NCBI GenBank assembly: GCA_903899655.1 | Contig: CAIUKF010000017.1 | Span: forward strand, 50,586 to 114,585 | Source: an uncultured bacterium | Lineage (GTDB): Bacteria; Patescibacteriota; Saccharimonadia; Saccharimonadales; Saccharimonadaceae | Reading direction: 5' to 3' | DNA length: 64,000 nt | Shown: positions 1-64,000 of the stretch, piece after piece | Layout: each line of letters begins with the position of its first letter | How positions within the stretch are numbered: the first letter of the stretch is position 1 | Translations under genes and position numbers: made by a program | Notes under the pieces: model-generated | The model's database searches: none | Seen by the model: only the letters and a program-made list of their open reading frames with translations | Told to the model about the DNA's origin: nothing

Positions 1-57
1 GAAATCGATGCTGAAGTCGAGCAAGAAATTGCCGACAACATCGACCTAGCAATCTAG
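1..57 (+). CDS. C-terminal 18 codons of a CDS that starts upstream of the window
   Basis: Frame 1 is open from base 1 to TAG at 55-57 (EIDAEVEQEIADNIDLAI*) and a hairpin terminator follows. rpoC is the usual neighbour upstream of rpsL, but the fragment is too short to say. Confidence 0.3.
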   Translation, partial: EIDAEVEQEIADNIDLAI

Positions 58-90
58 TAGATAGTAGGTAGTAGGTAGTAAAGAACAAAG

Positions 91-120
91 TAGCCTCAGG
101 TAAACCTGGGGCTATTTGTT
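91..120 (+). terminator. Rho-independent terminator of the upstream CDS
   Basis: Hairpin TAGCCTCAGG-TAAA-CCTGGGGCTA followed by a T-rich tract. Confidence 0.55.
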
Positions 121-130
121 ATTTAAAGAA

Positions 131-221
131 TTGTTTATTCCAGGGTCAGACCCTGGAATAAACACCCTGGAACAAACAATTGTTATAACAAAATATCCCA
201 AGCATAGGCTTGGGATATTTT
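131..221. other. Hairpin cluster with alternative pairings
   Basis: TTGTTTATTCCAGGG (131-145) can pair with CCCTGGAATAAACA (151-164) or with CCCTGGAACAAACAA (165-179). A 14-bp hairpin AAAATATCCCAAGC/GCTTGGGATATTTT lies at 190-221. Confidence 0.5.
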
Positions 222-343
222 ATGTAGTCAAAAATCAAATTATTTATGAGAGTGGTGGGGTGAAAGGCGATTATGGTGATGAAATTAGATATCATCTCGA
301 CATAATGCTTTCACGCAGCGGTTTCGTTTCGTACAGGAACTAA

Positions 344-422
344 ATTAGTGTCAAGTGTGGGGTCGCTAACGCAGGGTAAATGCAAGCTGAAGCTTGAATG
401 TTACGTTAGTATTGACACTAAT
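344..422. other. Three-tier nested hairpin (candidate small structured RNA or palindromic element)
   Basis: ATTAGTGTCAA (344-354) pairs with TTGACACTAAT (412-422). Inside it CTAACG (366-371) pairs with CGTTAG (404-409), around an apical palindrome CAAGCTGAAGCTTG (383-396). Confidence 0.4.
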
Positions 423-651
423 ATTAGAACCTAAAGTTAGAATATATCACAATTCTAAAAAACAAAATTTCAAAACTTATTGCGAAAACACAAAAAACCA
501 TGAAAAACATCAAGAAAACAAGAACACGCTCTTTCTGGGCCCACACACCCATAAATAATTTGACTTTTTAAATAACAAACTTAGTAAACTAACTTAATTG
601 TATTGTACCACTAACATATAATAACGTCAATATTAGTAAATATATGTCTGG

Positions 652-680
652 TTGCATATTTATCGATATTTTGTTATAAT
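652..680 (+). promoter_or_regulatory. Sigma70-like promoter for rpsL-rpsG
   Basis: TTGCAT (652-657), 17-nt spacer, TATAAT (675-680). This implies a ~220-nt leader before the rpsL ATG. Confidence 0.5.
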
Positions 681-790
681 TACACACGAGTTTACTCTTA
701 TCGGATTAACGGATTATTGAATGTGTACAGATCTGTTGGGGCCGATAAGTATGACACAGAGAGAACATGCTGAGTTCAATCTGTAAATAT

Positions 791-874
791 AGCAAATGGA
801 ATATGGCTAATGGAATATGGCGAATCGCTAATTTCAGGTGCCAATAGCCAATAGCTAAATTCCAATAGCCAATT
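791..874. repeat. GGAATATGGCTATTGG / CCAATAGC repeat family, inverted pair (site 1)
   Basis: GGAATATGGCTAATGGAATATGGCGAATCGC faces GCCAATAGCCAATAGCTAAATTCCAATAGCC. Related copies occur at 10.9, 19.2, 37.1 and 60.1 kb. Confidence 0.7.
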
Positions 875-906
875 TAATAGTCAATTAAAACGGAGTTTTT
901 AACCAA

Positions 907-1320
907 ATGCCAACAATTAATCAATTAGTGCGAAAACCACGCAAGACGGCTTTGAAAAAATCAAAGAGTCCTGCATTAGGTAAAATCCACAATGCACTTA
1001 AAACTCGTTATTACGAGCAAAACAGCCCACTAAAACGTGGTGTTTGTATTCGCGTTACGACCAAAACACCAAAAAAACCAAACTCAGCACTTCGTAAAGT
1101 TGCTCGTGTTCGTTTGACGAACCAACAAGAAGTTTGGGCATACATTGGTGGCGAAGGTCACAACCTACAAGAACACGCCGTTGTGCTGGTTCGTGGTGGT
1201 CGTGTGCCAGACTTACCAGGTGTGCGTTATCATATTGTTCGCGGTGCATTGGACCTTCAGGGTGTTGCAAAACGCCAACAAGGCCGTTCAAAGTACGGTG
1301 CTAAAAAGGAGACCAAGTAA
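907..1320 (+). CDS. rpsL: 30S ribosomal protein S12
   Basis: 137 aa with the canonical N-terminus [13 protein letters not shown] and the [10 protein letters not shown] motif; followed by rpsG. Confidence 0.97.
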
Positions 1321-1799
1321 TGCCTCGTAAAACTACAATCAATTTGCAACGTACTGTTAGCCCAGATCGCAAATACCAAAGTGTGTTAGTTCAACGCCTA
1401 ATCAACAAGTCTATGCTAGATGGCAAAAAACAAGTTGCTGAACGCGCTGTCTATGATGCTTTGGAAATTGCTGCTAAAAAACTAGGTAGCGAAAACCCAC
1501 TCGAGATTTTTGAAAAAGCTTTGAAGAATATTTCTCCAAACTTTGAAATTAAATCTAGGCGTGTTGGTGGTGCTAACTATCAAATTCCATTTCCTGTTGC
1601 TGGTCATCGCCAGATGCACTATGCCTTTTCATGGCTAGTTCAATCTGCTCGTTTACGTCATGGTTCATCATATGCTCAACGCTTGGCGCTTGAGATTATT
1701 GATGCCTGTGGTGAAACCGGTGGTGCCTTCAAGAAAAAGGAAGATACTCATCGTATGGCCGAAGCAAACCGTGCTTTCGCACACTTTGCTCGCGCTTAA
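1320..1799 (+). CDS. rpsG: 30S ribosomal protein S7
   Basis: 159 aa, MPRK start overlapping the rpsL stop (TAATG); S7-like sequence and position. Confidence 0.95.
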   Translation: MPRKTTINLQRTVSPDRKYQSVLVQRLINKSMLDGKKQVAERAVYDALEIAAKKLGSENPLEIFEKALKNISPNFEIKSRRVGGANYQIPFPVAGHRQMHYAFSWLVQSARLRHGSSYAQRLALEIIDACGETGGAFKKKEDTHRMAEANRAFAHFARA

Positions 1800-1820
1800 T
1801 AACGCTAAATATCTTAAAAA

Positions 1821-1846
1821 AGCCGGACAAATGTTCGGCTTTTTTA
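1821..1846 (+). terminator. Rho-independent terminator after rpsG
   Basis: AGCCGGA-CAAATG-TTCGGCT hairpin followed by TTTTT. Confidence 0.6.
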
Positions 1847-1896
1847 ATGTATCATAACGATTATGTTTAATTAATATATAGTGCTAAAATTAAAGA

Positions 1897-3510
1897 ATGA
1901 AAAACGTGTGGGCGGGAAAACAAATACAATCAAAAATAAGTATTTTTTTCAACGGCTTTCGGACTGTAGAACACAGTGAATCGAACGGTTTCACAATCGT
2001 CGAACTACTAGTCGTAGTCGTAATCATTGGCATCCTAGCCTCTATCTCATACATCTCATACATGGGCATATCCCAAAAAGCAACTGTTGCTGTCTTAAAA
2101 TCTGATCTTCGTAATGCTGCAACTACACTAGAACTAGATAAAACAGTCACTGGTAACTATCCAGCTAACCAAAACGATGCCAATGGTGGTAAAGGTCTAC
2201 CTAAATCCCCTGGAACATCATACCAATACACTGTAGTTGGTAATGACTACAATCTTAGTGCTACATCTGGACTACTAGCTTTTCATATCTCTTCTACTAG
2301 TGGTGGTCTAATCGAAGACAATGTTTGGTCTGGGCATACGGCGCCAGGAGGTGGCACTGTTTGGAAGCAAACTATCGCAGGTTCATCTTATGCATGTGCG
2401 ACTGGAACGAATAGTTTGGCTTATTGTTGGGGAGCTAACACTTTTGGAGCATTAGGAAATAATTCTTCTGTTGATAGCATGACGCCTGTCAGTGTTAGCA
2501 CGTCGGGGGCTATGAGTGGTAAAACGATTAAGTTTTTGGTAGGAAATAATTATAATAACTGTGCTATCGCGTCTGACGACAAAGCATATTGTTGGGGTTG
2601 GAATTCATATGGTGCGATTGGTAATAATTCGACAACTAATGCCTTGGTGCCAACTGCGGTCGATATGACTGGTGTTTTAAGTGGTAAAACGATTAAATCA
2701 ATGACTGTAGGGCAGTATAATGCATGTGCTATCGCTTCTGACGACAAAGCATATTGTTGGGGATTAAATAATGCTGGCCAAATTGGCAATAATTCGACAA
2801 CGCAAAGCCTGGTGCCTGCAGCAGTTGACACGACGGGTTATTTAAGTGGTAAAACCGTAAAATCTATTGGTATAGGTGAATATTCTGCGTGTCTAATAGC
2901 TTCAGATAATTTAGTATACTGTTGGGGTGATAATGGCAGCGGACAGTTGGGCAATACTAATGGGAGTCAAAGACATTCTCCGTATCCAGTTGATACAACA
3001 GGTGTGTTGAATGGCAAAACAGCAGTTTCTTTATCTGTAGGTGCGGAATATGCATGTATTGTCGCCTCAGATAATAATGCTTATTGTTGGGGTAGAAACG
3101 ACTACGGTACGCTAGGTAATAATTCAAATACAAGTAGTTTTGTGCCAGTTGCTGTTAATACAGCTGGCGCATTAAGTGGTAAAACGATTTTATCTGTTTA
3201 CACTAATCAAGGTGCATATTATCATACCTGTGCTTTAGCATCAGATAATAATGCATATTGTTGGGGTGTGAATTGGAATGGTCAACTTGGTGATAATACA
3301 ACGAGCACAAGTTATGTTCCCGTTGCCGTTGATAGGTCTGGGGTGTTAAGTGGTAAGACGATAAAATCTATCAATCTGGGTAGTACTTCAACTTGTTCTA
3401 CTGCTTCTGATAATAATATATATTGTTGGGGTAGTAACGGATCCGGCCAATTAGGGAATAATTCTACAGTAGATAGCCATGTTCCAGTTGTTTCAGCAAC
3501 GATACCATAA
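1897..3510 (+). CDS. Type IV pilin-like protein with a C-terminal RCC1-repeat beta-propeller
   Basis: Prepilin-type N-terminus NGFTIVELLVVVVIIGILASI (G/F cleavage context, Glu at +5). About seven repeats of the YCWGxNxxGQLGN type follow. Confidence 0.8.
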   Translation: MKNVWAGKQIQSKISIFFNGFRTVEHSESNGFTIVELLVVVVIIGILASISYISYMGISQKATVAVLKSDLRNAATTLELDKTVTGNYPANQNDANGGKGLPKSPGTSYQYTVVGNDYNLSATSGLLAFHISSTSGGLIEDNVWSGHTAPGGGTVWKQTIAGSSYACATGTNSLAYCWGANTFGALGNNSSVDSMTPVSVSTSGAMSGKTIKFLVGNNYNNCAIASDDKAYCWGWNSYGAIGNNSTTNALVPTAVDMTGVLSGKTIKSMTVGQYNACAIASDDKAYCWGLNNAGQIGNNSTTQSLVPAAVDTTGYLSGKTVKSIGIGEYSACLIASDNLVYCWGDNGSGQLGNTNGSQRHSPYPVDTTGVLNGKTAVSLSVGAEYACIVASDNNAYCWGRNDYGTLGNNSNTSSFVPVAVNTAGALSGKTILSVYTNQGAYYHTCALASDNNAYCWGVNWNGQLGDNTTSTSYVPVAVDRSGVLSGKTIKSINLGSTSTCSTASDNNIYCWGSNGSGQLGNNSTVDSHVPVVSATIP

Positions 3511-3672
3511 ATACATTTACGCAATAATTCAGGTTACAGCGCAGTCTATATACTGGTAAAATTGATAATAATCTGCTAAAATAGACATCAAGAGCTATTA
3601 TAAGTGGCAAAAATAATTAATTAACATGCATTCATCTGATGATGAAGGCGAAAAGGATAATAGGATAACCAA

Positions 3673-5760
3673 ATGGCAGAAAAACATGTCCCTCTAGTGG
3701 ACCTACGTAATATCGGAATTATTGCTCACATTGACGCGGGCAAAACAACTACTACTGAGGCTATTTTGTATCGTACTGGTTTGTCACATAAAATTGGTTT
3801 GGTCCACGAAGGTGCAACCACGACTGACTGGATGGAGCAAGAGCGTGAACGTGGTATCACGATTACTTCAGCTGCCGTTACAGCATTCTGGAAGGGTAAA
3901 AAGATTAACCTTATCGATACACCAGGTCACATCGACTTTACTGCCGAAGTTGAACGTTCTTTACGTGTCTTGGACGGTGCAGTTACGGTCTTTGACGGTA
4001 AGATGGGTGTTGAAGCACAATCTGAAACTGTTTGGCGCCAAGCTAACAAGTACAGTGTACCTCGTATCTGTTTTATTAACAAGATTAACCAAACTGGTGG
4101 CGACTTTTACAAATCACTTGATTCAATTCACCGCCGTTTAACTAAAAACGCTTTGCCAATTCACTTGCCAATTGGTTTTGAAAAAGATATCAATGGTGTT
4201 GTTGACTTGGTTGACATGAAATCTTATACGTATACTGATTTTGCCGACCATCAATTAATTGTTGGTGAAGTTCCAGCTGATATGGTTGAAAAAGCTAAGA
4301 ACGCTCGCAAATTGCTGGTTGAAGCTGCCGTTGAAGCCGATGATGAATTGTTTGAACGATTCTTGGATAAGGGTGAAGATTCAATTACGATTGATGAATT
4401 AAAGGGTGCATTGCGCAAACGTGTTTTGGCTGGCGACTTTTACCTAGTAACAGGCGGCGATGGTCGTGGTGTTATTGTCGAAAAAGTTTTGGACTTGGTT
4501 GTTGATTACTTGCCATCACCACTAGATGTTAGTGGTATTTGGGGTCATGACCCTAAAACCGGTGCTGAAATTGAACGCAAACCTGATGTCAAAGAACCTT
4601 TGTCATCACTAGCCTTCAAAATCGCAACTGACCCATTTGTTGGTAAGTTGATTTTCGTTCGTGTTTACAGTGGTCAAATGACAGCTGGTTCATACGTCCT
4701 TAACACCGTAACAGGTGAAAAAGAACGTATCGGCCGTATCGTTCGTATGCACGCTGATAAACGTGAAGATATTGATTCAATCGATGCTGGCGATATTGCT
4801 GCCGTTGTAGGTTTAAAGGGTACATTTACTGGTCATACACTATCTGACATTGCTAAACCAATTACACTTGAATCAATTACTTTCCCAGATCCTCCAGTTT
4901 CGATTGCGGTTGAACCAAAAACCAAAGCCGACCAAGAAAAAATGGGTATTGCTTTGCAACGTTTGGCTGAAGAAGACCCAACTTTCCGAATTCATACCGA
5001 TGAAGAAACTGGTCAGACAATTATGTCAGGAATGGGTGAGTTGCACTTGGATATTTTGATTGATCGTATGAAGCGCGAATTTAAGGTTGAAGCCAATATT
5101 GGTGAACCTCAGGTTGCCTTCCGTGAATCTATCAAAGGCAATTCAGACGTTCAAGGTAAACACGCTAAACAATCTGGTGGTCGTGGTCAGTACGGTGATG
5201 TCTGGGTTAAATTTGAACCAAACGAAATGGGTAAAGGCTTTGAATTTATCGATGCCATCAAGGGTGGATCAGTGCCTCAAGAGTACCGCAAACCAGTTGA
5301 AGCTGGTATTCGTGAAACATTGCTAGGCGGTGTTATTGCTGGTTATCCAGTCGTCGATGTCAAAGCGACACTTTATGACGGAAGCTACCATGATGTTGAC
5401 TCCAGTGAATTAGCCTTTAAATTGGCGGGTTCAATTGCAGCCCGTGAAGGTATCAAAAAAGCTAAACCAATTCTACTTGAACCAATCATGCGCGTCGAAG
5501 TTACTACTCCTGAAGATTTCATGGGTGACGTTATTGGCGATTTGAACAGTCGTCGTGGCCGTATCGAGGCCATGGAAGATTTAAGTGCTGGTGCTAAATT
5601 AATCAAGGCTTTCGTTCCACTGGCTAATATGTTTGGTTATACAACCGATCTAAGGTCAATGAGCCAAGGCCGTGCTGCCAGCACAATGGAACTAGCTCAG
5701 TACGAGGAAGTACCACCTAACGTTTCTCAAGAGATTATTGAAAAACGTTCAAGTAAATAA
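3673..5760 (+). CDS. fusA: Elongation factor G
   Basis: 695 aa with the GTPase motifs AHIDAGKTT and DTPGH; conserved position after rpsG. Confidence 0.97.
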
Positions 5761-5776
5761 TCCGAAACAGAATATT

Positions 5777-5805
5777 AATAAGCGACTCATTTGGGTCGCT
5801 TATTA
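5777..5805 (+). terminator. Terminator after fusA
   Basis: TAATAAGCGAC-loop-GTCGCTTATTA hairpin. Confidence 0.55.
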
Positions 5806-5872
5806 TATACCTTTGAAATCTAGTTGTTTAGAACTATAATTGATTACGATAGATAAACTTTTATTTACGATT

Positions 5873-6487
5873 ATGAAAAAAAATACAAAATTTAGCGCAT
5901 TAAATTTAGCATACTTGTTTGGCGGTGTAATATTGTTTGGTGTCGGTTTGAGTGGTTTGTCGACTAAAGATACACGTTGGTTAAATTGGCACTTTAGTCG
6001 CCTTGGTGAGGGTAGTGGATTATCGTCAATCGAATTTAATATTACGATATTGATATCAGCGGTAATCGTATATTTTATTGGCCGTGATTTGAGTATCAAT
6101 ATCGCAAGGTTGTCTCAAAAGCATGCTGTTAACGCAAGAAAAGCCCAACTAATTATCGGCTTAGCTTTTAACGCCATAGCTTTATGTCTGGTGTGCCTGG
6201 CCTTGTTTCCATTTGATCGTTTTTCGTTTGTCCATGATATTTTTGGATATTCAATGTTATATATATTTTTGGGGCTTTGTATGTTGATGCAAAAGATATT
6301 ACCTATATTTTCAAGTAGGTTTTATATTTATGGTGATTTAGTTATCTTAGTATCGGCGATTATTTATACCATCTTTATAAAATTTCGATTAATAACATTG
6401 TTAATATTCGAAGGTATTGTTTTTATTTTATTGTATATATGGTTACTAGTCTTTATTAAAGAAATTAGCCAAAAATCATCCGTCTAA
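5873..6487 (+). CDS. Hypothetical polytopic membrane protein
   Basis: ORF 5840-6487. The ATG at 5873 is preferred because TATAAT at 5835-5840 overlaps the upstream alternative start. Several hydrophobic segments. Confidence 0.55.
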   Translation: MKKNTKFSALNLAYLFGGVILFGVGLSGLSTKDTRWLNWHFSRLGEGSGLSSIEFNITILISAVIVYFIGRDLSINIARLSQKHAVNARKAQLIIGLAFNAIALCLVCLALFPFDRFSFVHDIFGYSMLYIFLGLCMLMQKILPIFSSRFYIYGDLVILVSAIIYTIFIKFRLITLLIFEGIVFILLYIWLLVFIKEISQKSSV

Positions 6488-6615
6488 TTATGCCAATTTT
6501 GTCAAGAATACACTAAATACGTCTTTACTGAATGCGATTATTTCTGTATAATGTCAGATATACGTCGTGGATATAATATTAACTACGTCTAAAAATTAAT
6601 AGGAGAATAACTACA

Positions 6616-7800
6616 ATGGCAGCAGAGTTCGACCGAACTAAACCCCATGTTAACGTAGGCACAATGGGCCACGTTGACCACGGTAAAACAACTTTAACTT
6701 CAGCAATTACTAACGTTCTTGCTCGTCGCAAACCAAGCGCAGTCAACAAAGCTGTTGACTATGCTCAAATCGACAACGCTCCAGAAGAGCGCGCCCGTGG
6801 TATTACTATTGCGTCTTCTCACCAAGAGTATGAATCAGACAAGCGCCACTACGCTCACGTCGACATGCCAGGACACGCTGACTACATCAAAAACATGATT
6901 ACTGGTGCTGCTCAAATCGACGGCGCAATCCTAGTGGTTGCTGCAAACGATGGTCCATTGCCACAAACTCGTGAACACGTTTTGTTGGCTCACCAAGTTG
7001 GTGTTCCTAAGATCCTTGTTTTCCTAAACAAGATGGACTTGGCTGATCCTGAACTAGTTGAACTAGTTGAAATGGATATTCGCGAACTGTTGGCTAAAAA
7101 CGGATTCGACGAAAATGCTCCAATCATCAAGGGTTCTGCAACTAAGGCTCTAGAAGGCGACAAAGAATCAGAAGACGCTATTATGGAACTGGTTGAAGCT
7201 CTAGACAGCTACATTCCAGAACCTGTCCGCGAACTAGACAAACCTTTCCTAATGCCAATTGAGGACGTTTTCTCAATCAAAGGCCGTGGAACAGTTGCTA
7301 CTGGTCGTATTGAACAAGGTGTCATCAAAATCAACGATCCAGTTGAAATTGTTGGTATCCGTGCAACTCAAACATCAGTTGTTACTGGTATTGAAGCTTT
7401 CAAAAAGAACCTTACCCAAGGTCAAGCAGGCGACAACGCTGGTATCTTGCTACGTGGTATTGAGCGCGAACAAATCGAACGCGGTCAAGTTGTTGTTAAA
7501 CCAGGCAGCCTAACTCCACACACCGAGTTTGAGTCTGAAGTTTACATCCTTAAAAAAGAAGAGGGTGGCCGACACACTCCATTTAGCAAAGGTTACAAAC
7601 CACAGTTTTACTTCCGTACAACTGACGTAACCGGTGAAGTTGAACTTCCAGCCGACAAAGAACTAGTTATCCCTGGCGATACACTAACTTTCAAGGTTAA
7701 ATTGCTTGCTCCAATCGCTATGGAAAAAGGTCTAACCTTTGCCATCCGCGAAGGTGGCAAAACTGTTGGTGCTGGTGTTGTTACAAACATCATCAAGTAA
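6616..7800 (+). CDS. tuf: Elongation factor Tu
   Basis: 394 aa with [17 protein letters not shown] and NKMD motifs; AGGAG Shine-Dalgarno upstream. Confidence 0.98.
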
Positions 7801-7817
7801 TCAGTTTAAATGCTAAC

Positions 7818-7849
7818 ATAAATACCTCCGAGCAATCGGAGGTATTTAT
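7818..7849 (+). terminator. Terminator after tuf
   Basis: AAATACCTCCG-AGCAA-TCGGAGGTATTT hairpin. Confidence 0.65.
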
Positions 7850-7879
7850 GTTATATCTGTTGTTTGCTATAATAAATAC

Positions 7880-8161
7880 ATGGATAAAGCAAAAAATACA
7901 AAGCGATTCGACAGAATCGATTCCCAACTTGAGCGTATTACTGCTGCAATGATTAATGGTTTTGACCGTATTGATAAAAGGTTTGAACTTACAGCATCTC
8001 AAGAAAGCCTTGATAGGCTAACTAATACGATCGATAGTTTCGTCAAAAGACTAGATGACTCTGAGATTGAACAAGTCTCACGCGATGAACAATTCAAACG
8101 TTTGTTAAGTTGGGCGCGCGAAGTCTCTAAGAAAACCGGAATTCCGCTAAGAGATTTATAG
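7880..8161 (+). CDS. Hypothetical coiled-coil protein (93 aa)
   Basis: ORF with TATAAT-like AATAAATACATG context; no recognisable family. Confidence 0.5.
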   Translation: MDKAKNTKRFDRIDSQLERITAAMINGFDRIDKRFELTASQESLDRLTNTIDSFVKRLDDSEIEQVSRDEQFKRLLSWAREVSKKTGIPLRDL

Positions 8162-8165
8162 AAGT

Positions 8166-8195
8166 AAATACCTTTAAGCAATTGGAGGTGTATTC
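8166..8195 (+). terminator. Second, diverged copy of the tuf terminator
   Basis: AAATACCTTTAAGCAATTGGAGGTGTATT closely resembles 7821-7848. Confidence 0.5.
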
Positions 8196-8217
8196 TTATA
8201 TATGTTTTTTTCTACAT

Positions 8218-8696
8218 CACCGCCCACCATTCCAACACTAATCCAACATCCTGTTTGTCTGACGCGCTTAAAATTAAATCAACTAAACTATGTATCCTGC
8301 GTAACTCGTTACCACTCAAACATACTCGGATAGCCTGGTTTAGTTGATTTAATTTTAACGGTCAAACAAAGGGATATTGTATTAGTATTGTTCATGTTGG
8401 ACGGCTAGCGATGTTTTGAATAGTCGCTAGCCACCAACTCCACCACAAACAACTCAGTCGGCTGTTAGATTACCGTAAAAATAGTCAGTTAGTTTCGTTG
8501 CTAGTCGAGGACCACCTGAACCCAATTGTTTGCTGTTCAGCAAAACAATTGGCGTGAAGGCGATCCTTCACTTTATGGTACCGTCCACGCGTACCATACA
8601 GGAAGGTCGTTCCGCAGACTACAAAGAAACTAACTGACTATTTTTAAACGCGTAATCTAAGTGGCGACTTAGGGGTTTGGGGAGGAGGGGGTGGTG
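8218..8696 (+). ncRNA. Candidate large structured RNA or nested palindromic element (~480 nt, class unknown)
   Basis: No ORF over 60 aa. A closing helix 8218-8225/8689-8696 encloses two perfect helices of 21 bp and 20 bp, plus at least five further hairpins. Details are in the findings. Confidence 0.35.
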
Positions 8697-8727
8697 AATA
8701 AAAAGATGATAGAAATTGAAGCGAATC

Positions 8728-8756
8728 TTGATTATTGTATCTGAAAATGCTACAAT
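8728..8756 (+). promoter_or_regulatory. Sigma70-like promoter for rpsJ
   Basis: TTGATT (8728-8733), 17-nt spacer, TACAAT (8751-8756). A ~110-nt structured leader follows (GTCGCATTGCGAC hairpin). Confidence 0.55.
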
Positions 8757-8867
8757 ACCTGCATATTATTTAATGATATCGACAACTCGGCAGCGACAGA
8801 ACTAAACTGGTTCGTAGCAGAGGTTACGATATAACAGTCGCATTGCGACAAGAAGGAAACCATTTAT

Positions 8868-9191
8868 ATGGCAGACAAGCAAGAACAAAGTCTACGTATT
8901 CGTATTCGCCTAAAAGCATACGATCACAAAGTCATTGACCAATCAGCAAAACAAATTATCGACACTGCAATCCGTACTGGCGCTTCAATCGCCGGTCCAG
9001 TGCCACTTCCTACGCGTCGCAGCACGTTTACGGTTGTTAAGTCACCACACGTCTACAAAAAGGGTGGTGAAGCCTTTGAAATGCGCGTTCACAAACGTCT
9101 AATCGACATTACTGACGCTACTCCAAAGACAATCGACAGTTTGCAAAACCTCAGCCTACCAGCTGGTGTTGATGCTGAAATTCGAATGTAA
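8868..9191 (+). CDS. rpsJ: 30S ribosomal protein S10
   Basis: 107 aa; the [22 protein letters not shown] core is typical of S10. Confidence 0.95.
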
Positions 9192-9209
9192 TCGAAGTTA
9201 AATCAAATT

Positions 9210-9236
9210 AAATACCCCGCATTTCGCGGGGTATTT
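9210..9236. terminator. Bidirectional terminator between rpsJ and a convergent gene
   Basis: AAATACCCCGC-ATTTC-GCGGGGTATTT, an 11-bp perfect stem flanked by A and T tracts. Confidence 0.7.
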
Positions 9237-9255
9237 AATTTGTTGAAATAACAAA

Positions 9256-9546
9256 TTACTTAGATATAGTAACTACATTACCGGTGTTAATTTTGTTAAT
9301 AATATCTAATGTATCCATTTGTATGTTTAACACCCAGATAGATAATATAAGGATATAAATAGCTAAAGCAGACCAATAAATTGTTTGATTAGTAATTCTA
9401 AAAGTTACAAAAGGTGATTGTTCTTTATATATTTGAAAGGATTGCTCGACAACACGAGGTTTGCGACGTACAACACGTTTGACCTTGGCTACCTTTGTGA
9501 CTTTTTTTGCCGCCTTTTTAACTGTTTTCTTAGCCTTAGTTGCCAT
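9256..9546 (-). CDS. Hypothetical lysine-rich single-pass membrane protein
   Basis: 96 aa with a KKxxKK-rich N-terminus followed by one hydrophobic helix. Confidence 0.5.
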   Translation of the reverse strand: MATKAKKTVKKAAKKVTKVAKVKRVVRRKPRVVEQSFQIYKEQSPFVTFRITNQTIYWSALAIYILILSIWVLNIQMDTLDIINKINTGNVVTISK

Positions 9547-9672
9547 TACGTTGCTCCTTATTTGACTATATTAATTATTTTCATTATCCTACATTGTAAA
9601 AATAAACACAAGTAGTATGATAATCTGTTAATAATACACATACCTTACATATTTGTTATACTGACATTATAA

Positions 9673-10893
9673 ATGAATACTATTTATCGTAAACGCAAGC
9701 ATTTGTATCTGACAGCTTTATTAGTTTTGATAGTAATCACTTCTGGTGTCGGTGCTTGGTACTATATTAATAATTATCAAAATAAATCAAAGGTTACTGC
9801 TTCGCAACCCGGTAAGTCTAATGCTGATACTACAGTGGTCAAAGAAGCGCCAAAAAGTGACCCCGTAATTCATATTGCGGCTATGGGTGATATGTTGGCG
9901 CATGATACGATTATTGCCAATGCCAAAACAAGTGACAGCTATGACTTTACCAAGTATTTTACAAACATTAAATCAGCCTATAAGGATGCTAATGTTGTTT
10001 TTTGTAACCAAGAGGGTTTAAGCGCTGGTGATCAGTATGGTATCAGTGGTTATCCGTCATTTAACGCCCCTACTAAATTTTCGGCAGATTTGCAGTCGGG
10101 CGCTGGCTGTAACGTTATTAATCTGGCAAATAATCATATGGGCGATAAAGGTGTTAATGCAACAAACACCACAATTGATAACTGGGCCGCCCTAAAACCT
10201 TTGGCTGTTAGCGGTGCTAATAAATCTGTTGCTGATCAAGAAAAAGTTAGCTTTGCCGAAGTGAACGGTATCAAGATTGGTTTTGTGTCATTTGCTGATT
10301 TTAACAATAATAAATCTACGCCAGATTACAGCATTAATATATATCACGATGATGCATTATTGCGTCGTTTAATAACCCAGGCTAGGGCAGGGGCTGATGT
10401 AGTAATTGTATCAATGCATTGGGGTGTCGAGGATTCGAGTATGGTAAGCACCGATCAAATAAATATGGCTAATGAACTAAGCTTGTTAGGTGTTGATGTA
10501 ATTATTGGTACTGGCCCACACGTGTTGCAAAAAGTTCAAACAATAACACGCAACGATGGCGGTAAAACTATCGTTTGGTATTCGTTGGGTAATATGCTGT
10601 CGTCACAGTTGAACATACCAGAGTTAATTGGTGGTATCGCAACATTTGATATTACTAAATCAACTGATAATAAAATTACGATTACTAACTTGGCATTTAC
10701 GCCAACATATATGCATTACGAATGGACGACTACGCAGGCCGCTAATAATGATTTATTGGCACGTAAAAATGCTATGATATATCTGTTAAGCGCTGCCGCT
10801 GAACCTTTGTCGCGTTCACTATTTAATACAACTGTTGCCGAGCAAAAGCAATATGTTGTTGACGTTTTAGGTTCTGAAGTCACGGTGAAATGA
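9673..10893 (+). CDS. CapA/PGA_cap family metallophosphoesterase-like protein
   Basis: 406 aa; N-terminal anchor, then GDMLAHD, NLANNHMGDKG and VSMHWG motifs typical of CapA-type proteins. Confidence 0.7.
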   Translation: MNTIYRKRKHLYLTALLVLIVITSGVGAWYYINNYQNKSKVTASQPGKSNADTTVVKEAPKSDPVIHIAAMGDMLAHDTIIANAKTSDSYDFTKYFTNIKSAYKDANVVFCNQEGLSAGDQYGISGYPSFNAPTKFSADLQSGAGCNVINLANNHMGDKGVNATNTTIDNWAALKPLAVSGANKSVADQEKVSFAEVNGIKIGFVSFADFNNNKSTPDYSINIYHDDALLRRLITQARAGADVVIVSMHWGVEDSSMVSTDQINMANELSLLGVDVIIGTGPHVLQKVQTITRNDGGKTIVWYSLGNMLSSQLNIPELIGGIATFDITKSTDNKITITNLAFTPTYMHYEWTTTQAANNDLLARKNAMIYLLSAAAEPLSRSLFNTTVAEQKQYVVDVLGSEVTVK

Positions 10894-10903
10894 AGAGTCT
10901 ATT

Positions 10904-11031
10904 AGAATATGGCTATTGGAATGTGGCAAAGTAGTCTCAAATAATATGTGCTATGTATAGATTCTAAGTTCATAATTAGGATGGAACTAATTGTTATTTG
11001 CTAAATTCCAATAGCCATATTCCAATAGCTA
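10904..11031. repeat. GGAATATGGCTATTGG repeat family, inverted pair between convergent genes (site 2)
   Basis: AGAATATGGCTATTGGAATGTGGCAAA (10904-10930) and AAATTCCAATAGCCATATTCCAATAGC (about 11003-11029). Confidence 0.75.
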
Positions 11032-11033
11032 AA

Positions 11034-11939
11034 CTAAATAGCGCCGTTGGCTCGCAAAGTGTCGTCGGCTGTTTGAAGGTATGGCCAAGCTTCATCAAGC
11101 GTTAATCCGCTGTCATGTAAGGCAGTTGCTAGGTCTATGCCAACATAACGAAAATGCCAAGGTTCATATTGATAACCTGTTATTGATACTTTGTCACTAG
11201 GATAACGTAAAATAAATCCGTATTTATATGAGTTATGGACTAGCCATTGACCATCGCTAGTGTCACCAAAGCAAGTGTCTAAATAGCAATTACGTGACAC
11301 AGTACTGATATCGACGGCTAAGCCTGTTTGATGCTCGCTTTGGCCGGGAAGTGCGATTGATTGATTAGCGGCAGCTAGTCCAACACTGGCTGCAGCACTG
11401 TTTAAATAGGTTTGTTGCAAAGCCGCTGAACGATAGCCACTGCCAATCATTAATTGGTTACCAGCATCATTGGCGGCCGCAAACATATTGGTTAGTGGTG
11501 TCTCGATATCGCTTCTAACTGATCGTTCGCCGTCGCTTTTGTCAGTTCGGGTTGCTACGTTCGGTGTTTTAAGGTTTGCAGGCACATAATCGATTGAAAT
11601 TGCATGAGTTTTACTGACTAAAGCCCATAAGCTAGATGTATCTGAATAGTCATCAACCAAAGCTTTGATGGGCTGAGCGCCTGGCAGATTAATGTATACA
11701 GGTTGTTTTTTTCGGGCCGCTTTGGCAGATAATTCAGCCTGAAGGTTGATTTCGTTTAATGTTTTAGTCAAAGCGGCGTCAATATTAGCAAATTGCTCGA
11801 CTTGGTAGAAGTATAAATTATAAGCTGATACAGATGTGATGACAATAAATACAAACCAAAATATAATTTTAATTAGTTTATGGTGGTTTGTTTTACTGAC
11901 TAACATGTTTAACACTATATTATCATAATAGTCGGTCAA
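11034..11939 (-). CDS. D-alanyl-D-alanine carboxypeptidase, VanY/peptidase M15B family
   Basis: 301 aa with SGYRS, SEHQTGLAVD and EPWHFRY motifs and an N-terminal membrane anchor. Confidence 0.8.
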   Translation of the reverse strand: MTDYYDNIVLNMLVSKTNHHKLIKIIFWFVFIVITSVSAYNLYFYQVEQFANIDAALTKTLNEINLQAELSAKAARKKQPVYINLPGAQPIKALVDDYSDTSSLWALVSKTHAISIDYVPANLKTPNVATRTDKSDGERSVRSDIETPLTNMFAAANDAGNQLMIGSGYRSAALQQTYLNSAAASVGLAAANQSIALPGQSEHQTGLAVDISTVSRNCYLDTCFGDTSDGQWLVHNSYKYGFILRYPSDKVSITGYQYEPWHFRYVGIDLATALHDSGLTLDEAWPYLQTADDTLRANGAI

Positions 11940-12008
11940 TATTGATTGAAGTGATAGCTTGTTATTAATAATACTGTGTCAATCTAGGCATGATATTATA
12001 AGTATCAT

Positions 12009-12443
12009 ATGGGTAAAATATCTAGAAGCAAAATATCATCGTCTGATAAATCTGGATCTATTTTAGCTAAGCTGTTGACTGTGATTGTTATTTTAGCTGT
12101 AATTGTGTTCACAGGATACGTTGTTACGACCCAAAAAGATCAATTTACCACGCTACAGATTTCGTCTTCATTACAATCCGATTTAACTTATGCATCTAAC
12201 CAAATAAAGCTTTTTCAAACTGTCGATGTAAATAGCAATTTTCCGACGGCAAATAACTGTCCGACACCTGGAGCAACTGAAGTATGTCTTGTATCACATA
12301 CTGGCAGTAAATTTATTTACGTACCAAGTAATGACACTAACCCAAAAACCTTTACTTTGGATGCTGTTAGCGATAATGATAAATTTAGTATTAAGTATCG
12401 TATTACAAATAGTACCAATCCTGTGTTAATGAGCGGTCAATAG
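12009..12443 (+). CDS. Hypothetical membrane-anchored protein with a pilin-like N-terminal helix
   Basis: 144 aa. The hydrophobic helix LLTVIVILAVIVF is followed by LQSDLTYASNQIK, which resembles the alpha1-C region of the two pilin-like proteins in this window. Confidence 0.45.
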   Translation: MGKISRSKISSSDKSGSILAKLLTVIVILAVIVFTGYVVTTQKDQFTTLQISSSLQSDLTYASNQIKLFQTVDVNSNFPTANNCPTPGATEVCLVSHTGSKFIYVPSNDTNPKTFTLDAVSDNDKFSIKYRITNSTNPVLMSGQ

Positions 12444-12524
12444 ACAAAACAAAATCAAACACATTCTTGACGCATAACAGATAGTGTGCTAGAGTTAAAT
12501 GGTAACTTATAACGAATAATAAAC

Positions 12525-12591
12525 AATTCTTGGTGAATTGGTAGGTCTATATCTTTAGAAACCGCCTCCCACCAAGAATTTTAAGTGGGAG
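12525..12591 (+). promoter_or_regulatory. Leader with mutually exclusive hairpins upstream of rplC
   Basis: AATTCTTGGTG (12525-12535) pairs with CACCAAGAATT (12570-12580). This overlaps CTCCCAC (12566-12572) / GTGGGAG (12585-12591), which contains the Shine-Dalgarno. Confidence 0.45.
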
Positions 12592-12601
12592 CAAAAGCGC
12601 T

Positions 12602-13216
12602 ATGAAAGCACTTCTCGGTACCAAAATTGGTATGACCCAAATCATCAGTGAGGATGGTGTTGCAGTTCCTGTAACGCTAATTCAAGCTGGCCCTGTGACT
12701 GTGACTCAGGTCAAAACTGTCGAAACCGACGGTTACACTGCAGTACAAGTGGCATATGGTGAGGGTAAGAACCTGAGCAAGGCCGTGGCTGGACATGTAA
12801 AACCAGCCGGAAGTAATCCGAAGCATATTCGGGAGATCCGTGTAAATCAACTACCAGAAGGCCTCTCGGTAGGAAGCACGATCGATGTAACAACATTTGC
12901 ACTTGGAGACATCGTTGATGCCACCGGTACAAGTAAAGGTAAAGGTTTTGCGGGTAACGTAAAACGACACAACTTTAATACCAGCAAGCACACTCACGGT
13001 GGTAAGGGTGATGTTCGTAAACCAGGATCAATTGGATCAATGTATCCACAAAAGGTCTTCAAGGGTAAACGAATGGCAGGACGCATGGGTCATGACCAAG
13101 TTACGGTCAAAAACCTAGTCGTTTCTTACATCGACCTTGAAAACAATTTGATTGGTCTTCGCGGTGCTGTACCAGGTCCTAAAAAAGGCCTGATAATTAT
13201 CGGAGGGAAAGCATAA
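12602..13216 (+). CDS. rplC: 50S ribosomal protein L3
   Basis: 204 aa, MKALLGTKIGMTQI start, conserved order. Confidence 0.96.
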   Translation: MKALLGTKIGMTQIISEDGVAVPVTLIQAGPVTVTQVKTVETDGYTAVQVAYGEGKNLSKAVAGHVKPAGSNPKHIREIRVNQLPEGLSVGSTIDVTTFALGDIVDATGTSKGKGFAGNVKRHNFNTSKHTHGGKGDVRKPGSIGSMYPQKVFKGKRMAGRMGHDQVTVKNLVVSYIDLENNLIGLRGAVPGPKKGLIIIGGKA

Positions 13217-13836
13217 TGGCTACAACAACTAAAAAAACGGCTGTAGCAAATGTATTACCAGATGATATTTTTGCAGTAGACGTTAAAAATCACGAATTGC
13301 TAAAACTAGCTTATGACAGCTACCTAGCAAACTCACGCCAAGCAAGTGCAACCACTTTGCAACGCGGCGAAGTTAGCGGTGGCGGTAAAAAGCCATGGAA
13401 GCAAAAAGGTACTGGTCGTGCCCGTTTCGGTTCATCACGCAACCCAATTTGGCGCGGTGGTGGTGTCGTATTCGGACCACGCGGTAACGAAAATTACACC
13501 AAGCACATTACAACAACCAGCAAGCGAGTTGCATTGCGCCAAGCATTGTCACTTTCAAACAAAGCTGGCAAAGTTGTCGTACTTGACTTCGTTCCAACTG
13601 GCAAAACGGCTGATGCTGTTAAGTTTTTGGCAGACAACAAACTAGATCGCAAGGTCTTGTTGGTTGTTGATGAAAAAACACCTGAACTGTTGCGCTCAAC
13701 TAACAATATCCAAAATATATTGTTAACTCGCGCTAGCTACCTAAGTGTTTACCACATCCTAAATGCAGATAAAATCGTTATAATACCTGCTGCTGTTGAA
13801 ACAATCACAGCATGGTTAAGCAAAGGGGAGAAGTAA
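13216..13836 (+). CDS. rplD: 50S ribosomal protein L4
   Basis: 206 aa with GGGKKPWKQKGTGRAR motif. Confidence 0.96.
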   Translation: MATTTKKTAVANVLPDDIFAVDVKNHELLKLAYDSYLANSRQASATTLQRGEVSGGGKKPWKQKGTGRARFGSSRNPIWRGGGVVFGPRGNENYTKHITTTSKRVALRQALSLSNKAGKVVVLDFVPTGKTADAVKFLADNKLDRKVLLVVDEKTPELLRSTNNIQNILLTRASYLSVYHILNADKIVIIPAAVETITAWLSKGEK

Positions 13837-13838
13837 TT

Positions 13839-14183
13839 ATGACAACTCATATTAGTATCTACCCACGCGCAACCGAAAAGGCTTATGGCCAATCAAAGAA
13901 CAATATTTATGTCTTTGACGCCCCTGTAAGTGCTAACAAGCAAGAGATTGCTGCTGCAGTCGAATTGCAATACAATGTCAAAACTGTTGGTATCAAAACT
14001 TTGGTTCAAACAGGCAAGGCAATCCGTTTTTCAACCGGCAAACGTGCTCATCCAGGTGCTACAAAGCACAAAGATTTGAAAAAGGCTTATGTTACTTTAG
14101 CTGAAGGCGACAGTATCAAAGTGTTTGAAGAAGCCGCTGCCGAAGAGCAAAAAGTTAAAACCGAAAAGAAGGAGAAGAAGTAA
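13839..14183 (+). CDS. rplW: 50S ribosomal protein L23
   Basis: The ATG at 13839 follows a GGGGAGAAG Shine-Dalgarno and the rplD stop; the ORF-track start at 13812 overlaps rplD. Confidence 0.9.
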   Translation: MTTHISIYPRATEKAYGQSKNNIYVFDAPVSANKQEIAAAVELQYNVKTVGIKTLVQTGKAIRFSTGKRAHPGATKHKDLKKAYVTLAEGDSIKVFEEAAAEEQKVKTEKKEKK

Positions 14184-15022
14184 TGCCAATCACGCAATAC
14201 AGACCAACTACTCCAGCTCGTCGCGGTATGACTACCCAAGACCTAAGTGAGATTACAACTCGTAAACCACTAAAAAGCTTGGTAAAAAGCAAAAAGCAAA
14301 ACGCTGGCCGTAACAACACTGGTCGCATCACTGTTCGTCACCGAGGTGGTGGTGTCAAACGACACTATCGTCTGTTGGACCACAAATTGGCACCAGGCCT
14401 AACTGTAACTGTTGAAGAAATCGAATACGATCCAAACCGCAGTGCTCGCATTGCTCGTGTCAAAGATCAATTTGGTCTTTATCACTACATCCTAGCTGAT
14501 ACATCAATGGTTAAGGGCAAAGTTATTGTCAGTGGCGCTGATGCTCCAGTTGAGTCAAGCAACCGCTTGCCACTAGCTAATATCCCAGTTGGTTCACAAA
14601 TTTATGCAATCGAAATTCACCCCGGCAAAGGCGCACAATTAGTTCGTTCAGCTGGTGTCGTAGCCCAATTAATGGCTAAAGAAGGTGATTATGCGTTGGT
14701 ACGTCTGCCATCAGGTGAAGTTCGTCGTTTCCGTATGGAAGCTACAGCTGCAATCGGTATGGTTGGTAACGTCCAACATCAAAATATCAAGATTGGTTCT
14801 GCCGGACGAAATCGTCGTAAGAGTATTCGACCAGGCGTTCGCGGTGTAGTAATGAATGCTGTTGATCACCCACACGGTGGTGGTGACGGTGGACGTCACG
14901 GTACAGGTAAAACACCACGTACACCATGGGGTCAATTGGCCCTGGGATATCGTACTCGCCGTCGTAAAGACGTCAGTAAGTTGATCGTAAAGACTCGCCA
15001 TGATGCGAAGAGGAAGAAGTAG
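14183..15022 (+). CDS. rplB: 50S ribosomal protein L2
   Basis: 279 aa with VMNAVDHPHGGGDG motif. Confidence 0.97.
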   Translation: MPITQYRPTTPARRGMTTQDLSEITTRKPLKSLVKSKKQNAGRNNTGRITVRHRGGGVKRHYRLLDHKLAPGLTVTVEEIEYDPNRSARIARVKDQFGLYHYILADTSMVKGKVIVSGADAPVESSNRLPLANIPVGSQIYAIEIHPGKGAQLVRSAGVVAQLMAKEGDYALVRLPSGEVRRFRMEATAAIGMVGNVQHQNIKIGSAGRNRRKSIRPGVRGVVMNAVDHPHGGGDGGRHGTGKTPRTPWGQLALGYRTRRRKDVSKLIVKTRHDAKRKK

Positions 15023-15025
15023 ACT

Positions 15026-15292
15026 ATGAGTCGTTCACTAAAAAAAGGACCGTTCGTTGACTTCAAGCTTGCTAAGAAAGTGGCGGCGCTTGGACCAGAC
15101 GACCGAACTATCATCAAAACTTGGGCACGTGCCAGTACAATCAGTCCAGATATGGTCGGACGTACTATCGCTGTCCACAACGGTAAAATGCACATTCCAG
15201 TACTGTTAAGCGAAAATATGGTTGGCCACAAACTCGGTGAGTTTAGCCCAACTCGTAAATTCCGTAAACACGGTGGAAAGGACAATAAATAA
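15026..15292 (+). CDS. rpsS: 30S ribosomal protein S19
   Basis: 88 aa, [12 protein letters not shown] start. Confidence 0.97.
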
Positions 15293-15693
15293 TGGCTAAT
15301 TCATTAACTGTCCGCGCCTACATCAAAAATATTGATCAGGCTCCACGCAAAGTCAGCCTAGTTGCCAGCCTAATCCGCCGCCGCAACGTCGCTGATGCAC
15401 TTGTTATCTTGTCACACGTTCCAAAACGCGCTGCTAAACCAGTTTTAGACGCCTTGGAAAGTGCCAAAGCTAACGCAATCAATAATCATGGACTAGATGG
15501 TAAAACACTTGTAATTTCTAAATTGTCAGTTACAACTGGCACTCGTTTGAAACGCTTCAAGCCTGCCAGCCGTGGTCGTGCCTTGCCTTTCCAAAAGAAA
15601 GCAACCAACATTCTAGTTGAAGTAACTGGTGATGTTAAGGCGAAAAAGACAGTTGAAAAGACTAAGACGACTGTCAAAAAGGAAGGTAAATAA
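15292..15693 (+). CDS. rplV: 50S ribosomal protein L22
   Basis: 133 aa; position and sequence, with a Lys-rich C-terminal tail. Confidence 0.93.
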   Translation: MANSLTVRAYIKNIDQAPRKVSLVASLIRRRNVADALVILSHVPKRAAKPVLDALESAKANAINNHGLDGKTLVISKLSVTTGTRLKRFKPASRGRALPFQKKATNILVEVTGDVKAKKTVEKTKTTVKKEGK

Positions 15694-15694
15694 T

Positions 15695-16324
15695 ATGGGA
15701 CAAAAAGTAAACCCAATTAGTTTCCGTCTTCAGGTTACCAAAAACTGGCAATCACGCTGGTTCTCTGGCAAAAAAGATTTTGCTAAATGGTTGATCGAAG
15801 ATATCAAGATTCGCGAAATCATCGAAAAACGTTTTGAAAGTCGTCCAACGATTAATCAAATCGAAATCGAACGATCAGCTAATCTAATCACTATTACAAT
15901 TCACACTGCCAAAGCTGGTGTTGTGATTGGTCGTGGTGGTGCCGGTGTAACCGAACTGAAAGCTATGATTGAAAAAATCGCTAGCCTACCAGTACGTTTG
16001 AATATCGAAGAAGTCAAGCGCCCAGAATTAGCTGCTAAATTAGTAGCTGAAAACATCGCCCGACAACTAGAACGCCGTGTTAACTTCCGTCGGGCTATCA
16101 AAATGGCCGCTCAAAACACAATGGCTGCCGGTGCTAAGGGTGTTCGCATCCAAGTCGCTGGACGTCTAAATAACGCCGAGATGGCTCGCCGCGAAAAAGT
16201 AATCGAAGGTTCTGTGCCTCTTCACACATTACGTGCTGATATTGATTACTGTGGTGCCCGCGCTCAAACTCCAGCTGGTGTTATCGGTGTTAAAGTTTGG
16301 ATTTACAAAGGCGAAAGGGTATAG
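15695..16324 (+). CDS. rpsC: 30S ribosomal protein S3
   Basis: MGQKVNPISFRL start at 15695, directly after the rplV stop; the ORF-track start at 15629 overlaps rplV. Confidence 0.95.
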   Translation: MGQKVNPISFRLQVTKNWQSRWFSGKKDFAKWLIEDIKIREIIEKRFESRPTINQIEIERSANLITITIHTAKAGVVIGRGGAGVTELKAMIEKIASLPVRLNIEEVKRPELAAKLVAENIARQLERRVNFRRAIKMAAQNTMAAGAKGVRIQVAGRLNNAEMARREKVIEGSVPLHTLRADIDYCGARAQTPAGVIGVKVWIYKGERV

Positions 16325-16327
16325 ACT

Positions 16328-16741
16328 ATGTTATTACCAAAGAAAACTAAGTACCGAAAAGTACGCAAAGGCAAAAATAAAGGCATCGCAACTCGCGGCC
16401 AATATGTCGCCTTTGGTGATTACGGCATTCAATCAATCGAGAATGAATGTATCACAAGTCGCCAAATCGAAGCTGCTCGTCAGGCAATTACTCACCACAT
16501 CGACCGTGCTGGTAAAATCTGGATCCGTATCTTCCCACACACCCCTGTTACGCGCAAGCCACAGGACGTTAAAATGGGTAGCGGAAAAGGTAACCCAGAG
16601 TTCTTCGTGGCTAAAGTTAAAGCCGGAACTATTTTGTTCGAGCTAAAAGGCGTCGACGAATCAGTTGCTCGCGAAGCAATGCGTTTAGCTGGTAATAAAC
16701 TACCAGTCAAGACAAAATTCGTTATAAAGGAGCAAATCTAA
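16328..16741 (+). CDS. rplP: 50S ribosomal protein L16
   Basis: 137 aa, [11 protein letters not shown] start. Confidence 0.96.
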
Positions 16742-16980
16742 TGGCTATTATCAAGAAATCTACTAAGACTGCTGCTAAACCAGCTGTCGAAGTTAAAACA
16801 ATTGATCAATTGGCTGTTGAACTAGCTGCTAAACAAAATGATTTAATTTCAGCAAAACGCGGACACAAGCTAGGTGAACTCACCAACCCTCGTGTTATCA
16901 CAGTTACACGTAAGCAAATAGCACGCCTTCACACTGCCATCCGAGCAGCCGTGATTGCAAGCGAAAAGGAGAATAAGTAA
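16741..16980 (+). CDS. rpmC: 50S ribosomal protein L29
   Basis: 79 aa in the conserved position between rplP and rpsQ. Confidence 0.88.
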   Translation: MAIIKKSTKTAAKPAVEVKTIDQLAVELAAKQNDLISAKRGHKLGELTNPRVITVTRKQIARLHTAIRAAVIASEKENK

Positions 16981-16981
16981 T

Positions 16982-17266
16982 ATGGCCAAGACATTGACCG
17001 GTATCGTTACGTCGGACGTAGCGGACAAAACCATTACCGTCACTGTTACTAGTCGTGAAACGCATCCTATTTATGGTAAACAGTATACTGTGAACCGCAA
17101 GTACGCCGCTCATGATGAAGCTAACATTGCCAAAATTGGTGACAAAGTAACAATCACAGAAACTCGTCCTATCTCAAAAAGAAAGACGTTCAAACTAGAA
17201 GCTGTTGTTGAAAAATCTCGTGGTTCAATCGAACTAAAAGACGAAGTAGAAACGGTAGAGGCATAA
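16982..17266 (+). CDS. rpsQ: 30S ribosomal protein S17
   Basis: [12 protein letters not shown] start at 16982 after the rpmC stop. Confidence 0.93.
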
Positions 17267-17267
17267 T

Positions 17268-17636
17268 ATGATCCAACAAGAATCCCGTCTAAAAGTCGCT
17301 GACAACTCTGGAGCCAAAGAAATTCTTTGTATCCGTGTTCTTGGTGGTACCAAAAAACGCTATGCTCGTGTTGGTGATATGATCGTCGCTACTGTCAAAG
17401 AAGCTTCAACTGTAGGTGTTGTAAAACGCAAATCAGTTGTAAAAGCAATCGTTGTTCGAACTCGCGATCAAATTCAACGCAAAGATGGTTCAACCATTTG
17501 TTTCGATGATAATGCTGCCGTAATTGTAGCTGATGACAAAACTTTAAAGGGTACTCGTGTCTTTGGACCAGTCCCACGCGAACTACGCGACCTTGGATTT
17601 TCCAAGATTATCAGCCTAGCGCCGGAGGTTTTGTAA
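17268..17636 (+). CDS. rplN: 50S ribosomal protein L14
   Basis: 122 aa, [17 protein letters not shown] start. Confidence 0.97.
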
Positions 17637-17637
17637 G

Positions 17638-17967
17638 ATGGCTACTATTAAACGAATTATCAAAGGTGATTTTGTTAAAATTATCAGTGGTGCCAGCAAA
17701 GGTACGACTGGTAAAGTTACTCAAGTTCTAGCTAAACAGAAATCTGTGCTAGTTGAAGGTGTAAATAATATTCACCGACATGTTAAACCAAGCCAAGCTA
17801 ACCCACGTGGTGGCCACAAGGACATTCAAGTTCCTGTGTCGATTCACAAAGTTGCGCTAGTTGTTGACGAAAAAAGCAACAAAACTAGCCGTGTTGGATT
17901 GGTCAAAAACGCTGATGGTGGCACAACCCGTGTTGCAACTCAGCTAAAAAATAAGGAGATCAAGTAA
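17638..17967 (+). CDS. rplX: 50S ribosomal protein L24
   Basis: 109 aa with a KOW-like GDFVKIISGASKGTTGKV segment. Confidence 0.93.
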   Translation: MATIKRIIKGDFVKIISGASKGTTGKVTQVLAKQKSVLVEGVNNIHRHVKPSQANPRGGHKDIQVPVSIHKVALVVDEKSNKTSRVGLVKNADGGTTRVATQLKNKEIK

Positions 17968-18551
17968 TGGTTAAAGCAACCAAAACATCAACGACTCCTC
18001 GCCTGAAAGCCTTATACAAAGATCAATTTGTTAAGGAACTACAAGCCGAATTGAAATTAGGAAACGTCCACCAAGTTCCTAAAATTGAAAAAATTGTAGT
18101 CAGCGTAGGAATTGGTAAAAATAAAGATGACAAGCGTCATTACGAAGTTGTCAAAAACACGCTGGTAAAAATTACTGGCCAAGCTCCAGTTGACCGTATG
18201 GCTAAAAAATCAATTGCTACATTTAAAATCCGTGCTGGTTTGAACCGTGTTGGTATTAGTGTAACTTTGCGCGGCGCTCGTATGTACGAGTTTTTGGACC
18301 GTTTAGTTAACATTTCATTACCACGTGTTCGCGACTTCCACGGTGTTAATCCAAAAGCTTTTGACAAATCTGGTAACTTTAACCTAGGAATTGTTGAACA
18401 ATCTATCTTCCCTGAACTTACATTCGAGGAAACACAGATTCTTCACGGCCTACAAGTTACTGTGGTTATATCTGGTGGCAATGCTGATTACAGCCGTGCA
18501 CTACTAGAAAAATTTGGAATACCATTCGAGAAGCAAGGAGGCAAACGATAA
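17967..18551 (+). CDS. rplE: 50S ribosomal protein L5
   Basis: 194 aa; conserved order and sequence. Confidence 0.95.
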
Positions 18552-18820
18552 TGGCTAAAAAATCTGCAATAGCTCGCGACCTAAAACGCAAGAAAATGAT
18601 TGTCAAATATGCTGCTAAACGTGCCGAATTAAAGGAATTAGGTGACCAAGAAGGTTTGGCAAAATTGCCACTTAACAGTTCACCAACTCGTTGGAAAAAC
18701 CGCGATTTACTTCACGGCCGCCCACGTGCCTTTATGCGCCGATTTGGTTTAAACCGTATTAACTTCCGTGAAAAAGCCTCAAAAGGCGAAATTCCCGGCG
18801 TAACAAAGAGTAGCTGGTAG
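18551..18820 (+). CDS. rpsN: 30S ribosomal protein S14, long cysteine-free (C-) form
   Basis: 89 aa ending in W; no CxxC pairs. Confidence 0.92.
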
Positions 18821-18834
18821 GAAAGGATAAATCT

Positions 18835-19236
18835 ATGTCATTACAATCAACTGACCCAATCGCCGACCTACTAACTCGCATTCGAAATGCAGTTATGATC
18901 GGTAAAAACGAAATTCGTGTTCCTGCAAGTAAATTAAAACTTACTGTCGCTAAAGAACTAAAAAAAGCTAAATACCTAGCTGACGTTACAGTCGAAGCCG
19001 GTAAACCTCGCGATACGATTGTTATTACAATCAACAAGCCAGGTGAAAACTCAACAATTACTGAAATTACCCGTCTGTCTAAACCAGGACGCCGTGTCTA
19101 TGTAGCTGCAAGCGACATTCCACGCATCAAAAACGGTCGCGGTATGGTACTTGTTAGTACAAGCAAAGGTGTAATACCAGGTCATGTCGCTTTCAAAGAA
19201 CGACTTGGCGGTGAATTACTACTTAAGGTATACTAG
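18835..19236 (+). CDS. rpsH: 30S ribosomal protein S8
   Basis: 133 aa with DPIADLLTRIRNA motif. Confidence 0.96.
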   Translation: MSLQSTDPIADLLTRIRNAVMIGKNEIRVPASKLKLTVAKELKKAKYLADVTVEAGKPRDTIVITINKPGENSTITEITRLSKPGRRVYVAASDIPRIKNGRGMVLVSTSKGVIPGHVAFKERLGGELLLKVY

Positions 19237-19238
19237 AT

Positions 19239-19304
19239 AGCTATCGGAATATGGCTATTGGAATATGGCAAATCGCAAATAACCAACGCCAAATTCTAAA
19301 TAGA
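19239..19304 (+). repeat. GGAATATGGCTATTGG repeat family (site 3), between rpsH and rplF
   Basis: AGCTATCGGAATATGGCTATTGGAATATGGCAAATCGCAAAT, directly after the rpsH stop. Confidence 0.75.
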
Positions 19305-19332
19305 TAAAATATAATTAACAGGAGAATAAGAA

Positions 19333-19866
19333 ATGAGTCGAATCGGAAAACTACCAATTGACGTGCCTACCGGTGTGACAATCACGGTTGACTCAGATGT
19401 TGTTACCGTCAAAGGGCCAAAAGGTCAATTGACAGTACCTCATTTGAGCGACGTGACTGTTGCGCTTGAAGGAACTCAAGCAATTGTTACACGCAAAGAT
19501 GATGAGTTTGTTGCCAAAGCGCAACATGGCTTGCAACGTGCCCTATTAAATAACGCTGTTATCGGTGTTACAAAAGGCTACGAAAAGAAACTAGAAGTTA
19601 ACGGTGTTGGTTATCGTATCAACGGCGGTGGTAACAAAATTGAATTGCTGTTAGGCTTTTCACACCCCGTAAATTACGTTGCCAAAGATGGCATCTCACT
19701 AGTTGTCGACAAAATGACGATCACAGTTGTCGGTATCGACAAACAAGCTGTTGGTCAAACTGCTGCCGAAATCCGCGCTATCAAAAAGCCTGAACCATAC
19801 AAGGGTAAAGGTATTAAATACGCTGACGAAGTATTACGCCACAAGGCTGGAAAGGCTGGTAAATAA
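19333..19866 (+). CDS. rplF: 50S ribosomal protein L6
   Basis: 177 aa, MSRIGKLPI start. Confidence 0.96.
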   Translation: MSRIGKLPIDVPTGVTITVDSDVVTVKGPKGQLTVPHLSDVTVALEGTQAIVTRKDDEFVAKAQHGLQRALLNNAVIGVTKGYEKKLEVNGVGYRINGGGNKIELLLGFSHPVNYVAKDGISLVVDKMTITVVGIDKQAVGQTAAEIRAIKKPEPYKGKGIKYADEVLRHKAGKAGK

Positions 19867-19867
19867 T

Positions 19868-20221
19868 ATGTCAAATCTAACGAAGAAGCTATTAAATCTT
19901 GGCCTACGTAAAAATCGTATCCGTGCCAAAATTTCAGGTACGACTGAACGCCCACGCTTGACTGTATCTATCAGCAACAAGCACGTTAGTGCCCAAATTA
20001 TTGATGATACCAAAGGCGCAACACTTGTCGCTAGTACAACTGTCGGTACTAAACAAACCGGTACGATTACTGAACAAGCTGCATTTGTTGGCGCAGATAT
20101 CGCAAAAAAGGCTAAAAAAGCTAAAATTAACGCAGTTGTCTTCGACCGAAATGGTCGTTTGTACGCTGGAAGATTGAGTGCCTTCGCAGAAGCTGCACGC
20201 AAGGAAGGTTTAGGATTCTAA
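19868..20221 (+). CDS. rplR: 50S ribosomal protein L18
   Basis: ATG at 19868 one base after the rplF stop; RPRLTVSISNKHVSAQIID motif. Confidence 0.93.
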   Translation: MSNLTKKLLNLGLRKNRIRAKISGTTERPRLTVSISNKHVSAQIIDDTKGATLVASTTVGTKQTGTITEQAAFVGADIAKKAKKAKINAVVFDRNGRLYAGRLSAFAEAARKEGLGF

Positions 20222-20223
20222 TC

Positions 20224-20808
20224 ATGGCTGAAGCTGTAAAAAAGACCGCAACTGACTCACGCGCACCACGCCAAAACGGCGGTCGTCGCGAACGTGACCA
20301 AGTACCGGCTGAACCAAAACAATACGAAGAAGTTGTTATTAACATCGACCGTGTGTCACGTGTGGTCAAAGGTGGACGTCGTTTCCGCTTTAAAGCCCTT
20401 GTTGTCGTAGGTGATGGTAAAAACAAAGTTGGTGTTGGTGTTGCTAAAGGCGCCGATGTCCAAGCCGCTGTTGCTAAAGCTACTAACGTTGCTAAAAAGC
20501 AAATCGTTATTATCCCAATCAGCAACGAAACAATTCCTCATGATACTGAAGTTCGCTTTGCTGGTGCTCAAGTTTTGTTAAAACCAGCCGCACTAGGTAC
20601 CGGTATTATTGCTGGTGGTGTTGTCCGTTCAGTTATCGCTGTAACCGGTATTCACAACTTGGTTTCAAAATCACTGGGATCAACTAACAAAGTTAACATT
20701 GCTTATGCAACTGTTGAAGCTTTGAAGAGTCTAGTACCACAAAGTGAATGGTTGAATGTTCCAAAGAAAAAAGTTGCTAAAAAAGCCGCTGAAGTGGAGA
20801 CAAAGTAA
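20224..20808 (+). CDS. rpsE: 30S ribosomal protein S5
   Basis: 194 aa with VNIDRVSRVVKGGRRFRF motif. Confidence 0.96.
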   Translation: MAEAVKKTATDSRAPRQNGGRRERDQVPAEPKQYEEVVINIDRVSRVVKGGRRFRFKALVVVGDGKNKVGVGVAKGADVQAAVAKATNVAKKQIVIIPISNETIPHDTEVRFAGAQVLLKPAALGTGIIAGGVVRSVIAVTGIHNLVSKSLGSTNKVNIAYATVEALKSLVPQSEWLNVPKKKVAKKAAEVETK

Positions 20809-21290
20809 TGACTAAGTATAATGAACTTCAAGTTGAAGCAAACAAAAATATCAAACGTGTTGGTCGTGGTATTGCATCAGGCCAAGGTAAAACAGCTGGA
20901 CGCGGTACAAAAGGTCAAAAAGCCCGTACTGGTAAAAAGCTACGCCCAACCTTTTCAGGTGGATCAGGTGCGCTTGCACGTCGTACTCCAAAGCTAAAAG
21001 GCTTCAAGAGTCTACGTACACCAGCTCAAATTGTCTACTTGGATCATTTAAATGTTTTCAAGGGCAAAACAGCTGACAACTTCTCGTTATTCAACGCTGG
21101 ATTAATTTCTTCACCTTATCAGGCTGTAAAAGTTATTCTACGTGGTGAACTAACCGAAACTGTTAAGTTGCATGTCTCTAGCGCCAGCAAAAGCGTTAAA
21201 GAGGCAGTTACAAAAGCCGGTGGTACTTTTGTCAAAACTGCGGTACCATTGAAAAAGGGTACTAAAGCAGCTGAAACAACTGAAAAGTAG
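20808..21290 (+). CDS. rplO: 50S ribosomal protein L15
   Basis: 160 aa with GRGIASGQGKTAGRGTKGQKAR motif; the start overlaps the rpsE stop, so there is no rpmD between them. Confidence 0.95.
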   Translation: MTKYNELQVEANKNIKRVGRGIASGQGKTAGRGTKGQKARTGKKLRPTFSGGSGALARRTPKLKGFKSLRTPAQIVYLDHLNVFKGKTADNFSLFNAGLISSPYQAVKVILRGELTETVKLHVSSASKSVKEAVTKAGGTFVKTAVPLKKGTKAAETTEK

Positions 21291-21377
21291 CATATTGTTG
21301 CACTTCCCAGGGTACCAAATGGTACCTTGCGGAGTAGCAGTAATGATAATTTAGGGGCAAGAAGGGTAAAACGACTG

Positions 21378-22790
21378 ATGAATTTCAAAACAATTTTCAA
21401 ATCACTAAAAAACCGCAACATGCTAAAACGTATGCTAATTTTGCTGGGTATTATTATTGCTTATCGCTTTTTGGCGCACGTACCAGTGCCTTTGGCCGAG
21501 CCAACTCAATTAAAAGAAGTTATCAACAGCGTCATTAGCAGCTCAGACTTGGGTGGATTCCTGAACCTGCTATCTGGTGGTGCCCTGACTAGCTTTTCGA
21601 TTGTTCTTGTTGGTATGAGCCCATTTATTACCTCATCAATCATTACTCAGCTATTGACCAAAGCAATTCCTAAACTTGAAGAATTACATAAAGACGGTGA
21701 ATCAGGTCGTCGCAAAATCAATCAATGGACTCGTATGATTGCTGTACCTCTATCAATTGTGCAATCGATTGCCTTCATTTACATCTTGCGCCAAACAATT
21801 TTAGCTAATAATACAACCGTCTTGTCTGATCCGACCATAATGGGCTGGACAGTCGCTGTTATTGCCATGAGTGCTGGATCAATTTTGTTGATGTGGCTTG
21901 GTGAGTTAATCACTGAACAAGGTGTCGGTAATGGAATCAGTCTAATCATCTTTGCAGGTATCGTTAGTCAATTACCGCAAACAATCACAACTATTAGTAG
22001 TTCATTATTTGATACATCAGCCGGTAGTTTAAATGTCTTTAACTGGTTTACGATTCCAGTCAATCCAACTTCATTTTGGATAGCCATCATCTTGGGCATT
22101 GTGTCACTAATGATTCTTTATGTACTAGTCAAGGTTAACGAAGCTCAAAGAGTTATTACTGTCAATTACGCTAAACGTGTCCAAGGCAACAGTAGCTACG
22201 GCGGCGTCAAAAGTATTCTACCTGTTAAATTAATTGCCGCTAACGTTATCCCAATTATCTTCGCAGTTGCATTTTTGTCATTGCCAGCCTTTATTGGGCA
22301 GATTTTGAAAGCCAGTGGTAACGCATCATATCAGGCACTAGCAACTAACTTAATAGCTTGGTTTCAAACACCGACACCTGGCACATGGACGGGTTCAACG
22401 ATGCAGGCTTTTATTTATCCTGCGGTCTACTTTGTACTGGTTATCATCTTTACGTATTTTTACACTGGTATTATCTTTAACTCAAATGAAATTGCTGAAA
22501 ATTTGCAAAAGCAAGGCGGATTTATTGAAGGTATCCGTCCAGGTAAACAAACCGAGGACTATCTAAATCGTACTGTTAATCGTTTGACACTTTTTGGATC
22601 ATTGACGCTAGGTATTATTGCCGTACTTCCATTCGCTGGTGAATACATGATGTACGCTATCGCTGGTATTACCGGCAGCAAGCTGTCAATCGGTGGTACC
22701 GGACTTTTGATTGTTGTATCAGTCGCCCTTGAATCATTACGTCAAATTAATTCGCGCGCCTTGATGGTGACTTACGACGACTACAAATAA
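21378..22790 (+). CDS. secY: Preprotein translocase subunit SecY
   Basis: The ATG at 21378 gives a typical SecY N-terminus; ten predicted transmembrane helices; conserved position. Confidence 0.93.
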   Translation: MNFKTIFKSLKNRNMLKRMLILLGIIIAYRFLAHVPVPLAEPTQLKEVINSVISSSDLGGFLNLLSGGALTSFSIVLVGMSPFITSSIITQLLTKAIPKLEELHKDGESGRRKINQWTRMIAVPLSIVQSIAFIYILRQTILANNTTVLSDPTIMGWTVAVIAMSAGSILLMWLGELITEQGVGNGISLIIFAGIVSQLPQTITTISSSLFDTSAGSLNVFNWFTIPVNPTSFWIAIILGIVSLMILYVLVKVNEAQRVITVNYAKRVQGNSSYGGVKSILPVKLIAANVIPIIFAVAFLSLPAFIGQILKASGNASYQALATNLIAWFQTPTPGTWTGSTMQAFIYPAVYFVLVIIFTYFYTGIIFNSNEIAENLQKQGGFIEGIRPGKQTEDYLNRTVNRLTLFGSLTLGIIAVLPFAGEYMMYAIAGITGSKLSIGGTGLLIVVSVALESLRQINSRALMVTYDDYK

Positions 22791-22824
22791 TTCAAATTGT
22801 TTGATACTTAGTAAACATTAGTGT

Positions 22825-22912
22825 AATATAGTCCGTGGGGTGCTTTATGATAGTTTTCATAAGGCTGAGATCATACCCAATTAACTTGATCCGGATAATG
22901 CCGGCGTAAGGA
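22825..22912 (+). promoter_or_regulatory. TPP (THI-box) riboswitch
   Basis: GGGGTGC...GGCTGAGA...ACCC...CTTGATCCGGATAATGCCGGCGTAAGGAG matches the conserved THI-box core. The 3' end includes the Shine-Dalgarno of the next gene. Confidence 0.85.
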
Positions 22913-22918
22913 GTAGAT

Positions 22919-23575
22919 ATGAGTAATATAACATTAGATAAACCAGCGTTTTTAGTAGGCGCTGGTATTTTTAATATAAGCATATATAAAAAACAATGGT
23001 CAGATAATTATACAATTATCGGTGTCGACGGTGGTGCCGACAGTCTAGCAAAAATTGGCGTAACACCAGATTATATTATTGGCGATTTAGATTCGATTAT
23101 TGATCCAATCAAATACGGCAAGTCATCAACAGTAATCAGAGTTGCCGAACAGGATACAACTGATTTTGAAAAAGCTTTGATTTACTTCGATGCACCACTG
23201 TATTTATGCATTGGTTTTACTGGCTCACGATTTGATCATACAATCGAAGTTTTGCATATTTTTACAAAATTTCGTAACAAAACAATTATTTGTTTTCACT
23301 ATAACGATTTAATATTCGTAGTACCTAACGATTGGAAGCCTAAATTATCCATCGGAACGCGTGTGTCGTTGTTCCCAATTGAGCCTACTAACATACACTC
23401 AACAACCGGACTAAAATATTCTGCAACTGGACTCAACCTTGTTATGGGGTCAATAATAAGTACGTCAAATGAAGCAATCTCTAATCAGATTGAAGTGAAA
23501 TACGATAAAGGGCTGCTTGTTGGTATAGTGCCGGCCAGTCAATACAAAAACATAATTAATTCATTAGGACTTTAA
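22919..23575 (+). CDS. thiN: Thiamine pyrophosphokinase
   Basis: 218 aa with GVDGGAD, GDLDS, EQDTTDFEKAL and GFTGSRFDH motifs, as in ThiN/TPK. Confidence 0.8.
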   Translation: MSNITLDKPAFLVGAGIFNISIYKKQWSDNYTIIGVDGGADSLAKIGVTPDYIIGDLDSIIDPIKYGKSSTVIRVAEQDTTDFEKALIYFDAPLYLCIGFTGSRFDHTIEVLHIFTKFRNKTIICFHYNDLIFVVPNDWKPKLSIGTRVSLFPIEPTNIHSTTGLKYSATGLNLVMGSIISTSNEAISNQIEVKYDKGLLVGIVPASQYKNIINSLGL

Positions 23576-23576
23576 C

Positions 23577-24959
23577 ATGAACTTAGCTTTTATTGATTAC
23601 ATATTTATTGTTGCATATATGTTTGGTATTTTAGTGCTGGGGTTATGGTCTATGAAACGCGGCAAGTCAGACGAAGATTATCTTTTGGCTGGACGAAAAT
23701 TGACACTACCTGCCATGGTAATGTCACTTGTAACTACTTGGTATGGAGCTATTTTAGGTGTAGGTGAATTAGTCTTTAGATATGGTATTGTCGGTTGGGT
23801 AACACAAGGGTTGTTATGGTATGTAATATATCTATTTTTTGCATTGATGATGGCCAAAAAAGTACAAAATTCGAAAAAAATAACTATCGCGGATCATTTG
23901 ATGGAAAAAAGCGGCAAAAAGTCAGCATTTGTCGGAACAATCTTAACATATATTATGACATCTCCCGCTCCATACATATTGTCATTGGGCGTTGTTATAG
24001 ATATGATTTTTGGAATCGGTTTGTTTTTGTCGATCCTAATAGGATCATTGATTAGCGGCATATACATTTGGAGTGGCGGATTTAGATCTGTCGTTAGAGT
24101 TGACGGCTTACAATTTGCATTAATGTATTTTGGATTTGGCGCTTTATTAATTGGAGCAATTATTCATTTTGGTGATATGTCATTTTTTATTAATAAATTA
24201 CCACCAACACATTTGACGTTTACCGGCGAACTACCGATTTTAACAATTGCCGCATGGGGACTAATGGCTTTATGGACTTTGGTGGATCCAGACTTCTTTC
24301 AGCGATGTTACGCTTCAGGGTCAGACAAAATAGCGCGTAACGGAATACTTTGGTCAATTCTATTTTGGTTTATTTTTGACATGCTAACTTTAATAACAGG
24401 TTTGTATGCAACAGCGGCCTTTCCAAATGCCGAACCAACAAGCATATATTTCGTATTAGCGGATAACGTTTTACCGTTTGCTATAAAAGGAATTTTTTGT
24501 GTATCTGTACTGGCTATAATTATGTCAACTATGGATTCATTTTTGTTTACTAGCGGCACAATTATGGGCAAAGACCTACTTGGACTTGTTTATCCAAAAG
24601 TTAGACTAAAAAAACTTAGCCGAATTGGTATCGTAATAACTATAGTAGTATCACTAATATTAATTGTGTTGTTCAAGTCGGTCATAGGAATTATATATGT
24701 ATTAGGAACAGTCGGCGTATCGGCATTACTTTTGCCAGTTTTATTAGCGATATTTTCAAAGCATAAAATGAATGATAATATCGTGCTGTCTGGTATGTTA
24801 GCCGCAATTACGACTTCGGTGATTTGGCTTATTGGAGGTTTGATAAATAGCGTAGAGGGATGGCCTCAGTATTGGTTTGGAATAGATCCGATGTATGTCG
24901 GATTAGTAGCAAGCTTGATAGTTTATATATTGACAAGAAAAATATTATTTATCGATTAA
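23577..24959 (+). CDS. Sodium:solute symporter family transporter (probable thiamine or precursor uptake)
   Basis: 460 aa, about 12-13 transmembrane helices, YLLAGRKL motif; starts one base after thiN, downstream of the TPP riboswitch. Confidence 0.7.
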   Translation: MNLAFIDYIFIVAYMFGILVLGLWSMKRGKSDEDYLLAGRKLTLPAMVMSLVTTWYGAILGVGELVFRYGIVGWVTQGLLWYVIYLFFALMMAKKVQNSKKITIADHLMEKSGKKSAFVGTILTYIMTSPAPYILSLGVVIDMIFGIGLFLSILIGSLISGIYIWSGGFRSVVRVDGLQFALMYFGFGALLIGAIIHFGDMSFFINKLPPTHLTFTGELPILTIAAWGLMALWTLVDPDFFQRCYASGSDKIARNGILWSILFWFIFDMLTLITGLYATAAFPNAEPTSIYFVLADNVLPFAIKGIFCVSVLAIIMSTMDSFLFTSGTIMGKDLLGLVYPKVRLKKLSRIGIVITIVVSLILIVLFKSVIGIIYVLGTVGVSALLLPVLLAIFSKHKMNDNIVLSGMLAAITTSVIWLIGGLINSVEGWPQYWFGIDPMYVGLVASLIVYILTRKILFID

Positions 24960-24986
24960 GCATATTACTAACATAAACGTTATGAT

Positions 24987-26048
24987 ATGATGTTTGTAAT
25001 GCAAAATAAAATACCTAAAATAAAAAGAACAGGCTTTTCGATAATTGGTTTAATCCTTGTCGTAATACTAATCGCTATTATTACTTTAGTGATCACGGTC
25101 GTATATCGTGGAGTTATTAAAAAAGTTGACGTTTCAGATATGCAAACTGACCTTGCGAGCGTATCTAGTATAATAATGTCAAACAAAACGGCAGACGGTA
25201 ATTTTCCTTTATCGTTGAAAGTTGCAAATAACGGCAAGGCGATTGTCAGTCGTATCGGAACCGAATACCAATATGAAGTAAACAATACGACTACACCAAA
25301 AACATTCTGCGTTACAGCTAGCAAAGGTACGACTAACTACAAGGTGATAAACGGCAGCACACCAACACTAGGAACATGCCCTGGTTTTCAGGCTGTGATG
25401 TATTTAGACGCTGGAAATGTTGCATCATATCCTGGCGATGGTACAACTTGGTTTGATTTAAGTAGTAACAAAAACGATGTTACTTTAAATAATGGTATTA
25501 GCTATGACAATGAAAACGGCGGAGTATTTATATTCGATGGAGTTGATGATTATGCCAGCAAAAATACCAAAGGCTCACTAATTAGTGACCCTACTTTAAA
25601 TAATTACAAATTATCATACTCATTTTGGGCAGACGTATTATCAAGTAATTCATATTATATAATCAGTAGCGGCGCCCAGACTTCAAGTACAGGAATTTCA
25701 TTTAGCTACCAAGCTGGCGGGCCTTTTTATAGTATTCGCGGTACGACAAAAAACATATCATCGTCAGTTAGTGATTTTCCGTTAAATAAATGGATAAATT
25801 GGACAGTTACATCTGATGGACAAAATAGTTATCTATATAAAAACGGTGAATTGCAATCATCAACTGCGTTTTCATCAGGATCTAGCGACGCTAAGTACAC
25901 CGATTTAACAATCGGAACACCAAATAATACCAAAGGAAAGTACATGACGAACATGAAGCTTGCGTCATTATTGATATACGACCGAACATTAACCCCACAA
26001 GAGGTACAACAAAACTTTGACTTCAGCCGTAGCAGATATGGGTTATAG
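24987..26048 (+). CDS. Pilin-like protein with a C-terminal LamG/concanavalin-like lectin domain
   Basis: N-terminus KRTGFSIIGLILVVILIAII is prepilin-like but has Gly instead of Glu at +5. The C-terminal part resembles LamG_3 (DGVDDYAS, WINWTVTSDG, LYKNGEL, IYDRTLTPQEVQQNF). Confidence 0.7.
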   Translation: MMFVMQNKIPKIKRTGFSIIGLILVVILIAIITLVITVVYRGVIKKVDVSDMQTDLASVSSIIMSNKTADGNFPLSLKVANNGKAIVSRIGTEYQYEVNNTTTPKTFCVTASKGTTNYKVINGSTPTLGTCPGFQAVMYLDAGNVASYPGDGTTWFDLSSNKNDVTLNNGISYDNENGGVFIFDGVDDYASKNTKGSLISDPTLNNYKLSYSFWADVLSSNSYYIISSGAQTSSTGISFSYQAGGPFYSIRGTTKNISSSVSDFPLNKWINWTVTSDGQNSYLYKNGELQSSTAFSSGSSDAKYTDLTIGTPNNTKGKYMTNMKLASLLIYDRTLTPQEVQQNFDFSRSRYGL

Positions 26049-26063
26049 TATTTGTTTCAAAAG

Positions 26064-26091
26064 TTGACACGCAAACGTGTTGCGATATAAT
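26064..26091 (+). promoter_or_regulatory. Sigma70-like promoter upstream of infA
   Basis: TTGACA (26064-26069), 16-nt spacer, TATAAT (26086-26091). Confidence 0.45.
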
Positions 26092-26192
26092 AGTTATATA
26101 AATAGCGCAGAAAATATATACAGGCGTTAATTTTCTTGATATTAACTCTTTACGTTAGCCTTTAAGTGGTGTATAATCGGTTATTGTAATCT

Positions 26193-26417
26193 ATGGCTAG
26201 TCAAAAAGAAGTAATTAAATTGCAGGGGAAGGTAGTGGAATCACTGCCTAATACTCAATTTAAGGTCGAATTAGAGAATGGCCACAGTATAATTGCCCAC
26301 ATTTCAGGTAAAATGCGCAAGCACTATATCCGACTTGTGCCAGGCGATAAAGTGGAAGTCGAGTTGACTCCTTACGACCTTAGTAAGGGAAGAATCAGCT
26401 TCCGCTTAAAGGATTAA
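26193..26417 (+). CDS. infA: Translation initiation factor IF-1
   Basis: 74 aa with an S1-like fold sequence, [21 protein letters not shown]. Confidence 0.96.
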
Positions 26418-26456
26418 ATTTAATTCGCTCAGGCGAACAGGAGTAAATGAACGCTT

Positions 26457-26573
26457 ATGAAGGTTCGTGCAAGTGTCAAAAAAATTAGTCCAGATGATCA
26501 ACTAGTACGCCGTAAAGGTATATTACGCATCATCAACAAGAAAAAACCTAAAAATAAGCAAAGGCAGGGTTAA
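26457..26573 (+). CDS. rpmJ: 50S ribosomal protein L36, cysteine-free (C-) form
   Basis: Not in the ORF track because it is only 38 aa: [38 protein letters not shown]. Conserved position between infA and rpsM. Confidence 0.9.
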
Positions 26574-26575
26574 GC

Positions 26576-26962
26576 ATGGCTCGAATTTCTGGGGTAACAA
26601 TCCCATCAGAAAAGCAAGTTCAGATCGCTTTGACGTATATATACGGCATCGGTCCAAAATTTGCTAGTAGCATCCTTGCGGCGGCGAAAGTTGAGCCGAC
26701 CACTCGGGTGAAAGATCTCACCGAGGCTGAAGAACAACGTCTACGCGATATAATCGACACTGATTATACCGTTGAAGGCGATTTGCAGCGTCTGGTGACA
26801 AATAATATTAAACGCTTAAAAGACATTAGTTCATACCGTGGACTACGTCACAAAAATGGTCTTCCTGTCCGTGGACAGCGAACTCGCACAAACGCCAAAA
26901 CTCGCAAGGGTAAAGGCGTCGCAGTTGGTGGAACCCAGAAAAAAGCGGCAACTAAAACTTAG
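26576..26962 (+). CDS. rpsM: 30S ribosomal protein S13
   Basis: 128 aa, [10 protein letters not shown] start. Confidence 0.96.
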
Positions 26963-26977
26963 GAAAGGAATTAGATT

Positions 26978-27385
26978 ATGGCAGAAGCAAATACTACAGC
27001 TCCAAAAGCAACAGTCCGTAAAAAGCAGCGCCGATCGGTTCCTGCTGGTCAGTTGCACGTTCAAGCGACATTTAATAATACAATCGTAACGTTTACCGAC
27101 AAAAAAGGTAACGTACTTACCACTTCTAGCGCCGGCGCCTCAGGCTTCCGTGGCAGCAAAAAGGGTACAGCATACGCATCACAAATTGCAGCCGAAAAAG
27201 TTGCCGATATTGCTAAAAACCAATTCGGTGCTAGTTCAGTCGATGTCTTTATCAAAGGCGTAGGCCTTGGCCGCGACGCAGCTATTCGTGCAATGGGTGC
27301 CTTCAACATTACTGTTGACAGTATCTCTGATGTAACCGGAATACCACATGGTGGTGTTCGTCCACGCAAAGCGAGAAGGGCATAA
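26978..27385 (+). CDS. rpsK: 30S ribosomal protein S11
   Basis: 135 aa with TDVTGIPHGGVRPRKARR C-terminus. Confidence 0.96.
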   Translation: MAEANTTAPKATVRKKQRRSVPAGQLHVQATFNNTIVTFTDKKGNVLTTSSAGASGFRGSKKGTAYASQIAAEKVADIAKNQFGASSVDVFIKGVGLGRDAAIRAMGAFNITVDSISDVTGIPHGGVRPRKARRA

Positions 27386-27388
27386 ACT

Positions 27389-28018
27389 ATGGCACGAGAT
27401 ATTTCTCCTATTGTTAAACAAAGCCGACGTGAAGGGTTCGCTCTTCACCCAAAGGCTCACAAAGTTATGGCTCACAAGACTGGTATTCCAGGCCAACATG
27501 GTGGTGGACGCCCAGGCAAACCAAGTCTATATTTGACACAACTTCGTGAAAAACAAAAAGTTCGCCGTACTTACGGCCTACTTGAAAAGCAATTTGCTAA
27601 ATTGGTAGTCGAAGCTGATCGCATGAGCGGTCAACTAGGCATTCTTCCAGGTGAGGCAATGTTGCAATTACTTGAACGACGCATCGATAACGCAGTTTAC
27701 CGCGCTGGTTTTGCAACTAGCCGCCGTGCTGCTCGTCAACTTGTTGGTCACGGACACTTCCTATTAAACGGTCGCCGTGTCAATATTCCTTCAATCCGTC
27801 TAAAAGTTGGTGATGAAATCGTTGTTCGTCCAAAAAGCGCAAAATCTGGTTACTTTAGTCAACTTGAAGAAGTAGTTAATAATTCAGTCCAAGAACCACT
27901 AAGCTGGTTAAAGAGTGATGACAAAAAAATTACTATCACAGTTACTGGTTTACCAAAACGCGAAGAAGCCGAAGCAGATATCAAAGAACAGCTAATCGTT
28001 GAGTATTACTCACGTTAA
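27389..28018 (+). CDS. rpsD: 30S ribosomal protein S4
   Basis: 209 aa with an S4 RNA-binding domain. Confidence 0.95.
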   Translation: MARDISPIVKQSRREGFALHPKAHKVMAHKTGIPGQHGGGRPGKPSLYLTQLREKQKVRRTYGLLEKQFAKLVVEADRMSGQLGILPGEAMLQLLERRIDNAVYRAGFATSRRAARQLVGHGHFLLNGRRVNIPSIRLKVGDEIVVRPKSAKSGYFSQLEEVVNNSVQEPLSWLKSDDKKITITVTGLPKREEAEADIKEQLIVEYYSR

Positions 28019-28039
28019 AGGGTAAGGAGCCTAATAATA

Positions 28040-28963
28040 ATGACAAAAGTTATTTACAACCCAGCACTAGCAAGTATTGACGAACAAAGTTCGACTATTG
28101 CAACATTTAATATCGAACCACTTCACGCCGGCTATGGTAACACCCTAGGTAACAGCTTACGACGCGTCCTTCTTTCAAGTATCGAAGGTGCCGCTGTTGT
28201 TGCTTTCCGCATCGAAGGTGCTAGCCACGAATTTGCAACTGTCGCCGGAATCCGCGAAGACGTAGTTGATATTATGTTAAATATCAAAAACATTCGCCTA
28301 AAAGTTCACAGCGATCAACCAGTTGAATTACGCCTCGAGAAAAAAGGTGCCGGCGCTGTTACAGCCGCTGACATCAAAACTAACGCTGACGTTGAAGTAA
28401 TCAACCCAGACCAAGTCATCTGCAATATCGACGATCCTAAAAAATCTGTTGTTATTGACCTAGTTGTCGAATCTGGCCGTGGTTACCAAACTATCGAAAA
28501 CTCAAGCGCAAAACGAATCCACAGCGACATGATTGCAGTTGATGCTATCTTTAGCCCAGTAATTCGCGTTCGCTACAAAGTTGAAGGTACACGCGTTGGT
28601 CAAGAGACAAACCTGGACAAATTGCTGTTAACAGTCGAAACTGACGGTTCATTAACTCCACGCCAAGCATTTGAAGAAGCCGCTGCTATTTTGGTTAACC
28701 AATATACTGCACTTGCTGGTTCAACTGTTATCGAATCTGCTCCAGCATTGGGACAGAATCAAGGTGGTGAGAAAAACGAACTAAATACCCCAATCGAAGA
28801 ATTAAATCTAACTGCCCGAACAGCTAATGCCTTGATTAACAACGAAATCCGCACCGTTCACGACCTTGTCACATTAAGTGAACAAGACCTACGCGAACTA
28901 AAGGGTTTTGGCACCAAAGCATTGGATGAAGTCAAAGAGAAATTGACGGAGCTGGAACTTTAA
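28040..28963 (+). CDS. rpoA: DNA-directed RNA polymerase alpha subunit
   Basis: 307 aa with an LGNSLRRVLLSSIEGAA N-terminal domain motif and a C-terminal helix-hairpin-helix. Confidence 0.96.
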   Translation: MTKVIYNPALASIDEQSSTIATFNIEPLHAGYGNTLGNSLRRVLLSSIEGAAVVAFRIEGASHEFATVAGIREDVVDIMLNIKNIRLKVHSDQPVELRLEKKGAGAVTAADIKTNADVEVINPDQVICNIDDPKKSVVIDLVVESGRGYQTIENSSAKRIHSDMIAVDAIFSPVIRVRYKVEGTRVGQETNLDKLLLTVETDGSLTPRQAFEEAAAILVNQYTALAGSTVIESAPALGQNQGGEKNELNTPIEELNLTARTANALINNEIRTVHDLVTLSEQDLRELKGFGTKALDEVKEKLTELEL

Positions 28964-28965
28964 AT

Positions 28966-29370
28966 ATGCACAGACATGGATATGTAGGACGCAAGTTTGG
29001 TCGCGAACGCGATCAACGACGCGCATTAATCAAAGGCCTAGCCACCAGTTTGGTGTTAAATGGCAAAATCGAAACTACTTTGCCTAAGGCTAAAGAATTA
29101 GTTCGTTATATTGAAAAACTCATCACAAAAGCTAAAAAAGGCGATTTGGCAAACCGACGCCGCGTTATTGCAGGGCTTAGCACCGAAGCTGCAGCTTACA
29201 AGCTGTTCGATGTTATTGCACCTCAACTAACCAAGCGCACCAGTGGTCACGTTCGTGTTGAACGAACCGAATTACGCGTTGGCGACGGTACTCAGATGGC
29301 AACAATTTCTTTTGTTGATGAAATTAACTCTACACCAGTAGAAACAAAGACAAAGGAGGTGAAAGCGTAA
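28966..29370 (+). CDS. rplQ: 50S ribosomal protein L17
   Basis: 134 aa, MHRHGYVGRKFGRERDQRRAL start. Confidence 0.95.
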   Translation: MHRHGYVGRKFGRERDQRRALIKGLATSLVLNGKIETTLPKAKELVRYIEKLITKAKKGDLANRRRVIAGLSTEAAAYKLFDVIAPQLTKRTSGHVRVERTELRVGDGTQMATISFVDEINSTPVETKTKEVKA

Positions 29371-29810
29371 TGGTTAATGCTAAAACGTATTCACAAAAAC
29401 CAACCGAAGTAACTCGTCGTTGGATTCTTATCGATGCTTCAACCGCACCTTTGGGTCGCGTTTCGACAGCAATCGCTAAATATTTAATTGGCAAATACAA
29501 ACCAACTTACACACCGCACACTGATGCTGGCGACTATGTAGTTGTTATCAATGCCAAGGATGTAGTTGTTACTGGCACCAAAGAAACTGACAAGATGTAT
29601 TATCATTACTCAGGCTTCCCAGGTGGTCTTAGCGAAGCAACTTTGGGCCAATTACGCCTAAAAGCCCCTGAAAAAATTATCGAAATCGCTGTCAAAGGTA
29701 TGATTCCTGTCAACAAACTAACCGCAGAGCGCATGAAGCGCCTACGCGTGTTTGCTGGTGATGCTCATACTCACACTGCGCAGACTCCAACGAAAGTAGA
29801 GGTTAAATAA
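29370..29810 (+). CDS. rplM: 50S ribosomal protein L13
   Basis: 146 aa with WILIDASTAPLGR motif. Confidence 0.95.
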   Translation: MVNAKTYSQKPTEVTRRWILIDASTAPLGRVSTAIAKYLIGKYKPTYTPHTDAGDYVVVINAKDVVVTGTKETDKMYYHYSGFPGGLSEATLGQLRLKAPEKIIEIAVKGMIPVNKLTAERMKRLRVFAGDAHTHTAQTPTKVEVK

Positions 29811-29812
29811 TT

Positions 29813-30211
29813 ATGGCTGAAGCTAAATATCTTTACGGTCTAGGACGACGCAAAAGTGCAACTGCACAAGTTCGTTTAACACCCGGTAAAGGCAAAATTA
29901 CGATCAATAACAAACCAGCTGCTGAGTACTTTAACGAAAACAAGTCTCAACTAGCTGAAATTACTGATCCACTAGCGCTAGTTAACAAGCAAAAAGATTT
30001 TGATGCTACAATTGTCGTCAAAGGCGGTGGTGTATCTGGTCAAGTTGATGCAATCAAACTAGCAATTGCTAAGGCAATTACAGTTGGATTCGCTGACCTT
30101 CGCACCGTTCTTAAAAAAGCTGAGTTCCTTAAACGTGACTCACGCGAAAAAGAACGCAAGAAATACGGCCTACGATCTGCTCGCAAACGCGAACAGTTCT
30201 CGAAACGCTAG
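29813..30211 (+). CDS. rpsI: 30S ribosomal protein S9
   Basis: 132 aa with the typical S9 C-terminus KKYGLRSARKREQFSKR. Confidence 0.96.
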   Translation: MAEAKYLYGLGRRKSATAQVRLTPGKGKITINNKPAAEYFNENKSQLAEITDPLALVNKQKDFDATIVVKGGGVSGQVDAIKLAIAKAITVGFADLRTVLKKAEFLKRDSREKERKKYGLRSARKREQFSKR

Positions 30212-30237
30212 GTTTTCTGCACAAATTATTACATTTA

Positions 30238-30262
30238 CCCCAGATTCATTTCTGGGGTTTTT
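30238..30262 (+). terminator. Terminator ending the ribosomal superoperon
   Basis: CCCCAGA-TTCATT-TCTGGGG hairpin followed by TTTTT. Confidence 0.7.
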
Positions 30263-30399
30263 GTCTGTGTATGATTATGTTTTTTAATTCATTTACTAAA
30301 TGCCGTAATGTGGTTACATTTCATTGCACTAATGTTATAATATAATAGTAATAATTTTGAAGAATTTATAAAGTACAAGGAATATGGTATAATAACAAT

Positions 30400-30639
30400 A
30401 TGAGCAGTATTCAACAAGATTATCAGTACTATATAAAACACCAACTCGAACTTGTCAAAAAATATGGTGGTAGATATATTGTAATTAAAGATAGTGAAGT
30501 TGTTGGTTCATACGACTCCGAAATAGAAGCCTATGAAGATGCTAAAAGTAAATACGTACTTGGAACGTTCATTATAAAACCATGCTTGCCTCAAAATGAA
30601 GAACCTAAAAATATACTAAACACTAGGGCGTATTTCTAA
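30400..30639 (+). CDS. Hypothetical small acidic protein (79 aa), partner of the downstream protease
   Basis: ORF ends 5 nt before the next start; no family recognised with confidence. Confidence 0.5.
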   Translation: MSSIQQDYQYYIKHQLELVKKYGGRYIVIKDSEVVGSYDSEIEAYEDAKSKYVLGTFIIKPCLPQNEEPKNILNTRAYF

Positions 30640-30644
30640 GTCAT

Positions 30645-31160
30645 ATGAATCGGATAGATGCGTTTACGGTTAAATATAATGCACTATCAAATGTAATAAA
30701 TAGCCAAGTTGGGGTTTGTGCGCCTTTTAGCCAAAACGACCCTGCGCCTGAAATTAACAAGCACGTTGCAATATGGGACACTGGCGCTAGCTGTACAGTA
30801 ATTACTCAAAAAGTTGTTGATGGACTAAATTTAAAACCTATCGATATTGTAATGGCTAGTTCGGCATCAGCGACTGAGCCGACAGAAGTATATTTGATTA
30901 ATTTATTATTGCCGAATAACATCATGATTCCTGGTTTGCGGGTCTTAAAAATGAACGTAGCAAATTCAGATGTATTAGTTGGTATGGACATCATAAACCT
31001 CGGTGACTTATCTGTTACGAATCACGAGGGTAAGACATGTATGTCCTTCCGACTTCCATCAATGCATGAAGTTGACTATGTCAAACGTATTGAAGAAAAC
31101 TTGAAAAAGAAAAGTAATCCAAAGACAAAAAAGCGCAGAAAAAAGAATAGACGAAAATAA
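30645..31160 (+). CDS. Retropepsin-like (clan AA) aspartic protease with a basic C-terminal tail
   Basis: 171 aa with the active-site context AIWDTGAS, a second motif VLVGMDIINL, and the tail KKKSNPKTKKRRKKNRRK. Confidence 0.65.
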   Translation: MNRIDAFTVKYNALSNVINSQVGVCAPFSQNDPAPEINKHVAIWDTGASCTVITQKVVDGLNLKPIDIVMASSASATEPTEVYLINLLLPNNIMIPGLRVLKMNVANSDVLVGMDIINLGDLSVTNHEGKTCMSFRLPSMHEVDYVKRIEENLKKKSNPKTKKRRKKNRRK

Positions 31161-31350
31161 TTATTTTATCGACTCTATGCTTACATTTTTAAGCATATAT
31201 AGTTTTTCATTTGTATTTTTAGGCTTCGCATACTAACATCTAACCTCGAAATATGTTATAATAAAGAAATGAGCATATTAAACACAAACAAACAATATAT
31301 CTAGTCTTTTTGTAACATACTAAACCTAACTGCTATAATAAAGGACATAT

Positions 31351-32388
31351 ATGACAAAACCTGTAATTTTAACTGGAATCCGAGCCAATAATGATTTAAC
31401 AATCGGTAATTATTTTGGTGCAATCTTGCCAATTATTGATATGGCCAAAAAGCGGTCAGCTGATTATCAAATTAATATGTTTATTCCTGATTTGCATAGC
31501 TTTACGACTCCAATCGACCACAGTAATTTGTATAATCAAATTATTCACAACGCTCGTTTGTTTGTCGCTGCTGGTTTGCCAATCGATAATGACAGTATTT
31601 ATTTGTACCGCCAAAGTTACATCCCAGCTCACAGTGAGATGACTTGGATTTTGGATTGTTTTACTGGTTTTGGCGAGATGAGCCGTATGACTCAATTCAA
31701 AGACAAATCAGGTACGGTCGGTGACGACCGCACAAGTGTTGGTTTGTTTAACTATCCAGTTTTAATGGCTGCCGACATTTTGCTATACAACGCTCAATAC
31801 GTACCAGTTGGTGAAGACCAAAGTCAACATTTGGAATTTACGCGTGACATTGGTGAGCGCATGAATAGTCGTTTTGGCGATATTTTTACCATTCCTGATG
31901 CTGTTAAGGCTCAACACGAATTCTTTGGCAATGACCAAGGTTTGCGCATCAAAGATTTAATTGATCCAACTAAAAAGATGAGCAAAAGTGACGAATCTGG
32001 TCGTGGTGTCATTTTCCTTAGCGATAAACCTGCTGACGCCGCTAAAAAGGTAATGGGTGCCACAACCGACAATTTGGCGTCAATTCATTTTGACCGAGTT
32101 AACCAACCAGGTATCAGCAACTTGCTGGAAATTTTGGCATTACTACGTGGCGTATCACGCGACAGCGTTGTGGCTGAATTTGAAGGCCAAGCTAAATATG
32201 GTGAATTTAAATCAATCGTTGCTGGTGAAGTTGAAAAGTTTTTGACAGACTTTCAATCACGTTTGGCGCAGGTTGATGACAGCGCCGTTCTAGCTAAACT
32301 TGAACAATCCGAACGTGACCTGATGCCGATTGCTAATGCAACACTACTGAGGGCTCAGCAGGCCGTCGGTCTAAGGCCCAAGGCTTAA
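31351..32388 (+). CDS. trpS: Tryptophan--tRNA ligase
   Basis: 345 aa with a HIGH-like TIGNYFGA segment, KMSKS, and a GEDQSQHLEFTRD motif. Confidence 0.92.
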   Translation: MTKPVILTGIRANNDLTIGNYFGAILPIIDMAKKRSADYQINMFIPDLHSFTTPIDHSNLYNQIIHNARLFVAAGLPIDNDSIYLYRQSYIPAHSEMTWILDCFTGFGEMSRMTQFKDKSGTVGDDRTSVGLFNYPVLMAADILLYNAQYVPVGEDQSQHLEFTRDIGERMNSRFGDIFTIPDAVKAQHEFFGNDQGLRIKDLIDPTKKMSKSDESGRGVIFLSDKPADAAKKVMGATTDNLASIHFDRVNQPGISNLLEILALLRGVSRDSVVAEFEGQAKYGEFKSIVAGEVEKFLTDFQSRLAQVDDSAVLAKLEQSERDLMPIANATLLRAQQAVGLRPKA

Positions 32389-32390
32389 TC

Positions 32391-33557
32391 GTGGTAAAAG
32401 TATCAAGTCGCGATATTCTGGACGTCCTGCGCCGCTTTGAATTGGCTAACGATGACAACGTGCCTCGCAATGTCGAATCTGTTAAAATGTCACATCCTAA
32501 CCCAATCAATACTTTGGCAGCATTTAGATTTAACAAAAATGCTTTCTTTATATTATTCGACGATACCGCCGAAGATGACATTGAATACGTTGTCAAGCAA
32601 ATCAAAGTAAAAAAACCAAATCTGAATGGTGAATTGTTAAAAAACCCAACCGACAGCGAGACGACCTATGCCATTCCTTTCCATGGCAAAGATTGTTATT
32701 TATACTCTGTTATTTCTGAAAAAAAGCGCCTCGACAGCGAACTAGCTAAACGTTATCCAGATACGTCGCGCAGCACCTGGCAAAAACACATCAAAGCCGG
32801 CCACGTTAGCGTTAACAGTGTGGTTACAACATCAACCAAACATGATGTTACCGATGTTGATGATATTGCCATTACGATGCCCGATGCGCCTGATTTTAGT
32901 GCCAACGAACTGCCAATCATCTATATTGACGACAACGTGATTGTAATTGATAAACCATCTGGTATTTTGTCACACGCCAAAGGTGCCTTAAACGAAGAAT
33001 TTACAGTGGCTGAGTTTTTCCGCCGCTATTCTACCTACAACAGCGATACAAATCGTCCAGGTATTATTCACCGTTTAGACCGAGATACCAGTGGTATTAT
33101 GATTGGTGCCCGCAATGCTGATACAGCAACTATGCTGCAAAAGCAATTTGCTGATCGCAAAACTAAAAAGACTTATTATGCGATTGTTGAAGGCATGCCT
33201 AAGTTAGACAAAGCCAACATCGATTTACCAATCGGCCGCAATCCATCAGCACCCAGCACTTTCCGCGTCGACAGCAAAGGTAAATCAGCTATTACTCGAT
33301 ATGAAGTCATTGCATCTGATAAAAAGTATTCATTAGTTAAATTGCAGCCTCAAACCGGCCGCACCCACCAATTACGTGTTCATATGACATATTTAAATAC
33401 ACCAATTTTGGGTGATAAAGTTTACGGAAAACCTTCAAAACGATTGTATTTACACGCCAAAATTCTGGAAATCACAATTCCTGTCAGCAGCCGTCGTACT
33501 TTCGATTCACCAGTCCCGTCAGATTTAACTGATTTCTTTCCTGATGTAAAACTATGA
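32391..33557 (+). CDS. RluA/RluD-family pseudouridine synthase with an ~100-aa N-terminal extension
   Basis: GTG start; S4-like segment, HRLDRDTSG catalytic motif, and GRTHQLRVH. Confidence 0.85.
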   Translation: MVKVSSRDILDVLRRFELANDDNVPRNVESVKMSHPNPINTLAAFRFNKNAFFILFDDTAEDDIEYVVKQIKVKKPNLNGELLKNPTDSETTYAIPFHGKDCYLYSVISEKKRLDSELAKRYPDTSRSTWQKHIKAGHVSVNSVVTTSTKHDVTDVDDIAITMPDAPDFSANELPIIYIDDNVIVIDKPSGILSHAKGALNEEFTVAEFFRRYSTYNSDTNRPGIIHRLDRDTSGIMIGARNADTATMLQKQFADRKTKKTYYAIVEGMPKLDKANIDLPIGRNPSAPSTFRVDSKGKSAITRYEVIASDKKYSLVKLQPQTGRTHQLRVHMTYLNTPILGDKVYGKPSKRLYLHAKILEITIPVSSRRTFDSPVPSDLTDFFPDVKL

Positions 33558-33659
33558 TTCCCGTTAGAACTCTGCAATATAATTTCTCAAATTTAATACT
33601 GGTGCGAATAAATCGAAAGATTATTAGAACCTATAAAATAAATAAGGAGTTCTAACGGG
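33557..33659 (+). promoter_or_regulatory. 14-bp perfect inverted repeat bracketing the rluD-holB intergenic region
   Basis: TCCCGTTAGAACTC (33557-33570) and GAGTTCTAACGGGA (33646-33659). The right arm overlaps the holB Shine-Dalgarno (AAGGAG) and abuts the ATG. Confidence 0.5.
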
Positions 33660-34490
33660 ATGATTAGACCTATCATCAATCCAACCAGCCAAATTAAACT
33701 TTTGGCTGTGACAAAACACCTGCCACAATCTTTGCTGTTGACTGGCGAACCTGGTGTTGGACTTAGTACAATCAGCCTGTATATTGCCGAACTTGTCGGT
33801 GTTAATCCTGTAATTATTTTGCCTGAAAAAGATGAAAAGATTGATATCGAAAAGGGAATTATCAGCGTCGATATTATGCGTCGTTTGTATAACGACACGC
33901 GCACCAAAACAACGGGTGATAGAGTAATTATCATTGATTATGCCGAACGCATGACACACCAAGCCCAAAACGCTTTTTTGAAATTACTCGAAGAGCCTGG
34001 CGTCGGCGTTCATTTTATTATCGTGGCACAATCAGTTAATAAATTATTGCCAACAATTTTGTCACGCGTTGAAGTGCTGGATATTAAAAATATATTGACC
34101 AGACAGTCCGAACAATTGTTAGATATATTGAATGTTACAGACACAACAAAACGTTCACAATTGATATTCATGGCCGATGGTAGACCGGCAGAACTGACTC
34201 GTTTAAGTCAAAATAATGAATATTTCGACAAACGTAGCACCACTGTCCGCGATGCTCGTGAATTGCTACGCGGCAGTATATATCAAAAACTATTAATTGC
34301 CCACAAATACAAAGACGATCGCGCCAATGCCTTGGTATTGCTGACCGATATGTCGAATATATTAAAACGCACAATTATTGCTAATCCACAGGTTGATAAT
34401 TTGAATAAAATTGATGATATTTTGAACGCTTATCAGCAAATCGAAGCCAACGGTAATATCAGGCTGTGCCTAGCACGAATGATTCTTTAG
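33660..34490 (+). CDS. holB: DNA polymerase III delta-prime subunit-like protein
   Basis: 276 aa with LLTGEPGVGLST, AQNAFLKLLEEP and PTILSR motifs. Confidence 0.75.
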   Translation: MIRPIINPTSQIKLLAVTKHLPQSLLLTGEPGVGLSTISLYIAELVGVNPVIILPEKDEKIDIEKGIISVDIMRRLYNDTRTKTTGDRVIIIDYAERMTHQAQNAFLKLLEEPGVGVHFIIVAQSVNKLLPTILSRVEVLDIKNILTRQSEQLLDILNVTDTTKRSQLIFMADGRPAELTRLSQNNEYFDKRSTTVRDARELLRGSIYQKLLIAHKYKDDRANALVLLTDMSNILKRTIIANPQVDNLNKIDDILNAYQQIEANGNIRLCLARMIL

Positions 34491-34526
34491 CCGAACGCAA
34501 GAAATCTGTTATAATAAATACCAGAT

Positions 34527-35177
34527 ATGTTTGGACTATTATTAATTGTACTGCTGGGGGTTTGGGCGATATATCAACGCCAAACCATTACCGAAGCTAC
34601 GGCTGATTTACCAGCTAAACTAGCCGAAAAGTTGGATCAATTATGGACAATTGCGCAGGAATCACTAGTAACAAATAAGTATTTACGTGCTGAAAAGGCC
34701 TTACTGACCATCTTGCGTGTTGATGAACGTAATGCCAGTGCCTACAATCGTTTAGGTATTTTATATGCCAAACAACGGTCACTTAGCGACGCGATTGAAT
34801 GTTTCGAGATTGCTCAATCACTTGAACCAAGTGCCAGCAGCCTGCATAACGTTGGATTGATTTATTTTGAAACTCAAAATTATGACAAAGCCGCCTTGGC
34901 ATTTGAGCAAGCCTTGGCAATTGATGGTGATTTGGCCTCACGACACATTGCCTATGCTAAAGTTCAAGAAAAGCTAGGTCATGATGAAAAGATGATAAAA
35001 TCGCTGGAAAGGGCAGTCGAATTAGACCCAATCCCTCAAACACTGAATATTTTGGCTGATGCTTATGAGCGCACCGGATCAGCCGAACTAGCTCTTAGCT
35101 TACGCGAAAAAGCTGCCAAAATGATTATTCCTCAAGGTCAACCACGACGTATTCGTCAGCCTCGACGGGTGATGTAA
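34527..35177 (+). CDS. TPR-repeat protein with an N-terminal membrane anchor
   Basis: 216 aa with several 34-aa TPR-like units (AYNRLGILYAKQ, HNVGLIYFETQNYDKA). Confidence 0.7.
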   Translation: MFGLLLIVLLGVWAIYQRQTITEATADLPAKLAEKLDQLWTIAQESLVTNKYLRAEKALLTILRVDERNASAYNRLGILYAKQRSLSDAIECFEIAQSLEPSASSLHNVGLIYFETQNYDKAALAFEQALAIDGDLASRHIAYAKVQEKLGHDEKMIKSLERAVELDPIPQTLNILADAYERTGSAELALSLREKAAKMIIPQGQPRRIRQPRRVM

Positions 35178-35182
35178 TTTGG

Positions 35183-35443
35183 TTTAGAGAAGGACATCGC
35201 CTCGCTATGCTCGTCTCCTCCGTTTGCTTATTAAAATATGTAAAAATATGATTAGTTATGAGAAGAACATCGGCTAAAGCCTCCTCCGCTCATTTGCGAA
35301 AAAATGTAAACACTTTTTCGGCTTCAATCGCTACGCCGACCTTCGGAGTATTTTATTGTTAAAACAATAAAACTCCGAAGGTTCGAGATCCACCGTCAGG
35401 TCTAAATTAAAATATCCCATCACAAGGATGGAATATTTTAATT
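35183..35443. repeat. Cluster of tRNA-Tyr-derived fragments and long hairpins
   Basis: TTAGAGAAGGACATCGCCTCG (35184) and GAGAAGAACATCGGCT (35260) resemble the tRNA-Tyr 3' end. CCTTCGGAG/CTCCGAAGG forms a 19-bp hairpin at 35340-35382. CTCCGAAGGTTCGAGATCC (35373-35391) is an inverted copy of the tRNA-Tyr variable/T arm. Confidence 0.55.
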
Positions 35444-35528
35444 TGGTGCTGAGAGAAGGACTCGAACCTTCGGAGCCAAAAGGCGGGAGATTTACAGTCT
35501 CCTGTGATTGCCACTACACGATCTCAGC
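35444..35528 (-). tRNA. tRNA-Tyr (GTA)
   Basis: 85 nt. Perfect 7-bp acceptor GCTGAGA/TCTCAGC, anticodon loop CTGTAAA, long variable arm, T arm GAAGG-TTCGAGT-CCTTC, encoded CCA. Confidence 0.92.
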
Positions 35529-35532
35529 GAAT

Positions 35533-35607
35533 TGGAGCCGACTCTCGGGATTGAACCGAGGACCTTCACTTTACAAAAGTGTTGCTCTACCACTGAGCTA
35601 AGTCGGC
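35533..35607 (-). tRNA. tRNA-Thr (TGT)
   Basis: 75 nt. Acceptor GCCGACT/AGTCGGC, anticodon loop TTTGTAA, T arm CTCGG-TTCAATC-CCGAG, encoded CCA. Confidence 0.88.
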
Positions 35608-35609
35608 AC

Positions 35610-36023
35610 TTATACTATTTTAACATATTTTTCTCTACGCCAAAGCCTTCCGTGTCCTTTATTTAGATTTTTATAGTTTTTTGTTAAAGAATGGCAGTTT
35701 GGACATAGCAGTATTAGGTTTTCCTCACTATTATTCTCGGAGTTACCGTCGATGTGATCTACTTCTAGCATTATATTATTAGTATATGGGCTTACTCTAT
35801 TCCAATCACATATCGCGCATTTACTATTATATTTATCAAAAACGTATCTAATAACATTCTTAGAAAGACTTTTTGTAGATATACCTCTAGCCCCATCTTC
35901 TTTACCTAATTTCCACCTTGCGATGTAAATAGAATATATATGATTCCTCTGACATTTATTAGAGCAGTACTTAACCGAATGTCTTTTAGATAGTTGATTG
36001 CTACATTCTAAGCATATTTTCAT
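35610..36023 (-). CDS. HNH endonuclease with an N-terminal zinc ribbon
   Basis: 137 aa with CLECSNQL...YCSNKCQ and EVDHIDGNSENNSEENLILLCPNCH. The stop lies 3 nt from the tRNA-Thr 5' end on the same strand. Confidence 0.8.
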   Translation of the reverse strand: MKICLECSNQLSKRHSVKYCSNKCQRNHIYSIYIARWKLGKEDGARGISTKSLSKNVIRYVFDKYNSKCAICDWNRVSPYTNNIMLEVDHIDGNSENNSEENLILLCPNCHSLTKNYKNLNKGHGRLWRREKYVKIV

Positions 36024-36114
36024 ATATTTATCATACTACAAATCAAACAATAAGTCCTAATACTCAAATATTTGGTTTTGGGGCTGTTTTTTGTTACAAT
36101 TATTCAGTAATTAT

Positions 36115-36190
36115 GCCGCGATAGCTCAGCCGGTAGAGCGCAAACTCGGTAAGTTTGAGGTCTCGGGTTCGATTCCCGATCGTGGCTCCA
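36115..36190 (+). tRNA. tRNA-Thr (GGT) with C at position 33
   Basis: 76 nt. Acceptor GCCGCGA/TCGTGGC, anticodon stem CAAAC/GTTTG, loop TCGGTAA, T arm TCGGG-TTCGATT-CCCGA, encoded CCA. Confidence 0.88.
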
Positions 36191-36201
36191 TTTGTAATTC
36201 A

Positions 36202-36225
36202 ACCGCCTAATCTGGGCGGTTTTTG
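36202..36225 (+). terminator. Terminator after tRNA-Thr(GGT)
   Basis: ACCGCC-TAATCTG-GGCGGT hairpin followed by TTTT. Confidence 0.7.
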
Positions 36226-36238
36226 TTATAATAAACAT

Positions 36239-36733
36239 ATGGCAACATTTAGTTTTGACACCGTATCCGAATATAACAAAGCCGAGATGAACAACGTCTT
36301 TGCTATGACCGAAAAAGAAATCAGCAATCGCTATGACTTTAAAGGCACACCAGCTCAGATTGATTGGCTAGACGACAAAGATGGCTTTAAAATCATTGGC
36401 GCCAACGAATGGCAAATCGACAGCATTATTGATATTATCCGTAAAAAGTTAGCCTCGCGCGAACAAAGCAGTAAAACCCTCGATTTAACCGGTGAAGTCG
36501 TCGTCAGCAACATGAAAGCAACTAAAAAAGCACCATTCATTGCCAAACTTGACCAAGACAAAGCTAAACAAATTACCAAATTATTGCACGACCAAGCTCC
36601 CAAAGTTAAAACCCAAATCCAAGGCGACACCGTTCGCGTCACCAGTGGCAGCAAAGACGACCTACAATTCGCTATGCAACTGATTCGGGCCCAAGACTTC
36701 GACTTTCCGGTCACTTTCAATAACTTCCGTTAG
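36239..36733 (+). CDS. yajQ: YajQ family nucleotide-binding protein (UPF0234)
   Basis: The ATG at 36239 (MATFSFDTVSEYNKAEMNN) lies after the tRNA and its terminator; the sequence ends FPVTFNNFR as YajQ does. The ORF-track start at 36155 overlaps the tRNA. Confidence 0.88.
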   Translation: MATFSFDTVSEYNKAEMNNVFAMTEKEISNRYDFKGTPAQIDWLDDKDGFKIIGANEWQIDSIIDIIRKKLASREQSSKTLDLTGEVVVSNMKATKKAPFIAKLDQDKAKQITKLLHDQAPKVKTQIQGDTVRVTSGSKDDLQFAMQLIRAQDFDFPVTFNNFR

Positions 36734-36832
36734 CCTCTTGTGATAATCACCATATTTTGGTATAATTACCTCTAATAATGTATATGCACCCGCGATTTAG
36801 ATAATAAATGCGGAATAAAAGGATATTTAATA

Positions 36833-37039
36833 ATGGCAAAAAAGAACACCAAGCGTAAATTAGTCGGTCTAGTAAGCAGCCTCAGCGGCCACCGTACATA
36901 CTACACCAGCAAAAACACTCAAAACACTTCAGACAAATTAGTCTTGAAAAAGTTTGACCCAATTGCACGCGAACATGCAACTTACACTGAAACCAAGGGC
37001 AACCTAGGTCGCAACGAAGTCAAAGAACGCAAGGGATAG
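36833..37039 (+). CDS. rpmG: 50S ribosomal protein L33, cysteine-free (C-) form
   Basis: 68 aa; KLVGLVSSLSGHRTYYTSKNTQNTSDKLVLKKFDPIAREHATYTETK parallels E. coli L33. Confidence 0.88.
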   Translation: MAKKNTKRKLVGLVSSLSGHRTYYTSKNTQNTSDKLVLKKFDPIAREHATYTETKGNLGRNEVKERKG

Positions 37040-37043
37040 GGTT

Positions 37044-37197
37044 TGGCTATTAGCTATTGGAATATGGCTATTGGCAAATAATAATACAAAATATAAAACT
37101 CCGGGTTATCCGGAGTTTTTTGATATTGCCAGATTACAATAGCCGACTGCTAACTTTATGCCAATAGCCATATTCCATATTCTATATTCCAATAGCT
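37044..37197. repeat. GGAATATGGCTATTGG repeat family, inverted pair around a bidirectional terminator (site 4)
   Basis: GGCTATTAGCTATTGGAATATGGCTATTGGC (37044-37076) and GCCAATAGCCATATTCCATATTCTATATTCCAATAGC (37159-37197) flank the hairpin AAAACTCCGG-GTTAT-CCGGAGTTTT (37096-37121). Confidence 0.8.
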
Positions 37198-37199
37198 AA

Positions 37200-39152
37200 T
37201 TACTTAGCTATCAAATCCAACAAAGTAGCCACGTACTCAGCATGAGTCCATGTTAGTGGGGCAGGCGATATAATCTGATTTGTTGCGGGATCGATTTGCT
37301 CGGCCATCACACCAGTACTAAGGGCGTGACTTTTGGCCCAATCCAGAATCGTTAATGCCTTATCAGTTTTGCCTGAATCAATATAATATTGAGCCAACCA
37401 AAACGACGTAATAAACCACAAATTACCAGTTATGCCGGGGCTTACTCGGCGATATTCGTCATTTTCGTATCTTGGCAGGCCAATAGCACCACTATTAATT
37501 CCAAATAGCTGCTCAACAGTCTCAACTGAAGTTTTCATTTGGGGGCTTTTTGCGTCGAATAGACCAAATATATAGGCACCAAAAACGCTTGAACAATCTA
37601 CAATTCCATCTTTAATAATTTGTCCATCCCGTACAGTTAAACCACGATAAAAGACTTTTCGATCATCATGATACAAATGCTTATGTGCTGCTGTTTGTAT
37701 ATCATTTGCAGCTAAACGCCATTTGACAGCATTATCTTGGTCTTTGGCGGCAGTTGCTAAATCAGAAGCAGCAATCAACGCGGCATATGTAACGGCAGTC
37801 GTATATGTGCTCGTCAAGAATGTTTGTTCCCATAAATCATAGCTTGGCTTTGGTAGTCCGGTTATCTCGTCAACATATTCAGTCATGAAATTAGCCATTG
37901 GGATAATCATGCTGTGATAAAATTCTTTTAACAAACTCGGATCAGGATGCAGTTGGTAATATTGATTAAACATGAACACTGGTAAGGCAGTCTCATCCTC
38001 TTGAATCGGCGGCGCAACCAAACCATCTTCATGAACATATGAATGCCAACTACTGCCCAATGCGCCATCAGCGCGATATTTATGCATCATATAACCATCA
38101 GGATGCATGCCATGTTTAGTAAATTGGAAAAACCTGTACGCTTCTTCCTTGTAACCCATACGAATCAATGGCCAAATAGCGTACGCGCCATCACGTGGCC
38201 AACTATAAGCATAGGCATCGCGTGAGTAATTCAACATAGACGTATCAGTACTGGCAATTATTGCGCCACGAATATCAATTTGTGATTTAATCACCATTAT
38301 ACTTTGCAAAAATGACTCGCGATAATCAGTCGGAATCTTATCAATAACACTGTAAGTCGGCGCTAGCCATTTATCCCACCAATCAGCAGTCTTTTGCAGA
38401 TTAGTTAATGCACTGTCTTCCTGAATTGTTTTATGTATATTTAACGCTTCACGAGTAGTAGTGCCAGCTGCAATCCAATAATGAACACGTTCGGAACTAT
38501 TTGCACCAATATCCATTTTAAACCTTATAGTCGAATCAACTCGGCCGTGTTCGACATTGTTCATTCCTAGCGACCCGTCGTCAGCATCGCGGTAAGTACC
38601 TTCACGTCCCTCGATACCAAATAAACCAACAGTATATTGATCAAACGGTTTGCCTTTATATTCGCCAGATACAACAAAAGCCCGACGCCCACGGTAATGT
38701 AAAATAGCGTTACTATCAGGGATATATTGTGCGGTATCAGTGTTGCTGCGCGAATCACCAATAGCAAAAGCTTGGTGCATAAACAATCTGACGTCGCGTG
38801 AATGATTATGTAAGTTTACAACATGAATATTTCTAAAGAACACGTTAACATCCGAGTCAACAAAATCGTCAAACTCTAACAAAATGCCTTGCTTTTCATT
38901 TTTAGCGATAATATGCCCAACAAGTGCACTATGCGGATAGCGAAACGTAAATACCCAGTCATTTTGATTATTATTTGGGTTATCTATCCAACTAATTGAA
39001 TCATCAACCCATACGCCAATACGATGTCGCAGATTGCCACCAGCTGAGTGATTTTCAAATCCGACATAAGGATAGTAAAAGTCGTGTACTGTGCCGTAAC
39101 CATTTAACCCGACGTGCAATTCACCATTACTTAGGACTATCGGCCTAGCCAT
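37200..39152 (-). CDS. Glycoside hydrolase family 15 (glucoamylase/glucodextranase-like)
   Basis: 650 aa with an SWPRDGAYAIWP motif and an (alpha/alpha)6-type C-terminal half. Confidence 0.8.
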   Translation of the reverse strand: MARPIVLSNGELHVGLNGYGTVHDFYYPYVGFENHSAGGNLRHRIGVWVDDSISWIDNPNNNQNDWVFTFRYPHSALVGHIIAKNEKQGILLEFDDFVDSDVNVFFRNIHVVNLHNHSRDVRLFMHQAFAIGDSRSNTDTAQYIPDSNAILHYRGRRAFVVSGEYKGKPFDQYTVGLFGIEGREGTYRDADDGSLGMNNVEHGRVDSTIRFKMDIGANSSERVHYWIAAGTTTREALNIHKTIQEDSALTNLQKTADWWDKWLAPTYSVIDKIPTDYRESFLQSIMVIKSQIDIRGAIIASTDTSMLNYSRDAYAYSWPRDGAYAIWPLIRMGYKEEAYRFFQFTKHGMHPDGYMMHKYRADGALGSSWHSYVHEDGLVAPPIQEDETALPVFMFNQYYQLHPDPSLLKEFYHSMIIPMANFMTEYVDEITGLPKPSYDLWEQTFLTSTYTTAVTYAALIAASDLATAAKDQDNAVKWRLAANDIQTAAHKHLYHDDRKVFYRGLTVRDGQIIKDGIVDCSSVFGAYIFGLFDAKSPQMKTSVETVEQLFGINSGAIGLPRYENDEYRRVSPGITGNLWFITSFWLAQYYIDSGKTDKALTILDWAKSHALSTGVMAEQIDPATNQIISPAPLTWTHAEYVATLLDLIAK

Positions 39153-40374
39153 TCAGCCCTCCGGTATGGTGATAGTGATGCAATCGCCACCTCAGGTCGC
39201 GAATTACATTCATGACGTACAAAAAGGCATCATAAGGTGATTCGTATGGACTAAAGTAGGCATGAACGTCGCCATCACTAAACCATTTAGTACACATATA
39301 GTAGACATGGTCTGAAGTCTGTAATTTACGCCAATCACTGATTAATTCCAAATCACCAGTTAACAGAATATCTTCTTCCATTGAATAGATATATCGCATA
39401 GCTTCTTGTTGCATACTATTACCCAACCAAGCAGTCAAATCGCGTTCGGTGTCAGCCCAGGTGACAGTATTTGGCATACTAATCTCACCAGATGGTTCAA
39501 ATTCGTCGATTGCACCTGATACGGTATAAAATGTGTTTGCGGGGTTACTGAGCCATTTACCAACAAAAGCTTCAAAGAAATCAAAGATTCCAGTATCTTT
39601 CCACTGGTGCTCGCCGAATGTTTCATAGTCCATAAACAAGTTAATGATTGGCTGCTGGTCAATTGATGCATTAGCCCATTCACTATAAGTATCAGCCGAC
39701 AATGGCCACGCTGCCCAATCTTTATTACTAAAACGAAAGGCGATATCATCACTTAAACGATAATTTTTCATTAATAACGCAATGTTAGTTGTGCCAGCAG
39801 GACGATAAACATGGTTTGGACTGCGCCATTCCAAAATTGGATCCCAACCCTCGGCTAAAATACCCTTAAATCCACGATCGTCAGCCCATTTTGCCAAACT
39901 GTCGTTATATGACAGCTCGGTATTACGGAAAACTTTAGTTTCGACGCCAAATAATTCACGAATCTTGGCCTGATGAGCATCAACTTGACGTTCAAATTCA
40001 CCTAAACTAAAGAAAAAGGCGAGTGAGTGATAATAAGTCTCGGCAACAATCTCAACCCGACCGGTTTTAACCAATCTTTGGAAGCTTTCAATAACATCAG
40101 GTGCCCATTTTTCGGCTTGTTCAATGAATGTGCCAGTGATACTTAACGACACTTTAAACTCAGGGTTATTAGCTAACAATTTTTCCAACAATTCGTTCAT
40201 TGGACGATAAGATTTGTCGGCAACTTTTTTGAAAACTTGCTCGTTATTACGTTCAGTATCATACGCAGGCTCGTCGTAATAATCATGTTTCACAGCTGTA
40301 TCAAACACGCTATATTTGCGTACGCGGAAAGGTTGGTGTACGTGTAGGTATAAGACTATTCCACGCTTGCTCAT
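39145..40374 (-). CDS. Glycoside hydrolase family 57 (alpha-amylase/branching-type)
   Basis: The ATG at 40374 (MSKRGIVLYLHVHQPFR) overlaps the upstream stop as ATGA; the HQP motif is typical of GH57. Confidence 0.78.
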   Translation of the reverse strand: MSKRGIVLYLHVHQPFRVRKYSVFDTAVKHDYYDEPAYDTERNNEQVFKKVADKSYRPMNELLEKLLANNPEFKVSLSITGTFIEQAEKWAPDVIESFQRLVKTGRVEIVAETYYHSLAFFFSLGEFERQVDAHQAKIRELFGVETKVFRNTELSYNDSLAKWADDRGFKGILAEGWDPILEWRSPNHVYRPAGTTNIALLMKNYRLSDDIAFRFSNKDWAAWPLSADTYSEWANASIDQQPIINLFMDYETFGEHQWKDTGIFDFFEAFVGKWLSNPANTFYTVSGAIDEFEPSGEISMPNTVTWADTERDLTAWLGNSMQQEAMRYIYSMEEDILLTGDLELISDWRKLQTSDHVYYMCTKWFSDGDVHAYFSPYESPYDAFLYVMNVIRDLRWRLHHYHHTGGLNG

Positions 40375-41594
40375 GCTGTTACTCCTTGTTGGCTTTTGTT
40401 GTATATTTTTATGCATAAATCTGCGACATCGTTCCATGATATTTTATCATACTCATGCTTAATATTCTGCTGCATTTCGGTTTTTAATGCTGCCGAAGTT
40501 GCAATTCCAATTAATTGATCAGCCAATACATCTTCGTCCCAAAAATCGTATCTGAAAATGCTGTGCAATACTTCACCGACACCAGATTGACGCGAGATAA
40601 TCAAGGCGTTGCCATGATGTGCGGCCTCAAGGGCAGTTAAACCAAATGGCTCACTAACCGAACTCATTACAAAGATATCACCGACACTGTATGCGTCGCG
40701 CCATTGTTTACCACGAACAAATCCAGTAAAGAATACTTTGTCAGATATGCCTAAACTTGATGCTAATGCAATCAGTTCATCACGCTGTTCGCCGTCGCCA
40801 GCCAGCAAAAAGACTAATTTGTCATATTTTTCACAGGCCCTTGCAGCGGCGCGAATAAAGTTGGCCAAGCCTTTTTGAATCGTAAACCTAGTAATCGTAA
40901 CGACAATTGTGTAGCCCTCGGCTTTTAAAGCCTCTAGGTACTTGTATGTATCAAAGTCATAGACATATCCGTCATCAAAGCTAGTAGTATCAATTGCATT
41001 ATAAACAACTTCAATCTTGTCCTCAGGAATGCCATATTTTTGAACAATAATGTTTTTAGTAATATTACTGACGGCGATAATACGATCCGCCATCATCAAA
41101 CCTTGATATTCAATTTCGTGAACTAGAGGATTGCCACTGTTACTGCCAGATCGATCAAATTCAGTTGCATGAACATGGACGATTAGTGGTGCATCGGTTA
41201 ATTCCTTGGCTCGCATACCGGCTTCCATCGTCAACCAGTCATGAGCATGAATAACATCAGGTTTTACACTGCGAACTAAACGCTCAACAAATTGAACATA
41301 ACGTTTTTGAACGCCACGCATGTCTTTTAAATCATTAATATCAGCTTTGGATAGTGTTTTATCTAACACTTTTGAGCTATCGTATGTACCTAAACCATAG
41401 CGTTCAAGAGGGGTTAGACCAGTAGCGCTGTGTACAGTCATAAATTCAGTACCAGGATGATGTGCAGTATAAGGCACGACAAAGTCAATTTTAGCCCCTT
41501 TTAAGGCCAATGCTTTGGACATATGATAACAAGCTACGCCTAACCCACCACTGTTGTGAGGAGGAAGCTCCCACCCTAGCATTAATATCTTCAT
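40371..41594 (-). CDS. Glycogen synthase-like glycosyltransferase (GT4/GT5)
   Basis: The ATG at 41594 gives MKILMLGWELPPHNSGGLGVA (a KxGGL-type motif). The upstream GTG at 41636 has no properly spaced Shine-Dalgarno. Confidence 0.75.
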   Translation of the reverse strand: MKILMLGWELPPHNSGGLGVACYHMSKALALKGAKIDFVVPYTAHHPGTEFMTVHSATGLTPLERYGLGTYDSSKVLDKTLSKADINDLKDMRGVQKRYVQFVERLVRSVKPDVIHAHDWLTMEAGMRAKELTDAPLIVHVHATEFDRSGSNSGNPLVHEIEYQGLMMADRIIAVSNITKNIIVQKYGIPEDKIEVVYNAIDTTSFDDGYVYDFDTYKYLEALKAEGYTIVVTITRFTIQKGLANFIRAAARACEKYDKLVFLLAGDGEQRDELIALASSLGISDKVFFTGFVRGKQWRDAYSVGDIFVMSSVSEPFGLTALEAAHHGNALIISRQSGVGEVLHSIFRYDFWDEDVLADQLIGIATSAALKTEMQQNIKHEYDKISWNDVADLCIKIYNKSQQGVTA

Positions 41595-41823
41595 ACCGCT
41601 ATGTACAAGTTGCCAATGTGTTGGCCAACTAACCACTCCTTTTTAATTACATACGCGCGTTCTTACGACAATTATATGACTACGCTTACGCTTTTGCAAC
41701 ACTTTAAATTAATTAATTATTCTGTTACAATATTTCAGTAACGAATTAATAATTAGGAGTAAGATATGTCATTTGCTGGCGGATACTAATACAAATACTT
41801 AGTTCAATCACAATTAATACTAT

Positions 41824-41898
41824 AGGGGTATAGTACAACGGTTAGTATATGGGTTTCCAAAACCTAGGATCATGGTTCGATTCCGTGTACCCCTGCCA
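41824..41898 (+). tRNA. tRNA-Trp (CCA)
   Basis: 75 nt. Acceptor AGGGGTA/TACCCCT, anticodon loop TTCCAAA, T arm CATGG-TTCGATT-CCGTG, discriminator G, encoded CCA. Confidence 0.9.
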
Positions 41899-43473
41899 AT
41901 TTAGACGGACAGCCTCTTCGGAGGCTTTTTGTATCTGTTGAGGCATGGTTCTAACCTCATCAAGCTGTGCTCGTATTGATTTTATGTTCAGCCTCACTGG
42001 TTCAAGCCATTCGAAAGGTGTTATTTGTAGTTTTCCTTCAAATAATATCGGGTTCTGACCAATTGAGAGCAGTATATGCTTTTTGTCTAAAATGCCGCCC
42101 GTGACAAACTTCTCGTTTGCATTTGTGAGTCGTTCGAATGTTTTTGTGGCAAATTCGTACCAATTTTCGGCACGATTTGCTGTGTCAGACTGGTCTTGGT
42201 GTATTTCCTTCAGCTCAGCCTTTAATTGTTTGCTTTTACGTTCGTATTCATGATTGTCAATGAGTTTTTTACTCGCCATATCGAGGAGGTTATCAAGTTG
42301 ACTCTCGATACTTATAGCCGTAGCACTCTGCATGGTATTAACGCTTTTTCTGTCTTTAGTTTCTTCGTCAGCCATCTCTCGAAAAGATTGCATTGCCCAT
42401 TCTTCAAGCTGTGGTGTAAGTTCGTAGCTATCAAGTAGCACATTTAATTCGTTGTATAGTTTATCTTCCTTCTTATAACTATAAATTTTTACTTGTGAGC
42501 ACCCGCCTCGTTTGCCGGTACAGTGATAGTATCGATGTACCGTCTCACCGCCGTTCTTGAGCTTCTTGGTCTTCGCTTGTGCGGTAATCATGCAACCACA
42601 TTCACCACAGCGTATAAAGCCTCTAAGCGCGAATTCCTTGCGTTGGGCTAAGTGTGGGTAACCACGGCTACCAAGTAGACTCTGAACCTTATCATATTCA
42701 TCTTGTGTAATCATTGCGGGAAACTCCGCAGGGTAAAACCTATATTGATCGTATGGATCGGGTACTAAGCCCGCATATCGTATATTTCTAAATATCTGAT
42801 ATAAGGTCGATCTTGAAAGCGGTTTATTGCCACTTTTACTGCGTTCAACTGTACGATATTTCCAGTCATTATTCATTGTGCGCATAATATCCTGCACGCT
42901 ATGTTCACCCGTTAAAAATAGGTCAAAGGCCTGACGGATAAGAGGGAACCGTACCGGATCCTTTATCACACGCTTTGTTATAAGGTCATTCAAGTAGCCT
43001 TGGGGAGCTACACCCGTTAAACCACCATTCTTGCGCTTTGTTTCATTGCCGCGTTTGACATCTTTGCTTAACTTCGAAGAAAAATATTGAGACTGGCTCA
43101 TAGTCATCTGTAACATCATAATTCCCTCTGGTGAATTATCAAATGTAAAACTTGCAAACTTTAGGTCCTTCAAGACACCTTTGCGAATACGGTAGGTGAT
43201 AGCCGAAGCATCCATTTCGTTTCGTGAAAGCCTATCAGGGTGCCATGCAACTATACCGTCAATCTTGCCATCATCGATCATCTTAAGAATTGAAGCAAAT
43301 ACAGGCCGTTTATCTGGCTCGGCTGCACTTTTACTTTCATCAAGCACATCGACAATATTCAAGTCACTGAATCGCTCGCTTATTTTATCGCGCTGCGCTT
43401 CTTTAGATAATACTTGCCGTTCTTCATCCTCTGTGGATTTACGAACGTATCCTATATAGCGTAATTTGTTCAT
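41842..43473 (-). CDS. Large serine recombinase (integrase)
   Basis: 543 aa. Resolvase-type N-terminus YIGYVRKSTEDEERQ, recombinase domain, zinc ribbon CGECGC...YYHCTGKRGGC, then a coiled-coil. The last ~19 codons are antisense to tRNA-Trp. Confidence 0.85.
   Translation of the reverse strand: MNKLRYIGYVRKSTEDEERQVLSKEAQRDKISERFSDLNIVDVLDESKSAAEPDKRPVFASILKMIDDGKIDGIVAWHPDRLSRNEMDASAITYRIRKGVLKDLKFASFTFDNSPEGIMMLQMTMSQSQYFSSKLSKDVKRGNETKRKNGGLTGVAPQGYLNDLITKRVIKDPVRFPLIRQAFDLFLTGEHSVQDIMRTMNNDWKYRTVERSKSGNKPLSRSTLYQIFRNIRYAGLVPDPYDQYRFYPAEFPAMITQDEYDKVQSLLGSRGYPHLAQRKEFALRGFIRCGECGCMITAQAKTKKLKNGGETVHRYYHCTGKRGGCSQVKIYSYKKEDKLYNELNVLLDSYELTPQLEEWAMQSFREMADEETKDRKSVNTMQSATAISIESQLDNLLDMASKKLIDNHEYERKSKQLKAELKEIHQDQSDTANRAENWYEFATKTFERLTNANEKFVTGGILDKKHILLSIGQNPILFEGKLQITPFEWLEPVRLNIKSIRAQLDEVRTMPQQIQKASEEAVRLNWQGYTESNHDPRFWKPIY
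41911..41931 (+). terminator. Terminator after tRNA-Trp
   Basis: AGCCTC-TTCG-GAGGCT hairpin followed by TTTTT. It lies inside the antisense 3' end of the recombinase ORF. Confidence 0.65.
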
Positions 43474-43627
43474 TATTTCTCCTTACACAAAGGGCGACTC
43501 GGTTGTTGACACAGTACGTAGCAAGAAGCTATTTCCTGATACCGAGCCGCCCTTATAGGTCGGGAAAATATATACTTCCTGCTTATTTACGTATTGTGCC
43601 AACTCTTTAATTATACCATTTTTTACC

Positions 43628-44971
43628 TCACCATTTAAGGTCTAAAGTCCTTTTCTCCACCCTATACGTTCCTATATACTTTTTATTTTCATCTGTTAAG
43701 ACCATTGGAAAGATATGGCGTGTACGCTTATCTTCATCTTCGGCTTGTGGCTTTTCCCATTCGATATGGCCTGCGTTAGCGAGCTGTGGGAGTATTTCTT
43801 TACGTAATTGATCGCCATTCAACGAAATGCCTTCAATGCTCCGATGATAAGTATTTAATTCCTGAGGCGTAAGCCCAATCTTATGAAGATTCATATCTTC
43901 CCATAAGTCCTTATTGGTTTTTAGAGCTTTAGCAAATTTCTCTAAATAGGCCGGTAAGATGTACTTTTTATAATGTATCAAGACAGTAGGCGAAATGTTG
44001 AGATTCTGGCTTTCGAAAAAATCCTGCCAAAGTATGAATGCTTGATCAATATCAGATTGCGTTGCAATAATGCGACCATTCTCGTCTTGGCGATGCCAGA
44101 CATTTAAAAGCGTAATAGATTTAATTAATTCCATTAAGTGAGCAATGTCACGTTGATGTCTAGGCTTCAAAATACCTACAATCTCCAAAAACTTTCTTTT
44201 GATTTCGTCTTCGTTAGGAATGATAATATTATCGACTTTCGCATTTCGAATAGAAATAATGCGGGACATTAACATTTGACGATCATAGTCGTGTTTAACA
44301 GCCTCATTAAATTTCTTAGCATTAGCTCCTAGCTTTACTCGTACTTCAATACCTTGTAATATCTTTTCTTGAGTCGCCTCAGGACTAAGTAGGATGGCAC
44401 GAGTAGCCTCTTGTTCATCAAGCCGAAGACCAGCAGAGCAAAATATAGTTGCGCAATATCCCCTTAGGACAATATCGTCGGTTTTATTGCGACCTTTATT
44501 CTTATTTACGAAACTATAATTCAAATTTTTATCATCATGAGACATTAAAGCACGAAGTTTTTCCTGTAATAATGGGTTTGGCATTTCATAAAAGATTAGT
44601 ATTTTACGTTCCAGCGATACAATTTTTATATTCGTTTTCGGGTCAATCTCACCTTCGCCATAAAAGAATGAGGCTGGACTAGCGCCACTTCTCTCAATTC
44701 TGTCTTCCTTGGGAAATAATTTAGCGATCTCACTAACGAGGTATGTCTTACCTGTTGAACTTGGGGCGTTGAGGCTCACGTTGATTTGACTATCATCCGT
44801 ATACGCCGACAACATGCACAAAAATATAATCTTCTTATTGCTATCATCATCTTTAATTGTCATAGAGAGTACCTCAGCAACATCATCAAGTGTAATTTCG
44901 CCAGACTCCATTTTATGCTCTTTGTCGCTATCAGATCTGTCACTGAACTTCTTAATCGGGTCATCATTCAT
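43628..44971 (-). CDS. P-loop NTPase, probable replication helicase of the element
   Basis: 447 aa with a Walker A (NAPSSTGKT) and a Walker B-like KILIFYEM, positioned between small element genes and the recombinase. Confidence 0.45.
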   Translation of the reverse strand: MNDDPIKKFSDRSDSDKEHKMESGEITLDDVAEVLSMTIKDDDSNKKIIFLCMLSAYTDDSQINVSLNAPSSTGKTYLVSEIAKLFPKEDRIERSGASPASFFYGEGEIDPKTNIKIVSLERKILIFYEMPNPLLQEKLRALMSHDDKNLNYSFVNKNKGRNKTDDIVLRGYCATIFCSAGLRLDEQEATRAILLSPEATQEKILQGIEVRVKLGANAKKFNEAVKHDYDRQMLMSRIISIRNAKVDNIIIPNEDEIKRKFLEIVGILKPRHQRDIAHLMELIKSITLLNVWHRQDENGRIIATQSDIDQAFILWQDFFESQNLNISPTVLIHYKKYILPAYLEKFAKALKTNKDLWEDMNLHKIGLTPQELNTYHRSIEGISLNGDQLRKEILPQLANAGHIEWEKPQAEDEDKRTRHIFPMVLTDENKKYIGTYRVEKRTLDLKW

Positions 44972-45230
44972 GGTTCACTCCTTTAATTGTTAGATTGCTT
45001 GTAATTTCTGCAATACGGATTGTTTTTGAAAACTGCTGAAAATTTAGAGTCTGCAATAACTCTGTCTGTGTAGAGTTTTTTAATACCCATTGAAGATATC
45101 TTGAGTAAATATCAGTCAGCGAATCCTCGTATTTCTTAGCATAACTGCTTGTATTTATTCCAATCGTTAAGAATTGAACGAGACGTTTAACGATTATCGG
45201 ATCTTTATAGGGTGCTATTACATTCGCCAT
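44964..45230 (-). CDS. Hypothetical protein (88 aa)
   Basis: ORF overlapping the downstream gene by 8 nt, with an AAAGGAG Shine-Dalgarno upstream. Confidence 0.5.
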   Translation of the reverse strand: MANVIAPYKDPIIVKRLVQFLTIGINTSSYAKKYEDSLTDIYSRYLQWVLKNSTQTELLQTLNFQQFSKTIRIAEITSNLTIKGVNHE

Positions 45231-45235
45231 AATAA

Positions 45236-45403
45236 TTAGTGATCTCCTTTGTTATTGTTGTTTATAAATTTTCGTTGTGCCTTTACAAGTACGAAACGCA
45301 TAATAGCCAAACCAGCACTTTGGACTTCTTCGTCTGTATAATCCAAACCGAGTTCTTTCAAGAGGATTTTAAGACTACAAACACGCTCAATACTAAGTTT
45401 CAT
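45236..45403 (-). CDS. Hypothetical small protein (55 aa), not in the ORF track
   Basis: ATG at 45403, 3 nt after the upstream stop: MKLSIERVCSLKILLKELGLDYTDEEVQSAGLAIMRFVLVKAQRKFINNNNKGDH. It fills the gap in a tightly packed operon. Confidence 0.4.
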   Translation of the reverse strand: MKLSIERVCSLKILLKELGLDYTDEEVQSAGLAIMRFVLVKAQRKFINNNNKGDH

Positions 45404-45406
45404 GTC

Positions 45407-45649
45407 TTAGCCGTTTGCGTATGCACGTTCGCTAAGTTTTTTAAAATTATCAACAAATGTTCTAGCTTTGAGATGTATTCGATCAGATTGATATAAATTT
45501 GTATATTTATCCAAATCTCTATCATCGACTACATAGAAGTACATCAGCCCACCCGGTTCCATACCTACCGATGACACCCTAAATCTACAACACATAAGTG
45601 CTGCTACAAGCCAAGGGTCGTTAAACCTCACAGTTTGCCGCTTCGCCAT
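45407..45649 (-). CDS. Hypothetical small protein (80 aa), phage/plasmid-like
   Basis: ORF with an AGGAGAATAATT Shine-Dalgarno context. The pattern WLVAALM...MYFYVVDD...TFVDNFKKL resembles small phage proteins; this identification is weak. Confidence 0.45.
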   Translation of the reverse strand: MAKRQTVRFNDPWLVAALMCCRFRVSSVGMEPGGLMYFYVVDDRDLDKYTNLYQSDRIHLKARTFVDNFKKLSERAYANG

Positions 45650-45716
45650 AATTATTCTCCTTTCTGTTAGTTGATACTCCCAGAATAGAAAATAAGACTC
45701 AGTCAGTTGTCAGTTT

Positions 45717-46496
45717 TTAATTTAGCTCTAAATGCCAACCATTCTCATAATCGTTAGCAATACAGTCATAGCCGATAATTGGATAAAGTTCCCTGCGGAG
45801 TTCTGAGATTAATTTTACTAGCGTTCTTTCCGGTTTTTTCAAATTTTTATGCTTAAATACACCAGAAGAACTATCAAGAAAATCATCGTATGTACTAGTT
45901 GATTTGCCATTATCTAGCAAAATTCGTAATGCCTGCATATGCCCATTGCGCAGAAAAAATGGCCTGCCTTTATATGAAACTCCCGTGCCTGATATTATGA
46001 GATTCTTATATTTTGAGTCACTAAATTTGTCATATCGTTTAATATTTTTAGAAATTATCTGATTATTTATGTATGTCCTTAATCCGTCCCAATCAACATT
46101 TATTAATTTAAACTGCAAATATCGCTCGCTTAAATCACTTGGCAATTTCTCTATGACTTTTATTATTGCTTCTTCCGACAAAGCTTTACCAGTTTTAATA
46201 TTTTCATAAAACCCTACTAATCCGTGCGAATTCTGCCGATAAGCCCATCGCGGTCCAATTGGCGTAATAATAGATCTCAGCTTCAGCAGTTCTAGTGCCT
46301 CTTCTTGAGCTATATAATCAAGGTTTAGTCTAACTTCAAAATCAAAAAGTTTCTGCTGCCTATAGTCGCACAAAGAAGAGTAGAGTTCTTGAATTGAATT
46401 TGTTTTCATATATCGATCCAAATCAGACTTCAATAGAGGCTTCTTGATAAAAGCTTTTTTGAATAGCAGTAATTCTGTAATCATAGCTGTAACCAT
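45717..46496 (-). CDS. Hypothetical protein with an OmpR/PhoB-like winged-helix C-terminus (putative element regulator)
   Basis: 259 aa. The C-terminal GRPFFLRNGHMQALRILLDNG...RTLVKLISELRRELYPI...YENGWHLE follows the trans_reg_C pattern. Confidence 0.45.
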   Translation of the reverse strand: MVTAMITELLLFKKAFIKKPLLKSDLDRYMKTNSIQELYSSLCDYRQQKLFDFEVRLNLDYIAQEEALELLKLRSIITPIGPRWAYRQNSHGLVGFYENIKTGKALSEEAIIKVIEKLPSDLSERYLQFKLINVDWDGLRTYINNQIISKNIKRYDKFSDSKYKNLIISGTGVSYKGRPFFLRNGHMQALRILLDNGKSTSTYDDFLDSSSGVFKHKNLKKPERTLVKLISELRRELYPIIGYDCIANDYENGWHLELN

Positions 46497-46531
46497 TTTC
46501 CAACATTAATCACTTTTATACAAACCCTTAG

Positions 46532-46540
46532 TGATATAAT
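46532..46540 (+). promoter_or_regulatory. Extended -10 promoter for the NHL-gene leader
   Basis: TGATATAAT (TGn plus TATAAT at 46535-46540). The predicted transcription start near 46547 coincides with the first base of the leader's outer helix. Confidence 0.45.
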
Positions 46541-46546
46541 TAAAAA

Positions 46547-46677
46547 GTCTTACTTTCATAACGAACCGAATACGCATTTTTATGTGGTTCGCCGGTCAAA
46601 AACGGCACCCGCATAAACATTTCGGCGAAAGTCGGTTTGTGAAATGGAAGTAAGACACCTTGTGGGTGTCGTTTTTT
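46547..46677 (+). promoter_or_regulatory. Riboswitch-like or attenuator leader with an intrinsic terminator (class unknown)
   Basis: The outer helix GTCTTACTTTC (46547-46557) / GGAAGTAAGAC (46646-46656) encloses at least three hairpins, one with a GAAA tetraloop. The terminator GACACC-TTGTG-GGTGTC plus T6 (46654-46677) overlaps the 3' strand of the outer helix. Confidence 0.45.
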
Positions 46678-46698
46678 ATTTACAAATAAGGAGATCTT

Positions 46699-47832
46699 AT
46701 GACAAAATCAGTCCATCGCTTTGATATAAAGAAGGTTGTAACTGTCCTTATTGTGATTCTTGTAATATTAGGTGTGGTAGCTATTATCGTGAATACGATA
46801 TTCAACAATGCCTACATTAATAGTGTTCGCGGAACAATACAAAAATTTGCAGGTACTGGTGATGAAGGTACTCCGACAGTTGGATCAGCAGTCCACAGCA
46901 AGCTAGATGTACCGAGAGGTGTTGCTGTAGACGATAAAGGTATAGTTTACATAGCGGATAGCGGCAATAGTGTAATAGAGCGTATAGATAGTTCTGGCAA
47001 GTTAACTATTTATGCTGGAAATGGTACTACAGCCAAGCCTACGCCTGGTCCTGCGTCCAAAAGTAGCTTATGTTTTCCGGCCGGAATGGCCACAGATAAA
47101 TACGGCAACCTGTTTGTAGCAGACATGGTAGCGAATATGGTTGTGAAAATAACTCCTGACGGTATATTGACTATCGTTGCCGGGACAGGTAAGCAAGCTT
47201 CGCCTAGTGCTGGAACTGCCGTAAACAGCAACCTCAACAGCCCGACAGACGTAGCGGCAGATATCGATGGCAACATATATATAGCTGATTTTGGTAACAA
47301 TACTATAGACAAGGTTGATTCCAACGGTATTTTGAGTATATTCGCAGGAACCGGCTCATCAGGCACTCCAAATCTACCGCTTTTTTCACCTTGGGGCATA
47401 GACGTTGACTATATGGATAACGTATATGTGGCAGACAGTAAAGCAAACTCAGTTCTACGTTATGATCCAAAGGGTGTTTTTACGGGAATTATTGCAGGGA
47501 CTAGCGAAGCTGGTCAACCCACCCCTGGCCGCGCCAAAGATAGTAAATTGAATTATCCTACTGATGTTGCGTTCAACCCAACAAATGGTGACATCTATAT
47601 AGCAGATTCCGGTAATAACCTTATAGAACGAGTTAAGAACGATGGCACTTTGAGTATTATTGCCGGTAATGGCGATTCTGGTATGCCTACTTTTGGTGCG
47701 CTAGCAACAAGCAGTAGTATTGGTGACGTTCAGAGCTTAGCTATAAGATATTATGATTCGAGTTTATTATTAGTTAATTCGCAAAAACATATGGTGATAC
47801 AACTTCCATATATAACTCAACAAGATAATTAG
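46699..47832 (+). CDS. NHL-repeat beta-propeller protein with an N-terminal membrane anchor
   Basis: 377 aa with six repeats of the LxxPxGVAVDxxGNIYIADxGNNxI type. Confidence 0.8.
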   Translation: MTKSVHRFDIKKVVTVLIVILVILGVVAIIVNTIFNNAYINSVRGTIQKFAGTGDEGTPTVGSAVHSKLDVPRGVAVDDKGIVYIADSGNSVIERIDSSGKLTIYAGNGTTAKPTPGPASKSSLCFPAGMATDKYGNLFVADMVANMVVKITPDGILTIVAGTGKQASPSAGTAVNSNLNSPTDVAADIDGNIYIADFGNNTIDKVDSNGILSIFAGTGSSGTPNLPLFSPWGIDVDYMDNVYVADSKANSVLRYDPKGVFTGIIAGTSEAGQPTPGRAKDSKLNYPTDVAFNPTNGDIYIADSGNNLIERVKNDGTLSIIAGNGDSGMPTFGALATSSSIGDVQSLAIRYYDSSLLLVNSQKHMVIQLPYITQQDN

Positions 47833-47844
47833 GAATATCGTAAT

Positions 47845-48504
47845 ATGAAAAAGATATATAAACTACGTCCTACCAAAAAAATCAGAACGCTGCTAAAGCG
47901 CTTACTGTCGCTAACACCTAAAACAATCACCATTATTATCATTGCACTCGTGTTCTGTACTGGCGCTAGTGCACTCTATATTCATAATTCTTATAGGACT
48001 GATCCTAAATCGCCTATCGGCACGCCAGCAAAAACTAACATTACGCCAGTCATTTCAACGCCCCAGCAAACTATCCAGCCATCGTCGTCAACGTCAACGA
48101 CACCTACTCCGAGTAGTTCAAGCTCAAAGGCATCAAGCTATAGACCGTTTCTGTGTAATAATGTCCCGATCGCTCATCAAACTGAGTATCGAGATAATGA
48201 CTCCATGGCTGCAGGTGAGACAAAACTCGTCTACCAAGGTAAAGACGGATATGTCATTTCCTGTACGGCCGACTCAAATGGATACACACCGCCAACGAAC
48301 GGGATGAGAGTCGAACCTGTGAACGATACGGTAGAAAAGGGCACAGGGCTTGACGAGCAGCAACAACAGCAAGCGGACGCAGAAAAAGCCGCAAGAGACC
48401 AACGATATACCCTTAATTTAGCTCAATGTTTTCAGAGTCTAAAGGCACGGGGTGCCAGTGATGAGCAAGCTACATCTGCGTGTAGTAGTACTGTAAAATA
48501 TTAA
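47845..48504 (+). CDS. Membrane-anchored protein with a Ser/Thr/Pro-rich linker and a G5-like segment
   Basis: 219 aa with a transmembrane helix, the linker SSSTSTTPTPSSSSSKASS, then AAGETKLVYQGKDGYVISCT. Confidence 0.45.
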   Translation: MKKIYKLRPTKKIRTLLKRLLSLTPKTITIIIIALVFCTGASALYIHNSYRTDPKSPIGTPAKTNITPVISTPQQTIQPSSSTSTTPTPSSSSSKASSYRPFLCNNVPIAHQTEYRDNDSMAAGETKLVYQGKDGYVISCTADSNGYTPPTNGMRVEPVNDTVEKGTGLDEQQQQQADAEKAARDQRYTLNLAQCFQSLKARGASDEQATSACSSTVKY

Positions 48505-48560
48505 ACATATCGTTCATTCCCAACTAACTAATTCTTACCCATAAGATATATAATGGTTTT

Positions 48561-49217
48561 ATGGTTAATTCATTTATTGAAGACTCTAAAGACGCGAAGA
48601 ATAGTCTGTTACTCAATGGAAAATATCTAACCGATTGTATCGACAAACTTGACCGTAATGATGACCAAGATATTGAATATTATTCTCACTTGAAAGACTT
48701 CCCAGTAAATAGTGGCCAGCTTTGCGATGACATATATCAAGCCGCAAATAACGATGTGATATTACTTGCACTAATTGGTGCGAGAGTGTTGTTCGAGGAC
48801 TTAATTAACATAAGCTATATAGAATCTTTGGATTCATCCAAAAGAATGGAAGTTTCTAATGATTGGTTTAGAATTTCTAACGACCAAAATGCAAATAAAT
48901 CTAAACTCAACAGTAAAACCGTAAAGGAAAGAGCAGAAATCGCCGGAACTGACATTCTGAGTATATATAACACTGAATATGCAGAATTATGTAATTATTC
49001 CCACAGCACAGCTCAGAGGGCTATATTAAACATCCCAGAACATCGTGCCATTCTAGCTCAAAAAACAATATTATTAAGCCTTCAAGCATATGCCGGAATA
49101 TTGTCGACTATTTCTAAAATTATTGATAAAACTGTAAACGATAGGATAGAAGGTACAATTAGCCAAATTTTTTCTAAATATAAAGAAACTGTCGTAGAAG
49201 CAAAGCTACAAACATGA
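48561..49217 (+). CDS. Hypothetical all-alpha protein (218 aa), first gene of a coupled pair
   Basis: TATAAT at 48549-48554 lies 6 nt before the ATG with no Shine-Dalgarno. The stop overlaps the next start (ATGA). Confidence 0.5.
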   Translation: MVNSFIEDSKDAKNSLLLNGKYLTDCIDKLDRNDDQDIEYYSHLKDFPVNSGQLCDDIYQAANNDVILLALIGARVLFEDLINISYIESLDSSKRMEVSNDWFRISNDQNANKSKLNSKTVKERAEIAGTDILSIYNTEYAELCNYSHSTAQRAILNIPEHRAILAQKTILLSLQAYAGILSTISKIIDKTVNDRIEGTISQIFSKYKETVVEAKLQT

Positions 49218-50257
49218 GCGAAGATTTATCCAAAGATACAGCTAACCAAGAAGAAAACCATGAAAAGAGTGTCCTAGACCTCAATTCAAAAGTTTTTCAT
49301 CAAAATATTCATTTACCAACCGACTTCGAAAAGCAAATTGCAAATATGGTAAATATTGCTCGTGAAGCATCTAAGGTTTATGTTCCGATTATTAAACTAG
49401 AAATTCCTAAAATTTATTTTGTTACTACGCAGTTCGCTGAAGTATTTCGTCAAGGGCAGTTAGCTCTTTCTGAATCCATTAGTAGGATTGTAAAAAGTGG
49501 CGTTTTAGACTCAATCCAGAAAATTACAGAATCAGTTGGTAGGCTTACCGATGGGATAAAGTCTCATTTTCCAGATAACTGGCCATCGAATGGCATGGAT
49601 AAATGCGATGACCTATGTATACAAGGTGTGCCGATTGTATTTATACCACGCAAAGATATTGTAACGAAAATCATCAGTGCAAAGAACATGACTGGGATTA
49701 AGCAAGTACTGTGGCGGAACGACCAATTAATAATTGAAGATTGCGAAACGATAATTATGCAGTCTAATTGGTTAAGCCGGGATATGAAAGATCAAATAGT
49801 GGAAGGCATAGAGTCCTATAAAGATGGGAGATATCGTGCTGCACAGAGCACGGCTAATGTGGCATTCGATAGTCTATTAAATGAAATCATTGATATTCGT
49901 GCCTGGAGAAAAACAAACACGAAACCAAAACAGCTATCACATGCAAAAGTGAAGCAATTGACCAATGAATTTAGTGGAGATATTTTGGAGCTACCAATGA
50001 GTAGGGCGCCATTTTATACACTACTGATGTTTCCTATAATAGGTGAAATGTTGTCGCCATTCGAAATAGGAGATAAGACAACTTACGCCAAAGACTTTAA
50101 TAGACATATGTCTGCGCATACAGTAGCAGCTAAGCAATATATAAGGACTAATGCGCTGCTCGCGCTGATGGTCGTGTCGAGTATATGTAAAGTCACTCAA
50201 TTGCGTGGTAAGAATTGGATGCAAACTTCAGCCAAAGAGTATGGCATTGATATTTAG
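49214..50257 (+). CDS. Hypothetical protein with a C-terminal HEPN-like domain (Rx4H motif)
   Basis: 347 aa. The helix GRYRAAQSTANVAFDSLLNEI and the motif FNRHMSAHT (R-x4-H), followed by a hydrophobic helix, match the HEPN pattern. Confidence 0.45.
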   Translation: MSEDLSKDTANQEENHEKSVLDLNSKVFHQNIHLPTDFEKQIANMVNIAREASKVYVPIIKLEIPKIYFVTTQFAEVFRQGQLALSESISRIVKSGVLDSIQKITESVGRLTDGIKSHFPDNWPSNGMDKCDDLCIQGVPIVFIPRKDIVTKIISAKNMTGIKQVLWRNDQLIIEDCETIIMQSNWLSRDMKDQIVEGIESYKDGRYRAAQSTANVAFDSLLNEIIDIRAWRKTNTKPKQLSHAKVKQLTNEFSGDILELPMSRAPFYTLLMFPIIGEMLSPFEIGDKTTYAKDFNRHMSAHTVAAKQYIRTNALLALMVVSSICKVTQLRGKNWMQTSAKEYGIDI

Positions 50258-50420
50258 AAAAAATAAATATTTACCGCCACTTAACATGATAATGATATCT
50301 AACGTCATAAATTTACCACCCCCCCCACAAGCCCTAAACTATATAGGAATGGTCCGATGGTGCGCCTTAGCTGTTCTCGTTTGAGTCAATTGGATCACTA
50401 TTTGACTGTGGAATAACTCA

Positions 50421-50457
50421 TCAATAAAGTTCTAACTTCGTTCAGTATGCTCTGCCA
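50421..50457 (+). repeat. 37-nt intergenic repeat, copy 1
   Basis: TCAATAAAGTTCTAACTTCGTTCAGTATGCTCTGCCA. Confidence 0.8.
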
Positions 50458-50470
50458 AACATAAGCAGTA

Positions 50471-50989
50471 TCATTCTATTAAGCTTTTATAAGCATCCGC
50501 AAATTTATCATTATATCCTAAGCTTAAATCAAAATACTTAATATCATATTTAGAACATTCTTTCTCGATTTCAACACTTGCTTGAATAATTCTTTCCGCC
50601 AAGTCCTCAAGTTGATTCCGAGTTACTCGTTCAACCCATTTATCATGTTTAGTGTAATCGAGCATGTTATCAACCGAGACTTTGGACATACCAAGAAAGA
50701 CAGCCTTAACGTCACATTTTTCCCCTAATATATATGCGTGCTGAGGTGTAAATGAATCACCCTCAATAGTATAATCGGGACCAACAGGTAACATCCGTTC
50801 AATAAACTGTTCAAGATAAGGAAAAAACCTTTCAGACTTATTCCTATCGTAAAATGAGGGGATTCCTGCAGGCTTCAACATTACAGTTAATCCATCGGTA
50901 GAAACGTAGGCTATTTTTTTGTCATTTAGTAGCTTTTGAGCAAGCGTACTTTTGCCCATTCGTGGTGGTCCGCCGATAAGATATAGCAT
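50471..50989 (-). CDS. P-loop kinase-like ATPase
   Basis: 172 aa with Walker A LIGGPPRMGKSTLAQKL; about the size of small nucleotide or metabolite kinases. Confidence 0.6.
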   Translation of the reverse strand: MLYLIGGPPRMGKSTLAQKLLNDKKIAYVSTDGLTVMLKPAGIPSFYDRNKSERFFPYLEQFIERMLPVGPDYTIEGDSFTPQHAYILGEKCDVKAVFLGMSKVSVDNMLDYTKHDKWVERVTRNQLEDLAERIIQASVEIEKECSKYDIKYFDLSLGYNDKFADAYKSLIE

Positions 50990-51041
50990 TTTACAAGTAT
51001 ATCAATATACGTCAAATGCTACTAAGTTTTGATCTACGTTA

Positions 51042-51078
51042 CTAATAAAGTTCTAACGTCGTTCAGTATGGTCTGCCA
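51042..51078 (+). repeat. 37-nt intergenic repeat, copy 2
   Basis: CTAATAAAGTTCTAACGTCGTTCAGTATGGTCTGCCA. Its AAGTTCTAACGTC also pairs with GACGTTAGAACTT at 51116-51128. Confidence 0.8.
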
Positions 51079-51154
51079 TGAACTCTTCATCTGTTAATTA
51101 TCATAGGCCAAACAAGACGTTAGAACTTAAGACTTCGTTATTCCAGACAATAGG

Positions 51155-51916
51155 CTACTGTGAGTCCCACTTGAACCATCTGATCCCAATGAAACTAAAT
51201 GCAATTATATAACCCAGATTAGCCAATAGAGCGTAGGTTGTATCTTGGTTCCACGATGTAGCGCTCAAAGCGCCTTGGAATAGAGTCATGACCGTTCCCA
51301 AGGGAGTCCACTTGGCGACCTGCTGAAGAACATCGCCGAATACACCACTTATACCAAGAAAGCCCAGTAAAAATAGAGCAATAAAAACAATCCTTACCAC
51401 TGCATTTACGGTTTCGGCTGATTTTAATAGCCCTACTATGGCCTGACCGATGCTCAAGAATACTGCTCCACCAATCGTTGCAATAAACAAAACCAAAATA
51501 TAATCAAGAACCGTGAGGTTAACGTGATAAATGATGCCGCCAACTACTAGAACGGCAACAGCAATAACCAGGTTAGCAATAACTTGGACCAATAGTCGAC
51601 TAACCATTATCGCCCATCCGGGAGCAGGAGTGACTCGAAGCCTCTGAAAAACACCGCCGTCTCTATCCCGAGCAAGAGTCAAAGTATAGCCCTGAAGCGA
51701 CGAGGATATGATGCCTATCGTAATGCTGATGGCAAAAATATAGGAAGGTCCACCAAGCCGAGCCTGAGCTTTGTTCGAACTGTACGCAAACAATAAAATA
51801 ACCGGTATTAGAACACTAAGAAATAGTGCTCTAACGTTCCTAATGAGGACATTTAGATCGGCCTGGAACAGGTAGCGTAGGGATTTAATCGGGTTAGTTT
51901 TATTCACGAATCTCAC
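51155..51916 (-). CDS. ABC-2 type transporter permease
   Basis: 253 aa with six hydrophobic helices; overlaps the upstream ATPase gene by 17 nt. Confidence 0.75.
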   Translation of the reverse strand: MRFVNKTNPIKSLRYLFQADLNVLIRNVRALFLSVLIPVILLFAYSSNKAQARLGGPSYIFAISITIGIISSSLQGYTLTLARDRDGGVFQRLRVTPAPGWAIMVSRLLVQVIANLVIAVAVLVVGGIIYHVNLTVLDYILVLFIATIGGAVFLSIGQAIVGLLKSAETVNAVVRIVFIALFLLGFLGISGVFGDVLQQVAKWTPLGTVMTLFQGALSATSWNQDTTYALLANLGYIIAFSFIGIRWFKWDSQ

Positions 51917-52673
51917 TCCCAGTTAAACCAATAAATACGTCTTCAAGAGTCACTTTACCATGGGCAACTTTCCGGACAGCTGGGTCATTCTTGTGCTTTT
52001 TGATCAAACCCGACGGTGTCTCGATCGTGAGTATTTTTCCGTGGTCAATGATTGCAAGTCTATCACAAACGGCTTGAGCCTCTTCCATCGAGTGGGTCGT
52101 TAGCAATATACTTCCGCCATCTTTGCGAATATGCTCGATGCGATCCCAAAGTTGTCTGCGTGATTGCGGGTCAAGACCAGCAGTCGGCTCGTCAAGTAAC
52201 AGTATTAAAGGACTATGGATGGTAGCAATGTATAGAGAAAGGCGCTGTTGTTGACCACCAGACAACTGCTTATACCGTTTAGATTTTTCTTTTTCGAGTC
52301 CGATTGTTTGCAGTGATTCACTAATATCTCTGTCTAAGAGTTTGACATTATATAACCCTGCGAATAACTTGATGATTTGCTTAATTGACAGCTCTGGTTG
52401 GAAACTAGTCGTCTGTAACTGGACACCCATAATAGCTTTTGCTTGCATTGGATGTGTTTGTAAATCGACACCCTCTAAAAGTAGCGTGCCAGACTTTGGC
52501 TTGATAAGACCTTCAATTACACTTAAAGCACTCGTTTTTCCGGCCCCATTAGGGCCAAGAAGTCCAAAGATTTCACCATGTTTTATACTAAATGTTATGT
52601 CGTCAACTGCTATATTGCTGCCGTAACTAATTGATAAGTTTTTCACCTCTAGAATATTTTTGTGGGTAGGCAT
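51900..52673 (-). CDS. ABC transporter ATP-binding protein
   Basis: 257 aa with Walker A GPNGAGKTS, signature LSGGQQQR and Walker B LLLDEPT. Confidence 0.92.
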   Translation of the reverse strand: MPTHKNILEVKNLSISYGSNIAVDDITFSIKHGEIFGLLGPNGAGKTSALSVIEGLIKPKSGTLLLEGVDLQTHPMQAKAIMGVQLQTTSFQPELSIKQIIKLFAGLYNVKLLDRDISESLQTIGLEKEKSKRYKQLSGGQQQRLSLYIATIHSPLILLLDEPTAGLDPQSRRQLWDRIEHIRKDGGSILLTTHSMEEAQAVCDRLAIIDHGKILTIETPSGLIKKHKNDPAVRKVAHGKVTLEDVFIGLTGSEIRE

Positions 52674-52733
52674 ATATTAATTATAGCAAAGAAAGGCAAG
52701 TAGCTAAAACGAACCGTCACGCCAGCGTTGACA

Positions 52734-52770
52734 TCAATAAAGTTCTAACTTCGTCTAGGATGGTCTGCCA
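52734..52770 (+). repeat. 37-nt intergenic repeat, copy 3
   Basis: TCAATAAAGTTCTAACTTCGTCTAGGATGGTCTGCCA, 60-100 nt upstream (on the minus strand) of the ABC ATPase start. Confidence 0.8.
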
Positions 52771-52927
52771 AATTTGTTAACAGGTACAAAAGGTTCCATA
52801 ATTTATTTTATGGAATCTTTTTTGTATTTCGTATCTGTTAATTTGGTTCTATTCTATGTAGGTGCAATGTTATAAATATATTCTTATGCTTTGAAATAAC
52901 TAATCATAGGTATATTTTATAAACACT

Positions 52928-53230
52928 ATGAATATATCAAAATTATCACCAGGTACGTCCGAAGAATTTAACCAGGTTTTATTAGAATGGAAAGAATCTT
53001 CTGAGAATAATAGACAACTATTTGCAAAATACATCAAAAATGACAACATGTCGTTCGATGCAGCTAAAAAACTATGTGAAAAAATTAATGATGATGCCGA
53101 AAAAGAGGGTACTGATTGGATGCATTACTTAGCAAAAGATGATGAAATGCGCGATATTTTACTGCGAGTAATGGAAGCTGAAATAGCATACGCGAAACAT
53201 CAAAAAGAAATATCAAAGACCAATAAATAG
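52928..53230 (+). CDS. Hypothetical protein (100 aa)
   Basis: ORF only; acidic and helical, no family recognised. Confidence 0.45.
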   Translation: MNISKLSPGTSEEFNQVLLEWKESSENNRQLFAKYIKNDNMSFDAAKKLCEKINDDAEKEGTDWMHYLAKDDEMRDILLRVMEAEIAYAKHQKEISKTNK

Positions 53231-53239
53231 ATAAATAAA

Positions 53240-53312
53240 CGTGAATTTTGTGTAATATCGCACTAAATTCACGATATATCGACTAAATACCGTGAATATT
53301 TATCATATTCAC
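53240..53312. promoter_or_regulatory. Two GTGAAT/ATTCAC inverted repeats (operator-like)
   Basis: CGTGAATTT (53240-53248) / AAATTCACG (53265-53273), and GTGAATAT (53293-53300) / ATATTCAC (53305-53312). Confidence 0.4.
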
Positions 53313-53329
53313 TGACAAGATAGCATTAA

Positions 53330-53439
53330 GGTACATAATATATCGCTTATGGTTACATAATACATCTGTTACTAACACGTACATGGTTACATAATCATTA
53401 GTTGACGAGGCCGCAGGTATACAAAAATAAATATGTAAC
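53330..53439. repeat. Iteron-like GGT(T)ACATAAT repeats
   Basis: GGTACATAAT (53330-53339), GGTTACATAAT (53351-53361) and GGTTACATAAT (53385-53395) are direct copies. ATATGTAAC (53431-53439) is inverted. Confidence 0.55.
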
Positions 53440-53635
53440 ATGCGCACGATTACCGATATATTTACCGTTATATTGGCGCGTAAATAGCGCGAATGTGGCG
53501 CAATTACAAGCAACCAAAGCTGACTTCAATTAGTTATAGTAACCTTGTCGGGACTATTGTCACCCTAAACAGACTAAAATCTATCTCATACGACAAAAAT
53601 GACAAAATATTTATAAAATATGCTAAAATTGTCGT

Positions 53636-54634
53636 ATGGCATTAAACAAAAGCAGTTCATATGTACTACTAAATATTCTGGCTGGACGCAACACGGCAGC
53701 GATGATAAGTGAGTATATGACGAATATAGATATTCGATCTATTCAACGTTCACTAACTAGGTTAGTCGAGCTTGGAGTTATAAAACGAAATGGAATCAAT
53801 AATCCAACCTATAATATTGCGTATTCAAAACTTATCAGCACCGAAATACCTGACAAGCTAATAATTAATGAAGATAGGCCTGAAAGCTCTTTGAACTTTG
53901 ACCTTATCGATTGGCTAAAATCAATTCCCGAAAGTGAACTGGAATTTGCTTTAGGGTTAGACAAAATGATACTAGATAGCATTGGTACAAGTGGCAAAAT
54001 GACCGCTAAAGACCTAGAATACCTGACAGTCGAGCTGTCATGGAAGTCTTCGGCACTGGAAGGTAACACCTATACATTACTAGACACACAGCTTCTTTTA
54101 CTAGAAGGCATTAAAGCAAAAGATAAGACAGAGTTTGAAACTCAGATGATTCTTAACCACAAGAACGCTATTTCATTTATTGTTGAAAATAGTGATTTAT
54201 TTAAAAAAGATATTAAATATAGCACCCTAGAGGAACTTCATCGAATTATTAGCCACAATCTAGGAATCGATAGTGGCCTACGTAAAAAAATAATCCGAAT
54301 TAGCGCCAGTAACTATCAACCCTTGTCTAATCCTCATCAGTTAAGGGAATGTGCAGATTCAGTACTGGGAATTATTAGTAACATAAATAGTCCTGTCCTG
54401 CGGTCTTTATTGGCGCTGGCGCTAATACCATACCTACAAACCTTTGAAGATGGCAACAAACGAACTGGGCGCATGTTGGCGAATGGTATATTGATTCATT
54501 CTATCTCTCGTGGATTTAGTTTGCGCAGGTTGACAGCACGACAACTTGCCTTGGCATATTTATCTTTTTATGAGTTCAATAGTTTAAAGGCGCTGTCTGA
54601 TTTGTTAGCTGCTGAATTAAGCAAGCCAGTATAA
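53636..54634 (+). CDS. Fic/DOC family protein with an N-terminal winged-helix domain and a degenerate active-site motif
   Basis: 332 aa. It has the inhibitory-helix motif SSALEGN. The Fic motif reads QTFEDGNKRTGR where HxFx(D/E)GNGRxxR is expected (His to Gln, Gly to Lys). Confidence 0.7.
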   Translation: MALNKSSSYVLLNILAGRNTAAMISEYMTNIDIRSIQRSLTRLVELGVIKRNGINNPTYNIAYSKLISTEIPDKLIINEDRPESSLNFDLIDWLKSIPESELEFALGLDKMILDSIGTSGKMTAKDLEYLTVELSWKSSALEGNTYTLLDTQLLLLEGIKAKDKTEFETQMILNHKNAISFIVENSDLFKKDIKYSTLEELHRIISHNLGIDSGLRKKIIRISASNYQPLSNPHQLRECADSVLGIISNINSPVLRSLLALALIPYLQTFEDGNKRTGRMLANGILIHSISRGFSLRRLTARQLALAYLSFYEFNSLKALSDLLAAELSKPV

Positions 54635-54870
54635 TTCAATATTTGGGTTTTGAGCATTTTTCAGTCCTGCTCAGCACTACTCGAACTAGTCGAGATTCTT
54701 TTCAATTACCTCGACCCAACTAATGCAGTTAGTACAAGCCGTATAATGAGGAAGACAGTGGGAGGTAATTTTTTCTAAACTAACAGACACCACTAAAGAC
54801 AGTGGTTTGACATATCATCTGTTTATGCTATTATTATTTTACTAATATACTGTATTGGCGTTGTTTAATA

Positions 54871-54903
54871 AGTCGGATTATTTTGGTATGTCGTGTGGTC
54901 GAG
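54871..54903. repeat. Cassette inverted repeat, left arm 1
   Basis: AGTCGGATTATTTTGGTATGTCGTGTGGTCGAG is complementary to 55271-55277 plus 55315-55340. Confidence 0.7.
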
Positions 54904-54946
54904 ACGCTATACTATTCTTATTTATAATCTCATAACAAACAAAAAT

Positions 54947-55255
54947 ATGGAAAATTATAAAAAATTCAATTGGAAAAAAGTTGAAGACGAAGCTGATCTT
55001 TCGTTCTATGAGGTATCGTTAATACTTAACGATTGTTTGAATATGGCCATAAGCATCGCAAAGAATGTCTATAGAAAAGAGATAGAAAATAATATTTTTG
55101 ATTGGTTTATAGAATATGAGAATGAAGCAATTGCAGAGATTGCAGAAGGCCCCTATCTGACTTTTCAAAAAGAGTCTCAAAAGGCTGTTGTCTTCAAAGA
55201 AGCTCGCAGATATATGCGAGCGAACATTGGAGTACCCCAGGGTGTTACTGAATAA
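54947..55255 (+). CDS. Hypothetical small protein, cassette paralog 1 (102 aa)
   Basis: The ATG at 54947 (MENYKKFNWKKV) lies inside the inverted-repeat-bounded unit. It is a paralog of 55454-55795. Confidence 0.55.
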   Translation: MENYKKFNWKKVEDEADLSFYEVSLILNDCLNMAISIAKNVYRKEIENNIFDWFIEYENEAIAEIAEGPYLTFQKESQKAVVFKEARRYMRANIGVPQGVTE

Positions 55256-55256
55256 T

Positions 55257-55340
55257 CATATGACAGCGCTCTCGACCGCGCCGTCATATGGTACAGGCAA
55301 ACAGCTGACTCCCGCACGACATACATAAAATAATCCGATT
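55257..55340. repeat. Post-stop hairpin plus cassette right arm 1
   Basis: Hairpin CATATGACAGCGC-TCTCGACC-GCGCCGTCATATG (55257-55290), then CACGACATACATAAAATAATCCGATT (55315-55340). Confidence 0.7.
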
Positions 55341-55377
55341 TAGAATGCCTAGATACTTATGTTAGAGTTATTTAATA

Positions 55378-55408
55378 AGTCGAATTATTTTAGTGTCCTG
55401 TGGTCGAG
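55378..55408. repeat. Cassette inverted repeat, left arm 2
   Basis: AGTCGAATTATTTTAGTGTCCTGTGGTCGAG. Confidence 0.7.
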
Positions 55409-55453
55409 CGTAGGGCAATTATGTTTTATAATAATTAATAAAATACCAAATAT

Positions 55454-55795
55454 ATGAACAACAAAAATACAATTGTGAATACTGAGGAGATTGATCAAAC
55501 CAGATTCAATTGGGATAAAGTGTCAAAAAAGGCAAACCTCCACAGATTTACGATTTCAGACATACTAAACGAGGTTGTTGATATCCACATCAGTGTGGCA
55601 AGAAATGTTTACAAAGATGATATCAAGAATGGTATCAATAAATGGTATAAAAGTTTTGAGAAAAGGTCAATCCCTAGTCTTCGGAGGTATTTGAGATATA
55701 GTACTGACGAAGAAAAAAAAGTTGTTTACAAAGAAGTAAAAAGATATATGAAGGCAAACATTTTTTATGGTATGCCTTCAAAGAAAATTAAATAA
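55454..55795 (+). CDS. Hypothetical small protein, cassette paralog 2 (113 aa)
   Basis: Shares FNWxKV, ILN, NVY and VV(F/Y)KE(A/V)(R/K)RYM(R/K)ANI with paralog 1. Confidence 0.55.
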   Translation: MNNKNTIVNTEEIDQTRFNWDKVSKKANLHRFTISDILNEVVDIHISVARNVYKDDIKNGINKWYKSFEKRSIPSLRRYLRYSTDEEKKVVYKEVKRYMKANIFYGMPSKKIK

Positions 55796-55799
55796 TTAT

Positions 55800-55880
55800 A
55801 TGATGGCGCACTCGACCGCGCCGTCATGTAATGTAGGTATTGAGGCGACTCCCACAGGGCACATTAAAATAATCCGATTT
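55800..55880. repeat. Post-stop hairpin plus cassette right arm 2
   Basis: Hairpin ATGATGGCGC-ACTCGACC-GCGCCGTCAT (55800-55827), then GGCACATTAAAATAATCCGATT (55858-55879). Confidence 0.7.
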
Positions 55881-56039
55881 GTTAGTTTCTAAAATACATA
55901 AACTATGGTTTATGTATTGAATGAAATTATTTGAGCAGTTTTTAGGCATGTTCAGAACCTTATGGGGTGTCACCCTGCTAATAATAAATACCTCTTAAAA
56001 TATAATATTATTGCTATGATTAATATCAGGAGTGTATTT

Positions 56040-56285
56040 ATGAAAAAGACCAACGATACATATTGCATCGTGTTCAAAGTAAATAATATAACTGAACGTT
56101 ATTATCGCGACAAAGAAGGCTGGCTAAAAATTAGCAATAAAGGTCGCGTTTTTCGTGCTACGGCCGAACAAGTTATGAACCATCTGTTACCAGCCTTAGC
56201 CTTCAGCGACAAACTCGGCCTGACAGTCACAGTTGAACATTATGAAAAACCTTATTGGCAAACCCTAGAAGTTAGGGAAGAATAA
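56040..56285 (+). CDS. Hypothetical protein (81 aa)
   Basis: ATG at 56040, 7 nt after an AGGAG Shine-Dalgarno. The ORF-track start at 55962 has no Shine-Dalgarno. Confidence 0.5.
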   Translation: MKKTNDTYCIVFKVNNITERYYRDKEGWLKISNKGRVFRATAEQVMNHLLPALAFSDKLGLTVTVEHYEKPYWQTLEVREE

Positions 56286-56300
56286 TCTGCAGATAATTAT

Positions 56301-56864
56301 TTAGATTTTGCCAATCAAATCAACACCAGGTTGTAAAGTTTCATCACCTGGTTGCCAGTTGGCAGGGCAGACGTTGCCACCGTGTTCACGAACAAATTTG
56401 GCCGCTTGCAATTTACGTAGCATTTCTTTGGCGCTGCGACCGATGTCATTGTTATGAATTTCGATTGTCTTTAACACGCCATCTGGGTCAATAATGAAGG
56501 TTCCGCGTAACGCCAAACCTTCTTCTTCGATATAGACACCAAACATTTTTGAAACTTTTCCAGTTGGATCGGCCAACATTGGATATTCAATCTTGCCAAT
56601 AGCAGGTGATTCGTCGTGCCAAGCTTTATGAACAAAGGCTGTATCAGTGCTGATACTCATAATTTCGCCACCCAAATCTTGAACTTGTTCGTAATATTCA
56701 GCTGCGTCTTGTAATTCAGTTGGGCATACAAATGTAAAATCGGCTGGATAAAATATCAAAACAACCCATTTACCTTTATAATCAGACAACTTAATTTTAT
56801 TTATGTCGCCTTTGTAAAAAGCGTCTAATTCAAATTCCGGTACAACTGCATTAATATTTATCAT
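56301..56864 (-). CDS. Peroxiredoxin (AhpC/Prx1-type 2-Cys)
   Basis: 187 aa with the peroxidatic motif FTFVCPTE and a resolving Cys in GNVCPANW. Confidence 0.92.
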   Translation of the reverse strand: MININAVVPEFELDAFYKGDINKIKLSDYKGKWVVLIFYPADFTFVCPTELQDAAEYYEQVQDLGGEIMSISTDTAFVHKAWHDESPAIGKIEYPMLADPTGKVSKMFGVYIEEEGLALRGTFIIDPDGVLKTIEIHNNDIGRSAKEMLRKLQAAKFVREHGGNVCPANWQPGDETLQPGVDLIGKI

Positions 56865-56986
56865 AATTTTTCTCCTTATTCTGTATAAAGTATATTCTTA
56901 TAAATATCCGCTGTATATAGCTTGCGCATAACAAACCTGAACGTTGATAGGTTATCGAAGATATATTATTTGCTATAATATATCCT

Positions 56987-57424
56987 ATGGAACCTTTCGA
57001 TAAAGTATTTGTTATTGTCTACAGAATTATTGATAATTCATTAGAATTTTTGGCGTTAAAGCCTAACCCAGAGCCAGGCAGAAATACAGATGATTACGTA
57101 ATTACAGGTGGGGTTGAAGATTATGATATTTCTTTTGAAGCCGCAGCACTGCGTGAAGTGGCTGAAGAAATTGGCGTAGTGTCAAATGATATCATTAGCC
57201 TTGATTACACAATTAATTACACAGACCACATAACCCACGAAAAACACGCCGAACATTGTTTTGGTGTAAAAGTTGATGACAGTAAAATCGTATTAAACTT
57301 CGAGCACATTGATTACAAATGGCTTGATAAAAACGATTTTATTAATACAATTTGGTGGGATTACGATAAAACTATACTCGAAAAAATGATTGATACTATC
57401 GAAATACGCGAAACTGTTAATTAA
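56987..57424 (+). CDS. NUDIX hydrolase
   Basis: 145 aa with Nudix box GGVEDYDISFEAAALREVAEEIGV. Confidence 0.8.
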   Translation: MEPFDKVFVIVYRIIDNSLEFLALKPNPEPGRNTDDYVITGGVEDYDISFEAAALREVAEEIGVVSNDIISLDYTINYTDHITHEKHAEHCFGVKVDDSKIVLNFEHIDYKWLDKNDFINTIWWDYDKTILEKMIDTIEIRETVN

Positions 57425-57478
57425 TGATGGTGTTTGTTGTACTTCATTAGATATATAAAAATGGTGTAGAATAAAGCT

Positions 57479-58072
57479 ATGACTAAAGTTGAAGTATTAA
57501 TTGAAGGTTATGCGACAGGTCATAATGACGTTGAAAAAATATCACCATCTGTTGTTTTAATAGAAACTGATAAGAATAAAATAATAGTTGACCCAGGTTT
57601 CAATAGGAAAGAACTAATGGATGCCTTGGCTCACAAAAATATTGCGACTAGCCAAGTTGATTTTGTTATCCTGACTCATACACACCTAGATCACTGCTTG
57701 TTAGTTGGAGCTTTTGAAAATGCAATAATACTGGATAGTAGTGACCAGTTTTTTCAAAATGGCGAAATTAAAAGTCAAGACGAGCACACCTTAGGCCATA
57801 GTATTCAAATAATCAAGACTCCCGGACATGATCAATTTCATTGTTCTGTTGCAATTAACACCGATGATATGGGCACAGTAGTTATTGCTGGCGATATTTT
57901 TTGGTGGACGTCTGATACAGAACCTTCCAAAGATTATGACACTTTACTCGCATTGAATGACCAATACGTGAAAGATAAAGACGCTTTAATTGAAAGTCGA
58001 AAAATAGTTTTACAAATCGCAGATTATATAATTCCTGGACATGGAAAAATGTTCAAAAATATATGTAAATAA
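57479..58072 (+). CDS. MBL-fold metallo-hydrolase
   Basis: 197 aa with HTHLDH, plus downstream TPGHD and IPGHG motifs. Confidence 0.8.
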   Translation: MTKVEVLIEGYATGHNDVEKISPSVVLIETDKNKIIVDPGFNRKELMDALAHKNIATSQVDFVILTHTHLDHCLLVGAFENAIILDSSDQFFQNGEIKSQDEHTLGHSIQIIKTPGHDQFHCSVAINTDDMGTVVIAGDIFWWTSDTEPSKDYDTLLALNDQYVKDKDALIESRKIVLQIADYIIPGHGKMFKNICK

Positions 58073-58122
58073 TATCTACTTTTTTTCTATGCTTTAAATC
58101 TATAATATGCTAATGTTTATTT

Positions 58123-58971
58123 ATGATAAAAAAACAAATCAATGATATAAAACCAAAAGTTTGGCGAATCTTGTTAATCACTGGACTAATCACATACATT
58201 ATCAAAATCTTAGCCACATTTATTAATGGGTTTTTAAATGGCTATCCCGATAGTTACACAATCACAAGCTGGTTTACTGACTTGTCCGTGCCATTAGTTG
58301 CTTTTATTATTGGCATCATTTTGTCTAATTGGAGGCAGCCCAAAAATCGCATTCAATTTGCTGGTGTTTTTGCGATTAATGCATACTTACTGTGTCTAAT
58401 CGGCAGACAATTATTGCCGTATTTAAGTAACGCTTGGGGTCCTTGGGGTATGTTAGTGCAAGAAACCATGCCAGCGATAGTCGTATTATTCGTTCAGACG
58501 GTCATTTCTATAATTCTAATTTTTAGACATAACAAAAAACAGCCAGTCGACCCAAAGTTATTTATCTTAATTTTTGTTTTTATCGCATTATTAGTACAGG
58601 CGGTACAAACTGCTCAGCAATTACCAGCAATGATTAATTTTACATTGCATGCCAATAATATTTGGAATACACCTGTACTGCCAATTGTTATCTGGCTAGT
58701 GTTAGTTGTACCTGTAATTATTTTTGCAGCATTAATAGTGATTAACAGTATATATCTAAAGCCGATAAAAAATATCTTTAATAGGTTATTTTTAGCTAGC
58801 CTTACTGCCGTATATGCGTCCATAGCCATTAGCTCATTAACAATCACCGTTGGATCATTAACCCCTCTTCATGATATCGTGAGCCTTTGGGTCTGTATTG
58901 TTGGCTACTCAATAGGGCTAATATTTGACGTCGTTATTATACAACGCCTTCGTACGCTGTCGGTAAAATAA
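58123..58971 (+). CDS. Hypothetical polytopic membrane protein
   Basis: 282 aa, about 8 hydrophobic helices. Confidence 0.55.
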   Translation: MIKKQINDIKPKVWRILLITGLITYIIKILATFINGFLNGYPDSYTITSWFTDLSVPLVAFIIGIILSNWRQPKNRIQFAGVFAINAYLLCLIGRQLLPYLSNAWGPWGMLVQETMPAIVVLFVQTVISIILIFRHNKKQPVDPKLFILIFVFIALLVQAVQTAQQLPAMINFTLHANNIWNTPVLPIVIWLVLVVPVIIFAALIVINSIYLKPIKNIFNRLFLASLTAVYASIAISSLTITVGSLTPLHDIVSLWVCIVGYSIGLIFDVVIIQRLRTLSVK

Positions 58972-58999
58972 ATTGTATACAGAATTTATAATTCAATAA

Positions 59000-59029
59000 C
59001 AAAATACGCCACAATAAAGTGGCGTATTT
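59000..59029. terminator. Bidirectional terminator
   Basis: AAAATACGCCAC-AATAAA-GTGGCGTATTTT. Confidence 0.7.
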
Positions 59030-59045
59030 TGTTATTTAGCGACAC

Positions 59046-59243
59046 CTAAAGGTTTATCAACCAAATAAATACACCAATCGAGACCATGGTTAGTGCGATA
59101 AACAAACCGAGTCCAACAGGTGAGCCCCAGCTGAACCACGAGCCCCATGCTCGCCAGTGTTGTACTGGCCAACCATAGTTTTCACGATAGCTCTTCCATT
59201 CTTCAAGCTGTCTTTTGGTTTTTTCTTCTTTCGTTTCTTTCAT
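59046..59243 (-). CDS. Hypothetical small membrane protein (65 aa)
   Basis: ORF with a Trp-rich segment and one transmembrane helix. Confidence 0.45.
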   Translation of the reverse strand: MKETKEEKTKRQLEEWKSYRENYGWPVQHWRAWGSWFSWGSPVGLGLFIALTMVSIGVFIWLINL

Positions 59244-59445
59244 ATACTTTTTCCTTGTATAAATTTAGATTAATTTACTCGACCCATAAATTAATGCTTT
59301 CAGATGAAACCGCAGCCTCTTTATGTCCAAGCAAGACGAGGGTTGTATAGCGGAATTGTTTCATAATTATAATATCAGTAACGATAAAGCCCGTCCAATG
59401 TATTTGCAATAAATACTAATTGGCATTTATTGCTATAATTCATAC

Positions 59446-59877
59446 ATGAATCAACAAGAATGGGAAGCATCAATCGAAAAAGCCGCTATAGTATCAGCCT
59501 GTCTAATCAAAAAAGATAATAAGTATTTATTGGTTCAAGAAAGCCAGCCTAAAGCATACGGCCTGTGGAATTTGCCAGCCGGCCATGTCGATAAGGGTGA
59601 AAAAATACGCGAAGCTGCTATCAGGGAAACAAAAGAAGAAACAGGTTTTGATGTAAAGCTTATAAATGAAGTTGCTATCTTACACGAAGAATCACATAAT
59701 GCCGTAAAGCATATTTTCACAGCTGAAATTATTGGTGGCGAGCTTACCATCGAAGAAGACGAAATTTTAGATATAAAATGGCTAACATACGATGAAGTCA
59801 AAGAATTAAATAACTCCGGCAAACTTCACCGTCCATGGGTTTGGGATATAATCAACAAAGACCATGTTACTAGTTAG
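59446..59877 (+). CDS. NUDIX hydrolase
   Basis: 143 aa with Nudix box [22 protein letters not shown]. Confidence 0.85.
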
Positions 59878-60000
59878 ACTAGTTTAATCTAGACCAATAT
59901 ATATTTTTCTACGATCACAGTTATAAATTGACAATTAGCATATGTTATGTCAATATAGTTGTATAAGTTTTCTATTTAGAAAGTTATATAAGTACATTAA

Positions 60001-60034
60001 CAAATCATATTATTTTAGGACATGTCGATGTGTC
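60001..60034. repeat. Cassette inverted repeat, left arm 3
   Basis: AAATCATATTATTTTAGGACATGTCGATGTGTCC is complementary to 60641-60677. Confidence 0.6.
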
Positions 60035-60133
60035 CAACCTTAATTAACCAATATAAATATAATCAGTCAAAGGCTAAATGATATAGGAATATATTCTATA
60101 TTCTATATTCGTTAGTTCAATGATCAAAAAAAC

Positions 60134-60544
60134 ATGGACAGTTACGACAGACTAATGTTATTAGGTACTAGTATAAGATTGCTGGTATCCAGTTTTGTTT
60201 CGTCTTTAGTATTAGTAATTATTGGATACGAAGTAATTAATTTTTGTTTCAATTTCTGGAAACTAACATTAATAATCACTATATTAATATTACTGATAAA
60301 ATTTGCAAAACGCGGCATAATAGCGTTGATTGAGGAAACATATAAACTTAAAAGACCAGGTTCTTTAGGTGTATATATAATCAATGGGGTTACAGCGACC
60401 GTATTTGCAAGTGCCTTTTTGTTATATATTAATAATAATATAACAAATACATTAACAGCTGTGGATAGTTTTATTATTATAGGCTGCTACGTAATTTGTA
60501 GTATAGTTGTTAGTTCTGTACAGAGTGGACCGCCACTTGGTTAA
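60134..60544 (+). CDS. Hypothetical membrane protein (136 aa) inside the third inverted-repeat-bounded unit
   Basis: ORF with four hydrophobic helices. Confidence 0.5.
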   Translation: MDSYDRLMLLGTSIRLLVSSFVSSLVLVIIGYEVINFCFNFWKLTLIITILILLIKFAKRGIIALIEETYKLKRPGSLGVYIINGVTATVFASAFLLYINNNITNTLTAVDSFIIIGCYVICSIVVSSVQSGPPLG

Positions 60545-60640
60545 TGTCAACAAATATTGGATCTCTTGCTAGGCAAGAGATCCCGATGCTGCAAAATTAG
60601 ATTGAGTTAATGTCGAGCTTTCGCTCCGTTAACTGCAGAC

Positions 60641-60677
60641 ACACCGCACTACGACATGTCAATAAAATAATCTGATT
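60641..60677. repeat. Cassette inverted repeat, right arm 3
   Basis: ACACCGCACTACGACATGTCAATAAAATAATCTGATTT. Confidence 0.6.
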
Positions 60678-60691
60678 TGATATATTTATAA

Positions 60692-60715
60692 ATAGAGCCT
60701 CAGTGGGCTCTATTT
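60692..60715 (+). terminator. Terminator
   Basis: ATAGAGCC-TCAGT-GGGCTCTAT hairpin followed by TTT. Confidence 0.6.
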
Positions 60716-60762
60716 TGTATTAAAACTCATATATGTAAACAAGTTTGTTATTATATATTCAG

Positions 60763-61362
60763 ATGAAATTACAAGTTACACTTCCGACTGATCACAAACT
60801 GCATCGTTTTTGTATTGAATGCAATGCCGATGGCGTTGAACCGTTATATATTGACGGACTTAAAAAATATTATTGTAAAGTTTGTAAGCAAACTAATAAT
60901 GTATCGATATATTTAGGGCCAACGACCAAAGTTTGGACAGACGATAATATTGAAATATGGCACGAAACAGCTGGTATCTTTGTCCGAAACTCTGAAGGAA
61001 AATATTTGTTTTACCAACGTGACACTTTTCCATATTCATTAACCATACCAGCAGGGCACGTTGACATTAACGACACACCCGAACAATCAGCCAGCAGGGA
61101 ACTGCGTGAAGAAAACAGCATTACCGGCAAATTGACTAAGTTATTTGAAACCGATATCCCAGGGGACAGTTGCAGCGGTGGCGCAGATTTTCACAAGTGG
61201 CACGTCTTTGTAACCGATTTTACCGATGATATCAATAATGTAACCATTTTAGAAGAAGGCCATAGTCCAATTTGGCTGAACATCGATGAAATATTACAAT
61301 GTGATATTACTTTTGCAGTCAGATATATAATCGAAAATTTTAAAGATAAATTTACTCAGTAA
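60763..61362 (+). CDS. NUDIX hydrolase with an N-terminal zinc ribbon (NudC-like architecture)
   Basis: ATG at 60763; CIECNADG...YCKVCKQ, then Nudix box GHVDINDTPEQSASRELREENSITG. Confidence 0.75.
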   Translation: MKLQVTLPTDHKLHRFCIECNADGVEPLYIDGLKKYYCKVCKQTNNVSIYLGPTTKVWTDDNIEIWHETAGIFVRNSEGKYLFYQRDTFPYSLTIPAGHVDINDTPEQSASRELREENSITGKLTKLFETDIPGDSCSGGADFHKWHVFVTDFTDDINNVTILEEGHSPIWLNIDEILQCDITFAVRYIIENFKDKFTQ

Positions 61363-61390
61363 TTAGATGTACGTGTTTATGTTATGATTA

Positions 61391-62074
61391 ATGTTATACA
61401 TGATTACAGTAAATAATTTAACCAAGATATATAAATTAGGCAAAGTTGAAACCAAAGCACTGTCAAGCGTCACATTTGATATCGAAAAGGGCAATATAGT
61501 CGGACTGATGGGCAAAAGTGGATCAGGCAAAACAACATTAATTCGCCAGATGAGTCTAATCGACAGGCCTAACGACGGCAGTATAATAATTGACAACATA
61601 GACGTTATTGGCTTATCCGAAGGCAAACGTTCAAAGCTACGATTAAATACACTTGGCTATGTTTTTCAAGAATATGCACTGATTCCCGAACTAACAGCGT
61701 TAGAAAACGTCTATTTACCAGCAATGATGTTGGGCGCCAACAGCACCGCATACAAACAAAAAGCCAAAGAGTTACTAACAACTGTTGGCTTAGAAAATGA
61801 GATATTTCATTTACCCAAAGAACTATCTGGCGGCCAACAGCAACGTGTCGCGATTGCGCGAGCAATGATTAATAATCCAAAAGTAATATTTGCCGACGAG
61901 CCAACCGCTAATTTGGACAGTATTTCGGCCAAAACTGTCATGGAGACATTACAAAATATGAACAAAACAACAGGTGTCACAATTATCTTTGTGTCACACG
62001 ATCCTGATGACAAAAAATACGCCAATCAACTGATTTTTCTAAAGGATGGCAAAATAACCGAGGAGTATGTATGA
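61391..62074 (+). CDS. ABC transporter ATP-binding protein (MacB/LolD/FtsE-like)
   Basis: Walker [10 protein letters not shown], signature [14 protein letters not shown], Walker B IFADEPT. An alternative start at 61400 is possible. Confidence 0.9.
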
Positions 62075-63288
62075 AATACTTGCGTTCACTTCGCGTTTCG
62101 ATATTTTTGGCGGTTCGTTCATTATGGCGTGGCAACAAAGGCATCACAACACTTACAATCACGATGCTAGCCTTGATATATATCAATTTATTATTTTTGC
62201 CATCATTAATTGAAGGTTTAGGTTATAAAGTCAGCCAACAACTAATTGAGACTCTAACAAGTAATGTGATATTAACTTCATCCAGCAGCAACTCAAATAT
62301 TTCTAACGTCGATGAATTATTAAACAAAGTCCAATCAAACACAGATGTCAGCGGGGCAACGCCTGCACTAAGAATCGGCACCCAAATCAGCAAAGGCGAC
62401 ACATCAAACGTTTGGTCAGTTGATGCAATCGACCCTGCAACATACGGCGATGTCTTTTCGACACCAAATAATATGATTGAAGGTACATTTTTGGATAAAA
62501 CCGACACAGATTCAATCGTACTAGGTGTTGAAATAGCCGGTGCTGGACAAACTGGTCTACAAGGATATGCCGCATCACTGAAAAATGTTCATACTGGTGA
62601 TATCGTTACTATCAGTTTAATAAATGGCAAAACTCATGACTTTACTGTCAAAGGTATATTTAAAAACGACTTTTTACAATCAGATCAAAGAGCATATATC
62701 TCACAAGATGAAGCCTCAGTATTATTGCCAACAACAGTAAACCATGCAACGTCAATTTATGTTAAATCAAAAGGCGTCAACAGTGACATTAGTCTTGGCG
62801 ACAAGCTAATATCAGAACAACCTGGAATAAAATACCAAACATCAGATGACTTGGCGGGCTCAGTCAAAGACCAGTTAAAGACATTTGATTTAATTAACCG
62901 AATTCTGAAAATAATTTCACTTATCGTTGCCTCGATAACTGTATTTATCGTTACCTATGTAGATTTAATCAATAAACGCAAACAAATTGGCATCGAAAGA
63001 GCAATCGGCATTCAGTCCAAAGCTATCATTGGTAACTATTTATTAAAATCGATATTTTTTGCCGCACTTGGAATTGGAATTGGAATTTTAGTCTTCTTGT
63101 ACGTTCTTGTGCCACTTGTCATTCAACACCCTTTCAAATTCCCATACGGTTATGTCAGTTTATACATCGACCAAGCCGCGATGATTCAAAACGCCATAAT
63201 ACTAGCCATCGTGGCATTCATTTCGTCGCTAGTACCAGCCGTTCAATCAGTCAGAATCAAGATACTTGATGCAATTTGGGGAATATAA
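62071..63288 (+). CDS. ABC transporter permease, FtsX/MacB family
   Basis: 405 aa with an N-terminal transmembrane helix, a large periplasmic-type domain and a C-terminal FtsX-like 3-helix bundle; overlaps the ATPase gene by 4 nt. Confidence 0.8.
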   Translation: MKYLRSLRVSIFLAVRSLWRGNKGITTLTITMLALIYINLLFLPSLIEGLGYKVSQQLIETLTSNVILTSSSSNSNISNVDELLNKVQSNTDVSGATPALRIGTQISKGDTSNVWSVDAIDPATYGDVFSTPNNMIEGTFLDKTDTDSIVLGVEIAGAGQTGLQGYAASLKNVHTGDIVTISLINGKTHDFTVKGIFKNDFLQSDQRAYISQDEASVLLPTTVNHATSIYVKSKGVNSDISLGDKLISEQPGIKYQTSDDLAGSVKDQLKTFDLINRILKIISLIVASITVFIVTYVDLINKRKQIGIERAIGIQSKAIIGNYLLKSIFFAALGIGIGILVFLYVLVPLVIQHPFKFPYGYVSLYIDQAAMIQNAIILAIVAFISSLVPAVQSVRIKILDAIWGI

Positions 63289-63335
63289 TCACTGAATAAC
63301 GCTAATATTGAAAAACAGTTATAATAAAATAAAAT

Positions 63336-63911
63336 ATGGAACAATTAAAAACAAAAATCTTATCACTTCCAATCTGGGTGTATGTAATCGGCTGGTTGTT
63401 TTACCTATACCTATTTTTCCAAATCCTTGGTTTTAAGGCTGATAATTCAAATAATGTTATTTTAAGTGGCCTATACTTTGTTGAATTTGGCATTCATGAA
63501 GTGTCGCATATGATTGTGGCGTTTTTGCCTCAAATCTATGTAGCAATTGCTGGATCATTTGGTGAAATAAGTTTTACTTTACTTATTTTGTTCGCCACGA
63601 TAAAGGCAAAATCATATTTTGCCAGCATTTTTGCAGGATTATGGACGATGTTGGCAATGAATTGCGTTGGAATCTACATGTCGGACGCTAGGGCCCAATT
63701 ACTGCCACTGGCAGGCCCTGGTGACAATGTTTATCACGATTGGCACTTTGTATTCGGTCAACTTGATTGGCTGAATTACGATGGCATTATCGGTGGCACA
63801 GTCCGAGGCATTGGTGACGCCATTGGGATTGCAGCTTTAATTTTTGGATTAGTATTGATTATCATTAAAATTAAACAATTACTTACCAATAAATCGAATG
63901 CCACAATTTAA
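63336..63911 (+). CDS. Hypothetical membrane protein
   Basis: 191 aa, 5-6 hydrophobic helices, HEVSH motif. Confidence 0.5.
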   Translation: MEQLKTKILSLPIWVYVIGWLFYLYLFFQILGFKADNSNNVILSGLYFVEFGIHEVSHMIVAFLPQIYVAIAGSFGEISFTLLILFATIKAKSYFASIFAGLWTMLAMNCVGIYMSDARAQLLPLAGPGDNVYHDWHFVFGQLDWLNYDGIIGGTVRGIGDAIGIAALIFGLVLIIIKIKQLLTNKSNATI

Positions 63912-63932
63912 TAATATTATTTAAAAAAGTGT

Positions 63933-63966
63933 GAGCAGGACGTTGTTAAACATCCTGCTCGGTTTT
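63933..63966 (+). terminator. Terminator
   Basis: GAGCAGGA-loop-TCCTGCTC hairpin followed by GGTTTT. Confidence 0.55.
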
Positions 63967-64000
63967 CATTCAATTTCGAACAATTTAGTAACGATCTTGT

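What the first reader, a model, noticed from the sequence alone, without database searches (positions are those of the whole stretch)
60001..60677. Third unit of the same inverted-repeat design, 4 kb away, carrying an unrelated membrane protein
AAATCATATTATTTTAGGACATGTCGATGTG (60001-60031) is complementary to CACTACGACATGTCAATAAAATAATCTGATTT (60646-60677). Both match the arms at 54.9-55.9 kb through the shared AATC(G/A)(G/T)ATTATTTT...ATGTCG core. The enclosed gene (60134-60544, four transmembrane helices) is unrelated to the two paralogs and is again followed by a post-stop hairpin, GGATCTCTTGC-TAG-GCAAGAGATCC (60560-60584). The same arms around different cargo, outside the tRNA-Trp island, favour a mobile or cassette-type mechanism over simple tandem duplication.
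Basis: seen in the sequence. Interest (0 to 1): 0.6.

Follow-up and report, generated by a model that had tools for sequence, protein, structure and literature searches.

The report
Stem-clamped orphan gene cassette in Saccharibacteria
The inverted repeats around this small membrane-protein gene are real and belong to an apparently undescribed, genus-wide design in Saccharibacteria, in which the two ends of a gene's transcript most likely pair into a conserved stem and the genes between the arms are swapped or lost between close relatives.

Summary
Arms at 59998-60032 and 60647-60682 are complementary far beyond chance (score 23; random genome pairs 6.6±1.5). Unit 3 is one of at least 16 such units in this 0.92-Mb Saccharibacteria genome. 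The same motif occurs in 36 of 62 species of the genus, almost always as convergent pairs 0.4-2 kb apart.

Across about 35 units the layout is the same: promoter, 5' arm, one to three sense ORFs with no known family, 3' arm with a 2-7-nt bulge, then often a terminator. Both arms are therefore transcribed. They co-vary (97.6% of cells paired, 9 of 17 pairs compensatory). Arm-to-arm differences are mostly G·U-compatible on the sense strand (24 versus 6). The predicted mRNA fold pairs the arms.

My best reading is an RNA clamp joining the 5' and 3' ends of the mRNA, probably an RNase III or dsRNA-protein site (0.55).

Between this genome and its closest relative, cargo is replaced exactly from arm to arm while the flanks stay 92-96% identical, and arrays change copy number. 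However, there are no target-site duplications, no recombinase beside any unit, no empty sites and no inverted copies. A transposon or integron is therefore not supported.

The parts
59928..59956 (+). Candidate promoter of unit 3: TTGACA (59928-59933), 17 nt, CAATAT (59951-59956), with TG at 59948-59949. The predicted start is about 35-40 nt before the 5' arm.
   Evidence: Read from the sequence; inferred, and weak on its own because the -10 matches only 3 of 6. The consensus scan covered these bases and did not list this site. The family pattern supports the placement: 26 of 35 units have TGnTAnnnT upstream of the 5' arm, mostly 44-66 nt away, against 3 of 35 on the mirror side.
59998..60032 (+). 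5' arm: outer box ACAAATCATATTATTTTA, then inner helix GGACATGTCG..GTG.
   Evidence: (I16). It pairs with the 3' arm in both the MFE and the centroid fold of the 701-nt transcript.
60033..60133 (+). 5' UTR between the arm and the start codon. It includes a short tandem repeat (ATATTCT-type) at about 60083-60112.
   Evidence: No function tested.
60134..60544 (+). Cargo ORF: a 136-aa orphan protein with about four hydrophobic (transmembrane-like) segments.
   Evidence: hydropathy; no Pfam; no homolog in the genus; only a strain variant, with 2 SNPs in 1053 nt.
60560..60584 (+). Post-stop hairpin 1 (GGATCTCTTGC-TAG-GCAAGAGATCC). It has no U-tail on the + strand, so it is not a + strand terminator.
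60605..60634 (+). Hairpin 2, just inside the 3' arm (AGTTAATG..GAGC-TTTC-GCTC-CGTTAACT). Most family members have a hairpin of different sequence at this position.
   Evidence: fold; family comparison.
60647..60682 (+). 3' arm: CACTACGACATGTCAATAAAATAATCTGATTTGATA. It carries one extra base plus a mismatch relative to the 5' arm, at the position where nearly all family members have a 2-7-nt bulge.
60691..60721 (+). Intrinsic terminator (AATAGAGCC-TCAGTG-GGCTCTATT followed by TTTGTATT), 9 nt after the 3' arm. Homology to G002 resumes only at 60731.
   Evidence: (my own scan found it). The consensus scan did not list it.
54870..55341 (+). Sibling unit u1 (same family).
55377..55880 (+). Sibling unit u2 (same family, in tandem with u1).
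232..566 (.). Small member of the same family (335 bp) with no convincing ORF (54 or 42 aa); orientation uncertain.

Best explanation
Unit 3 belongs to a family specific to Saccharibacteria, mainly the genus labelled Candidatus Saccharimonas. I call its members clamped gene units.

Each unit is one transcription unit or one cistron of an array. It runs promoter, roughly 40-nt leader, 5' arm, cargo ORF(s), variable hairpin, 3' arm, terminator.

The two arms act at the RNA level. They pair to form a bipartite stem that closes the mRNA into a loop. The outer helix is about 16 bp and conserved in sequence (AAAUCRGAUUAUUWYA with its complement). An asymmetric 2-7-nt bulge follows on the 3' strand, and then an inner helix of 9-15 bp.

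The most likely role (inferred, not shown) is a processing or stability site read by RNase III or another dsRNA-binding factor, as in rRNA operon stalks. This would give many unrelated accessory genes a common post-transcriptional handle and would separate the cistrons of arrays.

At the DNA level the arms are among the few stretches that stay near-identical between diverged species. They therefore also mark the borders at which cargo is exchanged, duplicated or lost by homologous recombination (inferred from the breakpoints).
For: Shown here:
1. Family. The own genome has at least 16 units. The motif AAATCRGATTATKW gives 11 hits against 0 control hits in the own genome. It occurs in 36 of 62 genomes of the genus with 0 control hits, nearly always as convergent pairs. 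The 25-mer AAATCRGATTATTACAGTGCAYGTC is found only in Saccharibacteria contigs (19, including the complete genome CP075337.1) and in no viral contig.
2. Both arms are transcribed with the gene. An extended -10 lies upstream of the 5' arm in 26 of 35 units, against 3 of 35 on the mirror side. An intrinsic terminator lies within 70 nt after the 3' arm in 9 of 35, against 1. The longest ORF is sense in all 34 orientable units, on the side where the arm has no bulge and is preceded by TTAAC or TTTAAT.
3. Pairing is maintained. Cognate duplexes average -39 kcal/mol against -25 for non-cognate ones. In the own genome 14 of 15 units pair best with their own partner or its G002 orthologue. In the outer helix 97.6% of cells are paired (shuffled 86.2%, slid 31-46%), and 9 of 17 pairs show compensatory changes (0 of 500 shuffles reach this).
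4. Strand asymmetry, as expected for RNA. There are 24 G·U-compatible transitions against 6 A·C ones (p = 0.0014). The sense duplex is more stable than the antisense one in 27 of 35 units (p = 0.004). One further unit has 4 of 4 differences G·U-compatible.
5. The 701-nt unit-3 transcript pairs its arms in both the MFE and the centroid fold, with z = -7.6.
6. An RNase III gene is present, and the 16S gene has an ordinary flanking stem.
7. Cargo turnover is bounded by the arms.
Against: - Transcript ends, cleavage and even co-transcription of the arms are inferred.
- For unit 3 itself the antisense duplex is the more stable one (-37.6 against -30.6). Its arm differences are transversions, so they give no G·U signal. 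Its promoter is weak by consensus.
- The G·U bias could come from a strand-biased mutation spectrum in transcribed DNA rather than from selection for pairing.
- Covariation of inverted repeats is also expected from DNA-level homogenisation.
- RNase III is not known to need a conserved 16-bp sequence, so the strong conservation of the outer box points to some other reader, possibly a DNA-binding one.
- Units are not independent samples: several are paralogs or orthologs.
Confidence: 0.55

Rival explanations
1. DNA cassette system. The arms are recombination sites for a recombinase acting in trans (integron-like or pdif-like). It would insert, excise and exchange promoterless cargo at fixed expression slots that supply the promoter and terminator.
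For: - Arm-to-arm replacement of two adjacent cargos between the own genome and G002, with flanks 92-96% identical.
- The own X3 cargo has a 32%-identical homolog at the same slot in the more distant G185 but none in G002.
- The same syntenic slots hold different cargo in different species.
- Arrays vary in copy number.
- The arm sequence is conserved across the genus.
- The promoter and terminator lie outside the arms, as expected for an expression slot.
Against: - No recombinase lies in or next to any unit. The genome has one tyrosine recombinase, on contig C8, which carries no units.
- No abutting (empty) arm pairs in 62 genomes.
- No target-site duplications.
- Paralogs u1, u2 and C3-B share promoter sequence outside the arms.
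- The C3 copy-number change has its breakpoints in the repeated arm/promoter sequence, as unequal homologous recombination would give.
- The sense-strand G·U bias and the constant 3'-arm bulge have no DNA-level explanation.
- This rival is not exclusive with the RNA clamp.
Confidence: 0.2
2. Paired operators. The conserved, partly palindromic outer box (AATC-N-GATT) is the DNA binding site of a regulator. The regulator would bind at both ends of each unit and loop or roadblock it, so the units would form a regulon.
For: - The outer box is conserved in sequence, not merely in pairing.
- It contains a small palindrome (read from the sequence).
- It sits downstream of the promoter and before the terminator.
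Against: - It does not explain the unit-specific complementarity of the inner arms.
- It does not explain the compensatory changes.
- It does not explain the G·U asymmetry.
- It does not explain the constant bulge on the 3' arm only.
Confidence: 0.08
3. Non-autonomous transposon or MITE with passenger genes. The arms are terminal inverted repeats mobilised by a transposase encoded elsewhere.
For: - Terminal inverted repeats with a conserved tip.
- Dispersed copies with unrelated cargo.
- Presence/absence between relatives.
Against: - No target-site duplications in 35 units.
- No copy carries a transposase.
- The one clear IS in the genome (C13:14008-15200) has unrelated 42-bp ends.
- Cargo orientation is always fixed relative to the arms, and the promoter lies outside them.
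- No short empty forms exist.
- Units sit at syntenic slots across species rather than at scattered sites.
Confidence: 0.05
4. Invertible gene switch. A site-specific invertase flips the segment between the arms relative to the fixed outside promoter, turning the gene on or off.
For: - The inverted repeats carry a shared motif at many loci, as with global invertases in Bacteroides (my own knowledge).
- The promoter lies outside the repeats.
Against: - All 34 orientable units, in many genomes, have the ORF sense to the outside promoter and the bulged arm distal to it.
- The near-identical strain contig has the same orientation.
- No invertase gene lies nearby.
Confidence: 0.04

Closest known systems
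RNase III processing stalks that enclose a gene: rRNA operon flanking stems, phage T7 early mRNA sites (my own knowledge)
   Same: Sequences before and after a gene pair into a long stem within one transcript. Tandem units could be cut apart. This genome has RNase III and an ordinary 16S flanking stem.
   Different: Here the stem encloses protein-coding orphan genes. It has a 16-bp sequence conserved across a genus and a constant 3'-strand bulge, and it recurs at 16 or more loci per genome. Cleavage is untested.
Long-distance 5'-3' pairing in mRNAs: the hok fold-back (fbi) and the icaR 3'UTR-5'UTR pairing with RNase III in Staphylococcus aureus (my own knowledge)
   Same: The two ends of an mRNA pair, and this controls stability or translation.
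   Different: Those are single genes with their own sequences. They are not a shared, conserved arm pair spread over many unrelated genes.
Correia elements (Neisseria MITEs)
   Same: A repeated element with inverted ends that is co-transcribed, folds into a stem and is cut by RNase III (my own knowledge).
   Different: Correia elements are 100-155 bp, carry no gene and create TA duplications. Here every pair encloses at least 300 bp, there are no duplications and no empty forms.
Integron gene cassettes (attC)
   Same: Small, mostly unknown-function genes sit in a fixed orientation, in arrays, with variable cargo and an imperfect palindromic signal. Some units depend on an outside promoter.
   Different: The repeat halves flank the gene instead of forming one attC after it. 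There is no IntI, attI or Pc next to any array. The conserved part is at the outer end of each arm. The spacers between units are variable and can hold promoters.
pdif modules of Acinetobacter plasmids (XerC/D-site-bounded modules; my own knowledge)
   Same: Discrete modules with diverse cargo are bounded by inversely oriented copies of one short site.
   Different: Neighbouring pdif modules share a site and are not tied to transcript structure. The arms here show no 11-6-11 dif-like layout by eye. Units are chromosomal, each has its own two arms, and cargo orientation is fixed.
Replacement flexible genomic islands (title and abstract of PMC4033161, as listed; the paper was not read)
   Same: The slot and flanks are conserved while different genes sit in the slot in close relatives, with exchange by homologous recombination.
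   Different: The scale here is one small gene, and the slot borders are a specific 25-35-nt inverted repeat.

Membership tests
Saccharimonas clamped gene units (the family defined here) | Convergent arm pair with outer box AA(A/G)TCNNAT(T/C)AT and complementary inner extension, 0.3-2 kb apart | tested here: met
   Unit 3 arms at 59998-60032 and 60647-60682.
Saccharimonas clamped gene units (the family defined here) | Sense ORF between the arms, extra bases on the 3' arm, terminator just outside the 3' arm, promoter upstream of the 5' arm | tested here: met
   ORF on the + strand. One extra base plus a mismatch on the 3' arm. Terminator at 60691-60721. The promoter is only a weak candidate.
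RNase III-processed gene-enclosing stem | The two arms lie in one transcript and form a double-stranded stem of about 20 bp or more | tested here: inconclusive
   The predicted fold pairs them, and the positions of promoter and terminator fit. There are no RNA data.
RNase III-processed gene-enclosing stem | Staggered cleavage of the stem by RNase III | not testable with these tools
   An RNase III gene is present. Cleavage needs end-mapping or an in vitro assay.
Integron | IntI-type tyrosine recombinase with attI and Pc beside the cassette array | tested here: not met
   The whole genome has a single PF00589 match, on contig C8, which has no units. The neighbours of the arrays are rplJ/rplL, a dcd-like gene, Fic and NUDIX genes.
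Integron | One attC (R''-L''...L'-R') after each ORF, with the crossover at G/TTRRRY | tested here: not met
   The repeat halves lie on both sides of each ORF. The spacers between units are 12-110 nt and can hold promoters. There is no GTTRRRY core.
DDE transposon / MITE | Target-site duplication flanking the terminal inverted repeats | tested here: not met
   No repeated flank of 5 nt or more in 35 units at three offsets (one chance 4-mer match at each of two offsets); 2-3-mers match at chance level.
DDE transposon / MITE | An autonomous copy with a transposase between the same ends | tested here: not met
   No unit in the own genome or in 39 fetched loci carries one. The genome's one clear IS has different ends.
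Invertible DNA switch (inverton) | Both orientations of the segment are present in a population or among genomes | tested here: not met
   All 34 orientable units are in the same orientation relative to the outside promoter. The read-level test was not possible.
pdif-type Xer module | The bounding sites have the XerC-arm / 6-bp spacer / XerD-arm layout, and neighbouring modules share sites | tested here: inconclusive
   Neighbouring units have separate arms, which departs from pdif arrays. The chromosomal dif site of this organism is unknown, so site similarity was judged only by eye. One Xer-like recombinase is present.
Known RNA families (Rfam 15) | Match to a curated covariance model | tested here: not met
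   No match over the gathering score in the window. Only chance-level hits at E up to 1 in six units.

The most novel reading that the evidence does not exclude
The arms may be a dual-purpose signal of a dedicated slot-and-cassette diversity system. Fixed chromosomal expression slots would supply the promoter, leader and terminator. Orphan membrane, secreted or small basic proteins would be exchanged between strains and species exactly at the arms. This could follow natural transformation, with the 25-35-nt arms acting as the only homology shared across species, or with an unknown recombinase. The same arms, once transcribed, would give every newly arrived gene a ready-made RNA processing or stability handle. 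That would be a new way for an ultrasmall epibiotic bacterium to vary its accessory protein repertoire.
Probability: 0.25. Interest if true: 0.8.

Novelty: new variant of a known kind. Interest (0 to 1): 0.62.

Why it matters
Saccharibacteria are ultrasmall bacteria that live on other bacteria, have about 0.9-Mb genomes and have few known regulatory or mobile systems.

This genome holds at least 16 units of one conserved design, each wrapped around a fast-turnover orphan gene. More than half of the cargo proteins are membrane-bound or secreted. If the clamp is an RNA processing or stability signal, it is a simple shared post-transcriptional module of a kind not reported for protein-coding genes in this group. 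It also gives a sequence tag (AAATCRGATTATTACAGTGCAYGTC) for finding the variable accessory genes of these organisms.

If the arms also direct cargo exchange, the system would be a new cassette mechanism. It would be testable in the cultured and transformable members of the phylum.

Tried and rejected
- Rfam: nothing at the gathering score, and only chance-level hits at E up to 1.
- Viral contigs: the 25-mer is absent.
- Empty or abutting arm pairs (15-45 nt between the outer boxes): none in 62 genomes.
- Target-site duplications: none.
- Cargo function: no Pfam family above cut-off for 10 cargo proteins. The unit-3 cargo has no homolog in the genus or in 5.8 billion proteins apart from a strain variant. 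That variant's contig is 2 SNPs away and adds nothing.
- Clean empty site for unit 3: not obtainable. G002 has 5.1 kb of other genes in place of 59378-60730, and G024 lacks 59.3-63.3 kb.
- Link to the hairpin repeats at 8218-8696: different sequence, not the same family.
- Link to the 16S processing stem: only a 7-nt CAAATCA overlap, taken as chance.
- Arms as a sigma-70 promoter: the spacing between TTAACA and any -10-like hexamer inside the arm is wrong (read from the sequence).
- Short leader ORF ending at GTC-TGA inside the 5' arm: there is no start codon and the stop is not universal, so I dropped it.
- Literature: two full-text searches found no description of such units in Saccharibacteria or Patescibacteria.

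Full report
**1. The observation**

The window is G000:C17:50586-114585 of a 0.92-Mb, 18-contig Saccharibacteria genome.

The 5' arm is TAACAAATCATATTATTTTAGGACATGTCGATGTG (59998-60032). The reverse complement of the 3' arm (60647-60682) is TATCAAATCAGATTATTTTATTGACATGTCGTAGTG.
- Their local alignment score is 23. For 20,000 random pairs of 50-mers at the same spacing in this genome the score was 6.6±1.5, and one pair reached 23. None of 5,000 AT-rich pairs did.
- The similarity to the arms of the two units at 54.9-55.9 kb is real.
- The enclosed ORF (60134-60544) encodes 136 aa with about four hydrophobic segments.
- The ORF has no Pfam family and no homolog in 61 other species of the genus. 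Among 5.8 billion proteins only a 99%-identical strain variant was found.
- The post-stop hairpin 60560-60584 is real.

**2. It is one member of a large family**

- A genome scan finds at least 16 units with convergent arms. They lie on contigs C3 (an array of three), C4, C10 (two), C13 (two) and C17. C17 holds an array of four at 34.4-39.0 kb, plus window 232-566, u1, u2 and unit 3.
- Each encloses 0.3-1 kb with one small ORF. None holds a transposase.
- The pattern AAATCRGATTATKW gives 11 hits against 0 for the backwards control in this genome.
- The same pattern hits 36 of 62 species of the genus, with no control hits anywhere. Nearly all hits are + / - pairs 0.4-2 kb apart. It is sporadic in other genera of the family.
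- In most other species the arms are a fixed 25-nt sequence. The 5' arm is AAATCRGATTATTACA-GTGCAYGTC, preceded by ...ATCRTTAAC. The 3' arm is its complement, with 2-7 extra bases after ATTACA.
- The exact 25-mer occurs in 19 contigs of GTDB genomes, all Saccharibacteria, including the complete genome CP075337.1 (TM7i). It occurs in no viral contig.
- No Rfam family matches.

**3. Anatomy**

Thirty-five units (15 own, 20 from other genomes) were compared. One has no clear ORF, so 34 could be oriented by their longest ORF. All 34 then show the same asymmetry.

- The arm upstream of the ORF lacks the extra bases and is preceded by TTAAC or TTTAAT. The arm downstream carries the bulge.
- An extended -10 (TGnTAnnnT, often TTTATGCTAATAT, sometimes with TTGACA 16-17 nt before) lies upstream of the 5' arm in 26 of 35 units, mostly 44-66 nt away. 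The mirror side has it in 3 of 35.
- An intrinsic terminator lies within 70 nt after the 3' arm in 9 of 35 units, against 1 of 35 on the mirror side. Units without one are mostly followed by the next unit of an array, 12-20 nt away.
- A hairpin of variable sequence sits just inside the 3' arm.
- Unit 3 fits this plan. It has a candidate promoter TTGACA-17-CAATAT at 59928-59956, which is weak on its own. Then come the 5' arm, a 101-nt 5' UTR, the ORF, two hairpins, the 3' arm and a terminator at 60691-60721.

Both arms therefore lie inside the predicted transcript.

**4. Do the arms pair, and on which molecule?**

- Cognate 5'/3' duplexes average -39 kcal/mol, against -25 for non-cognate combinations.
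- In this genome the inner arm has diversified. Fourteen of the 15 own units pair best with their own partner or with the partner of their G002 orthologue; the exception is C4:8737. For unit 3 the figures are -30.6 against a best non-cognate of -27.0.
- On an alignment of 30 non-redundant arm pairs, RNAalifold finds a 17-bp outer helix.
- In that helix 97.6% of cells are paired, against 86.2% in shuffles and 31-46% when slid. Nine of the 17 pairs have changes on both sides, in 53 cells. None of 500 shuffles reaches any of the measures.
- Covariation alone does not tell RNA from DNA. Two strand tests do.
  - Arm-to-arm transitions are G·U-compatible on the sense strand 24 times and A·C 6 times (binomial p = 0.0014). 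One further unit, C17:35998-36542, adds four more G·U-compatible differences and no A·C.
  - The sense duplex is more stable than the antisense duplex in 27 of 35 units (Wilcoxon p = 0.004; 23 of 31 non-redundant, p = 0.014).
- The 701-nt unit-3 RNA pairs its arms in both the MFE and the centroid fold, with z = -7.6 against 20 shuffles.
- Caveats:
  - Unit 3 itself runs against the trend, with the antisense duplex at -37.6 and the sense duplex at -30.6.
  - A strand-biased mutation spectrum could mimic the G·U bias.
  - The units are partly related to one another.

**5. Is it mobile?**

Evidence against a classical mobile element:
- No target-site duplications.
- No unit contains a transposase or recombinase.
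- The genome's single tyrosine recombinase is on contig C8, which has no units.
- The one clear IS (C13:14008-15200) has unrelated 42-bp ends.
- No abutting, empty arm pairs exist in 62 genomes.
- No unit is in the inverted orientation.

Evidence for cassette-like turnover:
- At C17:36636-38951 this genome and its closest relative G002 share flanks at 92-96% identity, including the upstream promoter and the downstream terminator.
- Between the 5' arm of the first unit and the 3' arm of the second, however, the sequence is unalignable. The breakpoints fall inside the outer boxes.
- G002 has two units there with different, unrelated cargo of 83 and 124 aa, against 95 and 215 aa here. Neither G002 cargo has a homolog anywhere in this genome.
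- The 215-aa cargo has a 32%-identical homolog at the same slot in the more distant G185 (flank about 75% identical) but not in G002. The replacement therefore happened after the two close relatives split.
- On C3 this genome has three units where G002 has one. The breakpoints lie in the repeated 5' arm/promoter sequence, as unequal homologous recombination would give.
- A further unit is truncated in G002 next to a tRNA gene.
- Across species, the same syntenic slots hold different cargo.
G002 has 5.1 kb of other genes in place of 59378-60730 and no arm motif in 8.5 kb. G024 lacks 59.3-63.3 kb altogether.

**6. Reading**

The best-supported account is that the arms work in RNA. A conserved bipartite stem joins the 5' and 3' UTRs of each unit.

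- The likely reader is RNase III, whose gene is present. This organism also has a normal 16S flanking stem.
- The strong sequence conservation of the outer box suggests a more specific dsRNA-binding (or DNA-binding) factor as an alternative.
- In arrays with 12-20-nt spacers, cleavage at the stems would separate the cistrons.
- Because the arms are near-identical across species while the flanking genes are about 75% identical, they are the obvious crossover points for homologous exchange of cargo. That would explain the arm-to-arm replacements without a dedicated recombinase. This step is inferred.
- A dedicated DNA cassette mechanism remains possible (about 0.2) and is not exclusive with the RNA clamp.

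**7. Comparison with known systems and novelty**

- The clamp works like rRNA and T7 RNase III stalks and like long-distance 5'-3' mRNA pairings.
- The turnover resembles integron cassettes, pdif modules and replacement flexible genomic islands.
- The defining features of integrons, transposons/MITEs and invertons were tested and not met.
- Two literature searches found no description of such units in this phylum.
- An earlier agent of this scan reached the RNA-stem reading for u1 and u2. It adds the genus-wide consensus, the promoter and terminator placement, the strand tests and the arm-bounded cargo replacement.
- I file the finding as a new variant of a known kind. The more novel slot-and-cassette reading gets about 0.25.

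Noticed in passing
G000 C13:14008-15200 (outside the window): A conventional insertion sequence: 42-bp terminal inverted repeats (TAGAGGACTGTCCAGGTTAAG...) around a 289-aa transposase-like ORF. Its ends are unrelated to the arms studied here.
   Followed up: partly
G000 C13:51627-53079 (outside the window): A perfect 38-nt inverted repeat (AGAGTGAGAACTGCCAGTGGCAGTTCGCAAGGCCGGAA), plus a second nested pair, encloses a 254-aa ORF. By eye the ORF resembles SPFH/band-7 proteins; no search was run. This is another gene-enclosing repeat, with a different motif.
   Followed up: no
G000 C3:6021-6060 (outside the window): A solo 3'-arm-like sequence (AAATCAGATTATTGAATAGTGTGCGTCG...) lies just after the stop of a gene that by eye resembles dCTP deaminase (no search was run). 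No partner arm was found. The roughly 104-bp stretch that holds it is absent from G002.
   Followed up: partly
Loci L038, L043, L048, L049, L055 and own C13:111009: the 50 nt upstream of the 5' arm: A subset of units shares a conserved leader between the promoter and the 5' arm (ATCAGTTG ... GTGTGAGG ... CGGAGGATCGTTAAC). It might be a further structured or protein-binding element.
   Followed up: no
window 60559-60583 and 60712-60739, minus strand: Read on the minus strand, the post-stop hairpin is followed by a T-rich tail and so looks like a terminator. A weak promoter-like site (TTTACA-16-CAAAAT) points into the 3' arm. Together they could give an antisense RNA of about 130 nt. For unit 3 the antisense arm duplex is also the more stable one.
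   Followed up: no
window 232-566: A 335-bp member of the same arm family has no convincing ORF (54 or 42 aa). It may be a decayed unit.
   Followed up: partly
G000 C8:56130-56160 and 57810-57840 (outside the window): The 16S rRNA gene is flanked by a processing stem of about 22 bp (TTAGTTGTGCAAATCATCGTCA with TGACGATGATTGCACAACTAA). It shares only CAAATCA with the arm motif.
   Followed up: partly
G002 C2:140761-141110 (locus L088): The G002 orthologue of unit C10:88990-89522 is cut off inside its ORF. It is followed by a stretch that looks like a tRNA gene by eye (not run through a tRNA finder), which suggests a rearrangement or an island border there.
   Followed up: no
window 60083-60112: A short tandem repeat (TATATTC units) lies in the 5' UTR of unit 3.
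   Followed up: no
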